Part shown: piece after piece, positions 1 to 64,000 of the stretch
Position numbering within the stretch: position 1 is the stretch's first letter
Layout: every line of letters begins with the position of its first letter
Assembly (NCBI GenBank): GCA_003576915.1
Contig: QEVF01000009.1
Coordinates: 17,638-81,637 of the forward strand
Length of the DNA stretch: 64,000 nucleotides
Direction of reading: 5' to 3'
DNA from: Planctomycetota bacterium
Lineage (GTDB): Bacteria > Planctomycetota > UBA8742 > UBA2392
Translations under genes and position numbers: made by a program
Notes under the pieces: generated by a model
Seen by the model: only the letters and a program-made list of their open reading frames with translations
Databases searched by the model: none
What the model was told of the DNA's origin: nothing

Positions 1-1
1 C

Positions 2-1783
2 ATTGCCACCTCCCCCATTTCAAAGCTGCAGAAGTCGCTCTCCCTGCTCCTGAACCTGCTGCTGCTGGCCTGCCTCGTGCTGGCCCTCAGCGGTCTGAAG
101 ATTCCGGATGCGCGCCAGCGCGGGTTGCCGCTGGTGCTGATCATTGACACGACGGCCAGCATGCAGACACGCACGCTGGATGGCTCCCGGCTGGAACTGG
201 CCCTGGCTCGAGCCAGAGAGATCGTGGATGCCGCCGGTGACAGCCCCGTCACCCTCATGACCTGGAACGGCTCGCTGCTTCTCGCGGCCCCCGCCGACTG
301 CGAACCCTCCGTGGCCAAGGCTGCCTTGGGGCGCATTGAAGCAACGGACTTGGGCGCCGGAGACGAAGCGCTGCTGCTGGCGCTGCGCCCCCACTTCGAG
401 GCCAAGCGCGCCCAGCGTATTGCCCTGATCTCGGACCATCGCCCCGGAGCCGTATCGGCCGACTACCTGTTCGTCCCCGCCGGAGCCGCCGCCGCCAACG
501 TGGGCATCGTGGCCGCCGATGTTCACGACGCAGGCAAGGGACAGGCCGACCTGTTTTTCGGCCTCGAGCTCTTTGGCGAAGATCGCAGCCTGGTGTCGGT
601 CAAACTCGAGCGCCTGACGGCCGGCGAAGATCAGCCTCTGGTGGAAGTGGCCGACGTGCGCGAGCTGACCCTCGCCCGCGGGCCGCGCACGCCCGTGAGC
701 TTCAGGATCAGCCGGCCGGGTCTTTACCGCGCCCGCCTCGAAAGCGAGGACGCTCTGGCCCTCGACAGCCAGGCCTTCCTTCGCTACGCCCCTCCCGCCA
801 AGCTGGCCGTGGCGTGCGTCGGCCCTCTGCCGCGCTCTCTGGGAACGCTGCTGTCCGCGTTGGAGTTTGTCACGGTGGTCGATGCCGCGGACGCCGATGA
901 CTCCACCACCGCGTTTGTCTACACCGACGGCGCCAAGGCCCGTCGCACCCGCCTGCCGGCGGCCTATGTCGGACCCCAGTCCGGAGCTCCGGGCGTGCGG
1001 TTTTCGAGCGCGAGCGACGCCTCTGATTTCGCCGCCCGACCCGCGCGCAGCTTTCTCTGGCGTGGGGCGGGCGTGCCGGACCTCAGGCTGGGCGCAGTGT
1101 GCAACATCGAGAGTGCGGGCTTCTTTCAGCCGGTGCTGGAGGCGGGCACCGGGGTTTCGATATGCATGCTGTCGCGCGACAACGAGGCGCTGTCCGACCT
1201 GATTGTCGGTTTCGACCTCGACCACGAGGCCAACAACTTCCGCAACAAGTACGCCTTCGTGATTTTCTGGAGCAATTGGTTTGAACACGTGCGCTCCCTG
1301 CTTGAGCCCCTGCCCCGCGGCGCCGTACGCACCGTGGACACCCTCGAAGTGCGCAAGCTTGAGGGGCGCGGCGAGTTCAGTTACCGGCGCCCGGGCGCAC
1401 AGGAGGGCTGGCAGGCGTCCATGCCCGGCGACGTACTGTCCGCCGAACGCGTCGGGCTGCTTCACTTTCAGGGATTGCGCGAAACCTCGGAACCGCTGCT
1501 GGGCGTGAGCCTGCTCGACCCCGCCGAAAGCAACACCGCCGCCGTCAGCGATGCCGTCTGGGATTCAGCGGCCGCCAAAGAATTTCTCTCGGCCGCCAAT
1601 GCCAACGATGGAGATCAGGCCGACTACGACCTGCGGCCCTGGCTGGCTCTGGCTGCGCTGGCGCTGCTGTTGTTTGACTGGTTCTACTTCAGGCGGCGCT
1701 TTGCCCTGGGGCAGGGCCGGCCGTCCGTCCGGAAGACGGCGCGCGGCGCAACTGCGATTCGAAGGCGCCAAGCAGGCGCTTGA
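2..1783 (+). CDS. BatA-like membrane-anchored von Willebrand factor A (VWA) domain protein, 5' end cut by the window edge
   Basis: The frame is open from base 2 (..KSLSLLLNLLLLACLVLALSGLK reads as an N-terminal TM helix), so the Met at 77 is internal. LVLIIDTTASM is a typical VWA domain start. A C-terminal TM helix LALAALALLLFDWFYF is followed by RRR. Confidence 0.75.
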   Translation: MATSPISKLQKSLSLLLNLLLLACLVLALSGLKIPDARQRGLPLVLIIDTTASMQTRTLDGSRLELALARAREIVDAAGDSPVTLMTWNGSLLLAAPADCEPSVAKAALGRIEATDLGAGDEALLLALRPHFEAKRAQRIALISDHRPGAVSADYLFVPAGAAAANVGIVAADVHDAGKGQADLFFGLELFGEDRSLVSVKLERLTAGEDQPLVEVADVRELTLARGPRTPVSFRISRPGLYRARLESEDALALDSQAFLRYAPPAKLAVACVGPLPRSLGTLLSALEFVTVVDAADADDSTTAFVYTDGAKARRTRLPAAYVGPQSGAPGVRFSSASDASDFAARPARSFLWRGAGVPDLRLGAVCNIESAGFFQPVLEAGTGVSICMLSRDNEALSDLIVGFDLDHEANNFRNKYAFVIFWSNWFEHVRSLLEPLPRGAVRTVDTLEVRKLEGRGEFSYRRPGAQEGWQASMPGDVLSAERVGLLHFQGLRETSEPLLGVSLLDPAESNTAAVSDAVWDSAAAKEFLSAANANDGDQADYDLRPWLALAALALLLFDWFYFRRRFALGQGRPSVRKTARGATAIRRRQAGA

Positions 1784-4190
1784 AAGCGTCCTCAGCTTCC
1801 GATTGTTCGGCCGGCGGCCCGTAACGCAGGCGGTAGAACTGCTCTGTCAGTTCACGCACAGCTTCAAAGGTGCCCCCGCCGCGGCGGATCACACGCCATG
1901 CGAACTCGCGGGGCGTTTCAAATGGCCTCTTGTGAAAGCCGACGCGCGCCAATGCCAGCAGCAGCCGGACATAGAGTCCCTGCTGGCGCCGGTTCATGCC
2001 ACGCAATCCGGAGTCGACACCCATCTCATCCAGCACGCGCTTCTTGAGCCTGCGGCGTCCCCGGTGGCGCCACAGCATCCAAAGCACCAGCGCCGACAGG
2101 GGCGCGAGCACCAGCGAAGCCCGCGCCCAGGGAGACTGCGGCAGATAGTCCGGCATCCAGTCCGTCGCGACCGCCAGAGCCTCACGTAATTGCTCCACGC
2201 CGCGATCAAAACCATCTTCGATATCCCTGGCCAATTGCTCGCGCGCCTCGTTGCCATAGCCGATCAGGGGGTCCCTCGGCTGGCCGCCAGATGGCGTCTG
2301 CGGGTCCGTGCCCTGGGTTGCCGCGTCAGGCTCAGGGCCGGGGTCAGGGGTGACTTCAGGCTCGGGCGATGGCTCGGGATCGCTGCCCGCCGCGCTGGGC
2401 GGTGTCGGGTCAAAGGTGACCCAACCATAGCCCTGCACGTAGACCTCGACCCACGCATGGGCGTTGGAACCATAAACTTCAAACACACCGCGCTCTTCGT
2501 TGTAAGTCGTGGCGTGAAAACCAACCGCCAGCCGGCAGGGCACGCCCGAAGCGCGCAGCACGGCGCACATGGCCGACGCGAAGTACTCGCAATGGCCGTA
2601 GGGTTCCGTCGTAAGGAAGCGATAGATGCAATCCGCCCCGGGACGGGGCCGGCGCTGCAGCGAGTAACTGTACAGATTTTCCCCTGTGCGCTGCACCTTG
2701 GCCTCCGCAAAATACCGCACCAGCCAGCGGGCAGCAGCCACCGAGCTGAAGACCGGATTGTCCCCGCTGACGCGCCGCGAAGCGCGGTTGCGAACTTCCG
2801 CCACCACCGGCAGCGAATTGAGCTTCTCGGCAAGGCTCTTGGGCAACAGCCAGTACGCCCGTTCCGGCGTGCCCGGTGCAGGAGCGCCGTTCTCAGGCGG
2901 GGCGCGCGGCGGCGCCTTGCCCGCCAATCGTGCCTCCAGATCGCCGTAGTCCATGATGAACTCGACGCTCTCAAAGCCGTAGGTGGAACTGAGTTTCACG
3001 CCGGGAGCCCGCAGGATGCCGGCCTCCGGCGTCCAGATGGCTTCCGCGTCAAAGCCGGTCAGCGCGACGGGCTCGGCGGTCAGGGGCAGCTCTCCCAGTT
3101 CGCCCAGGCCGCCGCGCAGCAAGCTGACCTTGTAGCCGGCCAGTCGGAAGCCCTCGCCCGGATTGCGCGCACCCGGCAGGCGCCGCTTGCCGCGCTGGGC
3201 CTCGCCCAGCAACGTGCCGCTGGTGGATGAAGGGGAGGGGCTCCAACGTTCACCGTCAAAGGTGGAGTGAGTGAAACAACGCAGATAGAGGGGCGTGGGG
3301 ATGTATCGAGGCGTCTGAACGGTCAAGGGCCTGACCTCGAGCACCTTCTCCATCGACTGCTGAATCTCGCCGAACTCGCCCAACTCGACGCCGCGCGACA
3401 GCGAAGTGATGCCGGAGATGGACCTTTCGCCCCCTGTCCCGCCTGACTTCGTGCCGCCTCCCGACTTGCCCGGCGCGCCGTTCCCGGCCACGGGTAGCGC
3501 GCCGTCCTTGTGCCCGTCGTCGCGGCTGAACTCAATTCGCGGCATGGCAAAGAAGAGCACAAACGTAGCCGCCAGCATTGAAATCACGGCGCCCCAGAGC
3601 ACGGCGAAGAACGAGCCGCGCATCAGGCTGCCGGGCTGAGATGCCGCCACTCCCTGACTCCTTCCCTCGAGCGGAAAGAGCTGCAACTGCATGCGGGCCG
3701 GATAGGAAAACGCGACGTAAAGCGCAGCCAGGGTGCCCATGCCCAGAAGCCAGGGCCAGAGCACATCGTCCAGCGGGCGCCTCAGCCCCGCCACCACGAA
3801 AAAGAGCGTCAAGACCAGAACCAGGCTGGAGAGCCGCGCGCTTTCCCGCGTGTACAGCACCATGAGCTGCACGGGCAATATCAGTACCGGCAAGGGCGTA
3901 TTGAGGGCCAGGCCGATGGCATCGCCCCGATAGGGATCGATGCGATCCAGGGTCGCCAGCAGGAACATGGCCGGAAGCATCAGGTAAAACGCCAGCAGGT
4001 AGGGCCGAAAGCGCCTTAAGGCGGGCAGCACCAGAAAGGCTTCCTGCAGGCAGAGGCAGATGAGGATGAAGGCCGGTTCACGCCAGTCCATGAGGCCGCG
4101 CCGATGGAACAGCACGCCGGTCACCGAAAGAGCAATGCCCAACACCCGGGTGATGTGGCGGTAAAGGGCCCCCGTGGAGTGGATGCTCAT
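1689..4190 (-). CDS. Transglutaminase-like enzyme with N-terminal multi-pass membrane domain (TgpA/DUF3488-like)
   Basis: The N-terminal ~200 aa are hydrophobic helices. The transglutaminase core Cys-His-Asp is visible: GHCEYFASAMCAVLRASGVPCRLAVGF ... NAHAWVEVY ... GWVTFDPTP. The start overlaps the upstream DUF58 stop by 4 nt. Confidence 0.85.
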   Translation of the reverse strand: MSIHSTGALYRHITRVLGIALSVTGVLFHRRGLMDWREPAFILICLCLQEAFLVLPALRRFRPYLLAFYLMLPAMFLLATLDRIDPYRGDAIGLALNTPLPVLILPVQLMVLYTRESARLSSLVLVLTLFFVVAGLRRPLDDVLWPWLLGMGTLAALYVAFSYPARMQLQLFPLEGRSQGVAASQPGSLMRGSFFAVLWGAVISMLAATFVLFFAMPRIEFSRDDGHKDGALPVAGNGAPGKSGGGTKSGGTGGERSISGITSLSRGVELGEFGEIQQSMEKVLEVRPLTVQTPRYIPTPLYLRCFTHSTFDGERWSPSPSSTSGTLLGEAQRGKRRLPGARNPGEGFRLAGYKVSLLRGGLGELGELPLTAEPVALTGFDAEAIWTPEAGILRAPGVKLSSTYGFESVEFIMDYGDLEARLAGKAPPRAPPENGAPAPGTPERAYWLLPKSLAEKLNSLPVVAEVRNRASRRVSGDNPVFSSVAAARWLVRYFAEAKVQRTGENLYSYSLQRRPRPGADCIYRFLTTEPYGHCEYFASAMCAVLRASGVPCRLAVGFHATTYNEERGVFEVYGSNAHAWVEVYVQGYGWVTFDPTPPSAAGSDPEPSPEPEVTPDPGPEPDAATQGTDPQTPSGGQPRDPLIGYGNEAREQLARDIEDGFDRGVEQLREALAVATDWMPDYLPQSPWARASLVLAPLSALVLWMLWRHRGRRRLKKRVLDEMGVDSGLRGMNRRQQGLYVRLLLALARVGFHKRPFETPREFAWRVIRRGGGTFEAVRELTEQFYRLRYGPPAEQSEAEDAFKRLLGAFESQLRRAPSSGRTAGPAPGQSAA

Positions 4191-5431
4191 GCTTCGCCCT
4201 CCGCCTCGCCCCGTGCCAGTTCGCGGCTGGTGATGCTGCGCCGGCCCAGCACGTCAAAGGAAAGGTTGGAGCGGAAATCCGCGTCAGCCGCACCGATGAC
4301 GATGGCCCCTGACGTGCTTGGCAGGCGGGCCTCCGCGTGCTCTTTGGGGCCCAGCGTAAGCAAGATGGGCGTTTCCTGAGCGTCTCCGAGGCCCACTTGA
4401 TCAATCCAGCGGGCCAGGGGCACCTCCGAAAGTCCCACGTGCGCCAGACGCTCCATGATGGCGTGATACTGCGAGTCTCCGCGACCGTGCTGGCTCACCA
4501 GCAGCGTCTGGCCGAGATGGGCAAATCGGAAGTTCACGCTTTGGCGTGTGAGGAAAAACGTAATGCCGGCACACAGGCCCACCAGCGCTTCCAGACGCTC
4601 CCGCAGCGTGTTGGGGTCGCCGACGGGCGCGGTATTCAGGATGATCACGAAGTTTGCGTCACGCCTGCCCTCCAGTTCGAGGATCATCGGCTTGCCGGTG
4701 CGCGCCGTCGTGCGCCAGTGAATGCGCTTGAGGTTCTCCCCCTGCCGGTACTCGCGCACGCCAAACACTTCTTCATCGCCCCGGTGGGATGTCGATGACT
4801 CGCCAAAGTAGCGAGCCAAGTCCAGCAGGCGCTCTTCCAGCTCCCGCGACAGGCGAAGCGGCCTCGGGTAAGCCACGATATCGCTGCGGAAACTCAACGA
4901 CCGCGAAGCGGCCACCAGCCCGAACGGAAACGCCGAGGTCACGTTGATCTCGCGCAGCCGGTGGTTGCCGCGCCGCCTCAGGGAGGCCGCCACGGGCAGC
5001 CGCAGAACAAAGCGCGGCGAGACGGCCATGGCGAGCTGGAGCGGAAAGTCCCGCTGCAGATCCGGCAGGGCCGTGTCATCAAGAATCAGGGAGAAACTCG
5101 GCAGCCAGCGCTTGCGGTTGTGGACCAGAAGCTCGATCTCGAAGGTCTCTCCGACGTGCGCCGCGCCGGGATGCCTGCGCTTGACCTCGATGCCCCGGAT
5201 ATTGAGCCAAACCCAGACCGCATTGACCGCGGCCATGGCCACAGGCAGGCAGCCGAGCAGGAGGAAGGCGTTTTCCCCGGTGTGAGCGCCCGCCACGAAC
5301 AGGCCGATGCCTGAAAGAACAAAGTAGGCCCCCCAGCGCGTGGGGCGGGGCAGCACGCGCAGCCACGCCCAAAGTCGCTCTCTGCGGCGCCGAACCTGCC
5401 GGGTGGACTGGGTTGCCGCTTCGCCGCTCAT
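4187..5431 (-). CDS. DUF58 domain protein (Bat/MoxR-operon type)
   Basis: An N-terminal pair of TM helices is followed by the DUF58 hallmark FGVREYRQGENLKRIHWRTTARTGKPMILELE. Confidence 0.8.
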   Translation of the reverse strand: MSGEAATQSTRQVRRRRERLWAWLRVLPRPTRWGAYFVLSGIGLFVAGAHTGENAFLLLGCLPVAMAAVNAVWVWLNIRGIEVKRRHPGAAHVGETFEIELLVHNRKRWLPSFSLILDDTALPDLQRDFPLQLAMAVSPRFVLRLPVAASLRRRGNHRLREINVTSAFPFGLVAASRSLSFRSDIVAYPRPLRLSRELEERLLDLARYFGESSTSHRGDEEVFGVREYRQGENLKRIHWRTTARTGKPMILELEGRRDANFVIILNTAPVGDPNTLRERLEALVGLCAGITFFLTRQSVNFRFAHLGQTLLVSQHGRGDSQYHAIMERLAHVGLSEVPLARWIDQVGLGDAQETPILLTLGPKEHAEARLPSTSGAIVIGAADADFRSNLSFDVLGRRSITSRELARGEAEGEA

Positions 5432-5446
5432 GTTGGCTCGCGCTGA

Positions 5447-5818
5447 CTAATCGGACGGGGCAGTGGTATCGATGTCGGGCTTCTCGCCGCGGCCGCCCAG
5501 ATAACCCCACAGCATCAATGCCGTGGCAAACAGCCCAAGGCCAAGGCAGACCACCGCCAGCAACGTGAGCCACCCGCGATGCAGGCCCTGTTCGGCCACT
5601 ATTGAAACGAAGAAACTGCCGTGGAGTTCTGCCTGCTTCGCGGCCTGAGCCGCCAACTCGCGCTGGCTTCCACGACCGGGAAGCACCACCACCAACTCTT
5701 CGCGTCGGGCAAAGACGTTCTCGTAGCGTACGCCGGCCAGGTCCAGGGCGCGCCGCAGGGCCGCCACGGGTTCCGCGGAGCCGGCAGGATAGGCAGGTCG
5801 ATCCATAGGTTGGGTCAT
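5447..5818 (-). CDS. Hypothetical protein with C-terminal TM helix
   Basis: ORF with normal composition. The ATG at 5818 forms an ATGA overlap with the upstream stop at 5815-5817. LLAVVCLGLGLFATALMLWGYL is a TM helix. Confidence 0.5.
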   Translation of the reverse strand: MTQPMDRPAYPAGSAEPVAALRRALDLAGVRYENVFARREELVVVLPGRGSQRELAAQAAKQAELHGSFFVSIVAEQGLHRGWLTLLAVVCLGLGLFATALMLWGYLGGRGEKPDIDTTAPSD

Positions 5819-6807
5819 GGGCAGGGGAACCACGAAATGGCGCCGGAGCGCAAGCCTTGCACATAAATGCGACCCTGGGCAGGAGCGCCGGCCAGTTCCA
5901 GGGGATCCACCGTCATGGGGTGCTGGGCCACCACCCGCCGCTGCGCGGCATCGATCTCAACGACATCGCCCTGCAGCGGACGAGCCAGCAACGCGCGCGT
6001 CTGGGCGCGGTTGAAGGCCACGCCGCCCAGGAAGCCGCGGACACGCTCGCCTCGATGCCAGCGCAGGACGTCATCCACCACGATTTCCCCCACGAGCTTC
6101 AGGCTGGCGGTATCGTAAATGAAGATGCTGCCCTGGGCCGAGACCCAGGCCTCCTGGCGCGAAGCGCAAAAAGCCACCCGGGCCAGGCCCTTCTGTTCGG
6201 CGGGCCAGAACACATCACCCGCCAGGTCCATGTTTTCGTTGAGCACGAACAGGTGGCTGGAGTCGCTCACCGTGAGCCAGCAGCGGCGGCCATCAGGCTG
6301 AGCGTACAGCGCAGCCGGAATAGTCGTGGGCGGCAGGAATGTCAGCGCCTGCACATGAGCAGTGGCCGCCTGCCCGTCCATCACGTACACCGCGGGAACA
6401 GGGGGCAGGTCCGGCTCCATCTGCGCAAACCCGGGCACGCGGCAAACGCTGCCGCGCAGGGCTTCAAACAGCGCCGGCGAGAGCGCCCCATGTTCCCGGG
6501 TCAGGGCGGCAATTCTCGGCACATCCGTGAGCAGTTCGTGAAACTGGCGCGGCTGCTTTTCCAGCAGCGCGGCAATGCGCTGCGAGTCCAGCACGCTGAA
6601 GCTGAGATTGCCGTCGGGAAGGCGCGGCCAGCCGTCACACACCAGCACACAGCGGCCAAAGGGCCAGGCCATCAGCCGCCCCGGCGATGAAGCCAGCGCG
6701 GCATGGAACTCCCCCCGGGGGTGATCCGGCTGCCAGGCAAACAGCGTCTCCAGCCCGTCCACACGCCGGATGTAATAAAGGGTGTTGCCCGCGGCATCCA
6801 GAAACAC
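5815..6807 (-). CDS. Hypothetical protein
   Basis: A 330-aa ORF co-directional with and tightly packed against its neighbours. I recognise no family. Confidence 0.5.
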   Translation of the reverse strand: MFLDAAGNTLYYIRRVDGLETLFAWQPDHPRGEFHAALASSPGRLMAWPFGRCVLVCDGWPRLPDGNLSFSVLDSQRIAALLEKQPRQFHELLTDVPRIAALTREHGALSPALFEALRGSVCRVPGFAQMEPDLPPVPAVYVMDGQAATAHVQALTFLPPTTIPAALYAQPDGRRCWLTVSDSSHLFVLNENMDLAGDVFWPAEQKGLARVAFCASRQEAWVSAQGSIFIYDTASLKLVGEIVVDDVLRWHRGERVRGFLGGVAFNRAQTRALLARPLQGDVVEIDAAQRRVVAQHPMTVDPLELAGAPAQGRIYVQGLRSGAISWFPCP

Positions 6808-6808
6808 G

Positions 6809-7912
6809 TCAACCCTTCTTGTGGGACTTCACGTCGTCAATGGCGCGGCCGATGCGGGCCAAGCCCTCGCGCACCTCGGCGGGGTTGCTCTTGTACCCCA
6901 CGCGCAGGAATCCCGGTGACTGGAAGTATTCGCCGGCCACCACCAGCACTCCGTACTCATTGCGCAAAACGGTGGCCAGGTTGCCGGTTTCCTCAAGCCC
7001 CTTGACGCGCATCCAGCACACGAGGCCGCCCGGCGGCGTGAAGGCCTCGATGTCGGTGCGCGTCTTGAGCCATTCAGCGACGATGGGCCAGTTGCGTTCG
7101 TGCAGGCCCCGCGTGATGGCCCTGAGCCGCGAAAGATTGCCCAGTGCCTTCGCCGCCATGTTCTGGCACACCGGCGAAATCTCCGGATCGACGACGTCGG
7201 CCAGATCACACATTCGCGAGGCAATGCGCGCCGGCGCCAGCGCCCAGCCAAAGCGCAGGGCGGACAGGCCGTAAACCTTGGTCAGGCTGCTGGTCACGAT
7301 CACGTTGTCGCCATAGCCAAAGCAGGTGTCGTCTTCGGCGCCGATCTTCAGATGATCGAGGTAGACCTCATCCACCAGCACGGTCGTGCCGTTCTTGGCC
7401 GCCGCAGCGATCATGTCCTTGAGCAGGTCACGGGGCAGCTTGGCCATGCTGGGATTGTGCAGGTCCGTGAATACCGCCAGCCGCGTCTTGTCGTCCAGCA
7501 GGCGCTTGAACTCGCCGAGGTCGGGGGCAAATCCGTTTTCAAAGCGGCGCTTGAGCTGCACAGGGCGGCAACCCGCCAGCGTCGTGAGGCTGTTGAACTG
7601 GCCGTAGCCGGGCATCTCGATGATGACTTTGTCGCCGGGCTGCAGCACCGCCGAGAAGGCAAAGAAGTTCGCCTCGCTGCTGCCCGCCGTCAGCACGACA
7701 TTCTGGCCGCTGCACTTGTAGCGCGTGGCCAGCCAATCCACGTTGCGCGGGTCGCCGTAGCTGTTGCAGAGCGCATCGAGGTCGTAATCGTCAGCGCTGA
7801 AGTTCAGCTCGCCCGGCTTGGGCGGATACATGCCGCTGCCGGCCATGTAGATGCCGTCTGCGTATTCCAGCCGCTTGGCATGGCGCATGTACGAAAACGG
7901 TTCGAAGTCCAT
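6809..7912 (-). CDS. PLP-dependent aminotransferase, class I/II fold
   Basis: SSLTKVYGLSALRFGW is the Schiff-base lysine motif. ...VLVDEVY... and NPSMAKL are also typical. Start chosen at MDFEPF (7912); the ORF extends to 7960. Confidence 0.8.
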   Translation of the reverse strand: MDFEPFSYMRHAKRLEYADGIYMAGSGMYPPKPGELNFSADDYDLDALCNSYGDPRNVDWLATRYKCSGQNVVLTAGSSEANFFAFSAVLQPGDKVIIEMPGYGQFNSLTTLAGCRPVQLKRRFENGFAPDLGEFKRLLDDKTRLAVFTDLHNPSMAKLPRDLLKDMIAAAAKNGTTVLVDEVYLDHLKIGAEDDTCFGYGDNVIVTSSLTKVYGLSALRFGWALAPARIASRMCDLADVVDPEISPVCQNMAAKALGNLSRLRAITRGLHERNWPIVAEWLKTRTDIEAFTPPGGLVCWMRVKGLEETGNLATVLRNEYGVLVVAGEYFQSPGFLRVGYKSNPAEVREGLARIGRAIDDVKSHKKG

Positions 7913-7978
7913 GGGCACCCCCTTGCCTGCGTTTGTAGCGGAGGCTCTGCACCGAGGCAAGGCAAGTATTTGTACGCG

Positions 7979-9172
7979 TCAGGCTCCCGGCCGCCTCGAC
8001 GCGGCCTGGTCGGCGCGGCACTGATCCAGCCAGGCGTACAGGGCCGCCATCTGCTGGGCGAAGTCGTGCGTATGCCCGTCCAGCGGGTTTTTGAAGAAGG
8101 GCGCCAGTTGGGCCAGCATTCCGCTCTCGCCCCGTCGCCAGGCCAGCGAGGTCAGACGCACGAGGTCCAGCACCAGGGGGGCCGCCAGGGCGCTGTCGCA
8201 GCCCTGCCAGGTGAACGAGAAGGTCATCTCCGTGCCCAGGAAGCCCCGGAAATGGACCAGGTCCCAGGCGGTCTTCCAGTCTCCCAGACTCGGAACGTAT
8301 TTGATGTCGGTCTGCACCCAGGCGTCGCCCCCAAGCATCTCGCGCAGGGCGACGTCCTTCTGGCGCAGCTTGCTGTCCTTGGCGGCCGGGGCGTCCAGCG
8401 TGCGACCGTCGGAATTGCCCAGGAAGTTGTTTCCCACCCAACTCATCACACGCAGGTTGCGCGCAATGAACATGGGCCCCAGCACGGTCTTGAGCAGGGT
8501 TTCGCCCGTCTTGCCGTCCTTGCCGGCATGGGGCAGGCGCGCATCTCGGGCCAGGCGCCGCAGGGCCGGAAGTTCGCTCGCCTGGGACGGCGTGAAGTTG
8601 ATGAACGCGCAGTCCTGCCGCAGCGCCGCCAGGGCGTTGATCAGCGTCGATGTGCAGAACCCGGGCCCCGCCTTGGCCAGGGCCTGGAGCAGCGCCGCGG
8701 GGGCGTCGAAGTCGGCCGTTTCGGCGAAGTGCGGTTCGGTGCTGCTGACGTTGACGACAATCAGGCGCTCCACCCCATGCTCCGAGCGGAAGCGTGAAAG
8801 CCGCTCCTCGACCCGCGCCAGCTCTGCCAGGTAGCCGCCGCGTGGAAGCTTGCCGAACTCGAAGGAATCCACCCGGGCGATGCGGGCATCGGTTTCATCG
8901 AGCTGGCTCTTGAGGGACTCCGCCAGGTGAAGCGGCAGAATGCGGGCTTCGCCGGCTTCGCGCGCCCGCTGCCAAAGCGCCACCCGTGAAATGTCGCACC
9001 CGCCCAGCACCAGATCATTCAACAGGGGCAGGGCCAGGCCGCGGAACTCCGGACCTTCCGTCACCAGGCCCGTGCCGTCTGCCAGACCTCGCGCGACAGC
9101 GAGCGCGCCCACGATACTCGTGACTCCGACGTTGCCACAGGCGCCAATGAAGTAGACTCCGACCTTGCTCAT
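7979..9172 (-). CDS. ino1: myo-Inositol-1-phosphate (inositol-3-phosphate) synthase
   Basis: N-terminal Rossmann motif GACGNVG. Family-typical blocks are GKDGKTGETLLKTVLGPMF, GNNFLGNSDG, YVPSLGDWKTAWD, FTWQGCDSALAAPLVLDLVRL. Confidence 0.85.
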   Translation of the reverse strand: MSKVGVYFIGACGNVGVTSIVGALAVARGLADGTGLVTEGPEFRGLALPLLNDLVLGGCDISRVALWQRAREAGEARILPLHLAESLKSQLDETDARIARVDSFEFGKLPRGGYLAELARVEERLSRFRSEHGVERLIVVNVSSTEPHFAETADFDAPAALLQALAKAGPGFCTSTLINALAALRQDCAFINFTPSQASELPALRRLARDARLPHAGKDGKTGETLLKTVLGPMFIARNLRVMSWVGNNFLGNSDGRTLDAPAAKDSKLRQKDVALREMLGGDAWVQTDIKYVPSLGDWKTAWDLVHFRGFLGTEMTFSFTWQGCDSALAAPLVLDLVRLTSLAWRRGESGMLAQLAPFFKNPLDGHTHDFAQQMAALYAWLDQCRADQAASRRPGA

Positions 9173-9190
9173 GTGCTGTTTCCTCTGGCC

Positions 9191-10282
9191 CTACTTGCCC
9201 TGCCTGATTCTCGCCAGGGCGTCCACGGCCGACTGCGCCAGCGCCCTTCTCTCCGCCCCCTGACCCGCAAGCGTTTGGCCCTCTCCTTCAAAGCTCCGCG
9301 GGTTGTAGGCCGGCGCAACCTCCATCACCGCCGCCGACCGCACGGCCTCGCCCGTCGCGCCGCCTGAACCATCCACCGCTGCTCCGGCCCTGCCCTCTTC
9401 GGCGGCCCGGGCCCTGGCTCCCGCCGCCGCGGCCGCCTGCTCAACGCGGCGCGCCAGCTCTTCCTGCGCCGACACGTCCGCCGGCACCTTCTCCGGCAGA
9501 ATCTGATCAAGCGATTCACTGCGGCCTCCCTGAGACGCCCGTGCCTTCTCCAGTGCCGCCTGCCTTTCTTCCGCCGTCGCCCTCGGGTCGCGCAGCACCG
9601 ACGCCAGCTCCTTCATGCTTGCCTGCTCGCGGCGAAGTCCCATGGCCTGCTCAAAGGCCTTGAGGTCGTCCGCACTGCCGCTGCTGGCGGCCCCTGACGC
9701 AGTTCGGCCGGACACCGCCGGCGCGCCCGCGCCAGGCTTTGCGGCCACTTCCAACGGCAGCCGCGCCGCCGCAAGCCAGGCCACCAGGGCCAGGAGCGCC
9801 GCCAGGGGGCCCGCCACAAGCCAACGACTCGCCACGGCCGGAGGTAACTCCAGCGGCCCGCCTTCAGCCGCCCGCACCTGCGCAATGCCAAGCAGCGCGG
9901 GGCCGAAGGCTCCCGTGCCGGCAGCCGCAAGCGCCGTGGAAATGACAGCATCAGAATCTTTGCGCCCCATCTCCAACGCCAGCGCACAATCCGTGGCGTC
10001 TGGCAGGCGCCACCCCTTCATCGCGCGAACAAGCTCCACCAGCGCGCCCGCAGCCATGCCCGCAAAGGAAAGAGGCTGCCACAACGCCCAGGCCGAGCCA
10101 AAGGCCAGCCAGGGCAGCCAGGCGAGCAACACCACGGCGGACAGAGCACCGGCCGCACCGCCAGCCAGCAGGCGCGGCACCACGCGCGCAATCTGCCGCC
10201 CCACCAGGCGGGTTCGCATGGTCGCCAGGGCGCCCTTCAATGCGGGATTGAGTGCAACTCCGCCGGCCTGTGTCGTGCTCAC
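9191..10282 (-). CDS. Ala-rich membrane protein, unknown function
   Basis: Several hydrophobic helices in the N-terminal half and a coiled or low-complexity C-terminal half. The 3' end overlaps the MIPS region by spacing only. Confidence 0.45.
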   Translation of the reverse strand: MSTTQAGGVALNPALKGALATMRTRLVGRQIARVVPRLLAGGAAGALSAVVLLAWLPWLAFGSAWALWQPLSFAGMAAGALVELVRAMKGWRLPDATDCALALEMGRKDSDAVISTALAAAGTGAFGPALLGIAQVRAAEGGPLELPPAVASRWLVAGPLAALLALVAWLAAARLPLEVAAKPGAGAPAVSGRTASGAASSGSADDLKAFEQAMGLRREQASMKELASVLRDPRATAEERQAALEKARASQGGRSESLDQILPEKVPADVSAQEELARRVEQAAAAAGARARAAEEGRAGAAVDGSGGATGEAVRSAAVMEVAPAYNPRSFEGEGQTLAGQGAERRALAQSAVDALARIRQGK

Positions 10283-11046
10283 GGCTTCTCCGGCTCGAAA
10301 ACCAGCACGACATGGGCCCCGGCGCGCGGCAGGCCCGGTGCGTCGGGGTTGGGAGAGTAGACATCACTCACTGCGCCGTGTTTGGCGCGGTTGTCGATGA
10401 TGCAACTGGCGTCGTGCCAAACCGCTGCCATGTTCCCCAACTGGTCCGCGGCCACTACGCTGCGGTTGGCTTCGGGCATGTATTGCTCGATGCCGCCCGT
10501 AAATACAAACATTCCATACTCGGGCGGCCGCTTCTCCACCGCGTTCCACAGCCAGTCCTCCACGCGGGCCATGGTCACGTTGCCCGTGTCGCGGTGTGTG
10601 AAGCGCACCGAGATCCTTACGCCGTCGCCCTGGGGCACTTCGGGGTAGCCGCGCCCCTGGGCTTTGACCGCGGCCTCGGTCAGGCCGATAATCTCCAGAC
10701 CCCGCTTGACGTGCTCACTGCGCGCCGTGACGGTGAACAGGGCCTCGTGGGCCGAACCGCCGGGGCCCACAATCAGGAACTCCAGGGGGCGGCGCTGGCC
10801 GCCCAATAGCGTGGCCTCCAACTCCACCCGCTTGAGTGCGGGGTAAACCTTCAGCCCGCCCTCAAATGAAATGAACTCGTCGCTCTGCGATGGCAGCGTC
10901 ACTTTTTCGGGCGCGGCGGGAGCGGCCGTGTTGACTGCGGGTCCGTTCTGCGGCCTGCGCGGCGGCGGCGCATCGGCGGCGCGGCACCCGTGAAACAGGC
11001 AGGCAGCCGCGACGACCGCCATCACTGTTCTGAAGTCTCTTGCCAT
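10279..11046 (-). CDS. Lipoprotein, possibly YdjY-domain like
   Basis: The ATG at 11046 gives MARDFRTVMAVVAAACLFHGC, a signal peptide with a Cys. The family assignment rests on my recognition of LEFLIVGPGG..HEALF-type blocks only. Confidence 0.5.
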   Translation of the reverse strand: MARDFRTVMAVVAAACLFHGCRAADAPPPRRPQNGPAVNTAAPAAPEKVTLPSQSDEFISFEGGLKVYPALKRVELEATLLGGQRRPLEFLIVGPGGSAHEALFTVTARSEHVKRGLEIIGLTEAAVKAQGRGYPEVPQGDGVRISVRFTHRDTGNVTMARVEDWLWNAVEKRPPEYGMFVFTGGIEQYMPEANRSVVAADQLGNMAAVWHDASCIIDNRAKHGAVSDVYSPNPDAPGLPRAGAHVVLVFEPEKP

Positions 11047-11153
11047 GGCACCACCCGCAAAGTGTTCCCAAAGCTTCAGCATTCTGACGAGTTTAGCGGA
11101 GATTGGTTCGCCGGAAACGCTGATTTGACATTGACTTAGGTCCCCAGTGCCTC

Positions 11154-11771
11154 TCAAGGCCGTCGGGGTAGCCGCCCCAGAGCATCCATGAATTTGAACG
11201 TCATTTCATACTCGGGCATCCGGGCCTTCTTGCGGTCCTTGTTGACGGCATGAACCACGTCGATACCCAGCACCACAAAGGCCCAGGGCGCGGTCTGGCC
11301 TGAAGCGCCCTCACGGGCGCTGCCGGCAAAGCTGACTTCTATTTTCTCGATGACGGCTCCGCTCTGCATGATGCTGCGCTCGACGGCTTCCTTGACCGCG
11401 CCGAACACCCGCCGATAGGGCTCGCGGGAAGCGGCAACGCCCGCGTCGCGGCCGCTGCGCGGCAGCAGGTCAGAGAGAGCGACGCGGGAGTTCTCGACCA
11501 CGCGCCTGCCCCTGGACCCCAGCGCCACGACAAACTGGCCCTGGCCGGCCGCAGCGTCCCACTCGCAATAGAGGGTAACCTGCTCGCGCATGACGGGGGG
11601 TGCGCCGGTGAGCCCGTCCTTGGTGCTCAGGTTCGACTCCATGACCAGCTCCTCAGGCCTGAAGTGGGTGCAGACGATGAAGAAGATGAGCAACTGGAAC
11701 ACACAGTCGATCATCGGGGTCATGTCAAAGGTTGGGTGGCTTTCGCTGCGTCTTCTCCTGCGAACGAGCAT
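11154..11771 (-). CDS. exbD: ExbD/TolR-family protein with extended C-terminal domain (paralog 3)
   Basis: MLVRRRRRSESHPTFDMTPMIDCVFQLLIFFIVCT aligns residue-for-residue with the two upstream paralogs. GGAGA lies 6 nt upstream of the ATG at 11771. Confidence 0.8.
   Translation of the reverse strand: MLVRRRRRSESHPTFDMTPMIDCVFQLLIFFIVCTHFRPEELVMESNLSTKDGLTGAPPVMREQVTLYCEWDAAAGQGQFVVALGSRGRRVVENSRVALSDLLPRSGRDAGVAASREPYRRVFGAVKEAVERSIMQSGAVIEKIEVSFAGSAREGASGQTAPWAFVVLGIDVVHAVNKDRKKARMPEYEMTFKFMDALGRLPRRP
11670..11730. repeat. Copy 1 of a ~61-nt near-identical segment shared by the three exbD paralogs
   Basis: gcagacgatgaagaagatgagcaactggaacacacagtcgatcatcggggtcatgtcaaag differs at 2 positions from the copy at 12970-13030. 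Confidence 0.9.
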
Positions 11772-11893
11772 GGGAAGTCTCCATGTGGAAGGCCTCCCCG
11801 GGAAATGCTGCAAACGGCACCGCCGCCGGCCTGTTCGAAAAAAGCGGCGCGGGCGCGATGATCTCGCGCCCGCGCCCTCCCTGATTGCACGTG

Positions 11894-12538
11894 TTACTTC
11901 GCGGCGCCGCCGCCGCCGGGCTTCATGCCGGCGGTGCGTCCGTAGGCGTCAGCGAACTTGAAGGTCACGCTGAGTTCCGGCTTGTTGGCCGCCTTGCGCT
12001 TGGTGTTGATTTCGGAGGAGGCGTCAATGGCCATGGAGACGAACATCCACGGCGCCGTGCCCGAAGAGACGCCCGCCACGGCGTTCTTGGCGAAGCTGAT
12101 TTCCAGCTTCTCAATCTTGGCGCCGCTGCGCTCGATGTAGTTCTCAACGGCGTCCACGAGAGCCTTGTGCACCGTGCGGTAGCGGTTCTTCTTCTCGGCA
12201 ATGCTGCCCATGCCGTCGCCGTCCATCACCACGATATCCAGCAGGCCCATGCGGGTGCCCTCCACCACTTTGCGGCCGCGGGCGCCGATGGCAACGACGT
12301 ACTGGTTTGTGGCCGTGGCTTCATCCCAGTCGCAGTAAACCGTGATCTGCTCCTTGGGCAAAGCCGCCGCCGCGCTGAGACCTTCATCGGTGGGCAGGTC
12401 GGCGCGCATGGAGCGCTCCTCCTGTTTGAAGCGGGTACACACGATGAAGAAGATGAGCAACTGGAACACGCAGTCGATCATGGGCGTCATGTCGAACGTG
12501 GGTGTCTTGTCGTCGCGCCTTCTGCGTTTGAGTGCCAT
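11894..12538 (-). CDS. exbD: ExbD/TolR-family protein with extended C-terminal domain (paralog 2)
   Basis: MALKRRRRDDKTPTFDMTPMIDCVFQLLIFFIVCT. The C-terminal ~130 aa resemble those of paralog 3. Confidence 0.8.
   Translation of the reverse strand: MALKRRRRDDKTPTFDMTPMIDCVFQLLIFFIVCTRFKQEERSMRADLPTDEGLSAAAALPKEQITVYCDWDEATATNQYVVAIGARGRKVVEGTRMGLLDIVVMDGDGMGSIAEKKNRYRTVHKALVDAVENYIERSGAKIEKLEISFAKNAVAGVSSGTAPWMFVSMAIDASSEINTKRKAANKPELSVTFKFADAYGRTAGMKPGGGGAAK
12438..12496. repeat. Copy 2 of the exbD N-terminal nucleotide repeat
   Basis: The core acgatgaagaagatgagcaactggaacacgcagtcgatcat is identical to copy 3. Confidence 0.85.
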
Positions 12539-12565
12539 GTTCTGCTCCGGTTCTGAAGAAAGGAA

Positions 12566-13072
12566 TTACTCGTTCATTTCCTTCAGGACGTAAACCTTGA
12601 TTTTGTACATGCGCACTTCGACCATCAGCTCAATCAGCTTGGCGAACTCCCCGGCCGGTGCGCGGGCGTCCACGCGCACGGCAATGAGGTTCTCGCTGCG
12701 ATTGTCGGCCTCACTCCAGCCGGGAAGCTTGCGCGTTACATCCACCCGGCGGGCTTCCTGGTTCAGAATCGCCTTCATTTCGTCCGGCGACTTGGGCGTC
12801 GGCGCGCCGTAGCAGAACCACCCGAACTCTTTGGGCAGGTCTTCGTACGACCCCTGATTCACCGGCGCCACGTGGATGGTGAAGAGCTTGGGCGCGGACT
12901 TCTCTTCGGCCACAGCCGAGAGCGCGTCGGGCAGGCGCAACTGAACGTTCTCCTGCTGCGTGATCTGCGTGCAGACGATGAAGAAGATGAGCAACTGGAA
13001 CACGCAGTCGATCATCGGCGTCATGTCAAAGCCGATGGGCGGGTTCTCGTTCTTTTTGCGGTTCAGCGCCAT
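12566..13072 (-). CDS. exbD: ExbD/TolR-family protein (paralog 1, canonical length)
   Basis: MALNRKKNENPPIGFDMTPMIDCVFQLLIFFIVCT; 168 aa. Confidence 0.85.
   Translation of the reverse strand: MALNRKKNENPPIGFDMTPMIDCVFQLLIFFIVCTQITQQENVQLRLPDALSAVAEEKSAPKLFTIHVAPVNQGSYEDLPKEFGWFCYGAPTPKSPDEMKAILNQEARRVDVTRKLPGWSEADNRSENLIAVRVDARAPAGEFAKLIELMVEVRMYKIKVYVLKEMNE
12970..13030. repeat. Copy 3 of the exbD N-terminal nucleotide repeat
   Basis: See the copies at 11670-11730 and 12438-12496. Confidence 0.9.
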
Positions 13073-13102
13073 GGGTTACTCCGCTTTCCCTGAGTCGTTG
13101 AG

Positions 13103-13849
13103 TTAGCCCTGCTGCTGGGCGGCGTAACCCGAGATCGTGGTCAGCATCTCGTCCACCACCAACGCCACGGAGTTCACGATGTCGTTGGCCTTGTTCTTGA
13201 AGAACCAGTAAGCCACGATGCCGGGAATCGCGATGCAGAGACCCACAACGGTCGAGAGCAGCGCCAGGGCGATACCGCCCGACACCATCTTCGGGTTTAC
13301 CTGGCCGCCAGGCGCGTTCTCAATGGTGGCAAATGTATCCACCATGCCTGTCACCGTGCCGAACAGACCCATCATGGGGCCAATGGCCACACACACCGAA
13401 ATGGGGCCCAGATGGCGATCGAGCTTCTCGCCCTCAATGCTGAACTGGAACGAAGCTGCGTCCTTGGCGGCGTCAGGGCCGGCCGAAACCTTGTTCAGGG
13501 CCGCGGCAATGGAGCGCGTCAGCATGTTCGGGGTCGCCTCACAGTACTGCAGCGCACCCTCGAGGTCGCCTTCGTCGATGTAGTTCTGGAGCGCTGCAAT
13601 GCACTCCGGCGCCACCAGCTTGTCGCGGCGCACATTGACGAAGCACTCGATAATCCACCCGAACAGGAAGATGGACGTCAAGAGAATCATGCTCTGCGTC
13701 AGAATGCCGAACCAGCCCGACGGAATACCGAGCAGCTTCTCGCCCAGCGAATAGCTTGGCATTTCTTCCGCCAGCAGGGCGGGCGCAAAGGCCGACGCCA
13801 AGCCGAACGCGGCAATGACGAACAACGCGTGCTTGTGCTTCTGGAACAT
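13103..13849 (-). CDS. exbB: MotA/TolQ/ExbB proton-channel protein
   Basis: Three TM helices and the family block GPMMGLFGTVTGMVDTF. Confidence 0.85.
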   Translation of the reverse strand: MFQKHKHALFVIAAFGLASAFAPALLAEEMPSYSLGEKLLGIPSGWFGILTQSMILLTSIFLFGWIIECFVNVRRDKLVAPECIAALQNYIDEGDLEGALQYCEATPNMLTRSIAAALNKVSAGPDAAKDAASFQFSIEGEKLDRHLGPISVCVAIGPMMGLFGTVTGMVDTFATIENAPGGQVNPKMVSGGIALALLSTVVGLCIAIPGIVAYWFFKNKANDIVNSVALVVDEMLTTISGYAAQQQG

Positions 13850-14121
13850 GTGAGCCTCTCAGGCAGGGTTGACCATCGCCCAGGTACGGACGCCGTAGCC
13901 GGGCAAAATCAGGGATTACGATGACAAACGGCCAAGGCCGCGGGCGGTTCAAAAAAACTGCCTGGCAGAGCCGGAACCAGGGCCGCCCAAGACCTGGCTG
14001 GTCGTTGAAGACGTGGCATCGGCCACACTTTCAACCTGGTCGGGGCCTCGCTGAATCGGGCCCCACCTCTGATTCAAGCGGCGTTTCAGCCCCCTGAAAC
14101 GCGCAAGCCATCCATGGCCTG

Positions 14122-15453
14122 CTAGGATTTGAAGCGGTCGATAGCCTTGGTGATTTCCGCCACTTTGGGGTCGTTGGCGGCGTTCGTGTTGCCCAAAGTT
14201 GTGCGCAGCTCAAACATGTAACGTTCGGCCGTTTCCGCGTGGCGCTTGGCGACTTCCTTATCCTTGGCCAGCTTGGCCATCTCCGCGCAGGCATTGGCCG
14301 CGCCCAGCAGCGCGAGGCTTCGGAAGTCCGCGTCGCCCGCAAACACCGACAGGGAATTGGCGTAGCTTTGCAGCGCCAGCGCCCAGTCATCGGAATTCTT
14401 GGCGTTGGCCGAGCGCACCATGCCCATGCCGAGATAGGAACCACAAACCTGGTAGGCGGCATCCTGGGTGATCCAGTTGTTCTTGGGCGGGCTCTTTACC
14501 GCCTTCTGCTCGGCCTCCCACTCGCGGATCGGGGCCGAAAAGCGCGACTGGGCGCCCGTCGGATTGCCCTCCTGCACCAGCAGGAAACCCACCTTCAGAC
14601 CCGCCTGAATCGAATCACGGCTTGGCCGGCCGCCGTTGCGCTTGAGCGCAGCCGACGCCAGCTTCTCATAGATCTCACGGGCACGCTTCACGCCGTCCTT
14701 GCTGGCTTCCGCCAGCGCGCCCGCGGCGCGCAGGGCCCGGATGGACCAGTCAATGTATTCGGGCCGGGCCGACTTCTGATTGAGCGCGAGGGTCAGTTCC
14801 TCCAGCTTGCCGTACCCCTTGGAGAAGGCTTCATCGTTCTTGCCGTCGCGGGCCAGGGCGTCGCCCAGACCCTCCAGCGCATCCAGATACAGGCGGTGGA
14901 GGTTCCCGGCCTCCTTCACCGCGGCCCCGGTGGGCGACGCAAAAGCCACGCCGCGCACGGGGTTCGACGGGATGTTGGGCTTGTTGGCGCCCAGCGCCGC
15001 CGCCGCCTCTGCTTCCTTCAGGTAGGCCATGAACGCGGCAGCCGCGTCGGCAAACATGCCTTGAAGCAACTTGCCGCGCGCCACGAAGTAGAGAGAGCAG
15101 AGTTTGACGCGAAGTTTGTCGCCTTCGTCGGTCAGGCCCTTGGGCGGGTTGTCCAGGTAGCCCTGAGCGTCCTTTTCGAGGGCGTCGCCGCGGCCGGCGA
15201 GCAGCTTTTTGGCGAGGCCGTTGAACTGGTCCATGCCATTGAGCGTGTAACGCACCTGTTCGACGTCCCAGATGTCGATGCGCGAACCCGGCTGCCGGTT
15301 GGCGTCCTTCCACTCGATGCCGGACAGCGTCTCTGCCTCGATGGAGCGGAACGCGGTGGTGCTGCCATCTCTGCGCAGCACGGTGCCTTCTGCCGCAAAG
15401 AGGGCGGGCGAGAGTGCAAGGGCGCAGAGCGCGGTGAGTGCAAGCCTGTTCAT
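14122..15453 (-). CDS. Secreted helical/TPR-like repeat protein
   Basis: Signal peptide MNRLALTALCALALSPALFA. The rest is alpha-helical repeat-like (A/L/K/E rich). Confidence 0.6.
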   Translation of the reverse strand: MNRLALTALCALALSPALFAAEGTVLRRDGSTTAFRSIEAETLSGIEWKDANRQPGSRIDIWDVEQVRYTLNGMDQFNGLAKKLLAGRGDALEKDAQGYLDNPPKGLTDEGDKLRVKLCSLYFVARGKLLQGMFADAAAAFMAYLKEAEAAAALGANKPNIPSNPVRGVAFASPTGAAVKEAGNLHRLYLDALEGLGDALARDGKNDEAFSKGYGKLEELTLALNQKSARPEYIDWSIRALRAAGALAEASKDGVKRAREIYEKLASAALKRNGGRPSRDSIQAGLKVGFLLVQEGNPTGAQSRFSAPIREWEAEQKAVKSPPKNNWITQDAAYQVCGSYLGMGMVRSANAKNSDDWALALQSYANSLSVFAGDADFRSLALLGAANACAEMAKLAKDKEVAKRHAETAERYMFELRTTLGNTNAANDPKVAEITKAIDRFKS

Positions 15454-15488
15454 GATTCTTTCCCGTAAGAGTTTTCGCCTGGCGTCGG

Positions 15489-18400
15489 TCAGCGCATTTT
15501 GAGTTTCTTCGCCTCGGCCTCGAGCTGATCGGCGGCCTTGGTCAGCCCGGCCTTGAACTTCTTGGTGTCCTCGTCTTCAAAGCCCAGATTCGGCAGGGCC
15601 TTGTTGCGCAGCAAGGTCAGCGTGTCGTCGACCTCGCGCTTGACCAGGACTTCGCTGGCCAGCTCTTCAATGCCCATGGCCTGCTTTCCGTACTTGCGCA
15701 GCCAGTCCGTGGTGAGCTGTCCCCAGGCCAGGAGGCTCTTGCGGTACTCCGGACGGTAGGGATGGTCGTCCAGCTGCGCAAAGCTTGTCCACTGGTCGAG
15801 GTGAATGCGGCGAGCACGCCAGAGGTAGTCGGCCTCGCTCTTGGGCAGGGCCTGGACCTTCTTGGGGTCGGCCTCAAGCCACACGTTGAACTGGTCTACA
15901 AAGGGCGGATACTCGACAGCGGGCCCCTTGAGGGCATGCAGTTCAAGGAAGATGGCAATCAGCGTGTCAATGGTGTCGAGGTAATACAGTTCGATCTGCG
16001 CCTTGAAGGTCAGCTCGAACAGGACGCCGCCGCGCTGGCTCTTGGCCATTTCGTTGACGTTGCGGACGATCACGAAGCAGTAGGCGCGCCGCATCAGCAC
16101 TGCCGCCTTCTTGAGATCCTCCACGTTGCGGCTTTCCTTGTACTGCTCAAAGTAGGCGCGTCCGAGCTGGTACTTCAGCTCCAGCTCTTCGCCGCTCCTG
16201 GTTCCGCCGCACAGCGGAGGCTTGGCCTGGCGGTTGGTGGGAATCAGCAGCTCATTGCCGAAATACTTGCTCTTCTGGTGCAGGTCGAGGCACTGCTGGA
16301 GATAGAAGATGGCGCGCTTCCAGTCGCGGACACGGAAGTAGTTCTTGCCCAGAATCAGCAGGTCCGCCGGCGGCAACTCGGCGTTGCCGGAGCCGCGCGT
16401 TTCACGCCAGCGTTCGTAATAGGTGAGCACCTTGGTGAGCATGGGGCGCATGCGTTCATCGAGGCTGGCCGAAGTCTCCTCGAGAAAACCGCCGAAATCG
16501 TAGATGAAGGTCGTGCCCACGAAGTAGGCCAGGTGCGCGGTATTCAGGCTCACCTGGGTGTTCAGTGTGGCATACAGGCCGGCCTTGTCCGCGGGCAGCT
16601 TGGTGTCGCGGGCCTGGGCGTCCAGCCGGTCCAGCAGTTCCGTGTTGGCGCCGGTCGTCAGCTTCTGGGCGTCGGAACGGATGGAGTCATAGGCCTTGTC
16701 CTTGATCAGCGCGTCAAACTCGGCGCGCACGGCATCGCCCCAGCGCTTGGGGTAGGACTCCGCGTACTCCTTCCAGCGTTTCTCCAGGATGGGCAAGAGC
16801 TCCGGCGTCACCAGCGTGGCGACGTTCTTGTCCGTGCCCAGGGCGACTTTGACCAGCCACTCATCCCAGAAGTGCTGGGCGAGGAGGCGGTGCTTTTCGA
16901 GCGTGTTCTTGGCGGCGTTGTACTTGTCCAGCTTTTCCTTGTTGGAGCCCAAGGCGCCCTCAGACTTGAAAAGGCCGATCTTGAGCTGGTTGAACAGCGA
17001 GCGGAGATTGGTGGAGGCGTTGGTCAGTGCCTGGGTGCGCGGATTGAGGGTGTCGATGAAAATGGTGTAGATGCGGGCAATCATGTCCGCGATCTTCTTC
17101 TTCTGGTCGGGGAAGGCGGCCTCGTAGGCGCGCAGCAGTGCCTCGGCGCCGTCGCCGTCCTGCTCTTCCGCCAGGCCCCAGAAGGAAAGCTCGATGACCG
17201 CGCGCTGCACCTCCGCCGCCGAAGCGAAGTGGGAGCCAAACAGGTCCCAGTGGCGCTTGAGGATCGTGAGCGCCGTGGCGCGGTTGGCGTTGCGCAACTC
17301 GTCGCGCTTGGCGTCGGATTTGGCGGGATTGCGCATCAGAAAGGCGTACCAGTAGGCCGCACGGCCCATCATTTCCATTTCATCGCTGGGCTGCCGCGAA
17401 CGCTCGGGCTGCTGCTTCCAGCGCTCCTGCATGACTTCCGCGACGGCCAGGAAACACTGCACGAGGTTGTCCTTGTCGGGGCTGACGCGCTCCTTGATGT
17501 CGTCCCAGTTGCGCAGCACCACCACCAGCATGTACTTCTTGAAGTAATAGACGGCCTTGTGCCACATGGCGACATCGACCTTGAGGGCCGTGTCGGCCAT
17601 GGCGGCAAAGTGGGCTTCCTCCTGCTTCTCCCAGATCTGCTTGGGCAGGCCCTCGAAGTCGCGGGCGTGGCGGGCCTTCTGCTCCGCAAAGAACTCCGCC
17701 GTTTCCTGCTCATTGGCCTCGCCGGAGCGGCTGGGGTGGCGGGCGGCAGCGTCCTCAATCTGGTTGGCATAGGCCGTGGCCGCAAAATACATGGCGATGC
17801 GGAACTTCTTGTAGCGCACCGGCAGCGAGGCATAGCGCACGGCGGCCTGGGAGAACTTCTTGGCGTTGTAAAGCTTGCCGGCGTTGGCAAAGGCTAGGTC
17901 GTTGACGGCGTCTTCGCCGCCGAGCTTGGCCTTGAAGTCGTCAGCCTCGGTCTTGAGGCCTTCAAACGTCTTGTTGCCGGGCTCCCCGAACTTGCCGCTC
18001 ACCAGCCAGCCGGCGACCTTGGAGTAGGCCTTGGCCATTTCGCCGGGAAAGTCATAGGCCGACTTGGTGTCGGTGATCAGGTCGCACATGTTCTTCATGT
18101 GGTCCGGCACGGGCTGGCCCGCCTCGGGGGCGGTGTCGCCGTTGTCCTTGCCGAACTTGTAGACGAAGTACCACGTGCGCAGGCAGGCCTCACGATAGGC
18201 CATGGCGCCATCGACGTAACGATGCAGCAGATCAGAGTAGATCGTGGCGATCTTTGAGAAGCACTCGGGCGCATAGGTTTCAAACGACTGCACGCTGGTG
18301 CACTCCGCCAGCAGCAACTGGTAGGCGCGCAGCACCTTCAGGATGGGCCCGTAGCCCACGATCACCGCGTCCTTGATCACGGCCTTGCCGCAGCGCAGGC

Positions 18401-19511
18401 GCAGCTCCGGCGAAACGCCCTCGCCCGCGCCGATGTCCGCCAGCACGGAAAGGGCCTGGCGCTTGAAGTTCAGGTCATTGTCGGATGCCAGCTTGAACAG
18501 CTCGTCCAGGGCCTGATTGATGTTGGCTCCCAGCCGAATCTGGGCGCTGATGCGGAACAGGTTGAAACGCTTGAAATCCGTGGCCAGCTCGCGAATGGAG
18601 CCGTACTGGGTGAACGCCTTCTGATACTGGTCGATGCACTGCTGCAGGAAGCGCCTTTCGTAGCCCAGATCGCCGGTCTGGAGTTCGGCGGCGCGCAACC
18701 AGCCGCGCAGGGCCTGGGACCCGACGTCAGGTCCGGGCGGGTAGTCCGCCAGCAGGCTGGGAATCTCGAGATACTTGGCGACGGCCCCCTCCGGGTTGCG
18801 CAGGGCAAGTTCGATATCGCCCAGCAGCAATACCGCGTCGATCCACTCCACACAGATGTCGAAGCTGAACTGCAGCTCGCTGACCTCGTTGGACGCCTGG
18901 CGGAAGAAGCCCACGCGCTCACTGCTGCCTTCCGGGTAGGTCAAGCCCTTCACATACAGCGAAACACAGATGTTCAGGAATGCCTGGCGATAGTTGTGAG
19001 CCAGCCTGCTGTTGTCCCAGAAAGCCGTGCCCAGCTCATTGCGCTTGGTTTCAAGGGAGCCGCGCTCTTCCTTGAGCGTGCCCAGGGCCTTGTCAACCAG
19101 GACGCGCGCACCCTCGGCGTTGAGGCGGGCCTTGGCCCGTGCCAGCTCGATGCGCAGAATGGCCAGCTCGATGCGGCCGTCCTGGTCTTCAGGGTTGCCG
19201 TAGACTTCCTCGGCGCTTTCGTAGCCTTTGCTCCGGGCGTCGAGGTCGCCGCTGCGCGAAAACTCGTCGTCGGCCTTGGCCTTGAACACGCGCGCGAGCG
19301 CCGAGCGCGCCCGGGACTTTTCGTCGTCTGTGCCGCGGTCCATCTGGCGGCGCAAAAGCTTCTCGGCCTCGTCGTACATCTTGAGGCGAACGCCCAGATA
19401 ATAGCCATAGTCCGAGAGATCCCGGGCCTCGGCCTGGCCCGCGCAAGCCCCCAGCGTGAGCATCAGGGCGAGCGTCGAGAAGATCATCAGATAACTGCCG
19501 CGTGTGAACAT
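15489..19511 (-). CDS. Very large (1340 aa) secreted helical/TPR-like repeat protein
   Basis: Signal-like N-terminus MIFSTLALMLTLGACAG. Protein-like composition throughout; the antisense ORF at 15762-17897 is compositionally a shadow. Confidence 0.7.
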   Translation of the reverse strand: MFTRGSYLMIFSTLALMLTLGACAGQAEARDLSDYGYYLGVRLKMYDEAEKLLRRQMDRGTDDEKSRARSALARVFKAKADDEFSRSGDLDARSKGYESAEEVYGNPEDQDGRIELAILRIELARAKARLNAEGARVLVDKALGTLKEERGSLETKRNELGTAFWDNSRLAHNYRQAFLNICVSLYVKGLTYPEGSSERVGFFRQASNEVSELQFSFDICVEWIDAVLLLGDIELALRNPEGAVAKYLEIPSLLADYPPGPDVGSQALRGWLRAAELQTGDLGYERRFLQQCIDQYQKAFTQYGSIRELATDFKRFNLFRISAQIRLGANINQALDELFKLASDNDLNFKRQALSVLADIGAGEGVSPELRLRCGKAVIKDAVIVGYGPILKVLRAYQLLLAECTSVQSFETYAPECFSKIATIYSDLLHRYVDGAMAYREACLRTWYFVYKFGKDNGDTAPEAGQPVPDHMKNMCDLITDTKSAYDFPGEMAKAYSKVAGWLVSGKFGEPGNKTFEGLKTEADDFKAKLGGEDAVNDLAFANAGKLYNAKKFSQAAVRYASLPVRYKKFRIAMYFAATAYANQIEDAAARHPSRSGEANEQETAEFFAEQKARHARDFEGLPKQIWEKQEEAHFAAMADTALKVDVAMWHKAVYYFKKYMLVVVLRNWDDIKERVSPDKDNLVQCFLAVAEVMQERWKQQPERSRQPSDEMEMMGRAAYWYAFLMRNPAKSDAKRDELRNANRATALTILKRHWDLFGSHFASAAEVQRAVIELSFWGLAEEQDGDGAEALLRAYEAAFPDQKKKIADMIARIYTIFIDTLNPRTQALTNASTNLRSLFNQLKIGLFKSEGALGSNKEKLDKYNAAKNTLEKHRLLAQHFWDEWLVKVALGTDKNVATLVTPELLPILEKRWKEYAESYPKRWGDAVRAEFDALIKDKAYDSIRSDAQKLTTGANTELLDRLDAQARDTKLPADKAGLYATLNTQVSLNTAHLAYFVGTTFIYDFGGFLEETSASLDERMRPMLTKVLTYYERWRETRGSGNAELPPADLLILGKNYFRVRDWKRAIFYLQQCLDLHQKSKYFGNELLIPTNRQAKPPLCGGTRSGEELELKYQLGRAYFEQYKESRNVEDLKKAAVLMRRAYCFVIVRNVNEMAKSQRGGVLFELTFKAQIELYYLDTIDTLIAIFLELHALKGPAVEYPPFVDQFNVWLEADPKKVQALPKSEADYLWRARRIHLDQWTSFAQLDDHPYRPEYRKSLLAWGQLTTDWLRKYGKQAMGIEELASEVLVKREVDDTLTLLRNKALPNLGFEDEDTKKFKAGLTKAADQLEAEAKKLKMR

Positions 19512-19712
19512 GGAAACGTCTCCGTGTTGCCTCGGAGTGGTGCGAGGTAGCTAACCTCGGTAGGGCCCAGTCGAACGCCTTGGGGGGCGTTCGGTATAAC
19601 ATGGCAAACGGCTGAAACAACCCAAGGTTCAGGGGCCCTGACAAATTGGTGACGAAGCCTGAAAACAGTCAGGCCGGGCAGGAAGCCCGGCCTGAGTATC
19701 TGCGCCAAAGCA

Positions 19713-22418
19713 TCAGCGGTCGCGCGGCGCGGTTTCGCCCGACGGACGGTCACGCTCGATTTCTTCCTCGAGGTCGATGATGCGGGCCGTCACCACGATG
19801 ATGATGTCCTGGCGAACGGTGCTCTTGCCCTTGCGCTTGAAGAGCGAGCCGATCAGGGGCAGGTCCGAAAGGATGGGGATGCCGCTTTCCACGTCGGTTT
19901 CGCTCATGGTGCGCATGCCGCCGATGACGAAGCTGCCGCCGTCGGGCACCGTGACCGTGGTACGAATGCGCTGCAGGGTGAGCTGCGGCGTCTGGATGGC
20001 GACAGGCGAACCCACGCCCAGGGAGGTCACAAAGGTGGGAATCGGGCGCAGCAGCAGCGCCAGAGTCGGCCTCAGTTCCAGGGTGATGTAGCGGCGGTCA
20101 GCGCTGACCGTGGGCCGCACGTCCAGCACGATACCGTCGCGGATGATGCTGACCACAGGGTCCGCCACGGCAATACCCGTGGCCTGGCTGGTGTTGAAGT
20201 CCGAGATGTAGGCCACCTCATTGAGCACGCTGACGTGGGCGCGCTGGGTGTTGTGCACCGTGATGCGCGGTGCCGTGAGCAGCGTGGCACGCTCGCGCTT
20301 GCGCACGGCGCGGATGATGGCGTTGATCTCGGGGTTGTCCACGAAGGCGAGCTGGAATGAAGCGCCGCCCGAATTCGTCAGGCCAAATCCGCCGCGTGTT
20401 CCGCCCAGAGCCTTGTCGAACAGGTTCTCGACGCGGGCGCGCTGGTCAATGCGCACGTTGCCCGAAGGAGGCATGTCCTGAAAGAAGAAGCCCGCGTCGT
20501 TGCCCGTACCGCCGGGACCGGCGGGGTTGGCGTTGTTGCCGAACTGGATGTCGTCCAGCGCGGCAGGAACGGGCGGATTGCCCGGCGCCGGAATCTGCGG
20601 GCTTCCGCCCACGCCGCGGAAGTCGAGGCCGATGTCCTCGAGGAAATCGTCGCGGATCGTGATGAAGCGCGACTCCACGCTGACGGTCAGGCCCTGCGAG
20701 CGGCGCAGGTCGTTCAGCAGTTGCGCCACCTTCTCGATGTTGTCGGGGTTGTTCAGGATGATCAGTTCCTGCTGGCGCGTCGAGATGCCGTGCCCTTCCT
20801 TGCTCCAGCTGTCGGGGTCAATGGACTCCTCGATCACCCCCTGCAGGTCCTCAATCGTCAGGGGGTCGGCCTCGGGCCGGTCCTGATCCTGGGTGAAGCG
20901 GTCGGTGTCGTTGGCATCCGTGCGCAGGCGGGGCTCGTCGCCCTTGAAAGTCCGCAGGTTCACCAGCAAGTCGGCCACGTTGAACACGCGCCGCGCCACG
21001 TTGCGGCCTTCATCGGAGCCCTTGGCGCCGATGATGACCGCGCCGTTTTCCACCCGCCAAGACAACTCGATGGAATCGCAGATCAGGTTCAGTGCCTGGC
21101 GCAGCTTCACGCGGCCCACGTCGATCGTCACCGGGGTCTCCCCCGGAACGTCGCGGGCGCGCAGGATGTTGATCTTGCCGTCCGCCTTCAGCTTCTTGAT
21201 GACGTCGTCCAGGGTCTGCTCTTCAAAGCTCAGCAGCAGGTCCACCGTTTCCAGGGCGCTGCGGACAGCCAGGTCTTCCTTCGACAGCGGCGTCTTGCGC
21301 GAACGCTCCAGACGGTCCGCGCGCTGTTCCGTGCGCTGCCAGTCTTCGTAGTCGGGCAACTCCACCGTGCTCTTGGGAAACACGTTGGTGTGCACGATCT
21401 GGGCCATCACCTGCTTCCAGTTCTGGTTGAAGGCCTCCCAGGTGTCGCGGTCGGCCTTGCCGCGCTCAAGGTCGCGGGCGATGTTCTTCAGGCGGGCGAC
21501 CTCGGCGTTATAGGGGTCTTCACGCAGAATCTGGTTGAGCACCGTGATCGTCTCGCCGTACTCGCGGCGGTCAAAGAGCTCCTTGGCCTTCGAATAGAGA
21601 CTGCGAATCTGCTCGCGGTAGCGGTCGAGTTCTTCCTGCATCTCGAGCTCGCGGATACGGCGCTCCTGCTCCTGCGTCGTGACGTAGTCCTTGACCCGGG
21701 CCTCTTCGCGCTTCTGCCTCGCCTCTTCAATCATCAGGCGGGCCTCGCGCTCCTTGGCCTCGGTGTCGAGCATGTAGCCCGTCCAGCGGATCACATCAAG
21801 GACCTTTTCCAGCTCCGCTATGGCCTTGTTGTACTCGCCGTCGCGCATGAGGCGGTCGGCGCGGTCAAGGCCGGCGTCGATCTCATAGATGGCCTCGGCG
21901 CGCAGCGCCTGGTCTTCATTGCTGCGGGCGCGCGCCACGTTCGATGACTCGCCCCGCGAAAGGCCCAGCACGCGCTCCACATCGTCACGCACCTGGGCCG
22001 CCTTCACGTTGCCCGGGTCCATGTCCAGAGCGTCGTTGGCCAGCGCGCGCGCCTTGTCGTAGTTCGCCTCGCGATAGTACGTGTAGGCTTCCTGGGCGTA
22101 GTAGTCGGCCAGGGCCTTGAGCTCTCCCTCGTTGAACTTGCCGCCGCCCGCACGGCTGCCCCGACCGCCCTGCACTTCGCGGGCCGTGCCCTCACCCGAC
22201 GCGGCAGGCTTGGACGCCTCTTCGCGGGCTTCCTGACGGCCCGCGCGATCAGCGCTGCTTTCCTTGCCGTCGTCAAACTTCGCGACGTAGTCGTCCGTCG
22301 TCGGTTTCACCGAGACGTTGTCGACCGGCTTGGTCGAGGAGGCACAGGCGGCAATGAAGCCAAATGACGCGGCTACGGCAACGTACGCCAAGCGCTTCTG
22401 AAGCCTAAGCTTCTTCAT
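19713..22418 (-). CDS. Secretin-family outer-membrane channel lipoprotein with N-terminal TPR/coiled region
   Basis: Lipobox FGFIAAC. The C-terminal secretin signature is GGMRTMSETDVESGIPILSDLPLIGSLFKRKGKS...IIIVVTARI. Confidence 0.85.
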   Translation of the reverse strand: MKKLRLQKRLAYVAVAASFGFIAACASSTKPVDNVSVKPTTDDYVAKFDDGKESSADRAGRQEAREEASKPAASGEGTAREVQGGRGSRAGGGKFNEGELKALADYYAQEAYTYYREANYDKARALANDALDMDPGNVKAAQVRDDVERVLGLSRGESSNVARARSNEDQALRAEAIYEIDAGLDRADRLMRDGEYNKAIAELEKVLDVIRWTGYMLDTEAKEREARLMIEEARQKREEARVKDYVTTQEQERRIRELEMQEELDRYREQIRSLYSKAKELFDRREYGETITVLNQILREDPYNAEVARLKNIARDLERGKADRDTWEAFNQNWKQVMAQIVHTNVFPKSTVELPDYEDWQRTEQRADRLERSRKTPLSKEDLAVRSALETVDLLLSFEEQTLDDVIKKLKADGKINILRARDVPGETPVTIDVGRVKLRQALNLICDSIELSWRVENGAVIIGAKGSDEGRNVARRVFNVADLLVNLRTFKGDEPRLRTDANDTDRFTQDQDRPEADPLTIEDLQGVIEESIDPDSWSKEGHGISTRQQELIILNNPDNIEKVAQLLNDLRRSQGLTVSVESRFITIRDDFLEDIGLDFRGVGGSPQIPAPGNPPVPAALDDIQFGNNANPAGPGGTGNDAGFFFQDMPPSGNVRIDQRARVENLFDKALGGTRGGFGLTNSGGASFQLAFVDNPEINAIIRAVRKRERATLLTAPRITVHNTQRAHVSVLNEVAYISDFNTSQATGIAVADPVVSIIRDGIVLDVRPTVSADRRYITLELRPTLALLLRPIPTFVTSLGVGSPVAIQTPQLTLQRIRTTVTVPDGGSFVIGGMRTMSETDVESGIPILSDLPLIGSLFKRKGKSTVRQDIIIVVTARIIDLEEEIERDRPSGETAPRDR

Positions 22419-22611
22419 AATTGCTCCACAGCGTCGGGGAACCCGGGGACGCAGCGTGAGGGGATAGAGTTTCTTTGGGGGCCTTTAATGTAGCTGCGAG
22501 GGGCAGCCTGTCAACAACCTGCATGGCAATGCGCGTCATTGATGCGTCATGGCTCCAGACGAAGGGAGCCCCGCCACGGCGGGGCCCCGACCTCGTGAGA
22601 ACAACGCTCCA

Positions 22612-24561
22612 TCAGCGGTCGACGTAGTGGACGCCGAAGATGTCCATCTGGGCCGAGCCCAGTTTGACCACGCGCTTGTCCACGCCTTCGAACGTGAGGC
22701 CAGTCTCACTGGAAACGTCCAGAAGAGCCAGCTTGGCGATATCGGCGGGTCTCACTGCCACGCCGCCATCGGTGAAGCACTGCACCATGCCTGCCGTGCC
22801 GGCCAGTTTCTTGATGCCGGCGGCATCCAGGCCGATGGACTCCCCCTTCTTGACGTCATGCATCACCACGACGCGGTACCAGCGACTGTCCACCTGTTTC
22901 CAGATGGTCAGCTCAAAGCGGGCATTGCCGGCCTTGCCGTTGGCGGAGTAAACGCGCATGGCAATGGGGTTGGTCATGCCCGCGGGATCGGTGTTTTCGA
23001 TGGAGGGCGCGTCCTTGGTGTCACGAGGCAGCACAAAGCGCGTGCCCGAACGATCGGACAACTCGAGGTCCGAGCCGGAGAAACCGGAGAGGGCCCAGGG
23101 CGTCGTGAAGTCCAGGGTATCCTTCATGGAGGAAAGGGACTTGAGCAGGTCGGCGCTGGGTTTGCCCTCGGCATCGAGAACCCGTACTTCCCGCTCCTTG
23201 AGGGCTGCGAAGTTGTAGCGGCCGCCCAGTTGGTTGGCCCCATCAAGCACGAGCGACTCGACGATTTCCACACGGCGCCACTCGCCCCCCACCTCGGCAA
23301 ACCGGGAGAGGCGAACCTTGGCGTCCTGAGTGCCCTTGGACTGCCATGAGAGGTACACGCGGTTGTACAGCACCACGGGGCGGTGGGCCTGCTCGGCGCG
23401 CTCGGACGTCTTGAAGCCTTCCACGAACTTGTCGTCAGACTTCAAGCCGGCCTTCAGCTTCTCCTTGGTGGTGGCGCGCACCGCATAACGGTACGTCGTT
23501 TCGGTATTGAACGTGGTATCGACGAAGCTGGTCTCCGTCACGGGCGACGGCGTGATCAGCTCCCAGTCCGAAGGTTCCGGCGGACGCGTGGGCTTGGCAT
23601 CCTTGGTTTCGAGTTCGTAGTCGCGCTCTGATTTGCCCTTGTTGCCTTCGGTCTTCTGCCAGGCCGTAAAGCGAGCGCGCCACTTGCTTTCGGCGTCGCG
23701 GTAACGGGGCAGATCTTCCCGGTTATAGCGCGTCTTGCGGGCATCGGCGTCGGTGGGACTGAAGCGCTCAACCCAGTAGGCAAGGTCCGACGGAGCGTCT
23801 TTGATGCTGGGCGCATTCCAGGTGATCGTAATCTTGAAGTTACGGGCATCGGCCACGGCCACGACGCTATCCGGCGCAGCGAGGTCAAACTCCGTCACGG
23901 TGGGAGCAGCTCCGGCAATGAATTCGTCGAAATTCAGGAAGCTGTCGCCATCGGCGTCCTTGGACTTGAAATCGCTCTTGCCCGAGGCGGCATACTCGGA
24001 CTCGGTCAGCTTCCCGTCCTTGTTGCGGTCGAGATCGTCAAACTGCTTGCGGCGGGGGTCCACTTCACGCTCGTTGTACTCATCTTCGTCGAGCGAACCG
24101 ATGGGCGCGCGCTTGTCCAACTCATCGAAAGTGCGACCCTGACGGGCCTTCCTGGTCTTGTCGAACTCGTCGCGCGAGAGTTTGCCATCGCGGTTTTCAT
24201 CGGCTGCGGCGAAATCCAGCCCCTCCGTCGCGCCCAGCACTACGCGAAACTGCAGGGGCAGATCGAGCGCCTTACGCTCGTTCGCGACGGGACCGGCCAC
24301 GGGCACTTTGCCCGCGGGGCCGAGGCCCGCTGCCGCGCCGTCAATGCCCTGAGCCATGAACTTCACGTTGCCGGTCACCTTGGGGTCGTTGAGCTTGCTG
24401 TTGACCTGGGCCACGGTGTCGGCGATGGTCCGGGCGGGCTTGTCGGTGTCGCCGACGAGAAAGACCGCCAGAATGAAGACAATCATGAGCACGGCGCCGA
24501 GTACCGGCGCACCCATGGGTCCGTGCTTGATAAGGGCGCTGCTCTTGTTGGGTTCTGCCAT
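22612..24561 (-). CDS. Bitopic protein with three EF-hand-like Ca-binding loops and a large beta-rich C-terminal region
   Basis: AGGAGG lies 7 nt upstream of the ATG at 24561. TM helix GAPVLGAVLMIVFILAVFLV. The loops are DENRDGKLSRDEF, DRNKDGKLTESEY, DADGDSFLNFDEF. Confidence 0.7.
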   Translation of the reverse strand: MAEPNKSSALIKHGPMGAPVLGAVLMIVFILAVFLVGDTDKPARTIADTVAQVNSKLNDPKVTGNVKFMAQGIDGAAAGLGPAGKVPVAGPVANERKALDLPLQFRVVLGATEGLDFAAADENRDGKLSRDEFDKTRKARQGRTFDELDKRAPIGSLDEDEYNEREVDPRRKQFDDLDRNKDGKLTESEYAASGKSDFKSKDADGDSFLNFDEFIAGAAPTVTEFDLAAPDSVVAVADARNFKITITWNAPSIKDAPSDLAYWVERFSPTDADARKTRYNREDLPRYRDAESKWRARFTAWQKTEGNKGKSERDYELETKDAKPTRPPEPSDWELITPSPVTETSFVDTTFNTETTYRYAVRATTKEKLKAGLKSDDKFVEGFKTSERAEQAHRPVVLYNRVYLSWQSKGTQDAKVRLSRFAEVGGEWRRVEIVESLVLDGANQLGGRYNFAALKEREVRVLDAEGKPSADLLKSLSSMKDTLDFTTPWALSGFSGSDLELSDRSGTRFVLPRDTKDAPSIENTDPAGMTNPIAMRVYSANGKAGNARFELTIWKQVDSRWYRVVVMHDVKKGESIGLDAAGIKKLAGTAGMVQCFTDGGVAVRPADIAKLALLDVSSETGLTFEGVDKRVVKLGSAQMDIFGVHYVDR

Positions 24562-24617
24562 GTCCGGCCCTCCTGCGGGGCTTGCTGTTGCGTAAGTTCC
24601 TGTGGGCTGCGTGGGGC

Positions 24618-25652
24618 TTATTGGTCGGCCGGCGCGGCTTGGGCCTTGATGCCGGGCACCCACCGGGGATTGGCGCGCAGCGCTGACAACTTGAGTTCAA
24701 AGCGCATGGACACGCCGTAAACCGTTTCAGCCTCGAGCTTGCGGGCGACTTCCGCGCGCTTGGCGTTGTCCCACTGTTCATCGGTGACGTCCGGGGGAAT
24801 TTCCCACTTTGCGCGCTCTTCGGCCGAAATCTCGTAGCCCGTGTCATGGGCCCGCGACGACTGGAAGCCTGTCAGGGAGACCAGCTCAAGGGGCAGTCCT
24901 TCGCGTTTGCCGCCGCGGGACTCCATGGTGGCGTTTGAGGGCACGAGCAGGCTGTCCGTGATCGCCAGGGCCAGGCTCGGCGAAGCGTTGAACACGAACT
25001 GGAACTCGTGGCGCAGCCAGGGTTCCTTCTCTTCCGCCTGGGGTTCGTTGTTGAAGCTTCCGAACTCGAACTTCCTGAAGCTGAAGGGAGCTGAGGCGTA
25101 TTCCGGCATGGCCTTGAGGCACTCACACACCACGAGCACTTCGGCCATCACGCGCAGGCGCGCCTGCATCATCAGGATTTCAGGCTGCTGGATACGGCGC
25201 ATGTCCGAGGCGGTCTGCTCCCAGAAGCGCGCGCCCTCATTTTCTTCGGGCTGCATCTTGCGACCCAGCTTGACCAGCAAGTTAGGAAGAGGCCATTCCG
25301 CCTCCAGGGCCTGAAAGCGCATCTGCAATGCAGAGATGGTGCGCGAGGCGTCGTTGTTGAAGTCGTCAGGCGTGGCGTAGGTCTTGTCAAAACGCAGCAG
25401 GGCCTTGCCCTGGTTGCTTTCCCAGTCCGCGCGGAACTTCTCGACCTCCGCGATGAAGCGGGCCTGGCGAGCCTGGATGTCCTTGACGTCTCCCGCCGAA
25501 GGGATGGACTGCTTGGCCGCAGCCTGGAGCTTGCCGGCGGCCGCCGTCAGGTCGCTTTCGGCACCGGACTTGACCATGACCCCGACGCCCGTCATGACCA
25601 GGCCCAGGAAGCCGAGCACACCGAAGAGGATGAAATGCAGTGAGTCCTTCAT
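24618..25652 (-). CDS. Bitopic membrane protein (occupies the PilO/PilP position)
   Basis: AGGAG lies 8 nt upstream of the ATG at 25652. TM helix FILFGVLGFLGLVMTGVGVMV. No motif recognised. Confidence 0.55.
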   Translation of the reverse strand: MKDSLHFILFGVLGFLGLVMTGVGVMVKSGAESDLTAAAGKLQAAAKQSIPSAGDVKDIQARQARFIAEVEKFRADWESNQGKALLRFDKTYATPDDFNNDASRTISALQMRFQALEAEWPLPNLLVKLGRKMQPEENEGARFWEQTASDMRRIQQPEILMMQARLRVMAEVLVVCECLKAMPEYASAPFSFRKFEFGSFNNEPQAEEKEPWLRHEFQFVFNASPSLALAITDSLLVPSNATMESRGGKREGLPLELVSLTGFQSSRAHDTGYEISAEERAKWEIPPDVTDEQWDNAKRAEVARKLEAETVYGVSMRFELKLSALRANPRWVPGIKAQAAPADQ

Positions 25653-25692
25653 GAGTCCAACTCCTGTTTGCCGCTTCAGCAAAAGGTCCGGG

Positions 25693-27747
25693 TTACTGGT
25701 TTGATGCGTCCGCCGGAGGAGGCGGGGGCTCAATGGCGTCCAGCTTCAGCGTGACCTGAACGCGGAAGGGGGCAAAGAACCGCTTGTCCAGCTTCGTGCG
25801 ATCGCCCAGGGTGTCCAGCACGAACGGCTTGCCGGGAATGCCGGCGCCCAGCAACAGCGCGGTGTTGCCCGGCGTGACATCGGAGAGAACCTTGATGGTC
25901 AGGTTCTCCCACTTGATCTCCTTGATCACCTGCTCGCTCAGACCCTCAAGCTGGTTGCTGGCCTTGAGTTCAGCCAGCAGGGCCGCGGCCAGCTTCTGGG
26001 CCACCAGTCCGCCGTTGCCGTCGCGCCCGCCGACCAGCACTTCCGCCGCGCGATCCACCGCCGACGCCTGCTGCGAGGCCAGTTGAACCATGGCGCCCAG
26101 GGAGGCCTCGTAGCGAAGCTCCCGTTTGGCCGTGAAGTAGCGCGGCGCCTCGGGGTTCGCGGCTTCGCCCGCAGCGGGCGCCTGCAGGGGCACGAGGGCC
26201 GTTTCATAGAGCGTGGGCTTGAGCACCATGGCGGCGTTGCCGCTGCCTTCACCGGGATTGTTGATGCGCAGGACCCTGTCATCCTTGCTGGATTCGGCGT
26301 ACTCGGCGATGGCCGTGTCCACGGCCCGCGCCACCAGCCCCGGCAGCATGCGCACGGGCAACTCGAAGTATCGGGTTTCCTCCCGCGCCGGCTCGCCCTG
26401 CGTGCCCGGCACGGTGTACTTGACCATGCCCACGCGGCCCAGGGCCAGGTTCTTGAAGCTGCGCGCCCTCAACTCGTTTTCTTCGTTCTGCTGGGCCAGG
26501 GCCACGGCGCCGGTGGCTGCCGAAACGTCGGCCTCGGCCTTGGTGGCCGGCGCGATCTTCTCTTCCTTGCCGCCCGCGGCCCCCACACCCAGCACCAGGG
26601 CCACCAGTCCGCCCACGAACATCATGGCGCCCGCGGCAATCATGGGCACCTTGAGCTTGGCCTTTTCGCGAGCCTCCAGGCGCTCGCGCGGCATCAGGTT
26701 GATGGTGTTCAGGCCGGCCACGCCGAGGGCCTCCAGGCCCAGGCCAATGGCCACCGTGAGGCTCTGGATGTTGTCCTGGACTTCCGCGGGGTCCACGCTG
26801 CGCGAAAGCTGGAGCCTGGCCGGCGTTTCAACCTTGTGAACCTTGTATTGAAGCTGCTGCTCGAAGAACTTCTGGATGTTGATGAGCTTGGAGCCGTTGC
26901 CCATCATCACCAGCTGGTTGATGTTCGCGCTCTCGTTCTGGCTCTTGTAGAAGCCCACGGCGCGATAGATCTCACCCACCATTTCCTTCAGCGGCGGCTT
27001 CATGGCCTCGAACACCGCTGCCGCGTCTTTGCTCTTCGCTGCGCGGCGCTTGAGTTTTTCAGCGTCGTCGTCGGAGAGCTTGAAGCGGGCCTTCAGGGCC
27101 TTGGTGATGTCGTTGCCGGCCACGGGCACCACGCGCACATAGGTCTTCTGGCCGTCAATCACCACGAGGTCGGTGTTTTCCGCGCCGATGTCAATGGCAA
27201 CGCAGCAGGAGCTCACGCCCTCGTCGAGTTCGAACTTGATGTAGTTGTAGATGCCCAGGGGGGCCACCTGGATGCCCGTGATTTCGAGGCCCGCGGCCTC
27301 GCAGGCATCCACAATTTCCTCTACGGCCTGCTTCTTGGCCGCATACAGGTTGACCTTGCGCTCATCGACGGCGGTCGGATCGTCGATGGTCTGGTAGTCC
27401 CACACAGCCTGGTCCAGGGGAATCGGCACCTGAGACTTGGCTTCGTTTTCGATGGTCTCGCGGACCTTCTCGTCGCTCACGGGCGGCAGGCTGATGATGC
27501 GGCCCAGCGTGTTCTGGCCCTTGATCGAGACATACACCGGCTCGCCACGCTTGATGCCGTTGGCCACGCGGAATGCCGCCAGGGCCGCCGAGGTGGCATC
27601 CGCCACGCTGGCGCCGCCGGCCAAACCATAGTCATTGAGGCTGACAATGCTGATGGTATCGAGGGTGACTGTGCCGCGGTCCTCCGTGAGTCGAACCGCC
27701 TTGATGCTCGATGTGCCGAGCTCAATGCCCCAAGCTGTTTTCGCCAT
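25693..27747 (-). CDS. PilM-like actin-fold domain fused to a TM helix and a ~300-aa periplasmic domain (PilM/PilN-like fusion)
   Basis: WGIELGTSSIKAVRL and IDIGAENTDLVVIDG are the PilM/FtsA-like phosphate-binding motifs. TM helix MIAAGAMMFVGGLVALVLGVGAAG lies at about residue 365. Confidence 0.75.
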   Translation of the reverse strand: MAKTAWGIELGTSSIKAVRLTEDRGTVTLDTISIVSLNDYGLAGGASVADATSAALAAFRVANGIKRGEPVYVSIKGQNTLGRIISLPPVSDEKVRETIENEAKSQVPIPLDQAVWDYQTIDDPTAVDERKVNLYAAKKQAVEEIVDACEAAGLEITGIQVAPLGIYNYIKFELDEGVSSCCVAIDIGAENTDLVVIDGQKTYVRVVPVAGNDITKALKARFKLSDDDAEKLKRRAAKSKDAAAVFEAMKPPLKEMVGEIYRAVGFYKSQNESANINQLVMMGNGSKLINIQKFFEQQLQYKVHKVETPARLQLSRSVDPAEVQDNIQSLTVAIGLGLEALGVAGLNTINLMPRERLEAREKAKLKVPMIAAGAMMFVGGLVALVLGVGAAGGKEEKIAPATKAEADVSAATGAVALAQQNEENELRARSFKNLALGRVGMVKYTVPGTQGEPAREETRYFELPVRMLPGLVARAVDTAIAEYAESSKDDRVLRINNPGEGSGNAAMVLKPTLYETALVPLQAPAAGEAANPEAPRYFTAKRELRYEASLGAMVQLASQQASAVDRAAEVLVGGRDGNGGLVAQKLAAALLAELKASNQLEGLSEQVIKEIKWENLTIKVLSDVTPGNTALLLGAGIPGKPFVLDTLGDRTKLDKRFFAPFRVQVTLKLDAIEPPPPPADASNQ

Positions 27748-28165
27748 GGATACCCCTGTGACGCACGTCGACGGTCAAAACGGGCCCTGCAACTCCCGAT
27801 AAACGGCGCGGCACTGCCCAGAAAAACAGGCAGCACGCCGAACGATCGCAGGATACCTGGGGGAGCCCACAGCATGGCCAAGCGCGCGCTCAACGTCAAG
27901 CGTGCATTGCCGTTCCATCGGCCGGTGGTTCGACTCAGGTTCTCGTGATCGCGCTGCGGTTATACAAGACCCCCGCCTGATGCCTACTGCGAATTCCTTG
28001 CGCAAACATCACGGGTTTTTCACGGGTTGACGAAACCGACGCCCGAACTTTGCGTCCAAGGCCTGACTGGATCAATTCACGAAAACTTGCCGAAATTGCC
28101 TCTTTACGGGTTATCCTCATCAGATGCCCCGTTTTGACACGACGCTTATCACAAGGAGGCCCGCC

Positions 28166-29653
28166 ATGCTCCGACTCCGCATTTTCCTGTCCCTCCTTGC
28201 GGCCCTCGGCCTTGCCTGCGGCGCCTGGGCGCAGGAAGAGGGCGAAGGTTCCGAACCGGCCGCCCCCGGCCGCGCCATCAGGGAACGGGCCGCCGCCGAC
28301 GCCCGCCTGCTGCTGCCGCAACTGGGGCTGGGCGGCTCGGAGAAGGTGCCCCTGAACCCCGAACTGGGAGAGGTGAGGCAGGTCAAGGCGGCCTTCGAGG
28401 GTGAGGGCGCCGACAAGCTGAAGGCCTGGGCGGCCCTGCCGCCCAACGCCGACAAGTCCCGCAAGCACGCCCTGGTGTTCGCCTTTGTGGGCGCCGGCGA
28501 CGAAGACACCAAGGAAGCCGTCAAGCAGGTCGCCGCCATCAATCAGTCGCGCGACCCCGTGGTCGTATGCTCTCTGGAATATCGCTTTACGCGCCCCGTC
28601 GACGAACGCACGGCGGTGATCGAATTCTGCGCGCCGGCAGAAGTCCGTCAGGCCGCCTGCCTCAAGCTGCTCCAGACCATGCTCAAGGATTACAACGTCG
28701 ATCCCCAGCGCGTCTTTCTGGTCAGTGACTGGGCGGGCAGCGAAGCCCTTGCCTGGTCGCGCCAGCTCTGGGAGACGGACGCCGATGCCTTTCCCTTCCG
28801 GGCCATCATCATCAACGGCACCGTGACCGCGCAGGCCGAGGAGTTGCCCCCGGTGCCCTACGTATTCGGCATCGAGGAGGAGGTGCTCAAAAGGTTCAAG
28901 GGCGAGCAGGCCGACCTCAACCCCAAGAACCTCACCAATGCCCTCATGGCGCGCGGTTCGCCTTGCCAGTTTCACGCCTACAAGAGTGCCGTCATCGGGG
29001 TGACGCCGCGCTGGCAGATGATCGTGCGCGACGCCGTCAATCGCCTTGGCGGCCCGGGCGCGGTGGTCTACCCCGAGCAGCTTACGGGGGCCAACGTGGT
29101 GACGGAGGCCGACGCCGTTCCCTTTGGCGAATCCAAGGACCCGCATGTGTCCAAGGTCGTGGAGCTGGCCAGGGCTGAGCGCTGGTCGGAGGCCTGGAAA
29201 TACATGAAGGACACCCTGGCCGACAAGAATCTGAAGCCCAAGGACAAGAAGCCGCTTCAGGACTTCCAGAAGGAATGGGACAAATACCTGACCGGCGAAC
29301 TGGATCGACTCAACAAGTCCATCGAGGCCAGCATCAAGGCCAACATGTGGTCCCACAACCTGCACCGGGCAAGGCTCACGGCCATGGTGGAAGCCTTCAA
29401 GGATGAGAAGTGGTGCAAGGGCAAGCCCTACGCAGCCAACATCGAGAAGCTCAAGACCTATCCGCCGGCCGAGCGTGAAAAGGCGCGTCGCGAGAAGCTG
29501 ACCCAGGCCATTGACCTTGAAATCGCCGGAGAACGGGACAAGGCCAAGGCGCTGTATGCCGAGGTGGCCAAAGGCCTGAATGAAGATGGCGGGCACAGCG
29601 AAAGCGCCAAGGCCGCCAAATACCGGCTCGACTGGTGGACGGACGTCCGGTAG
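28166..29653 (+). CDS. Secreted hypothetical protein
   Basis: AAGGAGG lies 6 nt upstream of the ATG at 28166. Signal peptide MLRLRIFLSLLAALGLACGAWA. The overlapping 553-aa minus-strand ORF is a shadow. Confidence 0.65.
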   Translation: MLRLRIFLSLLAALGLACGAWAQEEGEGSEPAAPGRAIRERAAADARLLLPQLGLGGSEKVPLNPELGEVRQVKAAFEGEGADKLKAWAALPPNADKSRKHALVFAFVGAGDEDTKEAVKQVAAINQSRDPVVVCSLEYRFTRPVDERTAVIEFCAPAEVRQAACLKLLQTMLKDYNVDPQRVFLVSDWAGSEALAWSRQLWETDADAFPFRAIIINGTVTAQAEELPPVPYVFGIEEEVLKRFKGEQADLNPKNLTNALMARGSPCQFHAYKSAVIGVTPRWQMIVRDAVNRLGGPGAVVYPEQLTGANVVTEADAVPFGESKDPHVSKVVELARAERWSEAWKYMKDTLADKNLKPKDKKPLQDFQKEWDKYLTGELDRLNKSIEASIKANMWSHNLHRARLTAMVEAFKDEKWCKGKPYAANIEKLKTYPPAEREKARREKLTQAIDLEIAGERDKAKALYAEVAKGLNEDGGHSESAKAAKYRLDWWTDVR

Positions 29654-30487
29654 TCAGCGCCGCACCACGGGCTCAGACCCCAGGAGTTCAAGGGCCAGCA
29701 TGACGTCGGCGTGAACCTTCTTGCGCGTATCCAGCGTGTAGTTGCGCAGCAGATAGGCCGGGTGGTAGGTGCAGACCACGTGGCGGCCCTTGTATTCGAA
29801 GCGCCTGCCACGCAGTTGCCCGATGGGCTCCTGGCTGTTGCACAGCCACTGGGCCGGAAAGCGGCCCACGGCAAGCAGCACACTGGGGTTGATGATCTCA
29901 ATCTGGCGCTCGAGGTAGGGCCGGCACTGCGCGATCTCGTCGGGCTCGGGGTTGCGGTTGTCCGGGGGGCGGCACTTGAGCACGTTGCAGATGTACACGT
30001 CCTCCCGCCTGAGCTTCATGCCTTTTTCAATAATGTCTGTCAGCAGCGCCCCTGCCCGCCCCACAAAGGGCCGCCCCTGCTGGTCTTCGTCCGCGCCCGG
30101 CGCTTCGCCAATGATCATCAGGCGCGAATCCGGGTTGCCCGTTCCGAACACCGTCTGCTTGCGGGTGGCGCAGAGTCGGCAGGCCTCGCACACACGCACG
30201 GCCTCGGCCAACGGGGCAAGCAGGCCAGCGCGTTCGCCGCCAAAGCGCTTGAGCTCCTCCAAAGCCACGCTGGGCGCCATCACGCCGCGCGCGACCAGGG
30301 CGGGAGCCTTCACAGCCGGGGAGGGAGCCTTGGTCGCGGGCAGCGGGGGCGCGGGCGGCGCCGGCGCTTTCCTGGCCGCGGCGCCGGATTTCTTCTTGAG
30401 GCGCACATGGCTCAACCCGCCCGCCTGAAGCAACTCCAGGTGGCCGCGAATCTGCCTTGCCAGATCAGAGCGGGTAGGACGCGCCAT
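29654..30487 (-). CDS. udg: Uracil-DNA glycosylase, family 4
   Basis: Family 4 motif GEAPGADEDQQGRPFVGRAGALL plus the C-terminal HPAYLLRN block. Confidence 0.85.
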   Translation of the reverse strand: MARPTRSDLARQIRGHLELLQAGGLSHVRLKKKSGAAARKAPAPPAPPLPATKAPSPAVKAPALVARGVMAPSVALEELKRFGGERAGLLAPLAEAVRVCEACRLCATRKQTVFGTGNPDSRLMIIGEAPGADEDQQGRPFVGRAGALLTDIIEKGMKLRREDVYICNVLKCRPPDNRNPEPDEIAQCRPYLERQIEIINPSVLLAVGRFPAQWLCNSQEPIGQLRGRRFEYKGRHVVCTYHPAYLLRNYTLDTRKKVHADVMLALELLGSEPVVRR

Positions 30488-30489
30488 GC

Positions 30490-30798
30490 TTAGTGAACGA
30501 GCTTGGGTCCGCCGCCTTCCTTGCCCGGGCCCTTGCCGGGCTCTTCTTCGTGATCGTGAGGCATGGCCTGCAGCAGGCCCGACTGCTGGCCGAGCTGGAC
30601 GGCGACATCCAGGGTCTGCGAGGCGATGGCCAAAATGGCGTCGCAGGGCGTTGCCTGCCCGCCGGGCATGGTCAGGCGCGAGCGGTAAGGCGAAACGGCG
30701 ACGGCCGCGAGCCTCAGGTTGTTGATGGCGGACAAAAAGAGCTCAAGCGCTATGGACGCTGCGTGGTCTTGAGGAGTGATCTTCTGTTCTTCGGCCAT
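30490..30798 (-). CDS. Small hypothetical protein
   Basis: An ORF starting at MAEEQK, tightly packed between nrnA and udg. Confidence 0.4.
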   Translation of the reverse strand: MAEEQKITPQDHAASIALELFLSAINNLRLAAVAVSPYRSRLTMPGGQATPCDAILAIASQTLDVAVQLGQQSGLLQAMPHDHEEEPGKGPGKEGGGPKLVH

Positions 30799-30811
30799 GG
30801 TCTTCTTTCGT

Positions 30812-31855
30812 TCAACAGATGATGGCGCCGCCCGTGCGCCCAAGGGTTTGCGTCAATGCAACTTCGCAGGCCTCAATGATGGCCCGCTCCACCTCAGCCA
30901 CAGGACGACCGGCCACCTGCAGCCCGGCCGCGCGCTTGTGGCCGCCGCCGCCGAATTTCGCGGCGACCTCATTGACCGGCATCTGGCCTTCGCTGCGCAG
31001 CGAGCACTTGAGCAGCAGGGCCTCGATTTCGTGGAACATCAGGCAAACCATGCCCCCGCCCAGGGACTTGGGGATGGTCACCATTTCCGCGGCATCCATG
31101 GCATCGCAACCCGTCTTGAGCAGCATATCGGTGCTGACGCGGGCAATGACGATCCTGCCGTCCAGGCGCGTTTCGAGGGTTTCAGCCACCATGGCCTCAA
31201 GGCGGATGCGCCCCAGTGTCTTGCTGCGATACAGCCGCTGCGTGAGCTCCGAGACCTGCAGCCCGAAGTCCTCGATCAGCGAGGCCACGATGCGAAAGCT
31301 CTCCGGCGTGCTGTTGCTGTGGTTGAAGCGGCCGGTGTCGGTGACAACGGCCACGAACAGGGCCACGGCGGCCGCCTGATTGAGCGCCAGCTTGGCTTCC
31401 TTGAGCACGTGGTACACCACTTCGCCGGTACTGCTCGCATCAGGCAGCACCACGCTGGCGTCGCCAAAGCCGGGATTGTCCACGTGGTGGTCCAGGTTCA
31501 CCACGCGCGTGCCCGGCGCCAGGCGCTCCAGCACGCGCCGGGCACGCGACTGCGCCCCGACGTCAAGAATGACGGCCGTGTCATAGCCCGTCAGCGCAGC
31601 GGGCAGCTTCTCCAGAGGGCTGAGTTCTACGCCGTCCTGCAGGAATTCGTACTTGCCCGAACCGCCGTCCTGAGTCACGGCCAGCACTTCCTTGCCCGCG
31701 GCGCGCAGCGCGTGCACCAGCGTGAACATGCTGCCCACAGCGTCGCCATCCATCAGGGGATGGGCGCCCAGCACCACCCGCCTGGACTGCCGCAGCAATG
31801 CCGCGGCCGCCCGCACCTGGGCGTCCACGGTCTTCTCATGATAGAGGTCTTGCAA
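30812..31855 (-). CDS. nrnA: DHH/DHHA1 phosphoesterase (NrnA-like oligoribonuclease / pAp phosphatase)
   Basis: DGDAVGS, LDHHVDN (DHH) and GGGHKRAAG (DHHA1) motifs. Confidence 0.85.
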   Translation of the reverse strand: MQDLYHEKTVDAQVRAAAALLRQSRRVVLGAHPLMDGDAVGSMFTLVHALRAAGKEVLAVTQDGGSGKYEFLQDGVELSPLEKLPAALTGYDTAVILDVGAQSRARRVLERLAPGTRVVNLDHHVDNPGFGDASVVLPDASSTGEVVYHVLKEAKLALNQAAAVALFVAVVTDTGRFNHSNSTPESFRIVASLIEDFGLQVSELTQRLYRSKTLGRIRLEAMVAETLETRLDGRIVIARVSTDMLLKTGCDAMDAAEMVTIPKSLGGGMVCLMFHEIEALLLKCSLRSEGQMPVNEVAAKFGGGGHKRAAGLQVAGRPVAEVERAIIEACEVALTQTLGRTGGAIIC

Positions 31856-31891
31856 GCCGCGCCTTTCCAGCCCCGGGGTGCCCCACGAAGG

Positions 31892-32755
31892 TTATCGCTT
31901 CACCACGCGGTTGCGCAACAGGCCCACGCCCTCGATTTCGCACTCCACCAAATCGCCGTCCACGAGCTTGCCCACGCCCGCAGGCGTGCCCGTCGCGATC
32001 ACGTCGCCGGCCTCCAGCGTCATGTAGCGCGAAAGCACGGCAATCAGCTTGTCCACGGGATGAATCATGTGCCGGGTGTTCCCGTTCTGCCGCACTTCGC
32101 CGTTGACGCGGCAGGTGATTGCCAGAGCCTGGGGGTCCGCGATGGCATCCGCTGCCGCCAGCCAGGGGCCCATGGGCGTGAAGGTGTCGAAGTTCTTGCA
32201 GCGCAGCCAGGGGTGCTTGTTCTCCCGGTCGGCCTTCTGGAGATGCCGCGCGCTCACGTCGTTGAGCACCGAGTAGCCCGCCACGTAACTCAGGGCCCTT
32301 TCGCGGGGAATGTCCTTGCCGCTGCGCCCGAGAATGACCGCGAGTTCGACTTCGTGATCGACGCGGCTGTCCAGCCAGGCAGGCAGCACGATCTCGCCTT
32401 CGTGGGCAGTCAGGGAACTGGAGATCTTGCCGAACCAGACGGGCTCAGGCGGAGCCGTGGCCCCGAACTCCGCGGCGTGATCCTGATAGTTCTGGACCAG
32501 GGCAATGATCTTCGGCGGACGCTTCAGGGGCAGGCACCAGGTGAAGCCCGCAGGAATCTCCTTGAGGCGCTGGGCCTGGTCAGCCACGGATCTGGCGGCG
32601 TCGGAAAGGCGCCCGGTCTCCACCAGAGTCATGAGCGATTGGGCGCGGTAACGCTCGGCGAGAAACACCGTGGCGTCCAGCAACCGGCCGTCCACCTCGG
32701 CTCCAAGGCCGGGCTGGGCGCCGCGCTCAAAGGCAAACAGCCGGGCGAACTTCAA
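31892..32755 (-). CDS. Fumarylacetoacetate hydrolase (FAH) family protein
   Basis: HEVELAVILG, NDVSAR, and the GDVIATGTPAGVG C-terminal block. Confidence 0.85.
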   Translation of the reverse strand: MKFARLFAFERGAQPGLGAEVDGRLLDATVFLAERYRAQSLMTLVETGRLSDAARSVADQAQRLKEIPAGFTWCLPLKRPPKIIALVQNYQDHAAEFGATAPPEPVWFGKISSSLTAHEGEIVLPAWLDSRVDHEVELAVILGRSGKDIPRERALSYVAGYSVLNDVSARHLQKADRENKHPWLRCKNFDTFTPMGPWLAAADAIADPQALAITCRVNGEVRQNGNTRHMIHPVDKLIAVLSRYMTLEAGDVIATGTPAGVGKLVDGDLVECEIEGVGLLRNRVVKR

Positions 32756-33495
32756 GAATCACCCCCGCCTTCTCCGGCGATCTGCGAGGCGCGCCGGGCC
32801 GCCGCGCGTGTCTGGGGGGCGAAGCACTGGATCAGTTCGGGCTCCCTGCCGCCCAGAACGTCACTCAGCAGCGTCAGGAGCTGCTCGGCAAGTTCGGACT
32901 TCGTGGAAGGCGGAACCTCCTGGATGACGCCCTTGGCGTTGATCACGCGCACGGCCTCGCGGCTGTCGCCGAAGTGGGCCGGGGTGGTCACGACCATGAT
33001 GTCGCAGTTCTTGCGCTGGAGCTTCTCGCGCGCGTACTCGAGCGCGTTGTTCACTTCCAGCGAGAATCCGATCACGTACTGGCCGGGCTGGCGCCGCTTG
33101 CCCATGCGTTTGAGCACGTCAGGATTGCGCAGCAGCCGCAGGGTTATCTTGTCTTTCTTCTTCTTGATCTTGCCGCTCTCGCGCTTCTCCGGCCGGTAGT
33201 CGCTGACGGCGGCAGTGGCGATGAACACATCGCAGTCGCCAAAGCGCTCATCGACCGCGGCGAGCATGTCCTCGGCGCTGATCACAGGCACAAACCGCAC
33301 GCCCGCCGGCGGCGCGAGATGTGTAGGGCCGCACACCACCGTGACCTGCGCGCCCATGCGCTGGGCCACGCGCGCGACCTCCAGCCCCATGCGGCCCGTG
33401 CTCGGGTTGCCTATGAAGCGCACGTCGTCGATGTACTCGTGGGTCGGGCCCGCCGTCACCAGCAGCCTCACTCCCGCAAGGGACTGGCGCGGCAT
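32752..33495 (-). CDS. coaB: Phosphopantothenate-cysteine ligase, stand-alone CoaB domain
   Basis: LLVTAGPTHEYIDDVRFIGNPSTGRMG ... AAVSDYRP. The ATG at 33495 shares its A with the asparaginase TGA (TGATG). An alternative ATG is at 33519. No CoaC flavoprotein domain is present. Confidence 0.8.
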   Translation of the reverse strand: MPRQSLAGVRLLVTAGPTHEYIDDVRFIGNPSTGRMGLEVARVAQRMGAQVTVVCGPTHLAPPAGVRFVPVISAEDMLAAVDERFGDCDVFIATAAVSDYRPEKRESGKIKKKKDKITLRLLRNPDVLKRMGKRRQPGQYVIGFSLEVNNALEYAREKLQRKNCDIMVVTTPAHFGDSREAVRVINAKGVIQEVPPSTKSELAEQLLTLLSDVLGGREPELIQCFAPQTRAAARRASQIAGEGGGDS

Positions 33496-34481
33496 CAGGG
33501 TTCGTGTCTGGCGAGCCATGTCGAGATCTCTTCCTTGTTCATTCCCGCGCCCAAAGCCGCCATCAGCAGCAGCCTGACTTTGTGTCCCGGCAGACCCGGC
33601 GCGAACAGCAGGCCCGCCTCCTTGAGCCGGGCGCCGCCGCCATCGTAGCCGTAGGCGCCGGAAACACGGCCTCCCCAACAGCGGGTGGTCAGCGCCACCA
33701 GCAGGCCGCGTTCAACAGCCCCGGCAGCCGAGCGCGCCATGGCGGGCGGCAGGTTGCCGCGCCCCAGGGCCTCTATCACTATGGCCTTTTCGCCTCGCTC
33801 GACCAGATAGTCAATCATGCGCCCGTCCGTACCTGCGGCGGCAATGACGAGCGCGACGTCATGTTCCAGGCGCGCCGTCTCGATGCGCCGGTAAGAGACT
33901 GGCCCGCGATAAAACAGCACCTCGCCGCCATCGATAATGCCAAGGGGCCCCGTGTCCGGCGACTGGAAGGTGTCCAGCGCCTCGGTGTAGGTCTTGGTGA
34001 CTTCCCAGGCGGCGTTGATGGTCGAATTCATCACCACCATGACCCCCTTGCCGCGGCATTTGGGATGGGCGGCCACCTGACAGGCCTGAAACAGATTGAT
34101 GGGGCCGTCCCAGGACAGCATGGAGCTGGTGCGCATGGCACCCACGAACACCACGGGCTGCTCGTGGCGGTGCAGCAGGTCCACAAGGAAGGCGCTTTCC
34201 TCCAGCGTGTCGGTGCCGTGGGTGATCACGACGCCGTCAAAGCCGTCGCTGCAGGTCTTGTCCACCAGCCGCGCCAGCTCGAACATGCGCGCCGGCGTCA
34301 TGTGCGGGCCGGGCAACTGGCCAAAGTCATGCACCTTGGGCTGGCAGAAGTCCTCCAGGCCGGGCACGTCGCGCAGAATGTCGGCCCCGGCCAGCTTGGG
34401 CACGGCGCCGCGCCCCCCGTCATCAAGCATGGAGATGGTGCCGCCCGTAAAAATCAGCTTGAGTCTGGGAAGATGGGCCAT
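33495..34481 (-). CDS. ansA: L-asparaginase (type I family)
   Basis: IFTGGTISM active-site threonine motif, [10 protein letters not shown], and [10 protein letters not shown]. Confidence 0.85.
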
Positions 34482-34570
34482 GGGATGCCGCGCCTTGAGG
34501 GTGCCGCGGGCACTTTAGCGAAGGAAAAGGTAAAAGCTAACGCCGCACTCACGCAACGTTCAAGGTCCAC

Positions 34571-35603
34571 CATGACACGCGTCTCCGACTTCCGCTCCGA
34601 CACCGTGACCCGGCCCACGGCCGAAATGTACGAAGCCATGGCCAGGGCCGAACTGGGTGACGATGTGCTGGGCGACGACCCCACAGTCAACCGCCTGGAG
34701 GCCCTGGCCGCGGACATGCTCGGCAAGGAAGCAGGACTCTTCGTCACCAGCGGCACCCAGGGCAACCAGATCGGCATTGCCCTGCACTGCAAACGCGGCG
34801 ACGAACTGATCTGCGAGTTCGGGGCCCACACCTACAACAATGAAAGCGGCGCCATGGTGGTCATTGCCGGCGCCCAGCCCCGCCCCGTCAAGGGCAAGGC
34901 GGGCGTCATGGATCCGGCGGAAGTCGAAAGCCTGATCCGCCCCACCAACATCCACAATCCGCGCACGGCGCTGATCACGGTGGAGAACACCCATAACGGC
35001 GCGGGCGGCACCATCGTTCCGCTGGAGAACGTTCGCGCTCTGGGCGAAGTCGCCCGCCGCCACAAGCTCAAGTTCCACCTCGACGGGGCGCGCCTCTGGA
35101 ACGCCCATGTTGCCACGGGCATCTCGCTCAAGGACTGGTGCCGGGACTTCGATACGGTGTCTGTCTGCCTGAGCAAGGGCCTGTGCAGCCCCGCGGGAAG
35201 CATTCTCGTGGGCAGCAGGGCCGACATCGAGCGGGGCCGCTACCTGCGCAAGCAGTTGGGCGGCGGCATGCGGCAGGCCGGCATTCTGGCCGCCTGCGGC
35301 CTTGTGAGCCTGACGAAAATGGTCAGCCGCCTCGCAGAAGACCACCGCAACGCCCGGACCCTGGCGCAAGGCCTGGCCAAGCTGCCGGGCGTGACCGTGG
35401 ACCTTGCGACGGTACAGACCAACATCGTGTTCTTCGCCCTGCCCAACCGGGAGAAAGAGCTGCCTCAGCTTCTGGCGCGGCTGTCGGACAAGGGCGTGCT
35501 GGCTCTGGCCCTGGGCGGGCGCGTACGCATGGTCACGCACCACGACGTCAGCCACGAGGATGTCGCTTTGGCGCTCGACGCCTGGAAGTCCGTGATCGGT
35601 TGA
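34571..35603 (+). CDS. ltaE: Low-specificity L-threonine aldolase
   Basis: The ATG at 34571 gives [16 protein letters not shown]...[16 protein letters not shown]...[10 protein letters not shown]...VCLSKGL (PLP lysine). The upstream 355 codons of the 699-aa ORF are antisense to ansA. Confidence 0.85.
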
Positions 35604-35616
35604 CGGGACCCGGAAA

Positions 35617-36423
35617 CTATTCGAGGGCCAGGGAAACGGCCTGCATGCCTTCTCCGCAGACCACGCGCCCGACGTGGCGCTCGCGCAACGCCTGTTCAAG
35701 GGCGGCCACGTAGGTCAGGCCGTAGCCCTCGGGGCCTGCCGCAAGCGTCCGGCCGGCCGCGACGCCGTAGCGCACATCACCCATTCTCGCAAGGCCTCCA
35801 TCTTCAGCTGAGAGCAGCCAGGCGCTGGCACCAGATGTGCCGCGCACATGGAGGTCGAGCTCGCCGGCAAAGGCCCCCACAGCCTCCACGCCCACGGCCA
35901 GGGCGCCGGGGGCCCGGCCGCGCTCCACGAGTCGCACGGCGTTGGCGAGGGCGGCCACGGCACTGGTAGCGCCCGTACTGATCAGCGATGTGCGCCCGCG
36001 CAGGCCAAATCGTATGGCAATCTCGCCCAGAAACATGCTGGGCAGGGTGTACACAAACAGCGCAGGGGAGGCGCCCTGGGGGCCGCCCTTGAGCAGCGTG
36101 TCGTGGTACAGGCCATCGACTTCCAGGCAGCCGAGCATCGAGCCCCCGACCAGGGCCAGATCCTCGGGCCGGGTGATGGATACCTTGGCCAGACACAGCT
36201 CGGCGGCTGCCAGGGCAAGCTTGCAGAGTTCATCCATGCGGCCAAAGCGCGGCGACGGCGTGGCCGAAAAATAGCGGCCCTTGAGCGCAGGAATCCCTTC
36301 GCCTGAGGGCGCCCCGAGTTCAGGCCAGGAGGCCTCGCGCCAAAGCGAAGCGCCGACGCTTGGGCCTCCCTGCACGATGCCCCGGGCCGAGATGCGCGCA
36401 TAGCTCACGAGGCCCACAGTCAT
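35617..36423 (-). CDS. Beta-ketoacyl-synthase-like protein lacking an obvious active-site Cys context (chain-length-factor-like partner)
   Basis: A 268-aa protein with ATGA overlap to the upstream KS stop. It looks thiolase-fold-like but has no C-H-H triad that I can place. Confidence 0.55.
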   Translation of the reverse strand: MTVGLVSYARISARGIVQGGPSVGASLWREASWPELGAPSGEGIPALKGRYFSATPSPRFGRMDELCKLALAAAELCLAKVSITRPEDLALVGGSMLGCLEVDGLYHDTLLKGGPQGASPALFVYTLPSMFLGEIAIRFGLRGRTSLISTGATSAVAALANAVRLVERGRAPGALAVGVEAVGAFAGELDLHVRGTSGASAWLLSAEDGGLARMGDVRYGVAAGRTLAAGPEGYGLTYVAALEQALRERHVGRVVCGEGMQAVSLALE

Positions 36424-37547
36424 GCAACCTCCGGCGGGCCCACCAGCAGGGCCGTGTTCATGCCGCCAAATCCGGAGTTGGTGCTCAGCACCAGGCCCGG
36501 GCCGACATCACGCGGGCGACCACGCACGACATCGAGAGCCGGTTCGTCGGCCGCCTGGCCCGAAAACCCCGCCGTAGGCGGAATGACGCCGCGCCCGGCC
36601 ACCAGGGCGGACACCAGCAGCTCCACCACGCCGGCGGCCCCCAGCGTGTGCCCGATACTGCCTTTGATCGAGAACACGGGCGGAATGCGGCGGCCGAACA
36701 CCCGCTCAAAGGCGTGAGCTTCCATGGCGTCGTTGTAGCGCGTGGCGGTGCCGTGCGCGCAGATGGCCTTGATTCGGCCAGCGTCCTGCCCCTTCAGGCA
36801 GCGTTCGATGGCAAGCGCCAGCCCCAGGCCGTCGCGGGAGGGGCCGCTGATGTGGTTGGCGTCGTTGCTCGCCCCAAAGGACACCAGGCGGCCCAGGGCG
36901 CCGCGCGGGGCCTGCAGGCTCAGGCGCGCGGCGGCCCCGGCCTCCCCCAGCGTCAATCCGTCGCGGGTGGTGTCAAAGGGCCTTGCCCCGGCAAGGGACA
37001 CAGCCTTGAGCGATCCAAAGCCATGCTCGATGAAGAGCGAAAGCGCGTCTGCCCCGATGACCAGGGCCTCGTCGGCGTCGCCATCTTCGAGCATCTCGGC
37101 GGCCTCGATGGCCGCAAAGGAGCCTGAAGCGCAGGCAGTGCTGGTGGCCTGCACGCGGCCCGCAATGCCCAGGCGCCGTGCGAGTTCTGATGCCATTTCG
37201 CTCAGAACAATGCCGGGCTCCAGGGGCTTCACACGCAACGCGCGCTGAAGTTCCCACTGGTCCAACTCGCCCTTGGTGCTGGCAAACACCAAAGCGCAGC
37301 GATCCGACCTTGCACTCCCGGGGCCAAGCTCGCGGGTGCTTTCCAGGGCCAGCGCCATGCAGCGCCGCATGGAAAGCTCGGGGTCGCGCGCGGGAATCTC
37401 GCAGTGGGCCGCGACGTAGGGTCGGCTGCGGCCCGCGGGCTTGAAGGCCACGCGACCCTCCAGCAGGCCGCGCCAGAGCGCCTCCAGGTCGCCCAGAGGC
37501 GTAATGGCGCCGCCTTTCACCACGAAAATGGCCCGCGACGGTTTCAT
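36420..37547 (-). CDS. Beta-ketoacyl-ACP synthase (FabF/KAS II-like)
   Basis: STACASGSFAAIEAA (Cys), HGTATRYND (His) and KGSIGHTLGAAG (His). Confidence 0.85.
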   Translation of the reverse strand: MKPSRAIFVVKGGAITPLGDLEALWRGLLEGRVAFKPAGRSRPYVAAHCEIPARDPELSMRRCMALALESTRELGPGSARSDRCALVFASTKGELDQWELQRALRVKPLEPGIVLSEMASELARRLGIAGRVQATSTACASGSFAAIEAAEMLEDGDADEALVIGADALSLFIEHGFGSLKAVSLAGARPFDTTRDGLTLGEAGAAARLSLQAPRGALGRLVSFGASNDANHISGPSRDGLGLALAIERCLKGQDAGRIKAICAHGTATRYNDAMEAHAFERVFGRRIPPVFSIKGSIGHTLGAAGVVELLVSALVAGRGVIPPTAGFSGQAADEPALDVVRGRPRDVGPGLVLSTNSGFGGMNTALLVGPPEVA

Positions 37548-38032
37548 GCAAAGGGAGAAGGCTGCGCCGCTCCGCCCTTGATTTCACCGCGCAGCCAGGC
37601 CTGGCGCACCTTGTCAAAGAAGGGCGGGAAATTGAGCACCAGTTCGCCCTGCCGGGTGGTCAGCACCTGGGTGGTCTCAGCCGTGGCCAGCAGCGCGCCA
37701 TCTTTGGCGCGCCGCAATTCGTAGCGGGTGACGAGCTTGGGCACCTCGGCATAGTGCATGGCGGCCGTGACGTCCAGCTTGTCGCCGTAGCGCGCGGGCG
37801 CCTTGTACTGAATCTTCAGGTCCACGAGCGGGGCGAAGTAGCCGTGCTCAAGAAAGTCCTCATAGGAAAGTCCGATGCGCGCGCCCAATTCCTGCCGGGC
37901 GTCCTCCAGGTAGGTCACGTAGTTGCCGTGCCAGACGATGCCCAGGGCGTCGGCCTCCTTGAAGCGAACGGTCACTCGCGTCGTGTGAGTCAGGGGGGCC
38001 GGCTGGCCCTCTTGCGGTTTCTTGGCGGTCAT
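37544..38032 (-). CDS. 4HBT/YbgC-like acyl-CoA or acyl-ACP thioesterase
   Basis: VRFKEADALGIVWHGNYVTYLEDAR is the hotdog-fold motif. The stop overlaps the KS start (ATGA). Confidence 0.8.
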   Translation of the reverse strand: MTAKKPQEGQPAPLTHTTRVTVRFKEADALGIVWHGNYVTYLEDARQELGARIGLSYEDFLEHGYFAPLVDLKIQYKAPARYGDKLDVTAAMHYAEVPKLVTRYELRRAKDGALLATAETTQVLTTRQGELVLNFPPFFDKVRQAWLRGEIKGGAAQPSPFA

Positions 38033-38081
38033 GGCGGGAATCTAGCGAAGGGGCCGCGCCCCGGCAGGGGGTAGTGGCGGG

Positions 38082-39653
38082 CTACTTCGTGGCCGGCTTG
38101 TCAAAGTCGTAGCGCCGCGCGTTTTCTTCGCGCACTTCCTCTTTGCCCGCCAGTTTGTAGGCGTCAATCCACGGCGAGAGGTTGTTCACCAGGGCGCGCG
38201 AGGTGCGCCCCCCACCGTGACTCTCGCCCGGCTCGTCATACTGAAAGAACAGGTAGCGGGCGCTGGTGCCGACTTCGTTCACCGTGGCATCGACGGGAAC
38301 CCACCGTCCCAACCAGACCTCGCTCCAGGCGTGATAGCCCCAGAACCCCTCGCTTCCGCCGCTGACATAAACCACGCCGCTGACGTTGCGAGCGGGCAGG
38401 CCTGCTGCCCGCGCCAGGGCCACGAAAAGCGCCGAGTGCTCCGTGCAGTCGCCCTTTTTTTCGTCGAAGGCCTGGCGCGCCGTAGCCGACCCGGAGTTTC
38501 CGGATTCCTTCTTGAGGTAGCGGTAAACGAACCGGCAAAGCGCCTCGGCGGCGGCGCGGCTGTCCTTGGCGCCCTTGACCAGTTCCTGAGCTTTCTTGGC
38601 CAGGACGTCGTCGTGGCTCTCGCATTGGGGCGTGGGTTCAAGCAGGGCTTTGACGGTGTCATCCACCTGGGTCAATGGATAGGCCGGAGCCTTGAAGTCA
38701 GCCCCCAGACGGCGGGACCTGAGACGGGCCGCATAGCCGGTTTCCTTGCCCTTTTCGTAGCGCACGACGTCGTGGTACTCGTTGGTCTCGATGAGCGGGA
38801 GAATTCCGTCGCCGTCGTCCACAGGGAAGCGGAAGTGGATCTCCATGCGCTCGATGTTCTCGTTCTTGCCGGGGACAACGATGTTGGCTTCCATCGAAGT
38901 TTTCAGCGCCGGGACATCCTCCACGGTGAAGGGCTCGGGGATGGCGTCCACCTTCTCCACGAGAATCAGGCCGCCGGACTGAATCCACAGCGGGTTGGCT
39001 TCGAGGTCAAAGAGGGCCTCGCTGCGTTCGCCGCCCTCGATCAGGTGGATAACCATGCCCGTCAGCTTGGCGCCGGTGCGGGTCTTGCGGGTACCTTCAC
39101 CCTGTATCATCCAGGTGGACTGTTCGAGCGCCATGTCGCTGAGGTCAAAGCGGGTGAAGGTAAAGCGCTCACCGGCCTTGAGCTTTCCCTGCGCCTTGAG
39201 CTGCATGAACGCCTGCCGGTCCGAGAGGATGTTGCCGTCGTGCTTGACCTCGAGGCTGGTCTTCTTGCCGCCATTGCTGACAACGACCGCCACACGCTTT
39301 TCCTCGAAAGTGTACTCGCAATCGAGCGTCTGGGCGCCGTCGGTCTTGGACAGCTTGGCGGAAATCTGGCGGAAGTCGCTGTCGAAGATCTCCTCGCTGC
39401 GGCTGCCGATCTCGAATGTCGATTTGTCCCAGCTGCGCTTGATGATCAGGTGCTGCACATCCGTGGTGCGGATGCGCTCGGATTCACCGTCCTTGAAGCG
39501 CTCGACGGTGGACTTCATGTACCCCACGCGGGCATTGCTCATGTAAGCCAGATACAGAAACGTACTGGGCTCGGAGGCCTTGGGGGTCTCCTGCGCCGCG
39601 GCAGACGCATAGGCCAGAAGCAACAACAGCAACGCAGAGCCAAGTCGGCGCAT
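38082..39653 (-). CDS. Secreted transglutaminase-like cysteine protease domain protein
   Basis: Signal peptide MRRLGSALLLLLLAYASAAA. Core: GDCTEHSALFVALARAAGLPARNVSG ... GYHAWSEVWLGRWVPVDAT. Confidence 0.8.
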   Translation of the reverse strand: MRRLGSALLLLLLAYASAAAQETPKASEPSTFLYLAYMSNARVGYMKSTVERFKDGESERIRTTDVQHLIIKRSWDKSTFEIGSRSEEIFDSDFRQISAKLSKTDGAQTLDCEYTFEEKRVAVVVSNGGKKTSLEVKHDGNILSDRQAFMQLKAQGKLKAGERFTFTRFDLSDMALEQSTWMIQGEGTRKTRTGAKLTGMVIHLIEGGERSEALFDLEANPLWIQSGGLILVEKVDAIPEPFTVEDVPALKTSMEANIVVPGKNENIERMEIHFRFPVDDGDGILPLIETNEYHDVVRYEKGKETGYAARLRSRRLGADFKAPAYPLTQVDDTVKALLEPTPQCESHDDVLAKKAQELVKGAKDSRAAAEALCRFVYRYLKKESGNSGSATARQAFDEKKGDCTEHSALFVALARAAGLPARNVSGVVYVSGGSEGFWGYHAWSEVWLGRWVPVDATVNEVGTSARYLFFQYDEPGESHGGGRTSRALVNNLSPWIDAYKLAGKEEVREENARRYDFDKPATK

Positions 39654-39717
39654 GGTCCAAACCCTCCGGTTTCACCCCGGACATGCTAGCGAATCACGCG
39701 CCTGACACTGCGGCAAA

Positions 39718-41805
39718 TCAGCGGATGCGCAAAATGCCGCGCGCGTGCAGGCCCCGTTCTTCAAAGGCCGTGAAGACCGTGAGGTCCTTGAAGAAAGAAA
39801 GGCCGCGCGCGTCGCTGATCAGGCTGTTGACGTACTTGTCGCCCTCGACGCGGCAGGTCTCAACCCAGGCGTTCTTGCGGCGGTCATACTCGGCGCTGAC
39901 CCGGGGATCGGAAAGGGACGTGACGTCCTGGGGGTTGAGGCCGAAGGACTGGGCGATTTCGCGGCGCAAAGCGCCGGGGTCTCTCCCCTCCACGAGGTTG
40001 ACGTTGTACTTGGCATCACGCAGGGTCTTGAGCAGGTTGCCCTCGGTGATGAAGGCGCCGACGCGCTCGAACTCGGCGTAAATGGTGGCATGGGCCGACG
40101 GCGGCAGGTCGGCCATGGGCAGGGCGCCGGGCCGCCCGATGCTGCCCTGGGGACGAGTCCTGGCCGTCAGGGCAAACTCCAGCAGGCGGCGCGAGTTCGT
40201 GATCACCAGCCACTCCCCCACCATGGCCGAGACCGTCTGCAGAGTCAGGCGCGTGGAGTTGCTCTGCCGCTCCGCTTCGTCGCCTGTGAAGTCCAGGCCG
40301 TAGACGGTCTGCCCCGCCAGTGTCTCCGTGCGCACGCTGCGCGTGGTCTTGCGCGGCGGATCGCCGGGGTTCTGGGGCTTGCGGCCAAACAGGTTGTCCA
40401 GAAAGCCGTTGAGCAGGGTGCCGGCAGACTCGGGCGCGGCGCCGGGGGTGCGGAAGGCAAACACGAAAGCGGGCAGTGGCACGCCGGAAATCTCCGTGAC
40501 GTCGGGCTGGTAGCTGCGCGGCGCCACGCCCATCACGATCTCCTCGGCCTTGATGGTCTGCAGGACCCGGGTGAAATCACCGATGAAACTCATGCGCGAA
40601 GCGTCATCAAGCACCTGGTTATTGATGACCTCAAGGGATTGCCGGTAGCTGACCTGCATCACGAGGTCCTCCGGCAGAATCTGGAGCTGCGTGGGCCTCG
40701 CCCCCGGCTGCGCCCAGGTCTGGCGCAGGTGGGAGTACTGTGGCAAGCGCAGGCGCTCTTCGTCGGCCAGCAGGTACTGGTCAAAGGTGATGGCGCTCGT
40801 GTCCGACAGGTCGACGCCATAGTACGCCGCCGTAAACGGCCGGGTATCGAGGTCCTTTTCGACGATGCGATTGATGGGCCCCAGCACGTCATAGTTCAGC
40901 TTGACCACGTTCTGCGGCAGGCCGTTGTAGGCGTCCACCGGATTGACCATCTGGCCGTTGCGCTCAATGGGCTTGAGGCGCAAACGCAGCCGGTCCAGGT
41001 CGAGGTAGACGCTCAATGAATGGCGGGCCCGGGCGTCGTCGTCGGCCATGTCGCGGGCCGCCTTGAAGCGCGCCACCTTGCCCAGCCCCTGAACCTCGCC
41101 GCGGTGGGCCAGAATACAGGCATTGAGCAGGCGCGGGCTGTCACTGATGACGAGCACGTCATCGAGCAGCGTCACCAGCAGGTCCTGAGCCTTGGGCGCT
41201 GCCTCGCCCTCAGGCGACGGCGCGGCCGGCAGCTTGACGCGCATGACGCCGCCGTCGAACTCCATCTGCGGGCTCGAGGGGCCGCCGGGCGCAAAGGTCG
41301 GCGCAAAGCCCGCAAACTGCCAGTAAAAGCGGACTTTGCGGCTCACGCGCGACAGGGCCACAAAGCGCGACGTATCGCCCTCCATATCCGTGCACAGCAG
41401 GAGTTCGCCCGCCAACACGTCGCGAAACAGGGCCAGATTCCCCGCATCGCGCAACTGCGCCTCGCTGCGCTTGAGCCCGCTGTCAATGGTCTTTTCCTTG
41501 AAGTCGGCCAGGCTCGGCCCGACGGTCTTGCCGAGATTGTCGCGCCAGACTGAGGCCTGCTCCAACTGGCCAAAGCGCGGGCGCGACACAAAGCCATCGT
41601 CCAGGAATTCGCGGATTTCTTTCTGCCGCTTGCCCAGGTCGTCAATGCGAAGCACCGAGCAAAGCTCGGCCGGGGCCAAATCCTCCAGCTTGCCCTCAAA
41701 TTCGCTGCCCGAAGACGCATAGCGCGTGGCGACAAAGCCCGCCAGCGCGGCCAGCACCACACCTGCAGCCAGGCCAGACCACTTCGCAACCTTGACCACC
41801 TGCAT
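39718..41805 (-). CDS. Membrane-anchored hypothetical protein (~695 aa)
   Basis: The ATG at 41805 gives MQVVKVAKWSGLAAGVVLAALAGFVATRY, an N-terminal TM anchor. The ORF extends to 42102 but that region is Arg/Pro rich. Confidence 0.6.
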   Translation of the reverse strand: MQVVKVAKWSGLAAGVVLAALAGFVATRYASSGSEFEGKLEDLAPAELCSVLRIDDLGKRQKEIREFLDDGFVSRPRFGQLEQASVWRDNLGKTVGPSLADFKEKTIDSGLKRSEAQLRDAGNLALFRDVLAGELLLCTDMEGDTSRFVALSRVSRKVRFYWQFAGFAPTFAPGGPSSPQMEFDGGVMRVKLPAAPSPEGEAAPKAQDLLVTLLDDVLVISDSPRLLNACILAHRGEVQGLGKVARFKAARDMADDDARARHSLSVYLDLDRLRLRLKPIERNGQMVNPVDAYNGLPQNVVKLNYDVLGPINRIVEKDLDTRPFTAAYYGVDLSDTSAITFDQYLLADEERLRLPQYSHLRQTWAQPGARPTQLQILPEDLVMQVSYRQSLEVINNQVLDDASRMSFIGDFTRVLQTIKAEEIVMGVAPRSYQPDVTEISGVPLPAFVFAFRTPGAAPESAGTLLNGFLDNLFGRKPQNPGDPPRKTTRSVRTETLAGQTVYGLDFTGDEAERQSNSTRLTLQTVSAMVGEWLVITNSRRLLEFALTARTRPQGSIGRPGALPMADLPPSAHATIYAEFERVGAFITEGNLLKTLRDAKYNVNLVEGRDPGALRREIAQSFGLNPQDVTSLSDPRVSAEYDRRKNAWVETCRVEGDKYVNSLISDARGLSFFKDLTVFTAFEERGLHARGILRIR

Positions 41806-41987
41806 GCTTGACTCCGTTGCCGCCTGGCCCGCCGAGCCCAGTTCGAGGGGGCGTAACCATGAACGCCCGACTGATTTTATACGCCCCAGGGCAGCGGAGA
41901 GCGGGTAATTAGGCGTGCGGGCTTGCAATAATTCCATAAAACTATATAATTCATAAAAGCCGCGGTCGATCCAAGGCAGGCGGGAAC

Positions 41988-44900
41988 ATGAAAAGCATCC
42001 GAGACAAGTGGTGGCTTCACGCAGGGGTCCTGGGCGCCCTGCTGGGCGGGCTGCTGCTTGCCTGGGTGGCCTTGGGCGCCCATGAAGTTGAACACGCCGC
42101 ACTGCTCAATGACCTGCGCCGCAGCAAGACTGCCGCGGCTCAGGAGACGCCCTTGCAGGCCGGGCGCCGCTTTGGCGGCCTGGCGACGGAAATCGAACAT
42201 CGCCTCGAGGCAGCCAGCCTCGACGAGCGCAACGTGCCCACGGCGCGGTTTCTGGCCGCCCTCCTCAGGCTCTGGCAGGCCGAACGGGAGCTGGATCACC
42301 ATGCCAATACCGCCGACACCCATACCTTCGGGCAGGCGCGAGCCTACGAACGGTTGCTGGCAGCGATGGGCAATGAAGCGCTGACGACCGGAGAGGAATC
42401 TCTGGGCGAAGAACGGGCGGAGGCCGTGCGGCAGGCGCTGGGCGAGGAGTTGCCCACGCGTGAAGGGCTTTCGCGGCGCCTGGAGGCCCTGCACTGGAAG
42501 CTGGCCGCGCGCTGCCTTCGTGAAGGGGACCATCTTGCCGCCTGGCAATATCTGCGCCTGCTGCATGAACCGTTGAGCATCCGCTCCGGGCAGGGCGACG
42601 AACTCTGGGTCTTGCCCTCCCTGGGCGCCCGCGCAGCCGAAAGCATGCAGGCGTTCATGGAGTCCCTGGCGCAGGGGGCCGTCGGCGGCCCGGCGCCCGA
42701 CCTGGCTCAGCAACAGAGGGACTGCGCGGCCATCCTGGACCGATTGGGTTCACTGTGCCGCCTGGCGGCGAGCAGCGCCAAGCCGGCGGGCGAGGAGTTT
42801 GCCCGAAAATCCGAAGAACTGACCAAGCGGGAAAGCGTGCTGGAAGCCGACATCGCCGCCCTGAGCCGGCCGGCGCTCTCGGCGGCGCAGGAGCGCGAGC
42901 ACCTGTCCCGCTATTACCCGGACTCAGCTTCCCTGGAGGCCGCCCTCAAGGACACCGCGCAGCACCGCCTCGACCGTCTGGCCGAGCGCCGCCTGGCGCT
43001 CAAGGTCGAGGTCGAGCGCTACAAATCAGCCCAGGAGGCCCTGCAGGGGTTTCTGCAATACCCCTCCAAACTGGTCCGCGAGGTTGTCAACGCGCCAAGG
43101 GCGCGGGAGGCACTCCGGCAATCCATCGCCGCCGCCCTTGCCGCGCGCCGACCCTGGCTCTTGCCCCTTCCGGGCGCGGCAAGGCAGCCCCTTCCGGAGG
43201 CCGCGCAACTGGCGCAACTGGCCCAGCAGGCCCTGGCCGCGGAGTTGTACCTTTGTGCGGCCCAATGTGCCCGGCTCGCGGGGCGAAAAGATGACGCTTC
43301 GGCGGCGCTGAAGGACATGCAGTCGCACTTTGAGGCCTGGGCTGATCTGGTTCAATTTGAACCGGCCGCAGCGGAAGCGGAATCCGGCCGCGGGCACCTG
43401 GGCGTGAGCCTGCTGGCCGCGGCCAGAGCCCAGATCCAGTCCCGTGTTCAGGGGAGCGCTGGCGAGTCGGCCCAGGTGCAACTGGAGTGGGTGCGGCGCA
43501 TGGAGGCCGCCCTGCTGACCGGCAGTTCCGAACACTCGGCGCTGGCCCTGGACGAGGCCCTGGGGGTCCTGCGCACGCTCAGCGGCCCGCGGCGCCCGGC
43601 GGCGGGCCAGAAGGACGAACAGGGAGAGCCCGAACTGCCCCGGCTGGAAGCACGCTACGAGAGTCTGCGCGATGCCGCGCTGGCCATGCTTGCCCGTGAT
43701 GCGGGCTCGGACCAGCCCGAGGTGCGTGACCTAGGGGAACTGGGTCTGGCACACCTGATGCTCGCGGACGCCGGGTACCGGTTCGACTTCCTCTTCTGGC
43801 AGGATACGGAGCATCTGTCTGCCTTCGCGCGCCCCGGGGAGGGCGCGAAGGCGGCCAGAGCCCGCTGGCTGGAGGGTCCGCCGCGCGAGGCCCGGCGCCA
43901 GGTCGCCGAGATTCTGGCGCGCCTTGAGCAGCGCACCCAGTTTTCGCAGCAACCCCGCCTCTACATCGAAACCAGGCTGCTCAAGGGCCGCCTGCGGGAG
44001 CTTTCGCCGGCCCCCAACTCCCCATCGGGCCTGCTGGGGGACTGGGCGGGGGCCCTGCGGGACATCTATCTGCCCCTGTGCCAGAGTTCAGAACTGCGCA
44101 CCCTGGACCCCTCTGAACAGGGCGCCCTGGACAGCCTGTCCGAGTTCGCCGCGCAGTACCTCCAGAGGCTCGACCGCGTGCTGGCCCTGGCCCCGCAACC
44201 GGATGCCCTTCAGGCGGCCCGCTGGGCCGCCGCCGACGCCTGCAGGCGCGTGCTGGCCGAACTGGGGGCGGTCACCGATCACGTGGCCATGCTCGACCAA
44301 CTGGCGCAGCTTCGGGTTCTGCCGCCCGCGGCACACCGCCGGGCCTATGAACTGCTGGCCCACGTGGCAGGCCTCGAACAGCATCTGGCGCAGGAAGCCC
44401 AGGCCCAGCGCCAGAGCGACAAGGCCCGCAGCTACGCCACGGAAGCCCGCAAGCACTACCGGCTGGCGGCCGCACGCCTGATGGATGACCTCAAGAACCT
44501 TCCCCCCGGCGCCTCGGAAGCCGCCCTCATGTGCTCCCTGGGGCTGTGCTTTGAACAGGGAGGTGAACCCCTGCTGGCGGTGGCCGCCCTTCGCCGCTAC
44601 TTCGCCGCCCGCGATGTTCTGGATCGCGCCGAGGGCAGGGGCAACCATTTCGAGGCCGCCAATGCCATGGCGCGCTCCTTTGAGGCCCTGGAGAACTACA
44701 GCGACGCCGGCAGCGGCAGTGAATTCGGCGGTGCCGTGGCCGCGTGGCGCTGGTCCGTCATGCAGTCCCGGCGCGTGATTGAACGCAGCGGCAAGCTGCC
44801 GCCCCACTCCCTTGAGGCTTTCATCGGCCTGGCGCGCTCGCGCAGGCACCTGGCGCTGGCCAGGCAGGATGCGACGCAACTGACCCTTGCCATGGAGGAG

Positions 44901-45722
44901 CTGGAAGACCACATCCTGCTGGCGCGCATCTTCAAGGTTCCGCCGCGCGACCTCGACCAGACCTCGGCCTGGCGCGACGCCCAGTTCGAGCGTGGCCTCT
45001 GTGCCCTGGAACTGGCCCGCATCGAGCGCGCCTCGGAGGGATTTGTCCCGCACCGCGCGCGCCGCTGGCTGGATCTGGCCCGCCGTTCCTTTGACGACGT
45101 CGTCCAGCGCTTCCACGACGAGGAAAGCGAGCCTGTGCTGCGCGCACAACTGGAACTGGCCCGCGCTGAATGGATGGACGGCGTCTACGTGCCCTCGCCC
45201 CTGTCCGATGCGAGCCTCGATCCCCTCAAGCGCGCCGCCGCCCGCATGCAGGCCCTGACGGCGCAACTCGAAACCCAGCGCGCCCGCAGCGACTCCGCAC
45301 AGATGCCCTTTGAACACGAGGTGCTGGAGCGTGATGCCCTGTGCCTCCAGGGAGACGTGCTGGAACTGCTGGGGCGCCGCCTTGAGGCCATTGCCGCGGC
45401 CCCCCTGGGGCAGCCACAGGACTGGCTGGAGGCCCGCAAACGACTGGAGGGCGCCCTGGCCGCCTATGAGCGCCTTGAGCGCCTGTATGGACAATCCCAC
45501 CTCAGCGCCTGGGCCCTGGCCCAGCGCATCGAGATTCTGCGGCTGCTGGGCACCCGCGCTCCCGTGGACCGCGAACGGGCCCAGGAACTCCTCGACGGCG
45601 CCGAGCGCGCCCTCGAACGCATCACAGAGTCCCAATGGGCTCAGGCCCCCGCCAGCATGGGCAAAGCCTACTGGGAGCAGTGGTTCCGCTGGTATCGCCA
45701 AAGCCGCGCACTGGAGCGCTGA
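41988..45722 (+). CDS. Very large (1244 aa) membrane-anchored helical-repeat protein
   Basis: N-terminal TM helix WWLHAGVLGALLGGLLLAWVALGA. The rest is A/L/E/R-rich helical and TPR-like. Confidence 0.65.
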   Translation: MKSIRDKWWLHAGVLGALLGGLLLAWVALGAHEVEHAALLNDLRRSKTAAAQETPLQAGRRFGGLATEIEHRLEAASLDERNVPTARFLAALLRLWQAERELDHHANTADTHTFGQARAYERLLAAMGNEALTTGEESLGEERAEAVRQALGEELPTREGLSRRLEALHWKLAARCLREGDHLAAWQYLRLLHEPLSIRSGQGDELWVLPSLGARAAESMQAFMESLAQGAVGGPAPDLAQQQRDCAAILDRLGSLCRLAASSAKPAGEEFARKSEELTKRESVLEADIAALSRPALSAAQEREHLSRYYPDSASLEAALKDTAQHRLDRLAERRLALKVEVERYKSAQEALQGFLQYPSKLVREVVNAPRAREALRQSIAAALAARRPWLLPLPGAARQPLPEAAQLAQLAQQALAAELYLCAAQCARLAGRKDDASAALKDMQSHFEAWADLVQFEPAAAEAESGRGHLGVSLLAAARAQIQSRVQGSAGESAQVQLEWVRRMEAALLTGSSEHSALALDEALGVLRTLSGPRRPAAGQKDEQGEPELPRLEARYESLRDAALAMLARDAGSDQPEVRDLGELGLAHLMLADAGYRFDFLFWQDTEHLSAFARPGEGAKAARARWLEGPPREARRQVAEILARLEQRTQFSQQPRLYIETRLLKGRLRELSPAPNSPSGLLGDWAGALRDIYLPLCQSSELRTLDPSEQGALDSLSEFAAQYLQRLDRVLALAPQPDALQAARWAAADACRRVLAELGAVTDHVAMLDQLAQLRVLPPAAHRRAYELLAHVAGLEQHLAQEAQAQRQSDKARSYATEARKHYRLAAARLMDDLKNLPPGASEAALMCSLGLCFEQGGEPLLAVAALRRYFAARDVLDRAEGRGNHFEAANAMARSFEALENYSDAGSGSEFGGAVAAWRWSVMQSRRVIERSGKLPPHSLEAFIGLARSRRHLALARQDATQLTLAMEELEDHILLARIFKVPPRDLDQTSAWRDAQFERGLCALELARIERASEGFVPHRARRWLDLARRSFDDVVQRFHDEESEPVLRAQLELARAEWMDGVYVPSPLSDASLDPLKRAAARMQALTAQLETQRARSDSAQMPFEHEVLERDALCLQGDVLELLGRRLEAIAAAPLGQPQDWLEARKRLEGALAAYERLERLYGQSHLSAWALAQRIEILRLLGTRAPVDRERAQELLDGAERALERITESQWAQAPASMGKAYWEQWFRWYRQSRALER

Positions 45723-46181
45723 ATGAGCCTCACGGACCTCGAGGTAGCGACCTTCCTCGACCTGCTGGCGCAACAACGCCGGCAGTACGAGCGCATGCGC
45801 GAAAATGCCCTGGGCGATGCCGAATTCTTCCGCACCATGCCCCAACCCCATGAGCTGGCCGCCCTGCTCGATCGCAAGCGCCTTGCCATGGAGGACCTGT
45901 CGGCCCTTGAAGCCTTGCTGGCGCCCTGGGCCCGTCGCTGGGTCGAGCATCGTGGAGACGCGGCGGCCGGAGGGGCGCAAGCCGTGGAAGAGGCCCTTGG
46001 CGCCGTCCAGGAGGCCCTGAAGTCTCTGATTGCGGCGGAAGACGCCGCGAACAAAGTAGCGGAAGAAACTATGCTGGGCGCGCGAAGGCGGTTGCGCGCG
46101 CTGGCCTCATCGGGTCAGGCGGCCCGGGCCTATGGGGCCAGGGCGCCTTCGCAGGCACACTTCGTTGATGAGCGCCCATGA
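45723..46181 (+). CDS. Hypothetical helical protein
   Basis: The ATG directly abuts the upstream TGA (TGAATG). The 3' end overlaps mutT by 4 nt. Confidence 0.5.
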   Translation: MSLTDLEVATFLDLLAQQRRQYERMRENALGDAEFFRTMPQPHELAALLDRKRLAMEDLSALEALLAPWARRWVEHRGDAAAGGAQAVEEALGAVQEALKSLIAAEDAANKVAEETMLGARRRLRALASSGQAARAYGARAPSQAHFVDERP

Positions 46182-46591
46182 GCCCTGCCAAAGTTTCGCA
46201 AGTTGCCGTGGTCATCCTGTTCGACGGCGAGAAGATGCTGATCAACCTGAGGCCCAAACAGACGTACTTCGGCGGCTGGTGGGAGTGGCCGGGGGGCAAA
46301 GTGGAACCCGGCGAAGGACCCGAACAGTGCGCGCGGCGCGAACTGCGCGAGGAAATCGGCCTGGAGGCCGGCCCCCTCACGGAACTGGAAAGACGCGTGG
46401 TGCAGCATCCCGACCGCGAGGTCCAGCTCACATTCTTCATGGGGCGCGTGCTGCCCGGGCAGCAGGCCCGCGAGGGCGCCCTGCTGCACCGCTGGGTCTC
46501 GCCCGCGGAGGCACTGGAGTACAAGTTTCTGGAGGGGAGCCTGCCTACGCTCAAGCGCATCATCGAGGAAGGCATATTGCCGCCCGCATAG
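46178..46591 (+). CDS. mutT: NUDIX hydrolase (MutT-like)
   Basis: Nudix box GGKVEPGEGPEQCARRELREEIGL. Confidence 0.85.
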   Translation: MSPAKVSQVAVVILFDGEKMLINLRPKQTYFGGWWEWPGGKVEPGEGPEQCARRELREEIGLEAGPLTELERRVVQHPDREVQLTFFMGRVLPGQQAREGALLHRWVSPAEALEYKFLEGSLPTLKRIIEEGILPPA

Positions 46592-46723
46592 GACAAACCG
46601 GCCCCCGCGCAAAAATCCGGGTTTCCTTGACACCCCCCACTTCAGTCATACCATCTTGCGGCACTTCGGGAGCAGCCGGCCTCTGACGGGCCGTTTAGGC
46701 GGCTCCTACAGCGGGAGAGCATC

Positions 46724-47317
46724 ATGGCGAAGAGTCCCTCAACCAAGAAGAAGGTCGTGAAGAAGGCCGGCGCCAAGGCGGGCAAGGCGGCCAAGTCCGG
46801 CAAGCCGGACAAGCTCGACAAGAAGGCCGACAAGGCTGTGGCCGTGGCTGAGAAGCCGAAGGCGCGGGAGTTCGAGGAGAAGTCCAAGGGCGCCACACCG
46901 GTCACCCTTCACCACCGCAAGCTCAAGAAGGAAGAACTTGAGGAGTTCCGCCAGATGCTGCTGGCCCGCCGCCGCCAGCTTCAGGGCGACGTCGAGGAAA
47001 TGGAGAAGGAAGCCTTCTCCGACGAAACCAAGACCCTGTCCATGAACCACATCGCGGACAGCAGCTCCGAGCAGTACGAGCAGGATTTCACGCTGCACCA
47101 GATCGAGAACGAAACCGAGGAACTGCGTGAAATCAACCGCGCGCTCGACAAGATCGAGGCCGGCACCTACGGCATCTGCGAGGCCACCGGCGAATACATC
47201 AGCATCGAGCGCCTGAGGGCCATGCCCTACACCCGCATCACCATGGCCGCGCGCCGCAAGTTCGAAGAGCAGGGCGGAGGTGAGGAGTTCGGCGTGTTCC
47301 CCGAGCACCGCTTCTAG
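46724..47317 (+). CDS. DksA/TraR-family protein with Lys-rich N-terminal tail and degenerate zinc finger
   Basis: The coiled-coil and C-terminal block LDKIEAGTYGICEATGEYISIERLRAMPYTRI align to DksA GYCESCG...LCIDCK, but only 1 of the 4 Cys is retained. The N-terminal 45 aa are KKxxK/A-rich. Confidence 0.7.
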   Translation: MAKSPSTKKKVVKKAGAKAGKAAKSGKPDKLDKKADKAVAVAEKPKAREFEEKSKGATPVTLHHRKLKKEELEEFRQMLLARRRQLQGDVEEMEKEAFSDETKTLSMNHIADSSSEQYEQDFTLHQIENETEELREINRALDKIEAGTYGICEATGEYISIERLRAMPYTRITMAARRKFEEQGGGEEFGVFPEHRF

Positions 47318-47420
47318 CCTGCTGTTTGCCACAATTCGGGCACGGCCTTGGCCGTGCCCTTTTGCTTGGGCGGGCAGACCGGCTTGCCTGTACAATCAGG
47401 GGGCCTGGGCCGGCAAAGCT

Positions 47421-49451
47421 ATGCGCATCGTGATGCTCAGCCTTCTGTGGATTGCACCGGCCCTGATGGCCCAGTCGCCGGCGCCTGTCGATTTTTTCGG
47501 CCCGGAGCACTTCGCGGCGGCCAGCGAAGACCCTCGGCGCGGCGCGCTGACGGTAAGTTTCGTCAGCGAGATTCCGCCGTTTCTAGATCTGAACAACTCC
47601 GACCCCCTGCCCGCCTCAAACCGCTTTGAGTCCACTCAGACGGGCCTGGTGCTCACGGCCGCGGGCAAAGGCCAGAGCTGCGAGGCGGAACTGGATGCCG
47701 GCTTCGTGCATGCCCTGGGCACGCTGAGCATTGTGGAATTGGACTCCGGAGCCTCGGTCGCGTTTCACCTTCGCTCCCTCAGTTCCGAGGCCACGGGCAC
47801 GCCGCCGGAGTACCTCCTGCTCCTCGCCCGCGACGGGGCTGACTCAGGCCGCCTGCGCCTGCTCACCCGCACTCGAAACGGCTTCTCCGAGACTGCGGCC
47901 GCCCGCCTCGAGAACCACGACTTCAGCGCCGCCGCGACCTTCAGCCTGGCGGCCGGTGCTGACAAAGTCGAGGCCGCCTTCGGCGGCGCTTCGGTCCAGG
48001 GCGCAGCCCGCCTCAAGTCCGGATTCACCCTGGCACTGGCGGCCAGCGACGGACGCTGCCGCGTCCGCGACCTTTCGCTTCAGTGCGAACTTCACGCCCT
48101 CTGGTGGCAGGACGCCCTGGCGCGGCTGGAAGCCAAGCGAACCCTGGCGCGATTGAAGGAATACACCACGCAGGGGCTGCTTTCCGGAGTGTGCCAGGGC
48201 AGCCTGAGGGACGAAGCCGAGGATCTGCGCGCCTACCCGCCCGCCCTGGAACAGGCCCGCCGTGATGCGCTGCAGAATCCCGACTTCGTGCGCCGCTTCA
48301 ACCTGCTGCGCGAGATTGCGGCGGCGCACCCCAAGCTCGCCCTGGCGCAGCACGAGGCAGGCGTTGCTGCCCTGCTCGCGGGCTTTTCGCAGGCCGCCCG
48401 CGACTCCCTGCGCGCCGCCCTGGCCCTGCGCTCCGATTCCCTGACGCGCCTGGCGCTGGCGGAAGCCTGCCTGCGACAGCGCGACTTTGACGCCGCAGGC
48501 CGCCACCTCGAGCAGGCGCGCGACGGGCTGGACGCGAAATTGCTGCCCGACATGGCCCTGTTGAGCGCGCGCCTGGCCGCGGCACGCGGCAACATGGCGC
48601 TGGCCGCGCGGGACCTGACATTGGCGCGCGCACGCTGGCCCGAGCACGCGGCCCTGGCGGCCTTTGCCGCGTCGGCGGAAGAACTTGTCGCTCCTTTGGG
48701 CCTAGCGAAATGGAGCCGGCCGGGCCCCCTTGGCCTGACCGTGGTCAGCGACCTCGACGACGCCGCTCTGGAGAAGCTGCTGGCCCGCCTGGGGCCATAC
48801 ATTGACCGCATCCGCCACTGGCTGCCGGGGCTGGCGCAGAAGCTGGAGGGGTCCATCGCCGTCTACTCGACACCGACGGGCTACCTGCGCGCGGCCCTGC
48901 TGGTGGCGGGCGAGAGCCTCGACAACGTGGCGGGCATGTTTCTGCCCGCAGGCATCGGGGGCGGCCCCAGCGTGGTGGCATGCCGCGCGTTCGGCGAGGA
49001 TGAACTGGCGCGTACGCTGGTGCATGAACTGTGGCACCTTGCCGTGTACTCGCTCAAGGGCAGCGCCATGGCCCCCTGGCTCAACGAGGGCATGGCTGTC
49101 TACCTGTCGGCGGGCCAGGCCGACAAAGACGGCACGCTGCGCTTTGTGCGCCTGCCCAGCGAGTTTTCGCGCATGTCGGAGCAACTGGTCGAGGCGCTCA
49201 GCGATCCCCAGGCCGCCCGGCGTGCGCTCGGCGCGGGTCTGGACTCCTTCTACAGCCCCGATGTGCAGCGCATGAACTATGCCCTGGCCTGGGCCCTGGT
49301 CTGGTATCATTGCGAACATTCGGTGGCGCAGGAGAATGTCCTGCGCGGGCTGCTGGCGGGGGATGCCGCCACCCTGGCTCAATTGCAGGAGGGCCTGCCG
49401 GCGCTGCTCGCGGCCATGGTCCGGGCGCTGAAGGAGCGCAAGCTCGCATGA
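47421..49451 (+). CDS. Secreted TPR-containing putative zinc metallopeptidase (HExxH)
   Basis: The ATG at 47421 gives signal peptide MRIVMLSLLWIAPALMA. LVHELWHLAV is an HExxH motif. Central Ala-rich TPR-like repeats. Confidence 0.6.
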   Translation: MRIVMLSLLWIAPALMAQSPAPVDFFGPEHFAAASEDPRRGALTVSFVSEIPPFLDLNNSDPLPASNRFESTQTGLVLTAAGKGQSCEAELDAGFVHALGTLSIVELDSGASVAFHLRSLSSEATGTPPEYLLLLARDGADSGRLRLLTRTRNGFSETAAARLENHDFSAAATFSLAAGADKVEAAFGGASVQGAARLKSGFTLALAASDGRCRVRDLSLQCELHALWWQDALARLEAKRTLARLKEYTTQGLLSGVCQGSLRDEAEDLRAYPPALEQARRDALQNPDFVRRFNLLREIAAAHPKLALAQHEAGVAALLAGFSQAARDSLRAALALRSDSLTRLALAEACLRQRDFDAAGRHLEQARDGLDAKLLPDMALLSARLAAARGNMALAARDLTLARARWPEHAALAAFAASAEELVAPLGLAKWSRPGPLGLTVVSDLDDAALEKLLARLGPYIDRIRHWLPGLAQKLEGSIAVYSTPTGYLRAALLVAGESLDNVAGMFLPAGIGGGPSVVACRAFGEDELARTLVHELWHLAVYSLKGSAMAPWLNEGMAVYLSAGQADKDGTLRFVRLPSEFSRMSEQLVEALSDPQAARRALGAGLDSFYSPDVQRMNYALAWALVWYHCEHSVAQENVLRGLLAGDAATLAQLQEGLPALLAAMVRALKERKLA

Positions 49452-49726
49452 ACGACCTTCCGCCCCTGCCCCCGGTTTCACCCCAGAGCACAGCCGAAGT
49501 GGCCGGCGCCCGAAGGGTGCAGGACCCCCTGGCGCGGGCCGGCGCGATTTCCGGAGAAGTCAAGGATGCCGCCGCAACTTCGCCCGACCGCGACGCCGAC
49601 GGCCACCAGGCGCCCGGCCACGATGGGGGCAAGGCCGCCCCGGACGAAAAGCCCGGTGCGGACGAAGACCCGACAGGCAGAGACCGGCGGCCCTCGCTGG
49701 GCATCGTGATTGACGTGGAGGCTTGA
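49448..49726 (+). CDS. Small acidic/Pro-rich ORF translationally coupled on both sides
   Basis: ATGA overlap with the upstream stop and TGATG overlap with the surE start. Low-complexity sequence. Confidence 0.35.
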   Translation: MNDLPPLPPVSPQSTAEVAGARRVQDPLARAGAISGEVKDAAATSPDRDADGHQAPGHDGGKAAPDEKPGADEDPTGRDRRPSLGIVIDVEA

Positions 49727-50526
49727 TGCGGATTCTGGTGACCAACGACGACGGTATGAACGCCAGCGGGCTGGTGACGCTGGAAAAGGCGGTGCAACGC
49801 CTGGGCGGCGAGGTCTATGTCGTCGCCCCGGAGCAGGAGCACAGCGCGCAAAGCCACGCCATTACCGTGCGCCAGCCCGTATTCGCGCGCACACTGCCCC
49901 TGACGCACGGCGAGAAGCAGCGCATCGCCATCAGCGGGACGCCCTGCGACTGTGTGCGCCTGGCCTGCATCAAGCTTCTTGAGCACAAGCCCGATCTCTG
50001 CGTTACCGGCATCAACCACGGCGCCAACCTGGGCTGGGACGTGTTCTTTTCAGGCACCGTTTCGGCCGCGGCCGAGGCGCACAGCTTCGGCATTCCAGCC
50101 ATTGCCTTTTCACTGGCCACCTGGAGCAAGCCGGACTGGACCAACCTCGACCTGCTCGTGGCGGACCTGCTGCGCTCGCTGCTGGCCGCGCGCCACACCC
50201 AGCGCAACTTTCTGTACAGCGTGAACATACCCCCCATCCCGCCGGCGAAGATGCAGGGCGCGAAGATCACCCGGCTCGAGCCCCTGGTCAAGGGCGACAA
50301 CTTTGAAGAGCGCGAAGCTCCCGACGGGCGGCGCTACTACTGGCCCACCTGGGACGAACGCAAGGCCGCGCGCGACAGGATTACCGATGAGCGCTATGAC
50401 AGCGCCGCCGTGCGCGCCGGCTACATCAGCATTACGCCGCTGCGCTATGACGTCAGCGCCATCGAGGATGCGGCGCTGACGCCGGTGTTCTCCGACTACA
50501 AGCCGGGCCGGGCCCTTGAAGCCTGA
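49726..50526 (+). CDS. surE: 5'/3'-nucleotidase SurE
   Basis: MRILVTNDDGMNASGL and GINHGANLG motifs. Confidence 0.9.
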   Translation: MRILVTNDDGMNASGLVTLEKAVQRLGGEVYVVAPEQEHSAQSHAITVRQPVFARTLPLTHGEKQRIAISGTPCDCVRLACIKLLEHKPDLCVTGINHGANLGWDVFFSGTVSAAAEAHSFGIPAIAFSLATWSKPDWTNLDLLVADLLRSLLAARHTQRNFLYSVNIPPIPPAKMQGAKITRLEPLVKGDNFEEREAPDGRRYYWPTWDERKAARDRITDERYDSAAVRAGYISITPLRYDVSAIEDAALTPVFSDYKPGRALEA

Positions 50527-50543
50527 GAAGCGTTCATGCGCCT

Positions 50544-50903
50544 TCAGGCCCGCCTGAACTTCTCGCAGGCGTAGGGCTGGTCTTTCAGCGCTTTGCACAG
50601 CGCGTCTTCGGTCAGCTCGCAACCCGCCTTCATGGTGATGGTCAGCGTTTCGTGTTTCTCGTCCAGGCTCACCTCGTCCACACCGTCCAGTGCGAGCACC
50701 AGCTTCCTGAGGGCGGCTGCGCCTTCGGCGTCCTTGACTCCGCTGACCGAAACTTCATATTTCGCTGCCTTCACGGGCAGGTTGCGCGGGCCTCAGCCCG
50801 CTCACAGAAAGTCGGGCGTTGCGCCCCCGGCGCCAAAGGGCGCCGCCGACAGCGCGCCGCAGGACAGTGCGGCCAGCAAAACCAGCGTGAGCATCCTGTG
50901 CAT
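50544..50903 (-). CDS. Exported protein with N-terminal UAGU motif (two in-frame TGA) followed by an HMA-like ferredoxin-fold domain; putative selenoprotein A
   Basis: GAGGAG lies 6 nt upstream of the ATG at 50903. Signal peptide MHRMLTLVLLAALSCGALSA. The TGAs at 50802-50804 and 50793-50795 are in frame with the 76-aa ORF at 50544-50774, reading ..DFL-U-AG-U-GPRNLPVKAAKYEVSVSGV.. The listed ORF starts only at an internal GTG. Confidence 0.6.
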
Positions 50904-50960
50904 GGCATTCTCCTCAGGCCCCGATTGGGACGCCGGCGCGGCCGTCGAGGTTCCGCCAAT

Positions 50961-51272
50961 TCAGGGACCGGCAGGCGTCAGGGGGCTCAACTGGCGCAGG
51001 GTTACCCCCTGTTCGAGGGCCAACCGCTCAAGGGCAGCGCGCAGGGCCTGCTCCGTGCCAAGCCAGGTGATGTGAAACTCGCCCTGGGGCTCTTCGTATA
51101 CGCTTTGGACGCCATCCAGGCGCGCGATCATCTGATCGAAACCGGGTCAGTCCTCGCCTCACTGCCCGTAATCGAGCCAGGCGAGATAGTGGTGGGGCGG
51201 GGGCGCCTGCGGTTTGGGCGGGGCCGCACAGGCGGCGAGCAGCAGCAAGGACGTGAGCCACATCAAGCGCAT
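50961..51272 (-). CDS. Lipoprotein with HMA-like domain carrying UGEDU at the metal-binding loop (two in-frame TGA); putative selenoprotein B
   Basis: The ATG at 51272 gives MRLMWLTSLLLLAAC (lipobox). The TGAs at 51159-51161 and 51147-51149 are in frame. My manual translation downstream is stop-free to the TGA at 50961: ..YLAWLDYGQ-U-GED-U-PGFDQMIARLDGVQSVYEEPQGEFHITWLGTEQALRAALERL.. I see no clear SD. Confidence 0.55.
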
Positions 51273-51283
51273 GTCATAGAATA

Positions 51284-51315
51284 GAAAACCGGGCAACTGG
51301 CGTCGCCCGGTTTTC
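51284..51315 (-). terminator. Intrinsic terminator-like hairpin downstream of selenoprotein C
   Basis: On the minus strand, GAAAACCGGGC-GACGCCAGTT-GCCCGGTTTTC is followed by TATTCT. Confidence 0.6.
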
Positions 51316-51333
51316 GTATTGCGGCGGAGGATG

Positions 51334-51753
51334 CTACTTGCCGGAGCCCTTGTTCCCGTCAGTTCCGTCCTTCTTTTCTTCCTTCTTTTCTTCCTTGGTC
51401 TCCTCGCCTTCCTTGGCGAAAGAGCGGACGCTGAACTTGCTGTCCTCGAAGGCCTTGACGACCGCATCCTTCTCGATCGTCTTGCCTTCCTTCATCGTGA
51501 CGGTGGCTTCCTGCTTCTTCTTGTCCCACGTTGCTTTTTCCACGCCTTCCAGGCTGGAGAGGGTCTTGACGACCGCAGGTCCTCACGTCGCTCACGTCGC
51601 GCCGTCGATGCCAACCTTGTAAACCGTGGGTGCTGCCTTGGCCGGCTGCTCGGCCTTCTTTTCTTCGCCCTTGCTCTCCTGGGCCTGGCAGGCCACGCCC
51701 GCCACACTGACCGAGAGCAGGAGCGCGGCAGCGACGAATCCCATCTGACGCAT
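51334..51753 (-). CDS. Exported HMA/MerP-like protein with GAT-U-AT-U-G at the GMTCxxC position (two in-frame TGA); putative selenoprotein C
   Basis: AGGAGG lies 6 nt upstream of the ATG at 51753. Signal peptide MRQMGFVAAALLLSVSVAGVAC. TGAs at 51592-51594 and 51583-51585. The readthrough product VYKVGIDGATUATUGPAVVKTLSSLEGVEKATWDKKKQEATVTMKEGKTIEKDAV aligns with the Cys paralog VVTIEGMTCIKCAKAVEKAIAAIDGVESVKVCDKSGKALVTMKEGKTLDKTAV. Confidence 0.7.
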
Positions 51754-51825
51754 GTGCATCCTCCTGTTAGAGAAATGGAAACAACCCTTCCATATGGAAC
51801 TACGGAGGGCAGCTTAGCATTCCGC

Positions 51826-51858
51826 AAAAAAAGAGGGAGCGGCGCAGGCCGCTCCCTC
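51826..51858 (-). terminator. Strong rho-independent terminator after the Cys-type HMA gene
   Basis: On the minus strand, GAGGGAGCGGC-CTGC-GCCGCTCCCTC (11-bp stem) is followed by TTTTTTT. Confidence 0.8.
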
Positions 51859-51877
51859 GGCATGCGGGCGCAGAAGA

Positions 51878-52360
51878 CTAGCCCTTGGACTTCTCTGCCG
51901 TCTTCGCTTCCTTGTTCTCGTCCTTCTTGGGTTCGGCCTTCACGACGGACTTGGTCTTGAACTCCGTCTCCTTGAGGGCCGTCTCGACGGCGGTCTTGTC
52001 AAGGGTCTTGCCTTCCTTCATGGTGACCAGCGCCTTGCCGGACTTGTCGCAGACCTTGACGGACTCAACACCGTCAATGGCGGCAATGGCCTTCTCCACG
52101 GCCTTGGCGCACTTGATGCAGGTCATGCCTTCAATCGTCACGACAAAGCTGTTGGCCTTGACCTCGCCGCAGCCGCCACAATCCTTGGCATCGCCCTTGT
52201 CACAGCAGCCCTTGCCTTCTTCTTCACAGCACTTCTCGCCGTCCTTCTTCTCGCTCTTCTTGTCGCCGCAGCTATCACAGCCCTTGCACTGGGCCATCAG
52301 CGGGGCGCCGGCGAAAGCCAGGCCGAGGAAGAGCATCAAAGCAGTCAGGAACTTCGTCAT
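51878..52360 (-). CDS. Exported Cys-rich HMA domain protein (MerP/CopZ-like, canonical GMTCxxC)
   Basis: The ATG at 52360 gives signal peptide MTKFLTALMLFLGLAFAGAPLMA. A Cys-rich linker follows (CKGCDSCG..CCEEEGKGCCDKGDAKDCGGCG), then VVTIEGMTCIKCAKAVEKAI. Confidence 0.85.
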   Translation of the reverse strand: MTKFLTALMLFLGLAFAGAPLMAQCKGCDSCGDKKSEKKDGEKCCEEEGKGCCDKGDAKDCGGCGEVKANSFVVTIEGMTCIKCAKAVEKAIAAIDGVESVKVCDKSGKALVTMKEGKTLDKTAVETALKETEFKTKSVVKAEPKKDENKEAKTAEKSKG

Positions 52361-52459
52361 GTCGTCTCCGTTCATTAGTGCGGGGCAAGGCCCCATCGTG
52401 GTTGTCGTAAGCGGCCCATTATAGACGAACGGGCCGGGTCCGTCCTTACATCAAAATGG

Positions 52460-52936
52460 TCATTTCACCTTGTGTCGCGCCTTGAGCGCCTTCCAGTCTC
52501 CCTGCAGGTCCTCCTTGAAGCTGAAGACCTCATAGCCGAAGTCCTTGTAGATGAAGTCTGTGACAGTCTTCTCGTCCAGCCGGATCTGGGGCTTGCACAG
52601 GACGAAAAGCGTGAATTCCTCGATCACGGTGAAGCTGTCCAGCAACCCATACTGGGTGGTGAGGGCGTCCACGACGCCCGTGGTTCAGCCGCCTCAGTCG
52701 ATGCCCTTGAGGCCGATGGCGTAGATCACCTCCCTGATTTCCGGCCTGGCTTCCGGTTCCGCCTTGGGTTCAACCTTCGGCTCGGCCTTGGGCTGGGGCC
52801 TCGCGCCGCAGCCGGAGTCAACGGAAGCAGGCTCGCCGCCGCCCTTGCGCAGATGCACGGGCTGGAAGTCTTCTTTGGTGAGCTGGCAGCCGCCCGTCAG
52901 GGCCAGCAGCAACAGGGCCAGGAGTCCGCGGTTCAT
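52460..52936 (-). CDS. Lipoprotein with HMA-like domain carrying UGGU at the metal-binding loop (two in-frame TGA); putative selenoprotein E
   Basis: GAGGAG lies 6 nt upstream of the ATG at 52936. Lipobox LALTGGC. The TGAs at 52694-52696 and 52685-52687 join the listed ORFs 52694-52936 and 52460-52672 in one frame: ..EVIYAIGLKGID-U-GG-U-TTGVVDALTTQYG.. Confidence 0.65.
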
Positions 52937-52946
52937 AGCCTTCTCC

Positions 52947-53834
52947 TCAAATCAGGTAGCTGAACATCAGCATGAATTCGCCTTCATGGTAGAACTGCTT
53001 GCCGAACAGATAGCGATAAACCGGCAGGTTCAGCCCGAACTTGCACTCGATGCGGTTGGTGATGTTCATCTGCATGCCAAGCGCCAGATGTACGAAATAG
53101 CCGCCGCTGTTGTCATCGCGGTCGCCGTGCATGCGTCCGCGGTGCTCAAAGCGGGCGTCGGCCTCCACCAGCAGAATCAGGTCAAAATCGCGGTAATCCG
53201 TAAGCTGGAACACGCGATAGGCGTAGGCCAGGTGGGCCTGGGCTTCGGGGCCCGCGCCGCTGCCGTCAATCTGGGTGCTGCCGCGCCCCGCCAGGTCAAA
53301 CCAGAGGTAGTGGCGTGTGGTGCTGGTGGAAGCTGAGAGGCCGAACGTGAACGTCCAGTTGTCGTCAAACTCGTCGCCCATGGGCTCGCCGTGGCGCCGC
53401 GTGGCCGTGGGCATGTCGATCGTGGCAAACCACGACGCCTTGGTGGAACCGCCCTCAAACACGTTGTTGAGGAAGCGGTAAGTGCCGGCCAGAGAGAACT
53501 TGCGGGCGCCGGAGTAGACCTCGCTCCCGTCCTTGCTGTGTTCGCGCATGTAGAAGTAGGGCGTCTTGATCCGCATGGCGAAGTCGCGCGAGAACCCGTA
53601 GGTGACGCCGGGCTCGATGGTGTGCATGAACATGCGGCGGTCGCGCCCGTTGGAATCGGGGTTGTCGCCGCTGAAATAGCGGAAGGCCCAGTCGAACTCC
53701 TGCTCGAGTTCAAGTTCGAGGCCCTTGTTCCAGATGGTTCTGGGTCCCAGTCCGAACATGGTTTCGTGGGCGCTCACGGCGCCCGCGCCCAGAACTCAGA
53801 CCAGTGCCAGCAAAGCCAGGTGCTTCAGCGTCAC
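52947..53834 (-). CDS. Putative outer-membrane beta-barrel protein with one in-frame TGA inside the signal peptide
   Basis: The GTG at 53834 is preceded by AAGGAG with a 6-nt spacer and overlaps the merR stop (GTGA). The N-terminus MTLKHLALLALV-[TGA 53796-53798]-VLGAGAVSA|HE is a signal peptide. The body has alternating beta-strand-like sequence and ends ..MLMFSYLI. Confidence 0.6.
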
Positions 53835-54274
53835 GCCGGACTCCTTTTCTTGCCCTTGGGGGCCCTGGTTGGACCGCCTTCTATGCCTTGGAGGATGCTG
53901 CAGCATTCGGTGCTCTTGTCGCCGCCGGGGCAGCGTTCAATGAGGTCAGCGAGGTGATCGCGCATCTCGGTCAGCAGCTCGATTTTGCGAGTAATCTCGA
54001 TGAGCTTGCGCGAGGCAAGCTCGCTGACGTCTCCGCAGGTGGCGAGGTCGGAGGTGCGCAGGAACAGCAGGTCCTGAATCTCTTTGAGCGTGAAGCCGAC
54101 ATCCTTGGCGCGCTGGATGAAGCGCAGGCGCGCGACGTCGTCGTCGCCGTAGAGGCGATGGCCGCCGGCGCTGCGCTCGGGTTTGGGCAACAGACCCTCG
54201 CGCTCATAAAAGCGCACGGTTTCGATGTTGATGCCCGTGGACTCGGCCAGCTTGCCTACCGTCATGGTGGTCAT
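53831..54274 (-). CDS. merR: MerR-family regulator with the mercury-type Cys triad
   Basis: The HTH is KLAESTGINIETVRFYEREGLL. Cys80, Cys115 and Cys124 have the same spacing (35 residues, then C-x8-C) as Cys82, Cys117 and Cys126 of Tn501 MerR as I recall it. Confidence 0.85.
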   Translation of the reverse strand: MTTMTVGKLAESTGINIETVRFYEREGLLPKPERSAGGHRLYGDDDVARLRFIQRAKDVGFTLKEIQDLLFLRTSDLATCGDVSELASRKLIEITRKIELLTEMRDHLADLIERCPGGDKSTECCSILQGIEGGPTRAPKGKKRSPA

Positions 54275-54291
54275 GTGGCACCTCGGGGAAC

Positions 54292-54322
54292 AAGTTACCT
54301 CCGTAGCTTACTACGGGTTCAA
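54292..54322 (-). promoter_or_regulatory. MerR-type promoter/operator: -35 TTGAAC, 19-bp spacer containing dyad CCGTAG-N4-CTACGG, -10 TAACTT
   Basis: The minus strand reads TTGAAC CCGTAGTAAGCTACGGAGG TAACTT. The spacer counts to 19 nt. The dyad resembles the Tn501 mer operator (TCCGTAC-N4-GTACGGA). It lies ~18 nt upstream of the merR ATG. Confidence 0.75.
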
Positions 54323-54363
54323 GGGAATTGGCAGGAATCAGAACGGCAGCAACTGCGCAGAGT

Positions 54364-54391
54364 CTGGAAGCTGGTGGTCAGGGCCGGACTT
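54364..54391. repeat. Direct repeat of the tRNA-Phe 3' end (copy distal to the tRNA)
   Basis: ctgGaagctggtggtcagggccggactt matches 54525-54552 at 27 of 28 positions, with 24 contiguous identities. Confidence 0.9.
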
Positions 54392-54494
54392 CGAGCAGCC
54401 GCTGCGCGGCTGCGAGACAGCGCAGCAGCCCGGCCCACAGGCCGGGCGTAAGCGTAGCGGCGGCGAGCGCAGCGAGACGAAAACCTCACGAAAT

Positions 54495-54518
54495 GACCCC
54501 GGCAGGTCGCCCGGGGTC
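54495..54518 (-). terminator. Hairpin terminator downstream of tRNA-Phe
   Basis: GACCCCGG-N8-CCGGGGTC is followed on the minus strand by ATTTCGTGAGGTTTTCG. Confidence 0.55.
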
Positions 54519-54524
54519 ACTGTG

Positions 54525-54552
54525 CTGAAAGCTGGTGGTCAGGGCCGGACTT
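54525..54552. repeat. Direct repeat copy overlapping the 3' end of tRNA-Phe
   Basis: See 54364-54391. Confidence 0.9.
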
Positions 54553-54608
54553 GAACCGGCGACCCATGCATTTTCAGTGCATTGCTCTACCAACTGAGCT
54601 ACCTGACC
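54533..54608 (-). tRNA. tRNA-Phe (anticodon GAA), CCA encoded
   Basis: The minus strand reads GGTCAGG TA GCTC AGTTGGTA GAGC A ATGCA CTGAAAA TGCAT GGGTC GCCGG TTCAAGT CCGGC CCTGACC A CCA. This gives a complete cloverleaf. Confidence 0.9.
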
Positions 54609-54717
54609 CTGTGCCGCGTCTTGCCGCGGCAGGCGCGAAAAGGTAGCAGCAATCGGGACTACGTCAACCCGCTGGCGGCGTTTAGTATGCCGGCGGCACA
54701 TCGCACGCGGAGGCACC

Positions 54718-55905
54718 GTGAAAATCTCGGACATCGTCATCACCCACGCCCGGCGCACCCCCATTGGCAAGTACTCCGGGGCGCTGGCACCCCTGAACGC
54801 CGTCCAGCTTGGCACCCACGCCGTCAGCGCTGTGCTCAGGCAAAGCGCCATCGACCCCGGCCTCGTGGGCCAGGTAATCATGGGCCACGGGCGGCAGGCG
54901 GGCAACGGCCCCAACACGGCGCGCCAGGTGGCCATTCGCGCCGGTCTGCCTGAAACCTGCATCGCGTACACCATCAACATGGCCTGCGCTTCGGGCCTCA
55001 AGGCCATTGTCAACGCCGCCCTCGCCATCACCAGCGGCGAATGCGAAGCGGCCATTGCCGGCGGCATGGAAAGCATGACCAACGTGCCCTTCATGCTCAC
55101 CTCAGACGCCCGCAACGGCTGGCGCATGGGGCACCACGAAGTCACCGACCTCATGTATCGCGACGGATTCCTCTGCCCCCTGGCCGACCAGCTCATGGGC
55201 CGCACGGCCGAGACTTTGCGCATCCAGTACAACATCAGCCGCGCCGAGCAGGACGAATTCGCCGCAGCCTCCCACAACAAGGCCGAAGCAGCCCTCAAGG
55301 CAGGCCGCTTCAAGGATGAAATCGCGCCCGTGACCCTGCGCGACAAGAAGGGCGAAACCCTGCTGGACCGCGACGAAGGCGTACGCGAGGGCTGTACCCC
55401 CGACCAGATGGCCAAGCTCAAGCCCGTGTTCATGGACGACGGCACCGTCCACCCCGGCAACGCCTCGGGCATCACAGACGGCGGCAGCGCACTCCTGCTC
55501 ATGAGCGCGGAAAAGGCCTCAAAGCTCGGCTTCAAGCCCCTGGCGCGGCTGGAAGGTTATGCCTTTGCCGGCGTGGACCCCAAAGTCATGGGGCTGGGGC
55601 CCGTGCCGGCCACCGCGGACATCAACCGCAAGCTGGGACTCAGCATCGACCAGTATGACCTCGTTGAACTCAATGAAGCTTTTGCGGCCCAGGTGCTGGC
55701 CTGCGACCGCGAGATGAAGATCCCCCGCGACCGGCTCAACGTCAATGGCGGCGCCATTGCCCTGGGTCACCCCATCGGCAACACGGGGGCCCGCATCGTG
55801 ACCACTCTGGCCCATGAACTGCGCCGGCGCGGCGGCAGGCGCGGCCTGGCCACGCTCTGCGTCAGCGGCGGCCTGGGCGCCTCCCTGGCCATCGCTGCGG
55901 TGTGA
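54718..55905 (+). CDS. Acetyl-CoA C-acetyltransferase (thiolase II)
   Basis: GTG start. NMACASGLKAI (Cys), NGGAIALGHPIGNTGARI, CVSGGLGASLAI. Confidence 0.9.
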   Translation: MKISDIVITHARRTPIGKYSGALAPLNAVQLGTHAVSAVLRQSAIDPGLVGQVIMGHGRQAGNGPNTARQVAIRAGLPETCIAYTINMACASGLKAIVNAALAITSGECEAAIAGGMESMTNVPFMLTSDARNGWRMGHHEVTDLMYRDGFLCPLADQLMGRTAETLRIQYNISRAEQDEFAAASHNKAEAALKAGRFKDEIAPVTLRDKKGETLLDRDEGVREGCTPDQMAKLKPVFMDDGTVHPGNASGITDGGSALLLMSAEKASKLGFKPLARLEGYAFAGVDPKVMGLGPVPATADINRKLGLSIDQYDLVELNEAFAAQVLACDREMKIPRDRLNVNGGAIALGHPIGNTGARIVTTLAHELRRRGGRRGLATLCVSGGLGASLAIAAV

Positions 55906-56054
55906 CCGGCCGCGGTATGGGGAAAAGCCCGCCACGAAGTCGCCCGTGCTGCCACGCGGGCCGGCGGACTTTGAGGCCCCCCGGCAAGGCGGGATGCCCC
56001 GCGGGCCTGGTGCTGCTAACATGTCAGGGCGCGCCGGATCAGGAACCTCAAGCC

Positions 56055-56972
56055 ATGGCCGTTAAACTCAGTCGCGAGCCCGGGCTGTTCTCCGTGCTGC
56101 TAGGCAAGGCGGCGGCGCCGGACGTGGGCCTGCTGGCCCCCCTTCTGGCGCGCAAGATCTCCATCACCCGCTCCGATGCCGTACGCGCCCTGCGCCAGCA
56201 GCGCGGCATCATCCTGGAGGGCTTGAGCGCCGAGAGAGCGGAGGCAGCCCGCGAGCTGCTCGCTTCGGAGGGCATGGAGCCAAACGTGGTCGCCGATGCC
56301 GAGGTGCCGGCCCAGAGCAAAGCGCTGGAAATCGCCCTGGCGCGGCTGGATGAACACTGCTTCGAGACGCCGTCGCTGCAGGGCGCGGGGCTGCCGCAGT
56401 TGTGGCCCTGGGAGCATCTGGTGCTGGCCGTGGGCGGCCTGATCATCGACCCCAGGGCCCAGGCCGAACGCCTGACCAGCGGCCTGGAAAAGGGGCTGAT
56501 CCACGAAGCGGAAGTGCGCAAGGCCCAGGCCCAGCGCATGCTGGAGAAGTCGCGCCACCGGGTGTTCCCTCTCTCCACGGAACTGGGCCGCGACGAGCCG
56601 CAACTGGCCGAAGCCCTGGCCAGCGCCCAGCGCGCCCGCCTTGCGCGGGCCAAGGGCGAAAAGCCCGCCGAGCCCGCGCTGGAAGGTGAGTTCGGCCGCA
56701 TCGCGACGCGCCTTGACCTGTTCTTCTCCCGGCCCTTTGAGCGTCTGCGCGTCACCGAGAAGACCCATGTGCAGGAGTTGACGCGCAGCGCCCTGCCCGC
56801 CAAGCAGCTTCACACCCTGGCGGCCACCCTGGCGCGCAAGGTGCCGGCCGAAAGGCTGGCTCCTTCCACCTGGATGCTGGCCGCGGGCAGCGACTCCGGC
56901 GAGTATCTGTTTGACGACGCGCCGCAGTTCGACGATTACTGCCGCTGGTGCCTTTGGCGCGTGCAGCAATAA
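56055..56972 (+). CDS. Hypothetical protein
   Basis: Start chosen at MAVKLSREPG; the upstream part of the 356-aa ORF is Arg/Pro/Cys-rich. No family recognised. Confidence 0.5.
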   Translation: MAVKLSREPGLFSVLLGKAAAPDVGLLAPLLARKISITRSDAVRALRQQRGIILEGLSAERAEAARELLASEGMEPNVVADAEVPAQSKALEIALARLDEHCFETPSLQGAGLPQLWPWEHLVLAVGGLIIDPRAQAERLTSGLEKGLIHEAEVRKAQAQRMLEKSRHRVFPLSTELGRDEPQLAEALASAQRARLARAKGEKPAEPALEGEFGRIATRLDLFFSRPFERLRVTEKTHVQELTRSALPAKQLHTLAATLARKVPAERLAPSTWMLAAGSDSGEYLFDDAPQFDDYCRWCLWRVQQ

Positions 56973-57059
56973 GCCGCAACGCGCCGGCCGTTCGTTCGTT
57001 ACATTGCAGGCCATGGCGCCGTGTTGTGCGGCATGCCGGACCTGAGCGGGGAATCCTTG

Positions 57060-57584
57060 ATGAGCGCCGCAGCGTTTCGCTTTCTGTTGCTGGGCCTGTT
57101 TGCCCTTTGCGCCGCATGCAGTTCAACGCAGCCGCCGCCGGACGACCTTTTGCCTCCGCAGGCAGACCGGCAGGCTGAATTGACCCGCCTGTTCGACCGT
57201 TTCGCCGGGCCGGAGCTGCCGGCCCGCGCTGCCGCAGCCGAAGCGGCCAAAGCCAACGAGAAGGACCGTCGCTTCCTGGCCAGCCTTTGGGGCACGCGCT
57301 CCAGCGCCCCGCTCTGCGCCCGGCGCTACGCCGACGCATTGTCCGCCGCCGGCAAGCATCTTGAAGCCTTCGAGTGGTACCAGCGGGCCTTCATGCAGAC
57401 TGCGGCCCGTGACGCCTCGCGCCACGAGCTGCGCTATGAAATGGCCGAGGAGTACTACGCGCTGGGGCGGCACCAGGACTGCATTGCCCTGCTGGCCAAC
57501 CGCCTCTCCCTTGAGCCGTTGCCTGCCGCAATGCGCGTCAAGTACGATGCCCTGCAGGAAGCCGCCGCCAAGGCCGCCCGCTGA
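57060..57584 (+). CDS. Lipoprotein with TPR-like helices
   Basis: The ATG at 57060 gives MSAAAFRFLLLGLFALCAAC (lipobox). Confidence 0.6.
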   Translation: MSAAAFRFLLLGLFALCAACSSTQPPPDDLLPPQADRQAELTRLFDRFAGPELPARAAAAEAAKANEKDRRFLASLWGTRSSAPLCARRYADALSAAGKHLEAFEWYQRAFMQTAARDASRHELRYEMAEEYYALGRHQDCIALLANRLSLEPLPAAMRVKYDALQEAAAKAAR

Positions 57585-57624
57585 CCGGGCCCCATGAGCG
57601 GCCGCACAGAGGCGGACCTGGGCC

Positions 57625-58497
57625 ATGAGACACCGGATGGACGACACGCTGCTGATGCTCGCGCGTCAGCTTGCCAAAGTCGCGTTGCAGGAAGACATCG
57701 GGCCCGGAGACATCACCGGTCAATCCCTGCTCAGCGCCTCGGCTCCTGCCACGGCCTCCATCAAGTTCAAGCAGGATGGCGTGCTGGCCGGCATTCAATG
57801 GGCCCAGCTTGTGCTCAGTGAACTCGACCCCGGGGCCGGCGTTGAACTTCTGGCCCAGGACGGCGACCGCATCCGCGAAGGCACGGTGGTGGCCCGCGCA
57901 CGCTCGACCCAGCAGGCGCTCGTCGCCGCCGAGCGCACCATCCTCAACCTGCTGCAGCGCCTGTGCGGCATCGCCACCCTTACGGCGCGCATGGCCGAGC
58001 TGTGTACCGGAACCCGGGCCATGGTGCTGGACACCCGCAAGACCACGCCGGGGCTTCGTGCCTTCGAGAAGTATGCCGTGCGCTGCGGCGGCGGCGTGAA
58101 CCACCGCATGGGCCTGTACGACGAGGCCATGATCAAGGACAACCATCTCTACATCAGCGGGCTCGATCTCAAGGAGGCCGTGGCGCGCATCCGGCGGCAG
58201 AAACCTGACGTCTACCTGACGGCCGAAGCCGAAAGCGTGGAACAAGCCAGACTGGCCATGGAAGCCGGAGCCAACGTTGTCATGTTGGACGATTTCTCGA
58301 TGGACGAAATCCGGCAGGCCGTGGAAATGCGCAATCAGGAGAAGCGCTTTGCCCGGGTACAACTTGAGATTTCCGGCGGTGTGAACCTCTCCAACATTGA
58401 ACAGTACGCCCAGACCGGGGTGGAACGCATCAGTGTCGGCGCGCTTACGCACAGCGCCGCCGCCCTCGACATCTCGATGAAGGTGGACCGGCCCTGA
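57625..58497 (+). CDS. nadC: Nicotinate-nucleotide diphosphorylase (carboxylating), quinolinate phosphoribosyltransferase
   Basis: ALQEDIGPGDITG, ERTILNLLQRLCGIAT, LDTRKTTPGLRAFEKYAVRCGGGVNHR, MIKDNH. Confidence 0.9.
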   Translation: MRHRMDDTLLMLARQLAKVALQEDIGPGDITGQSLLSASAPATASIKFKQDGVLAGIQWAQLVLSELDPGAGVELLAQDGDRIREGTVVARARSTQQALVAAERTILNLLQRLCGIATLTARMAELCTGTRAMVLDTRKTTPGLRAFEKYAVRCGGGVNHRMGLYDEAMIKDNHLYISGLDLKEAVARIRRQKPDVYLTAEAESVEQARLAMEAGANVVMLDDFSMDEIRQAVEMRNQEKRFARVQLEISGGVNLSNIEQYAQTGVERISVGALTHSAAALDISMKVDRP

Positions 58498-58717
58498 GGC
58501 GAACACCCTGCCCGCCGGGGCACATTTTGAACCAGCGTCCAACGATGTTCGATTTGCCGTAGCCGCGCGGCGAGGCGAAGGTCTCAGGGCCGGGGCCGGC
58601 GCGGAACTTTTATGACTTTTTGAAAGCTATAAATGTGATGTTTACTTCTTCGGCATCGTACACTGTCTTCGCAATGGTTTATCGGTGACAAAACAAGGTC
58701 AAAACGTACTATTTTTA

Positions 58718-58746
58718 TTGACACTTTGTGTTTGATGCTGTAAAGT
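58718..58746 (+). promoter_or_regulatory. Sigma-70-like promoter: TTGACA, 17-nt spacer, TAAAGT, with an A/T-rich UP-like tract
   Basis: atttttaTTGACActttgtgtttgatgctgTAAAGT lies in a conspicuously AT-rich patch (58600-58760) of an otherwise GC-rich window. Confidence 0.6.
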
Positions 58747-58798
58747 TCAGGGGTCTCAGCAATCTAACCAATCTCTTCGGCCAGTGAAGTGTCATCGT

Positions 58799-58852
58799 GG
58801 CCGGGAGGCAATCAGCGGCGCCTACCGTCACCGCCGTTGTTGCTTCCCGGCC
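58799..58852 (+). other. Long imperfect hairpin in the 5' leader of the P-domain lipoprotein gene
   Basis: GGCCGGGAGGCAA...TTGCTTCCCGGCC forms a 13-bp outer stem with one G-T pair. CAGCGGCG...CGCCGTTG forms the inner stem. It is followed by CGTGTTTGTTG. Confidence 0.5.
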
Positions 58853-58935
58853 CGTGTTTGTTGACGACCCCGAAGAAAACGTTATCGTGCGCCTAAACTG
58901 CTTTCAGTTCTAACTTTCGAAAGACGGAGGCCGTA

Positions 58936-59997
58936 ATGCGCGCTCCCAGATTGATGCTGTTGGGCGTCGTCCTTGGTTCCATGGTTTTGCTCAGCGCCGC
59001 CTGCGAGGACAACGACGACGAAGAACGCCCCCTGCCCCAGCGCGCCCCCGCGGCCACGCCTCTGCTGCGTACCTACTACCTGACCCAGACCACGCCTAAG
59101 GACATGCGGGCCATCAAGATCCCCGAGGGCGACGCCTTCGACAAGGACGAGCTGACCCTCGAATTCCAGATGGCCGGCAATGAACTCGTCACGGACGTCG
59201 AAGTCGGCGTCACCGTCGGCGGCGGACGCAATCCTGTCAATTACGACCTGTACATGCGGCTGATCTCGCCGCGCGGCACGACTTCCGCCTGGAAGCCCGT
59301 CGACCTGGCCACGGGCAACGTCTACTACCCCAAGCAGGTGATTCCCTTCCTCTACGAATTTGACGGCGAAAACAGCACCGGCACCTGGAAGGTGCAGCTG
59401 CGCGACCCGATCAAGGACAACGACGGCCGCCTGCTGTTCCGCAACGCCACGCTGCGCATCAACGACGGCGAGATTTCCACGGTGCGGGGCCTGGCCAACA
59501 ACGCCAACGAAACGGTCTCGCTCGACGCAACCCAGGGCCGCTATGACGTGCTGCCGGAGGTGTGGACCACGCTGTTCACCGGCGACTTCGGATACTTCGG
59601 CGTCAACGCCATGCTGCTCAACCAGTTCACCTTCACCCAGAGTTTCTCCGTGCGCTCCCTGGCGCTCAACTTCAGCATTCTGCAGCGCGAGGAAGCCAAG
59701 GACGAAGACGTGATATTCCTTGTGATGTCCCCCTCGGGCAACTACGCCTTCTACCAGCTGGGCGACGCCGGCCTTTCCGTGGATGTCGGAGTCGGCAAGC
59801 TGCGCTCGGTGAGTTACGCCCTGACCGAGTTCCTGGGCGAACCCTCCCAGGGAACCTGGACGGTGGCCCTGGTGGACAAGCTCATCGACTCCAACACCTT
59901 TGAGCTGCGCGTCAACGGCCCCGTGGACATCGGCGGCGGGACCATTGCAGTCCAGAGCAACCCCATCACCCTCACGCTCAACGGACGCACGTACTAG
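58936..59997 (+). CDS. Lipoprotein with two proprotein-convertase P-domain-like modules
   Basis: Lipobox LLSAAC. Two occurrences of the P-domain-like block: FDGENSTGTWKVQLRD and FLGEPSQGTWTVALVD. GGAGG lies upstream of the ATG. Confidence 0.65.
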   Translation: MRAPRLMLLGVVLGSMVLLSAACEDNDDEERPLPQRAPAATPLLRTYYLTQTTPKDMRAIKIPEGDAFDKDELTLEFQMAGNELVTDVEVGVTVGGGRNPVNYDLYMRLISPRGTTSAWKPVDLATGNVYYPKQVIPFLYEFDGENSTGTWKVQLRDPIKDNDGRLLFRNATLRINDGEISTVRGLANNANETVSLDATQGRYDVLPEVWTTLFTGDFGYFGVNAMLLNQFTFTQSFSVRSLALNFSILQREEAKDEDVIFLVMSPSGNYAFYQLGDAGLSVDVGVGKLRSVSYALTEFLGEPSQGTWTVALVDKLIDSNTFELRVNGPVDIGGGTIAVQSNPITLTLNGRTY

Positions 59998-60063
59998 CAG
60001 GGTGTTCTAAGGCGGCCCCAGGGCCTCCTTGTTCAACGGCCTGCTGCCCGGGATTTTGCTTCG

Positions 60064-60091
60064 AAAACGGCCCGCTGAAGCGGGCCGTTTT
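60064..60091 (+). terminator. Rho-independent terminator
   Basis: AAAACGGCCCGC-TGAA-GCGGGCCGTTTT. Confidence 0.85.
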
Positions 60092-60106
60092 CGTGGGCGC
60101 TGAAAT

Positions 60107-60142
60107 TTTGCAATTGCGACCAATTCTCATTTGCTATTGCGA
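60107..60142 (+). promoter_or_regulatory. Two 13-nt direct repeats (TTTGCAATTGCGA / TTTGCTATTGCGA), 23 nt apart, upstream of the porin gene
   Basis: The repeats are at 60107-60119 and 60130-60142. TATACA at 60154-60159 could be the -10. Confidence 0.4.
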
Positions 60143-60192
60143 ACGAGTCTCAGTATACAACGCCTATACAGCCCTGTTTATCCGGAGAAACC

Positions 60193-61476
60193 ATGAGACC
60201 TCTTGCCCTGACACTCCTCGCCGCAATGCTCGCCGCACCCCTGGCCTGCCAGGACCGCACCGACGAAATCCGACGCGCCATGGAACCCGCCGATGCAGCC
60301 TCCCCCGCCAAGCCCGCCGCTCCCTCCGCCCAAGCCCACGACACCGGCCCCGGCGAAAACTTCATCCGCCGCTGGGAGCGCGGCGCCGGAGAAATTGACA
60401 GCCCCGCGGGCAAGTTCCGCCTCGGCGGTTATGCCTCGCTCCACCACAAGACCATCGAGAAGTACAACGGCGGCAACTCGACCAACTTCTTTGATTCCAT
60501 CCGAGTCGTTCCGCAGATGGACTGGGAGGTCACGGACTGGCTCGAGTTCGCCATCGAGATCGAGTTCGAAGGCGGCGGCGCCGGCGCCCCCTACCTTACC
60601 AACAACTACATCGTGCTCGAGTACGCCGAGGCCCGCGCCACGCCCCTGGACGAACTCAACTTCAAGGCCGGCATCCTGCTCGTGAACTGGGGCCGCTACA
60701 ACCGCAACCACGACGACATCCTCTGGGACCTCGCCGACCGTCCCTTCGCCACGCGCCTGATCGTGCCCGGCACCTTCATGCAGCCCGGCGCCGGCGTCTA
60801 CGGCAGCTTCAATCAGGTCCCCTTCATCAGCTTCAATTACGACATCGCCGTCACCCAGGGCCTCAACAGCAACTTCAGCAGCAACGACGGCTCACGCAAC
60901 GCGCGCACCTCCTTCCGTGTCGACAACAACGACAACAAGGCGCTGTGGTTCCATTTCGGCATGATGCCCGATTTCGGGACCGACATGGTCACCGCCGATG
61001 TCGGCGCTTCCTTCACCTATCAGCAGATTGCCGTGGGCAACCGCGAATCCCTGCGCGGCGTCGGCGTGGACGGCGGCCTGAAGTTCAAGGTCGTCGAGCG
61101 CTTCGGCATTGACGTCACCGGTGAGTTCAGCCGCATGTGGATCAACCGCTCGTCCTCGCCCACCGTACCCAACGGCCTCTGGGGCTGGTTCGCTGACGTG
61201 CTCTTCAAGTTTGACCCCTTCCCCGCCGCCTGGCGCGAGAAGGTCTTTGGCGCCAACCCCTACATCGGCCTCATTTTCCGCCTCGAGCAGAACGACCTCA
61301 ACGACGACTACAAAGGCGCGGCCGCCAACGACGACCGCTTCGCCGTCACCATCGGCCTGAGCTTCCGCCCCATCTCCAAGCTCGTGCTGCGTCTTGAGTG
61401 GAAGAACACCCAGGCCCGTAACCGTGACGATGGCGATGAAAACACCTACGTCATCAGCACCTCCATCGGCTTCTAG
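60193..61476 (+). CDS. Outer-membrane porin-like beta-barrel
   Basis: Signal peptide MRPLALTLLAAMLAAPLAC. Alternating strand pattern and a C-terminal ...YVISTSIGF with terminal Phe. Confidence 0.65.
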   Translation: MRPLALTLLAAMLAAPLACQDRTDEIRRAMEPADAASPAKPAAPSAQAHDTGPGENFIRRWERGAGEIDSPAGKFRLGGYASLHHKTIEKYNGGNSTNFFDSIRVVPQMDWEVTDWLEFAIEIEFEGGGAGAPYLTNNYIVLEYAEARATPLDELNFKAGILLVNWGRYNRNHDDILWDLADRPFATRLIVPGTFMQPGAGVYGSFNQVPFISFNYDIAVTQGLNSNFSSNDGSRNARTSFRVDNNDNKALWFHFGMMPDFGTDMVTADVGASFTYQQIAVGNRESLRGVGVDGGLKFKVVERFGIDVTGEFSRMWINRSSSPTVPNGLWGWFADVLFKFDPFPAAWREKVFGANPYIGLIFRLEQNDLNDDYKGAAANDDRFAVTIGLSFRPISKLVLRLEWKNTQARNRDDGDENTYVISTSIGF

Positions 61477-61522
61477 CAGGCCGCTGAAACGCAGTCTGTA
61501 AGCCCTCAACCACAGGGACGCC

Positions 61523-61897
61523 ATGAAACCAACCTCGAAAGTGGGCCTCTCTCTCCCCCACCAGCCGCGCGTCTGGACTTTCGTGGCGTCCCTGCTGCTT
61601 CTCTGCCTTCTGGGCCTCAGCGCCGCCTGTTCAGCCACGGGGCAGACCCAGGCAGCAGGCCAGGCCGAGCCGCCCAGGCCCGCTGCGCAGCCGGTTGCCC
61701 TTTCGCCCGAATATGAGGAAGGGCGCAGCCTTTACAATCGCAAGTGCGGCACCTGCCACGAACTCTACGCCCCCAGGGAATTCGCACCCCACGAATGGCC
61801 GCGCTACGTCAAGCGCTACGGCCCCCGCAGCGGCCTGAGACCCGCCGACCGCGAGAAGGTCACGGCCTACCTGCAATGGGCGGCCGCCCAGCCCTGA
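61523..61897 (+). CDS. Small mono-haem c-type cytochrome, lipoprotein-like
   Basis: The signal/lipobox is LLGLSAAC. There is a single CGTCH (CxxCH) haem-binding motif. Confidence 0.65.
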   Translation: MKPTSKVGLSLPHQPRVWTFVASLLLLCLLGLSAACSATGQTQAAGQAEPPRPAAQPVALSPEYEEGRSLYNRKCGTCHELYAPREFAPHEWPRYVKRYGPRSGLRPADREKVTAYLQWAAAQP

Positions 61898-62054
61898 CTT
61901 CTGCCCGCGCCCAAACGAGCTACACTCGCGGCCTGCCCGGCCCGCGCGGCTGCACGGACCGGATTCATCACAGGCTTTGGCTGCCACTGCGGCCTTGGCC
62001 CCGGGGCTGGAAGAGTCGGAATTTCGGCCTTTCAGCGGCCTGCCAAGAGGGCCC

Positions 62055-62903
62055 ATGCGTTTTGCCGACGTCACCGGCCAGGTCATCGAGCTCGCCGCGC
62101 CACCGAGACGGGTCATCAGCCTTGTGCCCAGCGTGACGGAGACGCTGTTTGCCATCGGCGCGGGGGCCTCGCTCGTGGGCCGCACCCGCTATTGCGTTTC
62201 TCCCGACCCTGACGTGCGGGCCATTGAGCGCGTGGGCGGAACCAAAGACCCCGACCTCCAGCGCATCCAGGCGCTGAACCCCGACCTGGTGCTTGCCAAC
62301 CGCGAGGAAAACCGCAAGCCCGACGTCGAGGCCCTGCGAGCGCGCGGCATCCCGATCTACGTCGAGGAACCCGTCACGGTGGTGGAGGGGCTGGAAACCG
62401 TCAGCCGCCTGGGGCAGATGTTCGCCGTCGAAGCGGCCGCAGACGCCATCGTGCGCAGGGGCGCGCAGGCCCTTTCCGACGTCAAGGCGCGGCGGGCGGA
62501 CCTTGAGGCGCAGAACGCGCTGAAGTTGACGCCCCGCAAGAGCGTGCGGCCGCGCGTCGTGGCCTTCATCTGGAAAGATCCGTGGATGGTGGTGGGCTCG
62601 CGCACTTTCATGGGCGACATGATCGAAACCCTGGGCGGCGAGCACCTGTTCAGGTCCGCGGCGCAGCGTTACTTCACCGTGGAGCCCGACGAAGTAGCCG
62701 CGGCAAACCCCGACATCCTGCTCTTCCCCGACGAGCCCTATGCCTTCTCGGAGCCCGACCTGAACTTCTGGCTCGAGCGCTTCCCGGCCCTGAGTGCGGT
62801 CAGGCACTCGCGCCTGCGCCCGTGCAGCGGCCAGGACCTGGCCTGGTACGGCGCACGCATTCCCGGCGCGCTGGCGCGGCTTCAGCCCGCGGTGGCCTGG
62901 TGA
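62055..62903 (+). CDS. BtuF/TroA-like (helical-backbone) periplasmic-binding-fold protein, cobalamin or Fe-siderophore type
   Basis: RVISLVPSVTETLFAIGAGASLVGRTRYC...DPDLQRIQALNPDLVLAN. No signal peptide from either candidate start (62055 or 61977). Confidence 0.7.
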   Translation: MRFADVTGQVIELAAPPRRVISLVPSVTETLFAIGAGASLVGRTRYCVSPDPDVRAIERVGGTKDPDLQRIQALNPDLVLANREENRKPDVEALRARGIPIYVEEPVTVVEGLETVSRLGQMFAVEAAADAIVRRGAQALSDVKARRADLEAQNALKLTPRKSVRPRVVAFIWKDPWMVVGSRTFMGDMIETLGGEHLFRSAAQRYFTVEPDEVAAANPDILLFPDEPYAFSEPDLNFWLERFPALSAVRHSRLRPCSGQDLAWYGARIPGALARLQPAVAW

Positions 62904-62979
62904 TTTGGTTTGAAGTGGGATGGTTTGCTCCCTAACCTTCGCGCCCGTTTCGGGGGCGGGCATCTTTGCAGGAGCAAGC

Positions 62980-64000
62980 ATGAAGAGTTTGGCGAGTGTG
63001 ATGCTGTCGGCTTTGCTGGCGCTGTGCGCCGGCGCGCTGACGGCCCAGGACGCGGACAGGCTGACCACCACGGGCGGAGACGTCCTGATCGGCAAGTTCA
63101 TCAAGCTCGAAGGCGGCAAGGTTCACTTCGAGGCGGCCAAGGTGGGCAACGTGCAGGTGGCCCCCGCGGACATCAAGGAGATCAGCCTGGCCTCGGCGCG
63201 CGAGGTGAAGTGGCGCACGGGAGACGACGTCCAGCGCCAGGAAAGCGGCACGCTCTCCTCGCGTGACGGAAAACTGGTGCTCAAGGATGCCTCAGGCGAG
63301 CGCGAGATTGACCTTTCCAGGTTCAAGGGCATCAATGAAACGGTGCCCGACGAGCGGCCCCAGTGGGATATCGGCGCGCGCCTCTTCTTCGGCTGGACGG
63401 AGGGCAACACCGAAACCTACTCCATGGGTTTCCGCTTCGACATCAAGCGCACGACCAAGCACAACCAGAACATCCTCTACGGCGAGGGCAACTACCTGCA
63501 GGACCGCCTGCTGGATGAAGACCAGGTGCGCCGCCGCGACTTCGCCTTCGGCTACGCCTACCGCTACATTTTTGATTTCAACCTGACCATCGACGTCACG
63601 GAAGACCTCTACTTCAACGAGCTGGCGGGCTTCCACTGGCGCAGCGTCACGGGCGTGGGCCCCGGCTACTTCATTGTGCGCCAGCCCAAGACCACGCTGC
63701 ACGCGGGCGCCCACCTTACTTACACCTATGAAGACCAGATGAACGGCGCCGAAGATCGCGGCTACATCGGCGCGCGCGCCCGCGGCGAGTTCGAGACCTT
63801 TCAGCTCGACGACAACCTGCACATCAAGGCCGTCAGCGAGATTCTGTTCGACTTCGACGAGACGAAGAACCTCGTCGTGAACAACTCGCTGCTGGTCGAG
63901 TACAAGTTCGCCGGCTACTTCACCGCGGGCATGCTGCTCCGTCACACCTGGGACAACATCCCGCCCGAGGGTTTCCGCCACCACGACTTCAATTTCCTGT
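62980..64000 (+). CDS. DUF481-like outer-membrane protein, 3' end cut by the window edge
   Basis: Not in the ORF track because it has no stop. My manual translation from the ATG at 62980 is open to base 64000. Signal peptide MKSLASVMLSALLALCAGALTA. FFGWTEGNTETYSMGF... is typical of DUF481/YdiY-like proteins. Confidence 0.7.
   Translation, partial: MKSLASVMLSALLALCAGALTAQDADRLTTTGGDVLIGKFIKLEGGKVHFEAAKVGNVQVAPADIKEISLASAREVKWRTGDDVQRQESGTLSSRDGKLVLKDASGEREIDLSRFKGINETVPDERPQWDIGARLFFGWTEGNTETYSMGFRFDIKRTTKHNQNILYGEGNYLQDRLLDEDQVRRRDFAFGYAYRYIFDFNLTIDVTEDLYFNELAGFHWRSVTGVGPGYFIVRQPKTTLHAGAHLTYTYEDQMNGAEDRGYIGARARGEFETFQLDDNLHIKAVSEILFDFDETKNLVVNNSLLVEYKFAGYFTAGMLLRHTWDNIPPEGFRHHDFNFL

What the first reader, a model, noticed from the sequence alone, without database searches (positions are those of the whole stretch)
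50961..51272. Third Sec-pair protein uses UxxxU (U-G-E-D-U) spacing, and both TGAs lie inside one local hairpin
A lipobox N-terminus (LLLLAAC) is followed by YLAWLDYGQ-U-GED-U-PGFDQMIARLDGVQSV.., where a CxxC loop would sit. The 3-residue spacing differs from the other three proteins. The mRNA segment GGGCAGU-GAGGCGAGG-ACUG(A)CCC (51144-51167) can fold so that both UGAs are within the stem-loop. The gene is not in the ORF track because the downstream part has no Met. I verified by hand that it is stop-free to 50961. No SD is evident, and the gene sits 8 nt after a terminator T-tract, so its expression is the least certain of the set.
Basis: partly seen in the sequence, partly recalled or inferred. 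Interest (0 to 1): 0.7.

Follow-up and report, generated by a model that had tools for sequence, protein, structure and literature searches.

The report
Two-selenocysteine metal-binding lipoprotein gene (UxxxU)
This small planctomycete gene almost certainly reads through two in-frame UGA codons, most likely as selenocysteine, to make a lipoprotein with a U-G-E-D-U metal-binding loop.

Summary
The ORF is real. It runs on the minus strand from 51272 to 50961 (103 codons), has a lipobox (LAAC), and carries in-frame TGAs at 51161-51159 and 51149-51147.

- **Conservation.** Every relative found keeps both TGAs, the frame and the motif U-[G/S]-E-D-U-PGFDQ. These are the second-species loci (three NCBI assemblies plus SRA-run contigs), a Planctomycetota MAG, two metagenome contigs, and one distant locus with 44% amino-acid identity. 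The cluster's true stop codons drift (TGA to TAA) in the distant locus.
- **Selection.** The UGA-containing frame has the lowest dN/dS of all six frames (0.23).
- **RNA constraint.** Synonymous changes vanish for 35 codons starting just before the second UGA (P = 4.5e-5). Two invariant hairpins lie there.
It exists only in this lineage: -7.7 kcal/mol here, about -2 in close relatives, absent in the distant one.
- **Fold.** The protein looks like a divergent HMA (heavy-metal-associated) domain. The evidence is weak but consistent.
- **Context.** It sits in a conserved module of a MerR-like regulator, an unclassified 276-aa protein and five small proteins. Three of its neighbours carry UxxU and one carries CxxC.
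- **Gaps.** No Cys-form homologue exists in the public data searched. The sel genes of this lineage could not be checked.

UxxU HMA selenoproteins are already known (NF041115). I therefore rate this a new variant of a known kind.

The parts
50961..51272 (-). Gene D: a 103-codon lipoprotein ORF with two in-frame UGAs. The stop is TGA 50963-50961.
   Evidence: Translation. The frame and both TGAs are conserved in all orthologs. dN/dS is 0.23, the lowest of the six frames.
51228..51272 (-). Signal peptide ending in the lipobox L-A-A-C (Cys15, codon 51230-51228).
   Evidence: The sequence pattern is conserved as LTAC and LGSC in orthologs, and Cys15 is invariant. No signal-peptide predictor was run.
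51159..51161 (-). First in-frame UGA (codon 38), predicted Sec.
   Evidence: Invariant TGA in all lineages.
51147..51149 (-). Second in-frame UGA (codon 42), predicted Sec. It lies two residues before the predicted first helix.
   Evidence: Invariant TGA. The helix starts at residue 3 of the C-terminal model.
51144..51167 (-). It is lineage-specific and probably not functional.
   Evidence: -7.7 kcal/mol here, -2.0 and -2.2 in close orthologs, absent in L018.
51116..51146 (-). Candidate SECIS 'HP2', starting right after UGA2. It has a lower stem CCCGGU/GCCUGG, an internal loop, an upper stem CGAUC/GAUCG (51138-51125) and an apical loop AGAU (51133-51130).
   Evidence: The stems are invariant in 4 lineages. 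The loop varies (AGAU, UGAU, AGUU) but keeps G at position 2. A C.U mismatch here becomes a G.U pair in L018. Energies are -10.6 to -14.6 kcal/mol.
51109..51123 (-). Candidate SECIS 'HP3': GCGCC-UGGAU-GGCGU. It is mutually exclusive with the lower stem of HP2.
   Evidence: 100% paired in 4 lineages, with one G.U to A-U change. -7.5 kcal/mol. The loop starts 28 nt after UGA2.
51048..51152 (-). A run of 35 codons (41-75) with no synonymous substitution between species.
   Evidence: Codon table. dS is 0.125 here against 0.47 and 0.91 in the flanks. P = 4.5e-5 pre-specified, 9e-4 anywhere.
51284..51315 (-). Intrinsic-terminator-like hairpin between genes C and D.
   Evidence: Scan. The same structure occurs with a different sequence in L018.
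50544..50903 (-). Gene E: a secreted protein with U-A-G-U ahead of a degenerate HMA domain.
   Evidence: Its two hairpins carry 3 compensatory pairs.
51334..51759 (-). Gene C: an HMA protein with GAT-U-AT-U.
   Evidence: Pfam HMA 2e-7. NF041115 UxxU_metal_bind scores 33.5 bits, below its cutoff.
51878..52396 (-). Gene B: a Cys-rich HMA protein with the canonical GMTCIKC motif. It is the Cys-form paralog in the operon.
   Evidence: Pfam HMA 5.5e-9. NCBIfam CopZ- and MerP-type hits.
52460..52936 (-). Gene A: a lipoprotein with GID-U-GG-U.
   Evidence: No family hit.
52947..53777 (-). A conserved 276-aa protein with no family match. I guess it may be an outer-membrane barrel.
   Evidence: No Pfam, NCBIfam or PDB match. 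It is present in every ortholog cluster.
53831..54274 (-). MerR-family heavy-metal-type regulator at the head of the cluster.
   Evidence: Pfam MerR_1 4.6e-23. TIGR02051 MerR scores 132 bits (cutoff 151) and the ZntR model NF007069 scores 127 bits (cutoff 143).

Best explanation
Gene D encodes a small membrane-anchored lipoprotein of about 88 residues when mature.

**Shown.** The ribosome must read through both UGA codons to make it. The reading frame, the lipobox, both TGAs and the motif U-[G/S]-E-D-U-PGFDQ-[M/L]-IARL-[D/E]-GVQ are conserved and under purifying selection.

**Inferred.**
- The two UGAs are decoded as selenocysteine by SelB and tRNA-Sec.
- Decoding is directed by RNA structure in the roughly 45 nt that follow the second UGA. 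The candidates are an invariant hairpin HP2 with an NGNU loop and an overlapping hairpin HP3 with a UGGAW loop. Either one element serves both UGAs, or HP2 serves UGA1 (25 nt to its loop) and HP3 serves UGA2 (28 nt to its loop).
- The protein adopts a divergent HMA-like beta-alpha-beta-beta-alpha-beta fold. The two selenols sit in the loop between strand 1 and helix 1, one residue further apart than in CxxC or UxxU domains.
- The protein binds a soft metal ion such as Hg(II), Cd(II), Pb(II) or Cu(I).
- It acts as one member of a MerR-controlled set of five extracytoplasmic metal-binding proteins: A, C, D and E with Sec pairs, and B with Cys.
- Transcription reaches D by read-through of the conserved terminator after gene C, or from an unrecognised promoter.
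For: - **Reading frame.** Both in-frame TGAs and the frame are kept in all relatives found. These are the second-species loci L001-L008 from three NCBI assemblies and five SRA-run (Logan) contigs, a Planctomycetota MAG (L017), two metagenome contigs (L019, L020), and the distant L018 at 44% identity and 58% GC. Indels upstream of the UGAs are whole codons.
- **Selection.** dN/dS is 0.23 overall, 0.29 upstream of UGA1 and 0.08 in the C-terminal third. It is the lowest of all six frames.
- **Stop codons.** The true stops of genes A, B and E change between lineages (TGA or TAG to TAA). All eight internal TGAs of the operon never change.
- **UGA is still a stop here.** D, A and E all end in TGA.
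- **RNA constraint.** No synonymous change occurs in codons 41-75, against 21 elsewhere in the gene. HP2 and HP3 are 100% paired in the four lineages. G is fixed at loop position 2. The single stem change is G.U to A-U. These features fit the bSECIS consensus quoted in PMC13188914.
- **The same logic in a neighbour.** Gene E has three compensatory base-pair changes in hairpins next to its UGAs.
- **HMA likeness.**
  - hhalign against paralogs B and C aligns strand 1, the loop and helix 1 (pairwise E 0.0039).
  - A PDB profile search lists ATP7B metal-binding domains among the hits with the lowest E-values (0.067 to 1.1).
  - An AlphaFold model of the 61 residues after UGA2 has pLDDT 85.6 and the order alpha-beta-beta-alpha.
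  - Its low-rmsd Foldseek hits are HMA domains: ATP7B at probability 0.91, NmerA at TM 0.57, CsoZ and CopZ.
- **Context.** The regulator is MerR/ZntR-like. Paralog C is an HMA hit that also matches the UxxU metal-binding selenoprotein model.
- **Module.** The module running from the unclassified protein through gene E (the unclassified protein is cut at L018's contig end) keeps its order in L018 although the downstream neighbour differs.
- **Phylum.** Selenocysteine machinery is documented in several Planctomycetes (PMC4807772).
Against: - No selA, selB, selD or tRNA-Sec lies in the 64-kb window or in the fetched flanks. The rest of the genome could not be searched.
- No Cys-containing homologue of D exists in any database searched. 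The classic Sec/Cys-pair criterion is therefore met only through remote paralogy.
- No Pfam or NCBIfam model recognises D. All HMA evidence is below significance thresholds.
- The hairpin stems are invariant, so they offer no covariation.
- Overall folding energy is no better than shuffled sequence.
- Neither hairpin satisfies the 16-37 nt spacing rule for both UGAs.
- D has no SD and starts 12 nt after the terminator stem.
Confidence: 0.65

Rival explanations
1. The UGAs are recoded, but one or both are read as cysteine rather than selenocysteine. A SECIS-dependent tRNA of the selC*/tRNA-ReC type would do this. The product would then be a CxxxC or mixed Cys/Sec protein.
For: PMC13582414 reports that tRNA-ReC-like genes are significantly enriched in genomes whose hydrogenases carry UXXU motifs. 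It warns that such UGAs may be read as Cys. Nothing in the window distinguishes the two outcomes.
Against: No such tRNA lies in the window or the fetched loci. If Cys were the product, ordinary UGY codons would be expected to appear in some lineage. All eight TGAs of the operon are invariant, and no Cys-form ortholog exists.
Confidence: 0.12
2. The protein is made as proposed, but the Sec pair is a redox centre (a diselenide/selenol couple) rather than a metal ligand. It would act as an extracytoplasmic oxidoreductase.
For: Most known bacterial selenoproteins are redox enzymes. UxxU also occurs in Prx-like oxidoreductases (PMC13188914). D has no significant match to a metal-binding family.
Against: The predicted alpha-beta-beta-alpha order and the best structural neighbours are HMA domains, not thioredoxin folds. 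The operon contains canonical HMA proteins and a MerR/ZntR-type metal sensor.
Confidence: 0.12
3. There is no read-through. The locus is a decayed or split gene. The only products are the 37-residue N-terminal peptide, the 56-residue ORF that public gene callers annotate, or both.
For: Gene callers annotate only the 56-aa (or 53-aa) piece. There is no SD, and a terminator lies just upstream. Sec machinery is unverified.
Against: - Both TGAs, the frame and the peptide GED...PGFDQ between UGA1 and Met48 are conserved in L018, where dS is saturated elsewhere.
- Met48 is Leu in L018.
- There are no frameshifts or other stop codons in any lineage.
- The same two-UGA pattern sits at the CxxC position in three neighbouring genes.
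Confidence: 0.05
4. The real gene is the long plus-strand ORF (50652-51284, 210 aa) antisense to D and E. The minus-strand frames would then be shadows.
For: The antisense frame is open across D and E in all four lineages.
Against: Its dN/dS is 0.58 against 0.23 for the D frame. Its product is Arg/Gly-rich low complexity. Such shadow ORFs are expected at 65% GC. The signal peptides, lipoboxes and HMA matches are all on the minus strand.
Confidence: 0.02

Closest known systems
NF041115 'UxxU_metal_bind' metal-binding (seleno)protein, listed as 'putative mercuric reductase, UxxU, 2 Sec' in PMC13188914 and PMC9312934
   Same: A small HMA-type domain in which both metal-binding cysteines are replaced by selenocysteine. 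It is a predicted heavy-metal ligand. Neighbouring gene C matches this model weakly (33.5 bits).
   Different: D gives no hit to the model. Its spacing is U-x3-U rather than U-x2-U. It carries a lipoprotein signal. It has no Cys-form relatives.
MerP (TIGR02052) and CopZ/Atx1-type HMA metallochaperones (PF00403)
   Same: D shows a secreted or anchored ferredoxin-like domain of about 70 residues. Two soft ligands sit between strand 1 and helix 1. The operon is headed by a MerR-type regulator. The best structural neighbours of the partial model are HMA domains.
   Different: D has no significant sequence match. It has Sec instead of Cys, one extra loop residue, and an acidic GED insert. No merT, merA or P-type ATPase lies in the cluster.
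UXXU-type Group 4 [NiFeSe] hydrogenases (PMC13582414)
   Same: Two closely spaced UGAs at metal-ligand positions. A SECIS-like hairpin lies downstream with G at loop position 1 or 2. The authors propose that one SECIS serves both codons.
   Different: It is an unrelated protein family. Its UGAs are 9 nt apart (start to start) rather than 12 nt. Cys-form homologues are abundant there.
Sco1/SenC copper chaperones (CxxxC motif), recalled from general knowledge
   Same: A three-residue spacing between the two soft ligands of a membrane-anchored extracytoplasmic metal-binding protein.
   Different: Sco proteins are thioredoxin-fold proteins of about 200 residues with an additional His ligand. D is about 88 residues, and its predicted secondary-structure order is HMA-like. 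No sequence similarity was detected.

Membership tests
Bacterial selenoprotein gene (SECIS-dependent UGA recoding) | In-frame UGA conserved in orthologs, with coding conservation on both sides. | tested here: met
   Both TGAs are invariant in all lineages. dN/dS is 0.29 upstream and 0.08 downstream, the lowest of six frames.
Bacterial selenoprotein gene (SECIS-dependent UGA recoding) | A bSECIS hairpin downstream of the UGA. It needs a 4-16 bp upper stem, a 3-9 nt loop with G in position 1 or 2, 16-37 nt from UGA to loop, and MFE of -7.5 kcal/mol or lower (PMC13188914). | tested here: inconclusive
   HP2 meets the rules for UGA1 (25 nt) but not for UGA2 (13 nt). HP3 meets them for UGA2 (28 nt) but not for UGA1 (40 nt). 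The stems are invariant, so there is no covariation. Synonymous suppression supports an RNA constraint.
Bacterial selenoprotein gene (SECIS-dependent UGA recoding) | Cys-containing homologues that align Cys with the UGA positions. | tested here: not met
   No Cys-form relative of D was found in 5.8 billion or 1.84 billion proteins, or in the genome, metagenome and plasmid scans. Only the remote paralog B (CxxC) aligns weakly.
Bacterial selenoprotein gene (SECIS-dependent UGA recoding) | selA, selB, selC (tRNA-Sec) and selD present in the same genome. | not testable with these tools
   They are absent from the window and the fetched flanks. The rest of the genome and the MAGs could not be queried. 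The trait is known in other Planctomycetes (PMC4807772).
HMA domain (PF00403) | A significant match to the family profile. | tested here: not met
   There is no HMA hit for D at E <= 1 in Pfam or NCBIfam. hhalign against the operon's HMA paralogs gives E 0.0039 and probability 8.7%.
HMA domain (PF00403) | A beta-alpha-beta-beta-alpha-beta ferredoxin-like fold with ligands in the loop between strand 1 and helix 1. | tested here: inconclusive
The model has pLDDT 85.6 and the order alpha-beta-beta-alpha. The best low-rmsd hits are HMA domains, but all have E >= 0.2.
HMA domain (PF00403) | An M/T-C-x-x-C ligand motif. | tested here: not met
   D has Q-U-G-E-D-U, with three residues between the ligands. 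This holds in all orthologs.
NF041115 UxxU metal-binding (seleno)protein | An HMM score at or above the curated cutoff (95 bits), and a UxxU motif. | tested here: not met
   D gives no hit. Paralog C scores 33.5 bits and B scores 35.8 bits. The motif is UxxxU.
Bacterial lipoprotein | An N-terminal signal peptide ending in the lipobox [LVI][ASTVI][GAS]C. | tested here: met
   LAAC, LTAC and LGSC occur at the same position, and the Cys is invariant. This is a pattern match only. No dedicated predictor was run.

The most novel reading that the evidence does not exclude
D would be an orphan, obligately selenium-dependent metal-binding protein with a U-x3-U diselenolate site. It sits in an operon that spends eight Sec codons on four extracytoplasmic proteins, which would make the operon a selenium-based heavy-metal capture or relay system in Planctomycetota. 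Its two UGAs, 12 nt apart start to start, would be decoded in one of two ways. Either tandem SECIS hairpins each serve one codon at similar spacing (25 and 28 nt), or a single element works at 13 and 25 nt. Either way, the known positional rules of bacterial SECIS function would be extended.
Probability: 0.25. Interest if true: 0.75.

Novelty: new variant of a known kind. Interest (0 to 1): 0.58.

Why it matters
- Di-selenocysteine HMA proteins are already catalogued, but only with UxxU spacing and with Cys-form relatives.
- D shows that a Sec pair can sit in a different geometry, in a family that has no Cys form at all. Prediction pipelines based on Sec/Cys pairs cannot find such a family.
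- D also gives a natural test case for how bacterial SelB and SECIS handle two UGAs 12 nt apart.
- Together with its three neighbours, D points to selenium being used as a metal ligand rather than a redox catalyst in an extracytoplasmic resistance or trafficking system.
- That use would be of interest for mercury and cadmium biogeochemistry and for engineering ultra-high-affinity metal binders.

Tried and rejected
- **Full-length modelling and HMMER search.** Only the 61 residues after UGA2 could be used.
- **Rfam.** It found nothing but tRNA-Phe at gathering thresholds. It found only chance snoRNA hits at E <= 10 in the cluster.
- **L021.** This metagenome hit proved to be a false positive, an MnmE-like 'ELIARLEGVQ'.
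- **Long repetitive proteins.** The HMMER hits P0003-P0007 and P0009 are low-complexity matches to the ALRAALERLA helix. This was judged from P0005 and from the many short matched stretches, and they were ignored.
- **Plasmids.** The plasmid collection gave no match.
- **Other recoded genes.** A scan of the window for further single-TGA-interrupted frames found nothing convincing outside the cluster.
- **Global UGA reassignment (code 4 or 25).** I considered this and rejected it, because D, A and E themselves terminate at TGA.
- **Leaderless promoter.** I looked for a leaderless-type promoter (TATTCT five nt before the ATG), but no -35 element or conservation supports it.
- **Common hairpin position.** I looked for one in all four Sec genes. 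Each has a small conserved hairpin whose loop starts 21-26 nt after UGA1. The Cys paralog B has comparable hairpins by chance, so hairpin presence alone carries little weight.

Full report
**1. What is in the sequence**

On the minus strand, an ATG at 51272 opens a frame that runs to TGA 50963-50961. The frame has 103 codons and is interrupted only by TGA at codon 38 (51161-51159) and codon 42 (51149-51147). The product reads MRLMWLTSLLLLAAC..HHYLAWLDYGQ-U-GED-U-PGFDQMIARLDGVQSV..AGP.

D is the fourth of five tandem small genes on this strand:
- A, 52936-52460, GID-U-GG-U.
- B, 52396-51878, Cys-rich with the canonical GMTCIKC motif.
- C, 51759-51334, GAT-U-AT-U.
- D, the finding.
- E, 50903-50544, FL-U-AG-U.

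Upstream of these lie a 276-aa protein with no family match and a MerR-family regulator. Only D has three residues between its UGAs.

Two details of the finding are wrong or overstated. First, the downstream part does have a Met at codon 48. The 56-aa ORF 50961-51131 is in the ORF list, and public gene callers annotate it on its own. Second, the hairpin is discussed in section 4.

**2. Is it translated through both UGAs?**

A word-indexed search of 5.8 billion proteins found only the window's own 56-aa fragment and an 82%-identical one. The contigs that carry them show the same cluster in a second species.
- Three NCBI assemblies carry it (GCA_013328915.1, GCA_013328935.1, GCA_013328955.1), along with many SRA-run contigs.
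- A scan of GTDB species representatives found one genome, 'MAG: Planctomycetota bacterium isolate Bin_91R'.
- A metagenome scan added two contigs.
- An exhaustive HMMER search of 1.84 billion representatives added one distant relative, L018 from a JGI metagenome. It has 58% GC and 44% amino-acid identity.

In every one of these loci the frame from the start codon to the stop is intact and both TGAs are present. The motif U-[G/S]-E-D-U-PGFDQ-[M/L]-IARL-[D/E]-GVQ is conserved. The lipobox is kept as LAAC, LTAC or LGSC, and indels upstream of the UGAs are whole codons.

Between the window and the second species:
- dN/dS is 0.23 overall, 0.29 for codons 1-37 and 0.08 for codons 76-103.
- This is the lowest value of the six frames. 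The open antisense 'shadow' frame scores 0.58.

The true stop codons of A, B and E change between lineages (TGA or TAG to TAA in L018). All eight internal TGAs of the operon never change. UGA also still ends genes D, A and E, so the code is not globally reassigned.

I take read-through as established as far as sequence analysis can establish it.

**3. Sec, and the machinery**

The UGAs of paralog C sit exactly where the Cys-form paralog B has its CxxC. With U changed to C, C matches Pfam HMA (2e-7) and the curated model for UxxU metal-binding selenoproteins, though below its cutoff.

Position-specific UGA recoding in bacteria is known only for the SelB/SECIS system. Several Planctomycetes have that system (PMC4807772).

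I could not verify it for this lineage. The window and all fetched flanks contain no tRNA-Sec, selA, selB or selD, and the tools gave no way to search the remaining contigs of the MAGs.

A recent paper notes that SECIS-dependent tRNA-ReC can insert Cys at such UGAs. It also reports that this tRNA is enriched in genomes with UXXU motifs (PMC13582414). This remains a live alternative.

No Cys-form homologue of D exists in any collection searched. The Sec/Cys-pair criterion therefore fails for D itself.

**4. RNA structure**

A synonymous G-to-A change reduces it to about -2 kcal/mol in the close relatives. Its 5' arm is absent in L018, where 6 of 7 pairs are broken. The 96-nt region folds no better than shuffles, with z = -0.26. 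It is not a conserved element.

What is conserved lies just downstream.
- Among the window, L001 and L017 there are 21 codons with synonymous differences. None falls in codons 41-75 (51152-51048).
- dS there is 0.125, against 0.47 and 0.91 in the flanks.
- The probability is 4.5e-5 for that pre-specified stretch, and 9e-4 for a run of that length anywhere in the gene.
- Against L018, dS in the 21 codons from UGA1 is 0.40, while the rest of the gene is saturated.

Two hairpins lie in this stretch and pair in all four lineages.
- **HP2** has an upper stem CGAUC/GAUCG (51138-51125) and a loop that reads AGAU, UGAU or AGUU. It can extend to a lower stem that starts right after UGA2 (51146-51116), giving -10.6 to -14.6 kcal/mol.
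- **HP3** is GCGCC-UGGAW-GGCGU (51123-51109), at -7.5 kcal/mol. It shows one G.U to A-U change.

Both keep G at loop position 2, as the bacterial SECIS consensus requires (PMC13188914). The spacing from UGA to loop is as follows:

| Hairpin | From UGA1 | From UGA2 |
|---|---|---|
| HP2 | 25 nt | 13 nt |
| HP3 | 40 nt | 28 nt |

The consensus range is 16-37 nt. Either one element tolerates an unusual distance, or each UGA has its own hairpin.

The stems are invariant, so there is no covariation for D. In neighbouring gene E, three compensatory pair changes support two hairpins next to its UGAs, one of which holds UGA2 in its loop.

All four Sec genes have a small conserved hairpin whose loop starts 21-26 nt after UGA1. 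The Cys paralog B also has chance hairpins, so presence alone is weak evidence.

**5. What the protein is**

No Pfam or NCBIfam model hits D. The weaker evidence all points the same way.
- By hand, the sequence fits the HMA pattern: strand 1 (YLAWLDY), ligand loop, helix 1 ending in L-D-G-V, strands 2 and 3, helix 2, strand 4.
- hhalign against paralogs B and C aligns the first 43 columns in that register (pairwise E 0.0039, probability 8.7%).
- A profile search of the PDB lists three ATP7B metal-binding-domain entries, at E 0.067, 0.29 and 1.1, interleaved with de novo designed proteins and other unrelated chains.
- An AlphaFold model of the 61 residues after UGA2 has pLDDT 85.6 and the order helix-strand-strand-helix.
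- Its low-rmsd Foldseek matches are dominated by HMA domains: ATP7B at probability 0.91, the NmerA domain of mercuric reductase at TM 0.57, CsoZ, CopZ and PacS. None reaches significance.

I conclude that D is a divergent HMA-like domain with one extra residue in the ligand loop. I hold this with moderate confidence.

**6. Context and likely function**

- The regulator scores best against MerR (132 bits, cutoff 151) and ZntR (127 bits). This marks it as a divalent or soft-metal sensor type.
- Gene A has Asp before its first Sec (D-U-G-G-U). From general knowledge, this recalls the DCxxC motif of ZntA.
- The module from the unclassified protein through gene E keeps its order in L018, although the downstream neighbour differs: a PFOR_II gene there, surE here.
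- Intrinsic-terminator-like hairpins follow B and C. The one before D is conserved in structure but not in sequence in L018. This suggests graded expression by partial read-through.
- D lacks an SD in three lineages but has GAGG in L018.

The most likely role is therefore a membrane-anchored, selenolate-based binder of a soft metal, working with its four neighbours. The identity of the metal and the direction of any transfer are inference.

**7. Comparison with known systems and novelty**

A 2026 review lists 119 prokaryotic selenoprotein families. Few have more than one Sec. UxxU is recorded for Prx-like proteins, FmdB-family proteins, and the HMA-type 'metal-binding protein' NF041115. UXXU hydrogenases were added in 2026.

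D belongs to the same kind, a metal-binding domain with a Sec pair. It differs in four ways:
- It fails the membership tests for NF041115, MerP and Pfam HMA.
- It has UxxxU spacing.
- It is a lipoprotein.
- It has no Cys form.

I rate it a new variant of a known kind and of moderate interest. The operon as a whole, with eight Sec codons in four extracytoplasmic proteins, is more striking than D alone.

Noticed in passing
window 50786-50801 and 50766-50781 (minus strand, gene E); L018 around 2183-2240: In gene E a 6-bp hairpin starts right after UGA1 and holds UGA2 in its UGAG loop. A second hairpin follows (CUGCC-CGUGAA-GGCAG). Together they show three compensatory base-pair changes in the distant ortholog. 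This is the best covariation evidence for RNA structure anywhere in the operon.
   Followed up: partly
window 50544-50903 (minus strand): In gene E the U-x-x-U pair lies about 15 residues upstream of an HMA-like domain. The usual CxxC loop of that domain is degenerate (GVKDAEG). The ligand pair therefore seems to have moved out of the domain.
   Followed up: no
window 52460-52936 (minus strand): Gene A has Asp directly before its Sec pair (GID-U-GG-U), which resembles the DCxxC motif of Zn/Cd/Pb ATPase domains. Its C-terminal ~75 residues match no family.
   Followed up: no
window 51878-52396 (minus strand): Gene B carries a very Cys-rich N-terminal stretch (CKGCDSCG..CCEEEGKGCCDKGDAKDCGGCG) before a canonical HMA domain. 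A strong terminator-like hairpin follows (51858-51833, 11 bp plus T7).
   Followed up: no
window 52947-53777 (minus strand): A conserved 276-aa protein sits between the MerR-like regulator and gene A. It has no Pfam, NCBIfam or PDB sequence match. Its alternating hydrophobic pattern suggests a beta-barrel, but this was not tested.
   Followed up: partly
window 50652-51284 (plus strand): A 210-codon antisense ORF overlapping D and E stays open in all four lineages. dN/dS (0.58 against 0.23) and its Arg/Gly-rich product indicate a shadow ORF of the GC-rich sense genes.
   Followed up: yes
window 54275-54717; L001 5054-6880: tRNA-Phe lies about 260 nt from the MerR-like gene in the window. In the sister species a 357-aa gene sits between them, and in L002 a different 435-aa gene does. 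The cluster has about the lowest GC of any 3.7-kb stretch in the window (0.618 against a mean of 0.651). This hints at a variable, possibly acquired region next to a tRNA gene.
   Followed up: partly
stop codons of genes A, B and E in the window and in L018: True stop codons differ between lineages (A and E TGA to TAA, B TAG to TAA). All eight internal TGAs of genes A, C, D and E are invariant.
   Followed up: yes
window 33504-35603 (plus strand): A 699-aa protein whose C-terminal half is a strong Beta_elim_lyase match (4.6e-106). Its ~360-residue N-terminal half matches nothing.
   Followed up: no

What the first reader, a model, noticed from the sequence alone, without database searches (positions are those of the whole stretch)
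51334..52360. Adjacent Cys/Sec paralog pair: GMTCIKCAKAVEKAI versus GATUATUGPAVVKTL, with the Sec pair embedded in a 9-nt tandem duplication
The two neighbouring genes align over the whole HMA domain, including a near-identical VTMKEGKT(L/I)(D/E)K(T/D)AV block. Both Cys of the canonical gene correspond to TGA in the other. At the DNA level the Sec motif is a perfect tandem repeat, GCGACGTGA GCGACGTGA (minus strand, 51583-51600). The second Sec codon may therefore have arisen by a 3-codon slippage duplication (ATU-ATU). That would be an unusual, visible mechanism for creating a UxxU site.
Basis: seen in the sequence. Interest (0 to 1): 0.85.

Follow-up and report, generated by a model that had tools for sequence, protein, structure and literature searches.

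The report
Double-selenocysteine metal-binding protein operon
The two in-frame TGAs are almost certainly real selenocysteine codons in an exported metal-binding protein, one of four such proteins in a Planctomycetota operon, but the neat 9-base repeat around them arose from a recent single-base change and did not create the second selenocysteine.

Summary
Observation confirmed. Gene g2 (51334-51753, minus) is an HMA-domain paralogue of the CxxC gene g1 (51878-52360). Both Cys positions are TGA, inside a perfect 9-nt tandem (51583-51600) that recurs in five independent assemblies.

Interpretation only partly holds. Nine distinct orthologues (35-95% identity) all carry U-x-x-U at the same spacing, with xx = AT, AS, AG, GS or GM. 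The second repeat unit is GCGTCG, GCGGGC or GGTTCG elsewhere. A locus tree puts TCG as the ancestral codon. So the perfect repeat came from one T>A change in this lineage, and no single-U or shorter allele exists. Sec/Cys swaps elsewhere in the family are TGA/TGC point differences.

The locus holds more than was reported. A MerR-type promoter and regulator head a conserved Planctomycetota operon. It encodes an outer-membrane beta-barrel and four exported double-Sec proteins: gA 52460-52936, g2, g3 50961-51272 and g4 50544-50903. That is eight Sec codons. The barrel's own signal peptide also carries an in-frame TGA. Conserved hairpins follow the TGAs, with compensatory changes in gA and g4.

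HMA UxxU selenoproteins are already catalogued (NCBIfam NF041115), but g2 scores below that cut-off. I rate it a new variant of a known kind. The likely function is soft-metal capture in the cell envelope; this is inferred, not shown.

The parts
51334..51753 (-). g2: exported HMA-domain protein with Sec-x-x-Sec (GIDGAT-U-AT-U-GPAVVKTL), N-terminal signal peptide and Lys/Glu-rich tail
   Evidence: orthologues; dN/dS
51592..51594 (-). g2 UGA no. 1 (Sec codon, opposite the first Cys of CxxC)
51583..51585 (-). g2 UGA no. 2 (Sec codon, opposite the second Cys of CxxC)
51583..51600 (-). Perfect 9-nt tandem GCGACGTGA x2. It is derived in this lineage by one substitution in the second unit.
51562..51574 (-). 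g2 hairpin H1 (GGUC-GUCAA-GACC). The loop lies 12 nt after UGA2 and 21 nt after UGA1, the same geometry as gA H1.
51539..51558 (-). g2 hairpin H2 (UCCAGCC-UGGAA-GGCgUGGA, bulged G). The loop lies 31 nt after UGA2. It is invariant in orthologues and overlaps the LxGV codons.
51878..52360 (-). g1: Cys paralogue, an exported HMA protein with a Cys-rich N-terminal region and GMTCIKC
52460..52936 (-). gA: lipoprotein with an HMA-like core, GID-U-GG-U-TTGVVDAL (TGAs at 52696-52694 and 52687-52685). Gene callers split it into 80-aa and 70-aa ORFs. It is the most widely conserved Sec gene of the operon.
52643..52679 (-). gA hairpins H1 (52663-52679) and H2 (52643-52659) downstream of its two UGAs, with compensatory changes
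50961..51272 (-). g3: lipoprotein with YGQ-U-GED-U-PGFD (TGAs at 51161-51159 and 51149-51147)
50544..50903 (-). g4: signal peptide, then DFL-U-AG-U-GP (TGAs at 50804-50802 and 50795-50793), then an HMA-like domain without loop cysteines
50765..50780 (-). g4 hairpin CUGCC-CGUGAA-GGCAG. The loop lies 17 nt after UGA2, two pairs show compensatory changes, and the loop is invariant.
52947..53834 (-). p270: outer-membrane beta-barrel (FapF/COG4313-like). Its GTG start overlaps the MerR stop. An in-frame TGA at 53798-53796 sits inside the signal peptide, followed by hairpin GGGCGC-CGUGA-GCGCCC (about 53768-53784).
53831..54274 (-). MerR-family metal-responsive regulator. The three Hg-MerR ligand cysteines are conserved.
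54292..54322 (-). MerR-type promoter: TTGAAC, a 19-nt spacer holding the dyad CCGTAG-TAAG-CTACGG, then TAACTT
51833..51858 (-). Intrinsic-terminator-like hairpin plus T7 between g1 and g2
51284..51315 (-). Intrinsic-terminator-like hairpin after g2

Best explanation
g2 is a genuine bacterial selenoprotein. It is a secreted, MerP/CopZ-like HMA-fold metal-binding protein in which both ligand cysteines of the ancestral GMTCxxC loop have been replaced, codon for codon, by selenocysteine (TGC/TGT to TGA point changes).

It belongs to a conserved Planctomycetota operon driven by a MerR-type promoter and regulator. The operon encodes an outer-membrane beta-barrel (p270), a Cys paralogue (g1) and four exported double-Sec proteins (gA, g2, g3, g4).

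The UGAs are decoded with the help of hairpins in the coding sequence just downstream. In gA and g2 there are two adjacent hairpins at identical positions. H1 has a GU-containing loop 12 nt after UGA2 and 21 nt after UGA1. H2 lies 31-32 nt after UGA2.

Most likely the proteins form a cell-envelope relay or sink for a soft, thiophilic metal ion. Hg(II)-like is favoured by the regulator's three cysteines. The diselenolate site would give tighter and faster binding than a dithiolate.

The perfect 9-nt tandem is a by-product. The ancestor already read GCG-ACG-TGA-GCG-TCG-TGA (Ala-Thr-Sec-Ala-Ser-Sec), and one T>A change (Ser to Thr) in the window/L008 lineage made the two units identical.

Shown here: paralogy, conservation of the TGAs and the frame, purifying selection downstream, operon synteny, hairpin conservation and covariation, and the polarity of the repeat.

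Inferred only: Sec insertion itself, which hairpin serves which UGA, the identity of the metal, and the direction of metal flow.
For: TGAs lie opposite both Cys of the paralogue with no gap, and the protein passes the HMA gathering score. The same 18 nt occur in five independent assemblies.

Nine distinct orthologues keep both TGAs and the frame while xx varies. dN/dS after the TGAs is 0-0.44, and dS is lower downstream than upstream in the divergent pairs, for example 0.56 vs 1.37 for L012.

TGA is the ordinary stop codon of this genome (20 of 28 long ORFs), so there is no global reassignment.

The tree ((win,L008),L012),((L011,L016),L010) with outgroup L017 places TCG in both clades.

Sec/Cys interchange at fixed spacing appears in distant operons: UANC (TGA..TGC) in L018/L024/L025 against CDGC/CDSC in L020/L022, and LICACC against LLURGUC in g4.

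Synteny MerR-p270-gA-(g1)-g2-g3-g4 holds in 8+ loci, and all 17 p270 homologue clusters that carry a name are from Planctomycetes.

Hairpins:
- gA: 94% of cells paired, 5 of 14 pairs with compensatory changes, 0/500 shuffles reach the observed score.
- g4: 100% paired, 2 compensatory pairs, invariant CGUGAA loop.
- g2: the same two-hairpin layout, 97% paired.
- Cys paralogues lack this layout.

The regulator is closest to Hg-MerR 4ua1, with C79, C114 and C123 aligned, and TIGR02051 is its top NCBIfam hit. The promoter has a 19-nt spacer with a dyad and is conserved. p270 is modelled as an outer-membrane barrel (pLDDT 79, TM 0.72-0.75 to 4rl8).

HMA UxxU selenoproteins are an accepted class (NF041115). 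The Sec trait is documented in Planctomycetes (PMC4807772).
Against: No selA, selB, selC or selD was found in the window: there is no tRNA-Sec, and nothing among 10 long ORFs scanned. The rest of the genome could not be searched.

The g2 hairpins are nearly invariant, so they carry almost no covariation of their own. H1 is only 4 bp. H2 overlaps the conserved LxGV codons, which are partly self-complementary even in Cys paralogues. Single-sequence folds are not better than shuffles.

The regulator scores below every NCBIfam equivalog cut-off (132 vs 150.85 for MerR; ZntR is close behind). No merT or merA is present, so the metal is not established.

Terminator-like hairpins flank g2, so its co-regulation with the MerR promoter is uncertain.

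There is no protein-level evidence.
Confidence: 0.78

Rival explanations
1. One reading: the second Sec codon was created by a 9-nt (3-codon) replication-slippage duplication of GCGACGTGA, turning a single-U site into UxxU.
For: There is a perfect 2-copy tandem in the window and in L007/L008/L015. Perfect 9-nt tandems are enriched in this window (4 vs 0.46 expected), so slippage does occur in this genome.
Against: All orthologues, including the outgroup-like L017, have UxxU with non-repeat xx codons. The perfect repeat is confined to one shallow lineage on the tree. There is no length difference from CxxC paralogues. Three other UxxU or UxxxU genes in the operon have no repeat. No single-U, one-unit allele was found.
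Confidence: 0.03
2. The last step to a perfect repeat was a short templated event, such as copy-choice or microhomology-mediated conversion of unit 2 by unit 1, rather than an independent point mutation. UxxU would still predate it.
For: The ancestral state was already 8/9 identical, which favours template switching. Tandems are enriched in the window.
Against: A single T>A difference cannot distinguish conversion from point mutation, and point mutation is the simpler account. Ser to Thr is a conservative change at a variable position (AT, AS, AG, GS, GM).
Confidence: 0.1
3. The TGAs are true stops. The locus is a set of decaying pseudogenes or split small ORFs, and no full-length HMA protein is made.
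For: Gene callers split every one of these genes. No Sec machinery was seen in the window.
Against: TGAs occur only at Cys-equivalent ligand positions, in pairs, in four genes. They are conserved down to 35-45% protein identity, with the frame and purifying selection maintained downstream. Structured hairpins with compensatory changes follow them. The fragments would lack either the signal peptide or the metal-binding site.
Confidence: 0.04
4. The UGAs are read through but not as Sec, for example by near-cognate Cys or Trp insertion or another local recoding.
For: The identity of the inserted residue was not tested. The signal-peptide UGA of p270 sits at a hydrophobic position where Sec has no obvious role.
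Against: The exact Cys-to-TGA correspondence, the downstream hairpins at about 17-21 nt, and the known Sec trait in the phylum are the classical selenoprotein signature. Known HMA UxxU selenoproteins exist.
Confidence: 0.05

Closest known systems
NCBIfam NF041115 'UxxU_metal_bind' metal-binding (seleno)protein, also listed as 'putative mercuric reductase, UxxU' from the Olavius delta-1 symbiont (reviews PMC13188914 and PMC9312934, citing Zhang & Gladyshev 2007)
   Same: A small HMA-fold protein in which both cysteines of the CxxC metal loop are selenocysteine (2 Sec, UxxU). It is the top NCBIfam hit for g2.
   Different: g2 scores 34.2 bits against a cut-off of 95, so it is not a member. g2 has a signal peptide and a Lys/Glu-rich tail. 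It is found in Planctomycetota, in an operon with a MerR regulator, an outer-membrane barrel and three further double-Sec proteins that match no NCBIfam or Pfam family.
MerP (TIGR02052), the periplasmic Hg(II)-binding protein of mer operons
   Same: An exported HMA domain with a metal-binding loop at the start of helix 1. It sits under a MerR-type regulator whose three Hg-ligand cysteines are conserved.
   Different: g2 scores 33.5 bits against a cut-off of 92.55. It has Sec instead of Cys. No merT, merA or merC is in the locus. There are several paralogues, lipoproteins and an outer-membrane barrel instead of an inner-membrane uptake and reduction pathway.
CopZ-type copper chaperones, and the MerT/CopZ fusion-like heavy-metal transport selenoprotein (NF045683)
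   Same: HMA fold, and Sec-for-Cys substitution in a metal-handling protein.
   Different: Those proteins are cytoplasmic or membrane-fused, and all scores are far below cut-off (27.5 vs 375 for NF045683). The regulator has a Cys at the position that is Ser in CueR. From established knowledge of the MerR family, this argues against a Cu(I)/Ag(I) sensor; I did not test it here beyond the alignment.
Bacterial SECIS elements (E. coli fdhF type)
   Same: A hairpin inside the coding sequence. Its apical loop contains GU and lies about 17-21 nt after the UGA: p270 and g4 at 17 nt, gA and g2 H1 at 21 nt from UGA1. By my recollection, E. coli fdhF has about 18 nt.
   Different: Two UGAs 9 nt apart share the downstream region. 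In gA, g2 and g3 two tandem hairpins follow, so either one hairpin at a compromise distance (12/21 nt) or one hairpin per UGA is used. Rfam has no matching family.

Membership tests
Bacterial selenoprotein gene (UGA decoded as Sec) | In-frame UGA aligned with Cys in homologues | tested here: met
   Both TGAs lie opposite the CxxC of g1. U/C interchange is seen in distant orthologues.
Bacterial selenoprotein gene (UGA decoded as Sec) | UGA and downstream reading frame conserved in orthologues under purifying selection | tested here: met
   9 distinct orthologues; dN/dS 0-0.44 downstream.
Bacterial selenoprotein gene (UGA decoded as Sec) | SECIS-like hairpin in the coding sequence shortly after the UGA | tested here: inconclusive
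   For g2, two hairpins are conserved (97% paired) but nearly invariant, and H1 is only 4 bp. The same layout in paralogue gA has compensatory changes, as does the g4 hairpin. Binding to SelB was not tested.
Bacterial selenoprotein gene (UGA decoded as Sec) | selA, selB, selC (tRNA-Sec) and selD present in the same genome | not testable with these tools
   None in the 64-kb window (partial Pfam scan). The Sec trait is documented in other Planctomycetes (PMC4807772).
Bacterial selenoprotein gene (UGA decoded as Sec) | UGA is otherwise a stop codon in the organism (local, not global, recoding) | tested here: met
   20 of 28 long ORFs in the window end in TGA.
HMA domain (Pfam PF00403) | Score above the gathering threshold, with the metal loop at the beta1-alpha1 junction | tested here: met
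   31.8 bits against 24.8 with U read as C, covering residues 49-107.
NCBIfam NF041115 UxxU_metal_bind | Whole-protein score at or above the curated cut-off (95 bits) | tested here: not met
   34.2 bits. Same kind of protein, but a different family.
MerP (TIGR02052) / canonical mer operon | Score at or above 92.55 bits, and a merT/merA context | tested here: not met
   33.5 bits. No MerT or MerA domains among the called genes of the locus.
Hg(II)-responsive MerR (TIGR02051) | Score at or above 150.85 bits; three conserved ligand cysteines | tested here: inconclusive
   132.2 bits, below the cut-off, with ZntR close behind. C79, C114 and C123 align with Hg-MerR 4ua1.
Slippage-duplication origin of the second Sec codon | One-unit (single-U, 3-residue-shorter) alleles or length polymorphism among relatives, with the repeat ancestral | tested here: not met
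   All relatives have two U at fixed spacing, and the repeat is perfect only in one shallow lineage. There is no indel against Cys paralogues.

The most novel reading that the evidence does not exclude
The operon is a selenium-dependent metal-capture system of the cell envelope, gated at the level of translation. The outer-membrane barrel p270 carries a Sec codon inside its cleaved signal peptide, followed by its own GU-loop hairpin exactly 17 nt downstream. This holds in two clades even though the UGA sits at different codons. The barrel would therefore be exported only when Sec insertion is working, that is, when selenium is available to make the four diselenolate binding proteins. A Sec codon that never reaches the mature protein and acts purely as a selenium checkpoint would be a new regulatory use of recoding. 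The paired hairpins after UxxU would also be the first natural system for asking how bacterial SelB serves two UGAs 9 nt apart.
Probability: 0.2. Interest if true: 0.85.

Novelty: new variant of a known kind. Interest (0 to 1): 0.6.

Why it matters
Selenoproteins that use Sec as a metal ligand rather than a redox catalyst are few and entirely uncharacterised experimentally. This locus packs eight Sec codons, in four exported proteins with a Cys paralogue alongside as a built-in control, behind a metal-sensing MerR promoter. That makes the question of what Sec buys over Cys in metal binding directly testable.

The locus also offers natural material for a long-standing mechanistic question: how a coding-region SECIS serves two UGAs only 9 nt apart.

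It flags a systematic annotation failure, since every one of these genes is split into fragments in public gene calls.

For the narrow claim that was handed on, the result is negative. The eye-catching tandem repeat is not a visible birth of a Sec codon.

Tried and rejected
- A protein search with full-length g2 (U read as C) gave no hit at E<=1e-3.
- The first genome-collection scan with g2 alone found nothing. Orthologues were reached only through an alignment-based metagenome scan, and through the neighbouring p270 gene.
- Rfam, even at E<=10, shows no SECIS-like family in 49000-55000.
- Single-sequence folds of the g2 and g3 regions are no better than shuffles (z from -1.57 to +0.35), so the structure claims rest on comparative data only.
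- The intergenic region upstream of g2 is not conserved apart from the ribosome-binding site, so no separate operator could be defined.
- A Pfam scan of 10 long window ORFs found no SelA, SelB or SelD.
- Folding energy alone does not separate g2 from Cys paralogues (g2 -14 to -17 kcal/mol, Cys forms -12 to -23). Only the two-hairpin layout does.
- Global UGA reassignment was considered and rejected.
Full report
**1.
On the minus strand, 51334-51753 reads MRQMGFVAAALLLSVSVAGVACQAQ...TVYKVGIDGAT*AT*GPAVVKTLSSLEGVEKATWDKKKQEATVTMKEGKTIEKDAVVKAFEDS...GSGK. The TGAs are at 51594-51592 and 51585-51583. Tandem Repeats Finder gives a period-9, 2.1-copy, 100%-match array at 51582-51600.

With the TGAs read as Cys or Sec, the protein passes the Pfam HMA gathering score (31.8 vs 24.8 bits). 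It aligns without gaps to the upstream neighbour g1 (51878-52360...VVTIEGMTCIKCAKAVEKAI...). Identity is 38% over 100 residues (E 2e-15), both TGAs lie opposite the CxxC cysteines, and the VTMKEGKT block is shared.

The locus is 100% identical in Logan and ENA assemblies of several different runs. The 18-nt repeat is present in five of them, including one that differs at nine other positions. Assembly artefact is therefore excluded.

As a repeat it is not extraordinary. The window contains four perfect 9-nt tandems, against 0.46 expected from a first-order model.

**2. Orthologues decide the origin question.**
A metagenome scan with the g1/g2 alignment returned six relatives. Using the neighbouring gene p270 as an anchor gave two GTDB genomes, both Planctomycetota MAGs, and nine more contexts.

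Nine distinct g2 sequences all keep G-x-(T/S)-U-x-x-U at identical spacing. The middle residues are AT (window, L007/L008/L015), AS (L009, L010), AG (L011, L016, L021), GS (L012) and GM (L017). In DNA the second unit is GCGACG, GCGTCG, GCGGGC, GGTTCG or GGTATG. The first unit also varies (GCCACG in L016 and L021).

A neighbour-joining tree of p270 gives ((window,L008),L012),((L011,L016),L010), with L017 outside. TCG occurs in both main clades, so the ancestor read ...ACG TGA GCG TCG TGA. A single T>A change (Ser to Thr) in the window/L008 lineage made the repeat perfect.

No one-unit allele exists, and there is no length polymorphism and no indel relative to the CxxC paralogues. Where Sec and Cys alternate in the wider family, they differ by one base at fixed spacing: UANC = TGA..TGC in L018/L024/L025 against CDGC/CDSC in L020/L022, and LICACC in L017 against LL-U-RG-U-C.

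The slippage-duplication origin of the second Sec is therefore not supported. A short templated conversion cannot be told apart from a point mutation for that last single base. Either way, UxxU predates the repeat.

**3. The downstream half is translated.**
The frame is open and conserved after the TGAs in all orthologues. dN/dS for codons +4 to +52 is 0-0.44. dS there is lower than upstream in the divergent pairs (0.56 vs 1.37 for L012; 0.29 vs 0.73 for L016). That fits an extra RNA-level constraint.

TGA is the normal stop codon in this genome: 20 of 28 long ORFs end in it. The recoding is therefore local.

**4. What is really there is an operon rich in paired Sec codons.**
When TGA is read through, three more neighbouring genes turn out to be double-Sec genes.
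- **gA (52460-52936).** Gene callers give it as an 80-aa plus a 70-aa ORF. It is one lipoprotein...VIYAIGLKGID-U-GG-U-TTGVVDALTTQ... The motif is conserved as G(I/M/V)D-U-G(G/Q/E)-U in all 15 distinct loci, down to operons whose p270 is only about 40% identical.
- **g3 (50961-51272).** A lipoprotein with Y(GQ/DS/ET)-U-GE(D/G/S)-U-PGFD, conserved at 42% identity.
- **g4 (50544-50903).** A signal peptide, then DFL-U-AG-U-GP, then an HMA-like domain lacking loop cysteines. Relatives have QLL-U-xG-U-C, or Cys instead.

Some relatives add a fifth gene, DGMS-U-GIK-U (L011, L016).

The gene order MerR - p270 - gA - (g1) - g2 - g3 - g4 is conserved, with surE on the other strand. gA, g3 and p270 match no Pfam or NCBIfam family.

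**5. The other components.**
- **p270.** With 16 homologues it models as a beta-barrel (pLDDT 79, pTM 0.74). It matches the outer-membrane channels FapF and COG4313 (TM 0.72-0.75 to 4rl8).
- **The regulator (53831-54274).** It is a MerR-family protein whose best solved relative is Hg(II)-MerR of Bacillus megaterium (4ua1, 102 bits). All three mercury-ligand cysteines align. TIGR02051 MerR is the top NCBIfam hit, but below its cut-off (132 vs 151 bits), with ZntR close behind.
- **The promoter.** Upstream lies TTGAAC, a 19-nt spacer containing the dyad CCGTAG-TAAG-CTACGG, then TAACTT (54292-54322). It is conserved in relatives. A long spacer with a dyad is the hallmark of MerR-activated promoters (established knowledge).
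- **Terminators.** Terminator-like hairpins flank g2 (51833-51858 and 51284-51315). It is therefore open whether g2 is fully co-transcribed with the rest.

**6. Hairpins after the UGAs.**
- **gA (15 sequences).** RNAalifold finds two adjacent 7-bp hairpins. 94% of cells are paired, against 37-53% when the partner is slid. Five of 14 pairs show compensatory changes, and 0 of 500 shuffles reach the observed score.
- **g4.** A 5-bp hairpin with an invariant CGUGAA loop has two compensatory pairs and is 100% paired.
- **g2 (9 sequences).** The layout is the same as in gA. H1 is GGUC-GUCAA-GACC (51562-51574). H2 is UCCAGCC-UGGAA-GGCgUGGA (51539-51558). They are 97% paired but almost invariant, so they carry little independent covariation.
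- **Cys paralogues.** These lack the two-hairpin layout.

The number of nucleotides between a UGA and the first loop base is:

| Site | Hairpin | From UGA2 | From UGA1 |
|---|---|---|---|
| p270 (single UGA) | single | 17 | - |
| g4 | single | 17 | 26 |
| gA and g2 | H1 | 12 | 21 |
| gA and g2 | H2 | 31-32 | 40-41 |
| g3 | H1 | 13 | 25 |
| g3 | H2 | 28 | 40 |

Two readings fit. Either H1 is placed midway so that both UGAs are about 4.5 nt off the 17-nt optimum, or H1 serves UGA1 and H2 serves UGA2. This is inference.

**7. An unexpected extra: a TGA inside a signal peptide.**
The predicted signal peptide of p270 contains an in-frame TGA (53798-53796: VTLKHLALLALV*VLGAGAVSA|HETMFG). The same is seen in L008, L015 and L010. 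It occurs at a different codon in L018, L022, L024 and L025 (MRLRYL*LLLLPAVLLAGPLAA|HNT), and again in L019. L011, L016, L012, L017 and L023 have a sense codon instead.

Without read-through the barrel has no signal peptide. In both clades a hairpin with a CGUG-type loop starts exactly 17 nt after the UGA. The same segment folds more weakly in the relatives that lack the TGA (-6.6 to -10.2 against -11.8 to -15.9 kcal/mol). I could not explain this feature. A selenium-availability checkpoint is one possibility.

**8. Comparison with what is known.**
HMA-fold UxxU selenoproteins are already catalogued. [quoted passage not shown] A MerT/CopZ-fusion selenoprotein (NF045683) also exists.

g2 scores 34 bits against the 95-bit cut-off of NF041115, and 33.5 against 92.55 for MerP. 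It works like these proteins but is not a member of either family.

The differences are these: the proteins are exported; there are several paralogous double-Sec proteins in one MerR-type operon with an outer-membrane barrel; and the host is Planctomycetota. The Sec trait is documented in that phylum (PMC4807772). I found no mention of this operon, or of Sec codons in signal peptides, in the papers searched.

**9. Verdict.**
The reading of the TGAs as a Sec pair is well supported, though the Sec machinery and the protein product are untested. The proposed slippage origin is rejected.

The most likely function is capture or hand-off of a soft divalent metal (Hg-like) in the periplasm and outer membrane by diselenolate HMA sites. 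This is inferred from the fold, the export signals and the regulator.

I rate the novelty as a new variant of a known kind. Interest is moderate to high. It comes from the operon and the signal-peptide UGA rather than from the repeat.

Noticed in passing
window 52460-52936 (minus): The two small ORFs of 80 aa and 70 aa are one lipoprotein gene, gA, with in-frame GID-U-GG-U (TGAs at 52696-52694 and 52687-52685). It is conserved in all 15 distinct related loci and matches no Pfam or NCBIfam family.
   Followed up: yes
window 50961-51272 (minus): Lipoprotein g3 has two in-frame TGAs three residues apart (YGQ-U-GED-U-PGFD). Both are conserved at about 42% identity in L011, L012 and L016. It has no family match.
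   Followed up: partly
window 50544-50903 (minus): The 33-aa ORF plus the 76-aa HMA-like ORF are one gene, g4. It has a signal peptide, then DFL-U-AG-U-GP, then an HMA-like domain without loop cysteines. L017 has LICACC at the same place.
   Followed up: yes
window 53796-53798 (minus), within p270 52947-53834: There is an in-frame TGA inside the predicted signal peptide of the outer-membrane barrel. It recurs at two or three different codon positions in several clades and is absent in sister lineages. Where examined (the window clade and the L018/L022/L024/L025 clade), a GU-loop hairpin starts 17 nt downstream. It is unexplained; a selenium checkpoint is one idea.
   Followed up: partly
window 54292-54322 (minus): MerR-type promoter: TTGAAC, a 19-nt spacer with the perfect dyad CCGTAG-TAAG-CTACGG, then TAACTT. 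It is conserved in L008, L011, L012, L016 and L017.
   Followed up: partly
window 51833-51858 and 51284-51315 (minus): Strong intrinsic-terminator-like hairpins lie immediately before and after g2, so g2 may be a separate or attenuated transcription unit. The upstream intergenic sequence is not conserved except for AGGAGGATGCACATG.
   Followed up: partly
L011 5833-6150 and L016 9847-10143: An extra HMA paralogue has DGMS-U-GIK-U, that is, three residues between the two Sec in an otherwise canonical HMA loop.
   Followed up: no
L018 ~7562, L024 ~2843, L025 ~4337 versus L020 ~7378, L022 ~3267: In distant operons the single HMA gene is EGMH-U-ANC (one Sec) in three loci and EGMH-C-D(G/S)C in two. 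This is a natural Sec/Cys series differing by TGA/TGC.
   Followed up: partly
window 43203-43222, 45467-45484, 60921-60938: Three other perfect 9-nt tandem duplications occur in the window. With the one in g2 that makes 4, against 0.46 expected.
   Followed up: no
window ~51785-51800 (minus): A perfect 12-bp palindrome, TTCCATATGGAA, sits in the g1-g2 intergenic region. It is present in the window and L008 but not in more distant relatives.
   Followed up: no
window 51368-51396: A 12-nt tandem (2.4 copies, 100%) encodes the EEKK repeats of the g2 tail. The Lys/Glu-rich tails of g1 and g2 vary in length between orthologues.
   Followed up: no

What the first reader, a model, noticed from the sequence alone, without database searches (positions are those of the whole stretch)
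52460..52936. Lipoprotein HMA-like selenoprotein candidate with UGGU and a 7-bp GC hairpin just downstream
The two listed ORFs (52694-52936 and 52460-52672) are one reading frame, separated only by TGA GGC GGC TGA plus four sense codons (ACC ACG GGC GTC). The N-terminal part supplies the SD, lipobox and linker. The C-terminal part supplies the rest of a beta-alpha-beta-beta-alpha-beta domain. On the mRNA, G GGCGUC GUG GACGCC C (52663-52679) forms a perfect stem with a GUG loop. It starts 5 nt after the second UGA and 14 nt after the first. This is a position compatible with a SelB-binding element.
Basis: partly seen in the sequence, partly recalled or inferred. Interest (0 to 1): 0.8.

Follow-up and report, generated by a model that had tools for sequence, protein, structure and literature searches.

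The report
Two-selenocysteine metal-binding lipoprotein, unannotated
This is very probably a real gene for a membrane-anchored metal-binding protein whose two metal-gripping cysteines are replaced by selenocysteine. It is one of four such genes in a mercury-sensor-controlled operon of Planctomycetota bacteria, and public databases list it only as broken fragments.

Summary
On the minus strand, 52936-52460 is one reading frame interrupted only by TGA GGC GGC TGA, followed by the hairpin at 52679-52663.

Across 24 distinct orthologs, all from Planctomycetota MAGs or metagenomes, both internal stops are always TGA. The search pattern would also have accepted Cys codons. True terminators vary, and TGA is the normal stop in this genome.

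The protein is conserved on both sides of the stops. With U→C, the family profile matches only solved HMA domains (E = 2e-6), with the Sec columns on the CxxC.

Synonymous sites are frozen from UGA1 through two downstream hairpins:
- A second hairpin (52657-52645) covaries and carries the canonical SECIS loop G[GU]N, 32 nt after UGA2.

Three more genes in the operon (C, D, E) also have conserved Sec pairs. The operon begins with a mer-type promoter, a three-Cys MerR and an outer-membrane channel.

UxxU HMA selenoproteins are already catalogued (NF041115). This family does not meet that model and has no detectable Cys form, so I rate it a new variant of a known kind.

Two things could not be checked here: Sec machinery in the same genome, and the full-domain fold.

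The parts
52460..52936 (-). Gene A: lipoprotein precursor (158 codons including 2 Sec). Signal peptide with lipobox LTGGC, a Pro/Glu/Lys-rich linker, a divergent HMA domain with the metal loop G-I-D-U-G-G-U, and a C-terminal extension with a conserved D-W.
   Evidence: frame and coordinates; 24 orthologs, all with both TGAs; HMA homology; coding signature.
52694..52696 (-). First in-frame UGA (Sec 1), aligned with the first Cys of the HMA CxxC.
   Evidence: TGA in 24/24 orthologs although the search pattern accepted TGC/TGT. The column aligns on Cys of GMSCGHC in CopZ 6ff2.
52685..52687 (-). Second in-frame UGA (Sec 2), aligned with the second Cys of the HMA CxxC.
   Evidence: Same as for Sec 1.
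52663..52679 (-). The loop lies 21 nt after UGA1 and 12 nt after UGA2. Proposed SECIS for UGA1.
   Evidence: 98% of cells paired in 23 sequences. Codons ACG, GGC, GAC and GCC are invariant 23/23 where synonymous change elsewhere is 40-70%. Mean -12.3 kcal/mol.
52645..52657 (-). Hairpin 2: ACCCA-GUA-UGGGU. The loop is G[GU]N in all orthologs, 32 nt after UGA2 and 41 nt after UGA1. Proposed SECIS for UGA2, or for both.
   Evidence: Closing pair AU:10, GC:8, UA:1; outer pair UA:17, AU:2; a register-shifted GCCC-GGUC-GGGC in 3 lineages. 0/500 shuffles reach the covariation score. RNAalifold finds it independently. Mean -7.8 kcal/mol.
54292..54322 (-). mer-type promoter/operator: -35 TTGAAC, a 19-nt spacer containing the dyad CCGTAG-N4-CTACGG, and -10 TAACTT.
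   Evidence: Read from the sequence. The motif is conserved upstream of merR in the L002, L004 and L007 lineages. The resemblance to Tn501 merO is recalled from memory and was not tested.
53831..54274 (-). MerR-family metal sensor with three Cys in register with the Hg(II) ligands of MerR.
   Evidence: Pfam MerR_1 4.6e-23. TIGR02051 MerR is the best NCBIfam hit (132 bits, below the 150.85 cut-off). Best PDB matches are 4ua1 (3.8e-28) and 5crl, with Cys aligned.
52947..53777 (-). Conserved outer-membrane beta-barrel channel (the 'anchor' gene used to find orthologous loci).
   Evidence: 15 homologs, all syntenic with gene A. AF2 model pTM 0.73, about 14 strands. Foldseek: COG4313 channel 4rl8 TM 0.70, FapF TM 0.66.
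51878..52360 (-). Gene B: secreted Cys-rich protein with a canonical CxxC HMA domain (GMTCIKC).
   Evidence: Pfam HMA 6.4e-9.
51334..51753 (-). Gene C: secreted HMA protein with U-A-T-U (UGAs at 51594-51592 and 51585-51583). Hairpins at 51574-51562 and 51558-51539, at the same distances from the UGAs as in gene A.
   Evidence: Pfam HMA 2e-7 with U→C. NF041115 33.5 bits, below cut-off. Orthologs keep both TGAs.
50961..51272 (-). Gene D: lipoprotein with U-G-E-D-U (UGAs at 51161-51159 and 51149-51147). Hairpins at 51138-51125 and 51123-51109.
   Evidence: Motif Y[DE]x-U-GEx-U-PGFDQ[LM]IARL is conserved in 6 distinct orthologs. No detectable HMA homology.
50544..50903 (-). Gene E: lipoprotein with U-A-G-U (UGAs at 50804-50802 and 50795-50793), N-terminal to an HMA-like domain that lacks CxxC. 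Single hairpin at 50780-50765 with a covarying stem and constant loop CGUGAA.
   Evidence: The stem is CUGCC/GGCAG, GGGCC/GGCCC or AUGCC/GGCAU in different lineages.

Best explanation
Gene A (52936-52460, minus strand) is one gene for a selenoprotein. It encodes a lipid-anchored periplasmic protein whose flexible Pro/Glu/Lys linker carries a divergent HMA (ferredoxin-like metal-binding) domain. In that domain both metal-ligand cysteines of the GMxCxxC loop are selenocysteines (G-I-D-U-G-G-U).

Both UGA codons are recoded by SelB and Sec-tRNA(Sec), directed by RNA structure inside the coding sequence just downstream. I propose two tandem hairpins:
- Hairpin 1 (52679-52663) has its loop 21 nt after UGA1 and would serve the first UGA. 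It begins only 5 nt after UGA2, so it should be inside the ribosome and melted when UGA2 reaches the A site.
- Hairpin 2 (52657-52645, loop G[GU]N, 32 nt after UGA2) would serve the second UGA.

The gene belongs to an operon headed by a mer-type promoter and a three-Cys MerR sensor. That operon also encodes an outer-membrane channel, a Cys-rich CxxC HMA protein and three more di-selenocysteine proteins.

The most likely role is very high-affinity capture and hand-over of a soft metal ion in the periplasm, with Hg(II) as the best guess and Cd, Pb, Cu(I) or Ag(I) as alternatives.

Shown here: the conserved UGAs, translation through them, HMA homology, the conserved and covarying RNA hairpins, and the operon context.

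Inferred: that Sec is the inserted residue, which hairpin serves which UGA, the metal, and the direction of traffic.
For: Recoding:
- Both internal stops are TGA in 24/24 distinct orthologs. The retrieval pattern accepted TGA, TGC or TGT and any synonymous codon.
- Eight of these orthologs were found independently through synteny.
- True terminators vary (TGA, TAG, TAA), and TGA ends 19 of 30 Pfam-supported genes in the window. UGA is therefore not reassigned.
- Protein is conserved on both sides of the stops, with identity to the window protein down to about 30%.
- Codon-position variability downstream is 0.39 / 0.36 / 0.60, and three lineages have no start codon within 20 codons of UGA2.

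HMA:
- The family profile with X at the Sec columns hits CopZ 6ff2 over the whole domain, with X on C..C (E = 0.014).
- With U→C, 28 PDB hits are all HMA domains, best 2.1e-6.
- 15 of 17 members hit Pfam HMA, best 6.5e-8.

RNA:
- Synonymous differences drop from 0.4-0.7 to about 0 between codons -2 and +17.
- Hairpin 1 is 98% paired. Hairpin 2 shows AU/GC/UA and UA/AU exchanges plus a register shift, with 0/500 shuffles reaching the covariation score.
- RNAalifold predicts both hairpins. Energies average -12.3 and -7.8 kcal/mol.
- Hairpin 2 fits the published bSECIS consensus: loop G[G|U]N, 16-37 nt spacing (PMC13188914).
- Paralogs C and D show two hairpins at equivalent distances. Gene E has one covarying hairpin, 26 and 17 nt from its two UGAs.

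Sec/Cys pair in a neighbouring HMA gene: EGMH-U-ANC in L008 against EGMHCDGC in L010.

Context: MerR with Hg-ligand Cys in register, a promoter with 19-nt spacer and dyad, and an outer-membrane barrel.

Precedent: UxxU HMA selenoproteins are catalogued (NF041115). Full Sec machinery is known in several Planctomycetes (PMC4807772).
Against: - No selA, selB, selD or tRNA-Sec is present in the 64-kb window or in any fetched locus. The rest of the genome could not be read.
- No Rfam SECIS family matched at gathering threshold.
- No orthologous Cys form exists, so the classical Sec/Cys-pair criterion is met only through distant HMA homologs.
- The window protein itself gives no Pfam or NCBIfam hit even with U→C. 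The HMA assignment rests on the family profile.
- The full-domain fold could not be predicted, and the C-terminal-only model was uninformative.
- Hairpin 1 never covaries because it is invariant. Its loop is AUG in 15 of 23 orthologs, which lacks the consensus G in the first two loop positions.
- Hairpin 2 is 41 nt from UGA1, outside the 16-37 nt range.
- Single-sequence folding is not better than shuffles.
- No merA or merT is present, so this is not a classical mercury-resistance operon, and the metal is a guess.
Confidence: 0.8

Rival explanations
1. A single SECIS. Only hairpin 2, which has the consensus G[GU]N loop, binds SelB and serves both UGAs. Hairpin 1 has another role, such as slowing the ribosome or hindering RF2 at the UGAs, or it is constrained for some other reason.
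For: Hairpin 2 is the one with covariation and the consensus loop. Its loop sits at the same distance from UGA1 (41 nt) in the paralogs A, C and D. Gene E manages two UGAs with one visible hairpin. Hairpin 1 has an AUG loop in most orthologs.
Against: 41 nt from UGA1 lies outside the published 16-37 nt range. Hairpin 1 shows the strongest synonymous constraint in the gene. It has positional counterparts in genes C and D, at 21-25 nt from UGA1.
Confidence: 0.3
2. The UGAs are real stops. Only the 80-aa N-terminal lipopeptide is made, with or without a separately initiated C-terminal ORF, or the locus is a decaying pseudogene.
For: Gene callers split it this way in every public record. No Sec machinery was seen in the window.
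Against: A pseudogene would not keep two TGAs, the frame and the protein sequence on both sides across 24 lineages. Residues between UGA2 and any possible start codon are invariant, and L005, L007 and L028 have no start within 20 codons. The two stops fall exactly on the metal-ligand positions of an HMA domain that only exists when the halves are joined.
Confidence: 0.03
3. The UGAs are read through, but not as selenocysteine. Examples would be near-cognate Cys or Trp insertion, or a local suppressor mechanism.
For: The identity of the inserted residue was not determined, and the Sec machinery of this genome was not seen.
Against: TGA is the commonest genuine stop here. Both UGAs replace metal-binding Cys, the classic Sec position. 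SECIS-like hairpins with the consensus loop follow them. Cys codons never substitute in 24 orthologs, which argues that the encoded residue is not simply Cys. UxxU HMA selenoproteins are an accepted family.
Confidence: 0.04

Closest known systems
NF041115 'UxxU_metal_bind' metal-binding (seleno)protein, first listed as 'putative mercuric reductase' from the Olavius algarvensis delta-1 symbiont (PMC13188914, PMC9312934)
   Same: A small HMA-type domain in which both Cys of the CxxC metal loop are Sec, and a predicted role in soft-metal binding.
   Different: Gene A does not reach the model: the window protein gives no hit, and the best family member reaches E = 2.5e-5 against a 95-bit cut-off. 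It is a lipoprotein with a long linker and a C-terminal D-W extension. It is restricted to Planctomycetota, and no Cys form was found.
MerP / CopZ periplasmic and cytosolic HMA metallochaperones (PF00403; PDB 1afi, 6ff2, 1cpz)
   Same: Homologous domain, metal loop in the same register, MerR-family control, and (for MerP) a periplasmic location.
   Different: Sec replaces both Cys. The protein is lipid-anchored. There is no MerT/MerA partner; instead an outer-membrane channel and four sister metal-binding proteins are present.
Sec-containing 'cation-transporting ATPase E1-E2' (UxxC HMA) and the MerT/CopZ fusion selenoprotein NF045683
   Same: Sec in the HMA metal loop of metal-transport proteins.
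   Different: Those carry one Sec and are fused to transporters. UxxC HMA proteins do occur in sister loci of this operon (L008, L019, L020).
Bacterial SECIS of E. coli fdhF and the bSECISearch consensus
   Same: A stem-loop inside the coding sequence shortly after the UGA, with a small apical loop carrying G[G|U] and 16-37 nt spacing.
   Different: Two adjacent hairpins follow two UGAs that are 6 nt apart. I found no description of such a tandem arrangement in bacteria in the library searched.

Membership tests
Bacterial selenoprotein gene | In-frame UGA conserved among orthologs, with conserved coding sequence on both sides | tested here: met
   24/24 orthologs have TGA at both sites. Protein is conserved and position-3-biased variation continues downstream.
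Bacterial selenoprotein gene | UGA aligns with Cys in homologs (Sec/Cys pair) | tested here: met
   This is met only through distant homologs: the Sec columns align on the CxxC of solved HMA domains. No orthologous Cys form exists. A true Sec/Cys pair is seen in the neighbouring HMA gene (L008 against L010).
Bacterial selenoprotein gene | [quoted passage not shown] | tested here: met
   UGA2 to hairpin 2: 32 nt, loop G[GU]N, mean -7.8 kcal/mol, covarying. UGA1 to hairpin 1: 21 nt, -13 kcal/mol, loop GUG in the window but AUG in 15/23 orthologs.
Bacterial selenoprotein gene | selA, selB, selD and tRNA-Sec in the same genome | not testable with these tools
Sec machinery is documented in other Planctomycetes (PMC4807772).
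Bacterial selenoprotein gene | Selenium demonstrated in the protein | not testable with these tools
   Needs 75Se labelling or mass spectrometry.
HMA domain (PF00403) | Sequence match to the family model | tested here: inconclusive
   The window protein gives no hit even with U→C. 15/17 family members hit HMA, best 6.5e-8. The family profile hits 28 solved HMA domains and nothing else, best 2.1e-6.
HMA domain (PF00403) | Metal-binding loop GMxCxxC between beta1 and alpha1 | tested here: met
   G-[IM]-D-U-G-[GQ]-U, in register with GMSCGHC of CopZ, with Sec in place of Cys.
HMA domain (PF00403) | Beta-alpha-beta-beta-alpha-beta fold | tested here: inconclusive
The C-terminal 74-aa model (pLDDT 73) shows the helices but no sheet without beta1.
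NF041115 UxxU_metal_bind | Score at or above the curated cut-off (95 bits) | tested here: not met
   No hit for the window protein. Best family member E = 2.5e-5. Gene C scores 33.5 bits.
NF041115 UxxU_metal_bind | UxxU in the HMA metal loop | tested here: met
   UGGU or UGQU in all orthologs.
mer (mercury resistance) operon | MerR sensor with three Hg-ligand Cys, and a promoter with a 19-20 bp spacer and dyad operator | tested here: met
   The Cys align with those of 4ua1 and 5crl. The 19-nt spacer contains CCGTAG-N4-CTACGG. The TIGR02051 score of 132 is below its 150.85 cut-off.
mer (mercury resistance) operon | merA reductase and merT/merP uptake genes | tested here: not met
   No such genes are in the operon or the window.

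The most novel reading that the evidence does not exclude
A clade of Planctomycetota runs a mercury-sensor-controlled, selenium-dependent periplasmic metal-trapping system. It would be built from up to four di-selenocysteine proteins (eight UGA codons in one operon) plus an outer-membrane channel.

The closely spaced UGA pairs would be decoded by tandem SECIS hairpins, one per UGA. That would be a bacterial recoding arrangement not described before. It would also make gene A the founder of an HMA subfamily that exists only in the diselenol form.
Probability: 0.3. Interest if true: 0.75.

Novelty: new variant of a known kind. Interest (0 to 1): 0.6.

Why it matters
- **Annotation:** every public record holds this gene, and its three sister genes, as pairs of 'hypothetical' fragments. 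Four proteins per genome are therefore mis-annotated across a whole clade.
- **Biochemistry:** a diselenolate HMA site should bind Hg(II) and other soft metals far more tightly than a dithiolate. A MerR-controlled operon packed with such proteins suggests metal defence by sequestration, a strategy distinct from the classical reduce-and-volatilise mer system, and one that links selenium supply to metal tolerance.
- **Recoding:** two UGAs six nucleotides apart, followed by two conserved hairpins, give a natural test case for how bacterial SelB and SECIS handle adjacent Sec codons. This is also relevant to engineering multi-Sec proteins.
- **Evolution:** the absence of any Cys form is unusual among selenoprotein families, which nearly all have Cys homologs (PMC13188914).

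Tried and rejected
- **Word-indexed protein search** with the U→C joined protein found nothing.
- **Exhaustive HMMER search** with the C-terminal 74 aa found only three fragments. This is useful as evidence that no Cys form exists.
- The C-terminal-only AF2 model was uninformative and I did not take it to a fold search.
- **The search for related loci** with the X-containing alignment failed for lack of a conserved stretch. I replaced it with a codon-degenerate DNA pattern.
- **Rfam** gave no SECIS match at gathering threshold.
- **Single-sequence folding statistics** were not significant.
- **Sec machinery:** none found in the window by Pfam annotation of about 40 ORFs or by tRNA scans of the window and 26 fetched loci.
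- **Gene D** was tested for HMA homology by profile-versus-PDB and hhalign, and both were negative. I therefore do not call it HMA.
- **Other interrupted genes:** a scan for other TGA-interrupted coding frames in the window found only two adjacent genes sharing a frame.
- **Literature:** searches for tandem bacterial SECIS elements or for this operon found nothing relevant.
- **Extended lower stem:** the window's minimum-energy fold pairs the UGA region with sequence beyond hairpin 1. I rejected this because RNAalifold does not support it.
Full report
**1. The observation**

- The ATG at 52936 is preceded by GAGGAGAAGG.
- A signal peptide ends in the lipobox L-T-G-G-C, followed by a Pro/Glu/Lys-rich linker.
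- The frame then reads ...I-Y-A-I-G-L-K-G-I-D, TGA (52696-52694), GGC GGC, TGA (52687-52685), ACC ACG GGC GTC GTG GAC GCC CTC..., and continues to a TGA at 52462-52460.
- The stem GGGCGUC/GACGCCC with a GUG loop occupies 52679-52663. It starts 5 nt after the second UGA and 14 nt after the first.

Taken alone, this stretch folds no better than shuffled sequence (z = -0.55; -1.5). The window has no tRNA-Sec and no Rfam SECIS hit. The case therefore rests on comparison with related sequences.

**2. Source and relatives**

A 2.7-kb contig of GCA_008363065.1 is identical to window 51753-54442. The 276-aa gene immediately upstream has 15 homologs, at 96% down to 40% identity. Those that carry a source name are Planctomycetes MAGs.

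In every contig fetched the order is the same: MerR regulator, this gene, then two short ORFs where gene A should be, then more short ORF pairs. Translating through the stops gives eight distinct gene A orthologs. All read D-*-G-[GQ]-*-[TA]-T-G-V, and both stops are TGA.

To widen the set without favouring TGA or the hairpin, I scanned genomes and metagenomes with a codon-degenerate pattern, GAY TGH GGN NNN TGH NCN ACN GGN GTN NTN GAY GC. It accepts Sec or Cys codons and any synonymous codon.
- It returned 15 genome loci. Fourteen are titled Planctomycetota or Planctomycetaceae MAGs, and one is an 'uncultured bacterium' MAG.
- It returned 10 metagenome loci.
- In total there are 24 distinct sequences, and every one has TGA at both positions. 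The genuine terminator is TGA, TAG or TAA in different lineages.

An exhaustive HMMER search of 1.84 billion representative proteins with the C-terminal 74 residues found only three fragments of 55-70 aa, all starting after the second TGA. No full-length, Cys-containing relative is detectable. Public databases hold the halves only as separate 'hypothetical protein' entries.

**3. Is it translated through the stops?**

- TGA terminates 19 of 30 Pfam-supported genes in the window, so UGA is not reassigned genome-wide.
- Identity to the window protein falls to about 30%, yet the frame and 20 columns are invariant, including residues on both sides of each stop.
- Downstream of the RNA-structure region, pairwise differences at codon positions 1, 2 and 3 are 0.39, 0.36 and 0.60. 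That is a coding signature in this frame.
- Three lineages have no ATG, GTG or TTG within 20 codons after the second UGA, so an independently initiated C-terminal gene is excluded there.

**4. What the protein is**

The window protein alone matches no Pfam or NCBIfam model, even with U replaced by C. The family profile does match.
- With X at the two Sec columns it finds the solved CopZ 6ff2 over the entire domain, and the X columns fall on the two Cys of GMSCGHC (E = 0.014).
- With C at those columns it finds 28 solved chains, best E = 2.1e-6. All are HMA domains: CopA N-terminal domains, CopZ, ATP7B, ZntA, MerP and the N-terminal domain of MerA.
- 15 of 17 members individually hit Pfam HMA, best 6.5e-8.

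The HMA assignment therefore holds by homology. A model of the C-terminal piece alone was uninformative.

The lipobox is present throughout the family (LAGC, AAGC, VGC, SAC, PAC).

**5. The RNA**

Among sequence pairs that share an amino acid, 40-70% use different codons across most of the gene. Between two codons before UGA1 and codon +17 this falls to about zero.
- ACG, GGC, GAC and GCC are each used 23/23 times.
- Ser/Thr/Ala14 is always xCC. Arg/Gln/Leu15 is always CGG, CAG or CUG.
- Gly17 is GGG in 20/23, although GGC is preferred elsewhere.

This island covers two hairpins.

Its only change is GC to GU in five sequences.

*Hairpin 2* (52657-52645 in the window, ACCCA-GUA-UGGGU) varies by compensatory change.
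- The closing pair is AU in 10, GC in 8 and UA in 1.
- The outer pair is UA in 17 and AU in 2.
- Three lineages shift register to GCCC-GGUC-GGGC.
- None of 500 shuffles reaches the observed covariation score or paired fraction. All slid registers pair far worse.
- RNAalifold predicts both hairpins without guidance.
- Mean stabilities are -12.3 and -7.8 kcal/mol.

- Hairpin 2 has a G[GU]N loop in every ortholog, 32 nt after UGA2 but 41 nt after UGA1.
- Hairpin 1's loop is 21 nt after UGA1 but only 12 nt after UGA2. That loop is GUG, GUU or GUC in the UGGU subgroup but AUG in the UGQU subgroup.

**6. Sister genes**

The same anatomy recurs three more times just downstream on the same strand.
- **Gene C** (51753-51334) is a secreted protein with ...G-I-D-G-A-T-U-A-T-U-G-P-A-V-V-K-T-L... 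It passes Pfam HMA once U→C and scores 33.5 bits against NF041115, whose cut-off is 95.
- **Gene D** (51272-50961) is a lipoprotein with Y-G-Q-U-G-E-D-U-P-G-F-D-Q-M-I-A-R-L. The motif is conserved in six distinct orthologs, but the family shows no detectable HMA homology.
- **Gene E** (50903-50544) is a lipoprotein with F-L-U-A-G-U, followed by an HMA-like domain without CxxC.

Genes C and D each have two hairpins at distances matching those of gene A.
- The proximal loop is 21-25 nt after UGA1.
- The distal hairpin GCC-UGGAW-GGC places its GGA core 41 nt after UGA1.
- The distal loop sits on the codons just before the conserved HMA Gly-Val.

Gene E has a single hairpin whose stem covaries (CUGCC/GGCAG, GGGCC/GGCCC, AUGCC/GGCAU) around a constant CGUGAA loop. 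It lies 26 and 17 nt after the two UGAs.

Sister loci also contain UxxC HMA genes (E-G-M-T-U-A-N-C). One of these is replaced by CxxC in L010, which is a classical Sec/Cys pair.

**7. Context**

- **Regulator.** It is a MerR-family protein. Its best solved relatives are the Hg(II) sensors of B. megaterium (4ua1, 3.8e-28) and Tn501 (5crl), with all three Hg-ligand Cys in register. CadR follows. TIGR02051 MerR is the top NCBIfam hit but falls below its cut-off.
- **Promoter.** Upstream of the regulator lies TTGAAC, a 19-nt spacer containing the perfect dyad CCGTAG-N4-CTACGG, and TAACTT. The motif is conserved in three other lineages. From memory it closely resembles the Tn501 mer operator; I did not test that.
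- **The 276-aa gene.** It models as a beta-barrel of about 14 strands (pTM 0.73). It is closest to the COG4313 outer-membrane channel (TM 0.70) and to FapF.
- **Gene B.** It is a secreted, Cys-rich protein with a canonical GMTCIKC HMA domain.
- **What is absent.** There is no merA or merT. The rest of the window encodes pilus, ExbBD, fatty-acid and housekeeping functions, and no Sec machinery.
- **Terminators.** Terminator-like hairpins follow genes B and C.

**8. Mechanism proposed**

*Shown:* conserved paired UGAs at the metal-ligand positions of an HMA domain, translation across them, two conserved hairpins (one covarying), and a MerR-type operon rich in such proteins.

*Inferred:*
- SelB with Sec-tRNA inserts Sec at both UGAs.
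- Hairpin 1 begins 14 nt after UGA1. From memory, that is comparable to the fdhF geometry.
- Hairpin 1 begins only 5 nt after UGA2. From general knowledge of the ribosome's mRNA footprint, it should be unwound when UGA2 is in the A site.
- I therefore favour a division of labour: hairpin 1 for UGA1 and hairpin 2 for UGA2.
- The main rival is that hairpin 2 alone is the SECIS for both.

The mature protein would be tethered to a membrane by its lipid and would present a diselenolate site on a long flexible linker in the periplasm. It would capture a soft metal ion, with Hg(II) suggested by the sensor, and pass it among the sister proteins and possibly to the outer-membrane channel.

**9. Comparison with what is known**

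UxxU HMA-type 'metal-binding (seleno)proteins' are already catalogued as high-confidence predictions. These are NF041115, first called 'putative mercuric reductase' in the Olavius symbiont study. UxxC HMA domains of P-type ATPases and a MerT/CopZ selenoprotein are catalogued too.

Gene A works like these but is not a member of NF041115. The window protein gives no hit, and the best family member reaches E = 2.5e-5 against a 95-bit cut-off. It differs by its lipoprotein architecture, its C-terminal extension, its restriction to Planctomycetota and the lack of any Cys form.

I found no description of this operon, or of tandem bacterial SECIS hairpins, in the searchable literature. Complete Sec machinery is documented in several Planctomycetes (PMC4807772).

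**10. Verdict**

This is a new, unannotated variant of a known kind of selenoprotein. It sits in an operon that is more remarkable than the single gene: four di-Sec proteins under a mer-type switch.

Remaining gaps:
- Sec machinery in the same genome;
- the full-domain fold;
- the identity of the metal;
- which hairpin serves which UGA.

Noticed in passing
window 51334-51753 (-), 50961-51272 (-), 50544-50903 (-): Three more genes in the same operon carry conserved pairs of in-frame TGA: U-A-T-U in a clear HMA protein, U-G-E-D-U in a lipoprotein of unknown fold, and U-A-G-U ahead of a CxxC-less HMA domain. That makes eight Sec codons in about 2.4 kb.
   Followed up: partly
window 54292-54322 (-): mer-type promoter: TTGAAC, a 19-nt spacer with the perfect dyad CCGTAG-N4-CTACGG, and TAACTT, directly upstream of merR. 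It is conserved in the L002, L004 and L007 lineages.
   Followed up: partly
window 52947-53777 (-): A conserved 276-aa protein with no Pfam or NCBIfam hit models as an outer-membrane beta-barrel resembling the COG4313 channel and FapF. It is always found between merR and gene A.
   Followed up: yes
L008 7562 versus L010 ~7300; also L019, L020, L026, L032: In more distant loci the gene after gene A is an HMA protein with E-G-M-[TH]-U-x-N-C (UxxC). In L010 the same position reads CDGC, which is a Sec/Cys pair.
   Followed up: partly
L005 ~9000 (+): An HMA variant with three residues between the Sec codons: D-G-M-S-U-G-I-K-U-V-K-K.
   Followed up: no
window 54533-54608 (-) and loci L002, L005, L007, L013, L020, L024, L028 (tRNA-Phe); L008, L010, L016 (tRNA-Gln): The operon lies next to a tRNA gene in many of the loci. 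This may reflect conserved synteny or an island-like insertion site.
   Followed up: no
window ~51789-51800 (-), upstream of gene C; terminators at 51858-51833 and 51315-51284: Strong terminator-like hairpins follow genes B and C. A perfect 12-bp palindrome, TTCCATATGGAA, lies between the first terminator and gene C. This suggests separate transcription units and perhaps a second operator.
   Followed up: no
window 15489-19511 (-) and 41988-45722 (+): Two very large ORFs (1340 and 1244 aa) with coding-like GC3 and no Pfam match.
   Followed up: no
public records GIK53732.1, HRJ78554.1, MBV6516659.1, MCQ3950584.1: The C-terminal half of gene A is deposited as a separate 70-aa 'hypothetical protein'. 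The N-terminal 80-aa half is a separate cluster. No full-length record exists.
   Followed up: yes
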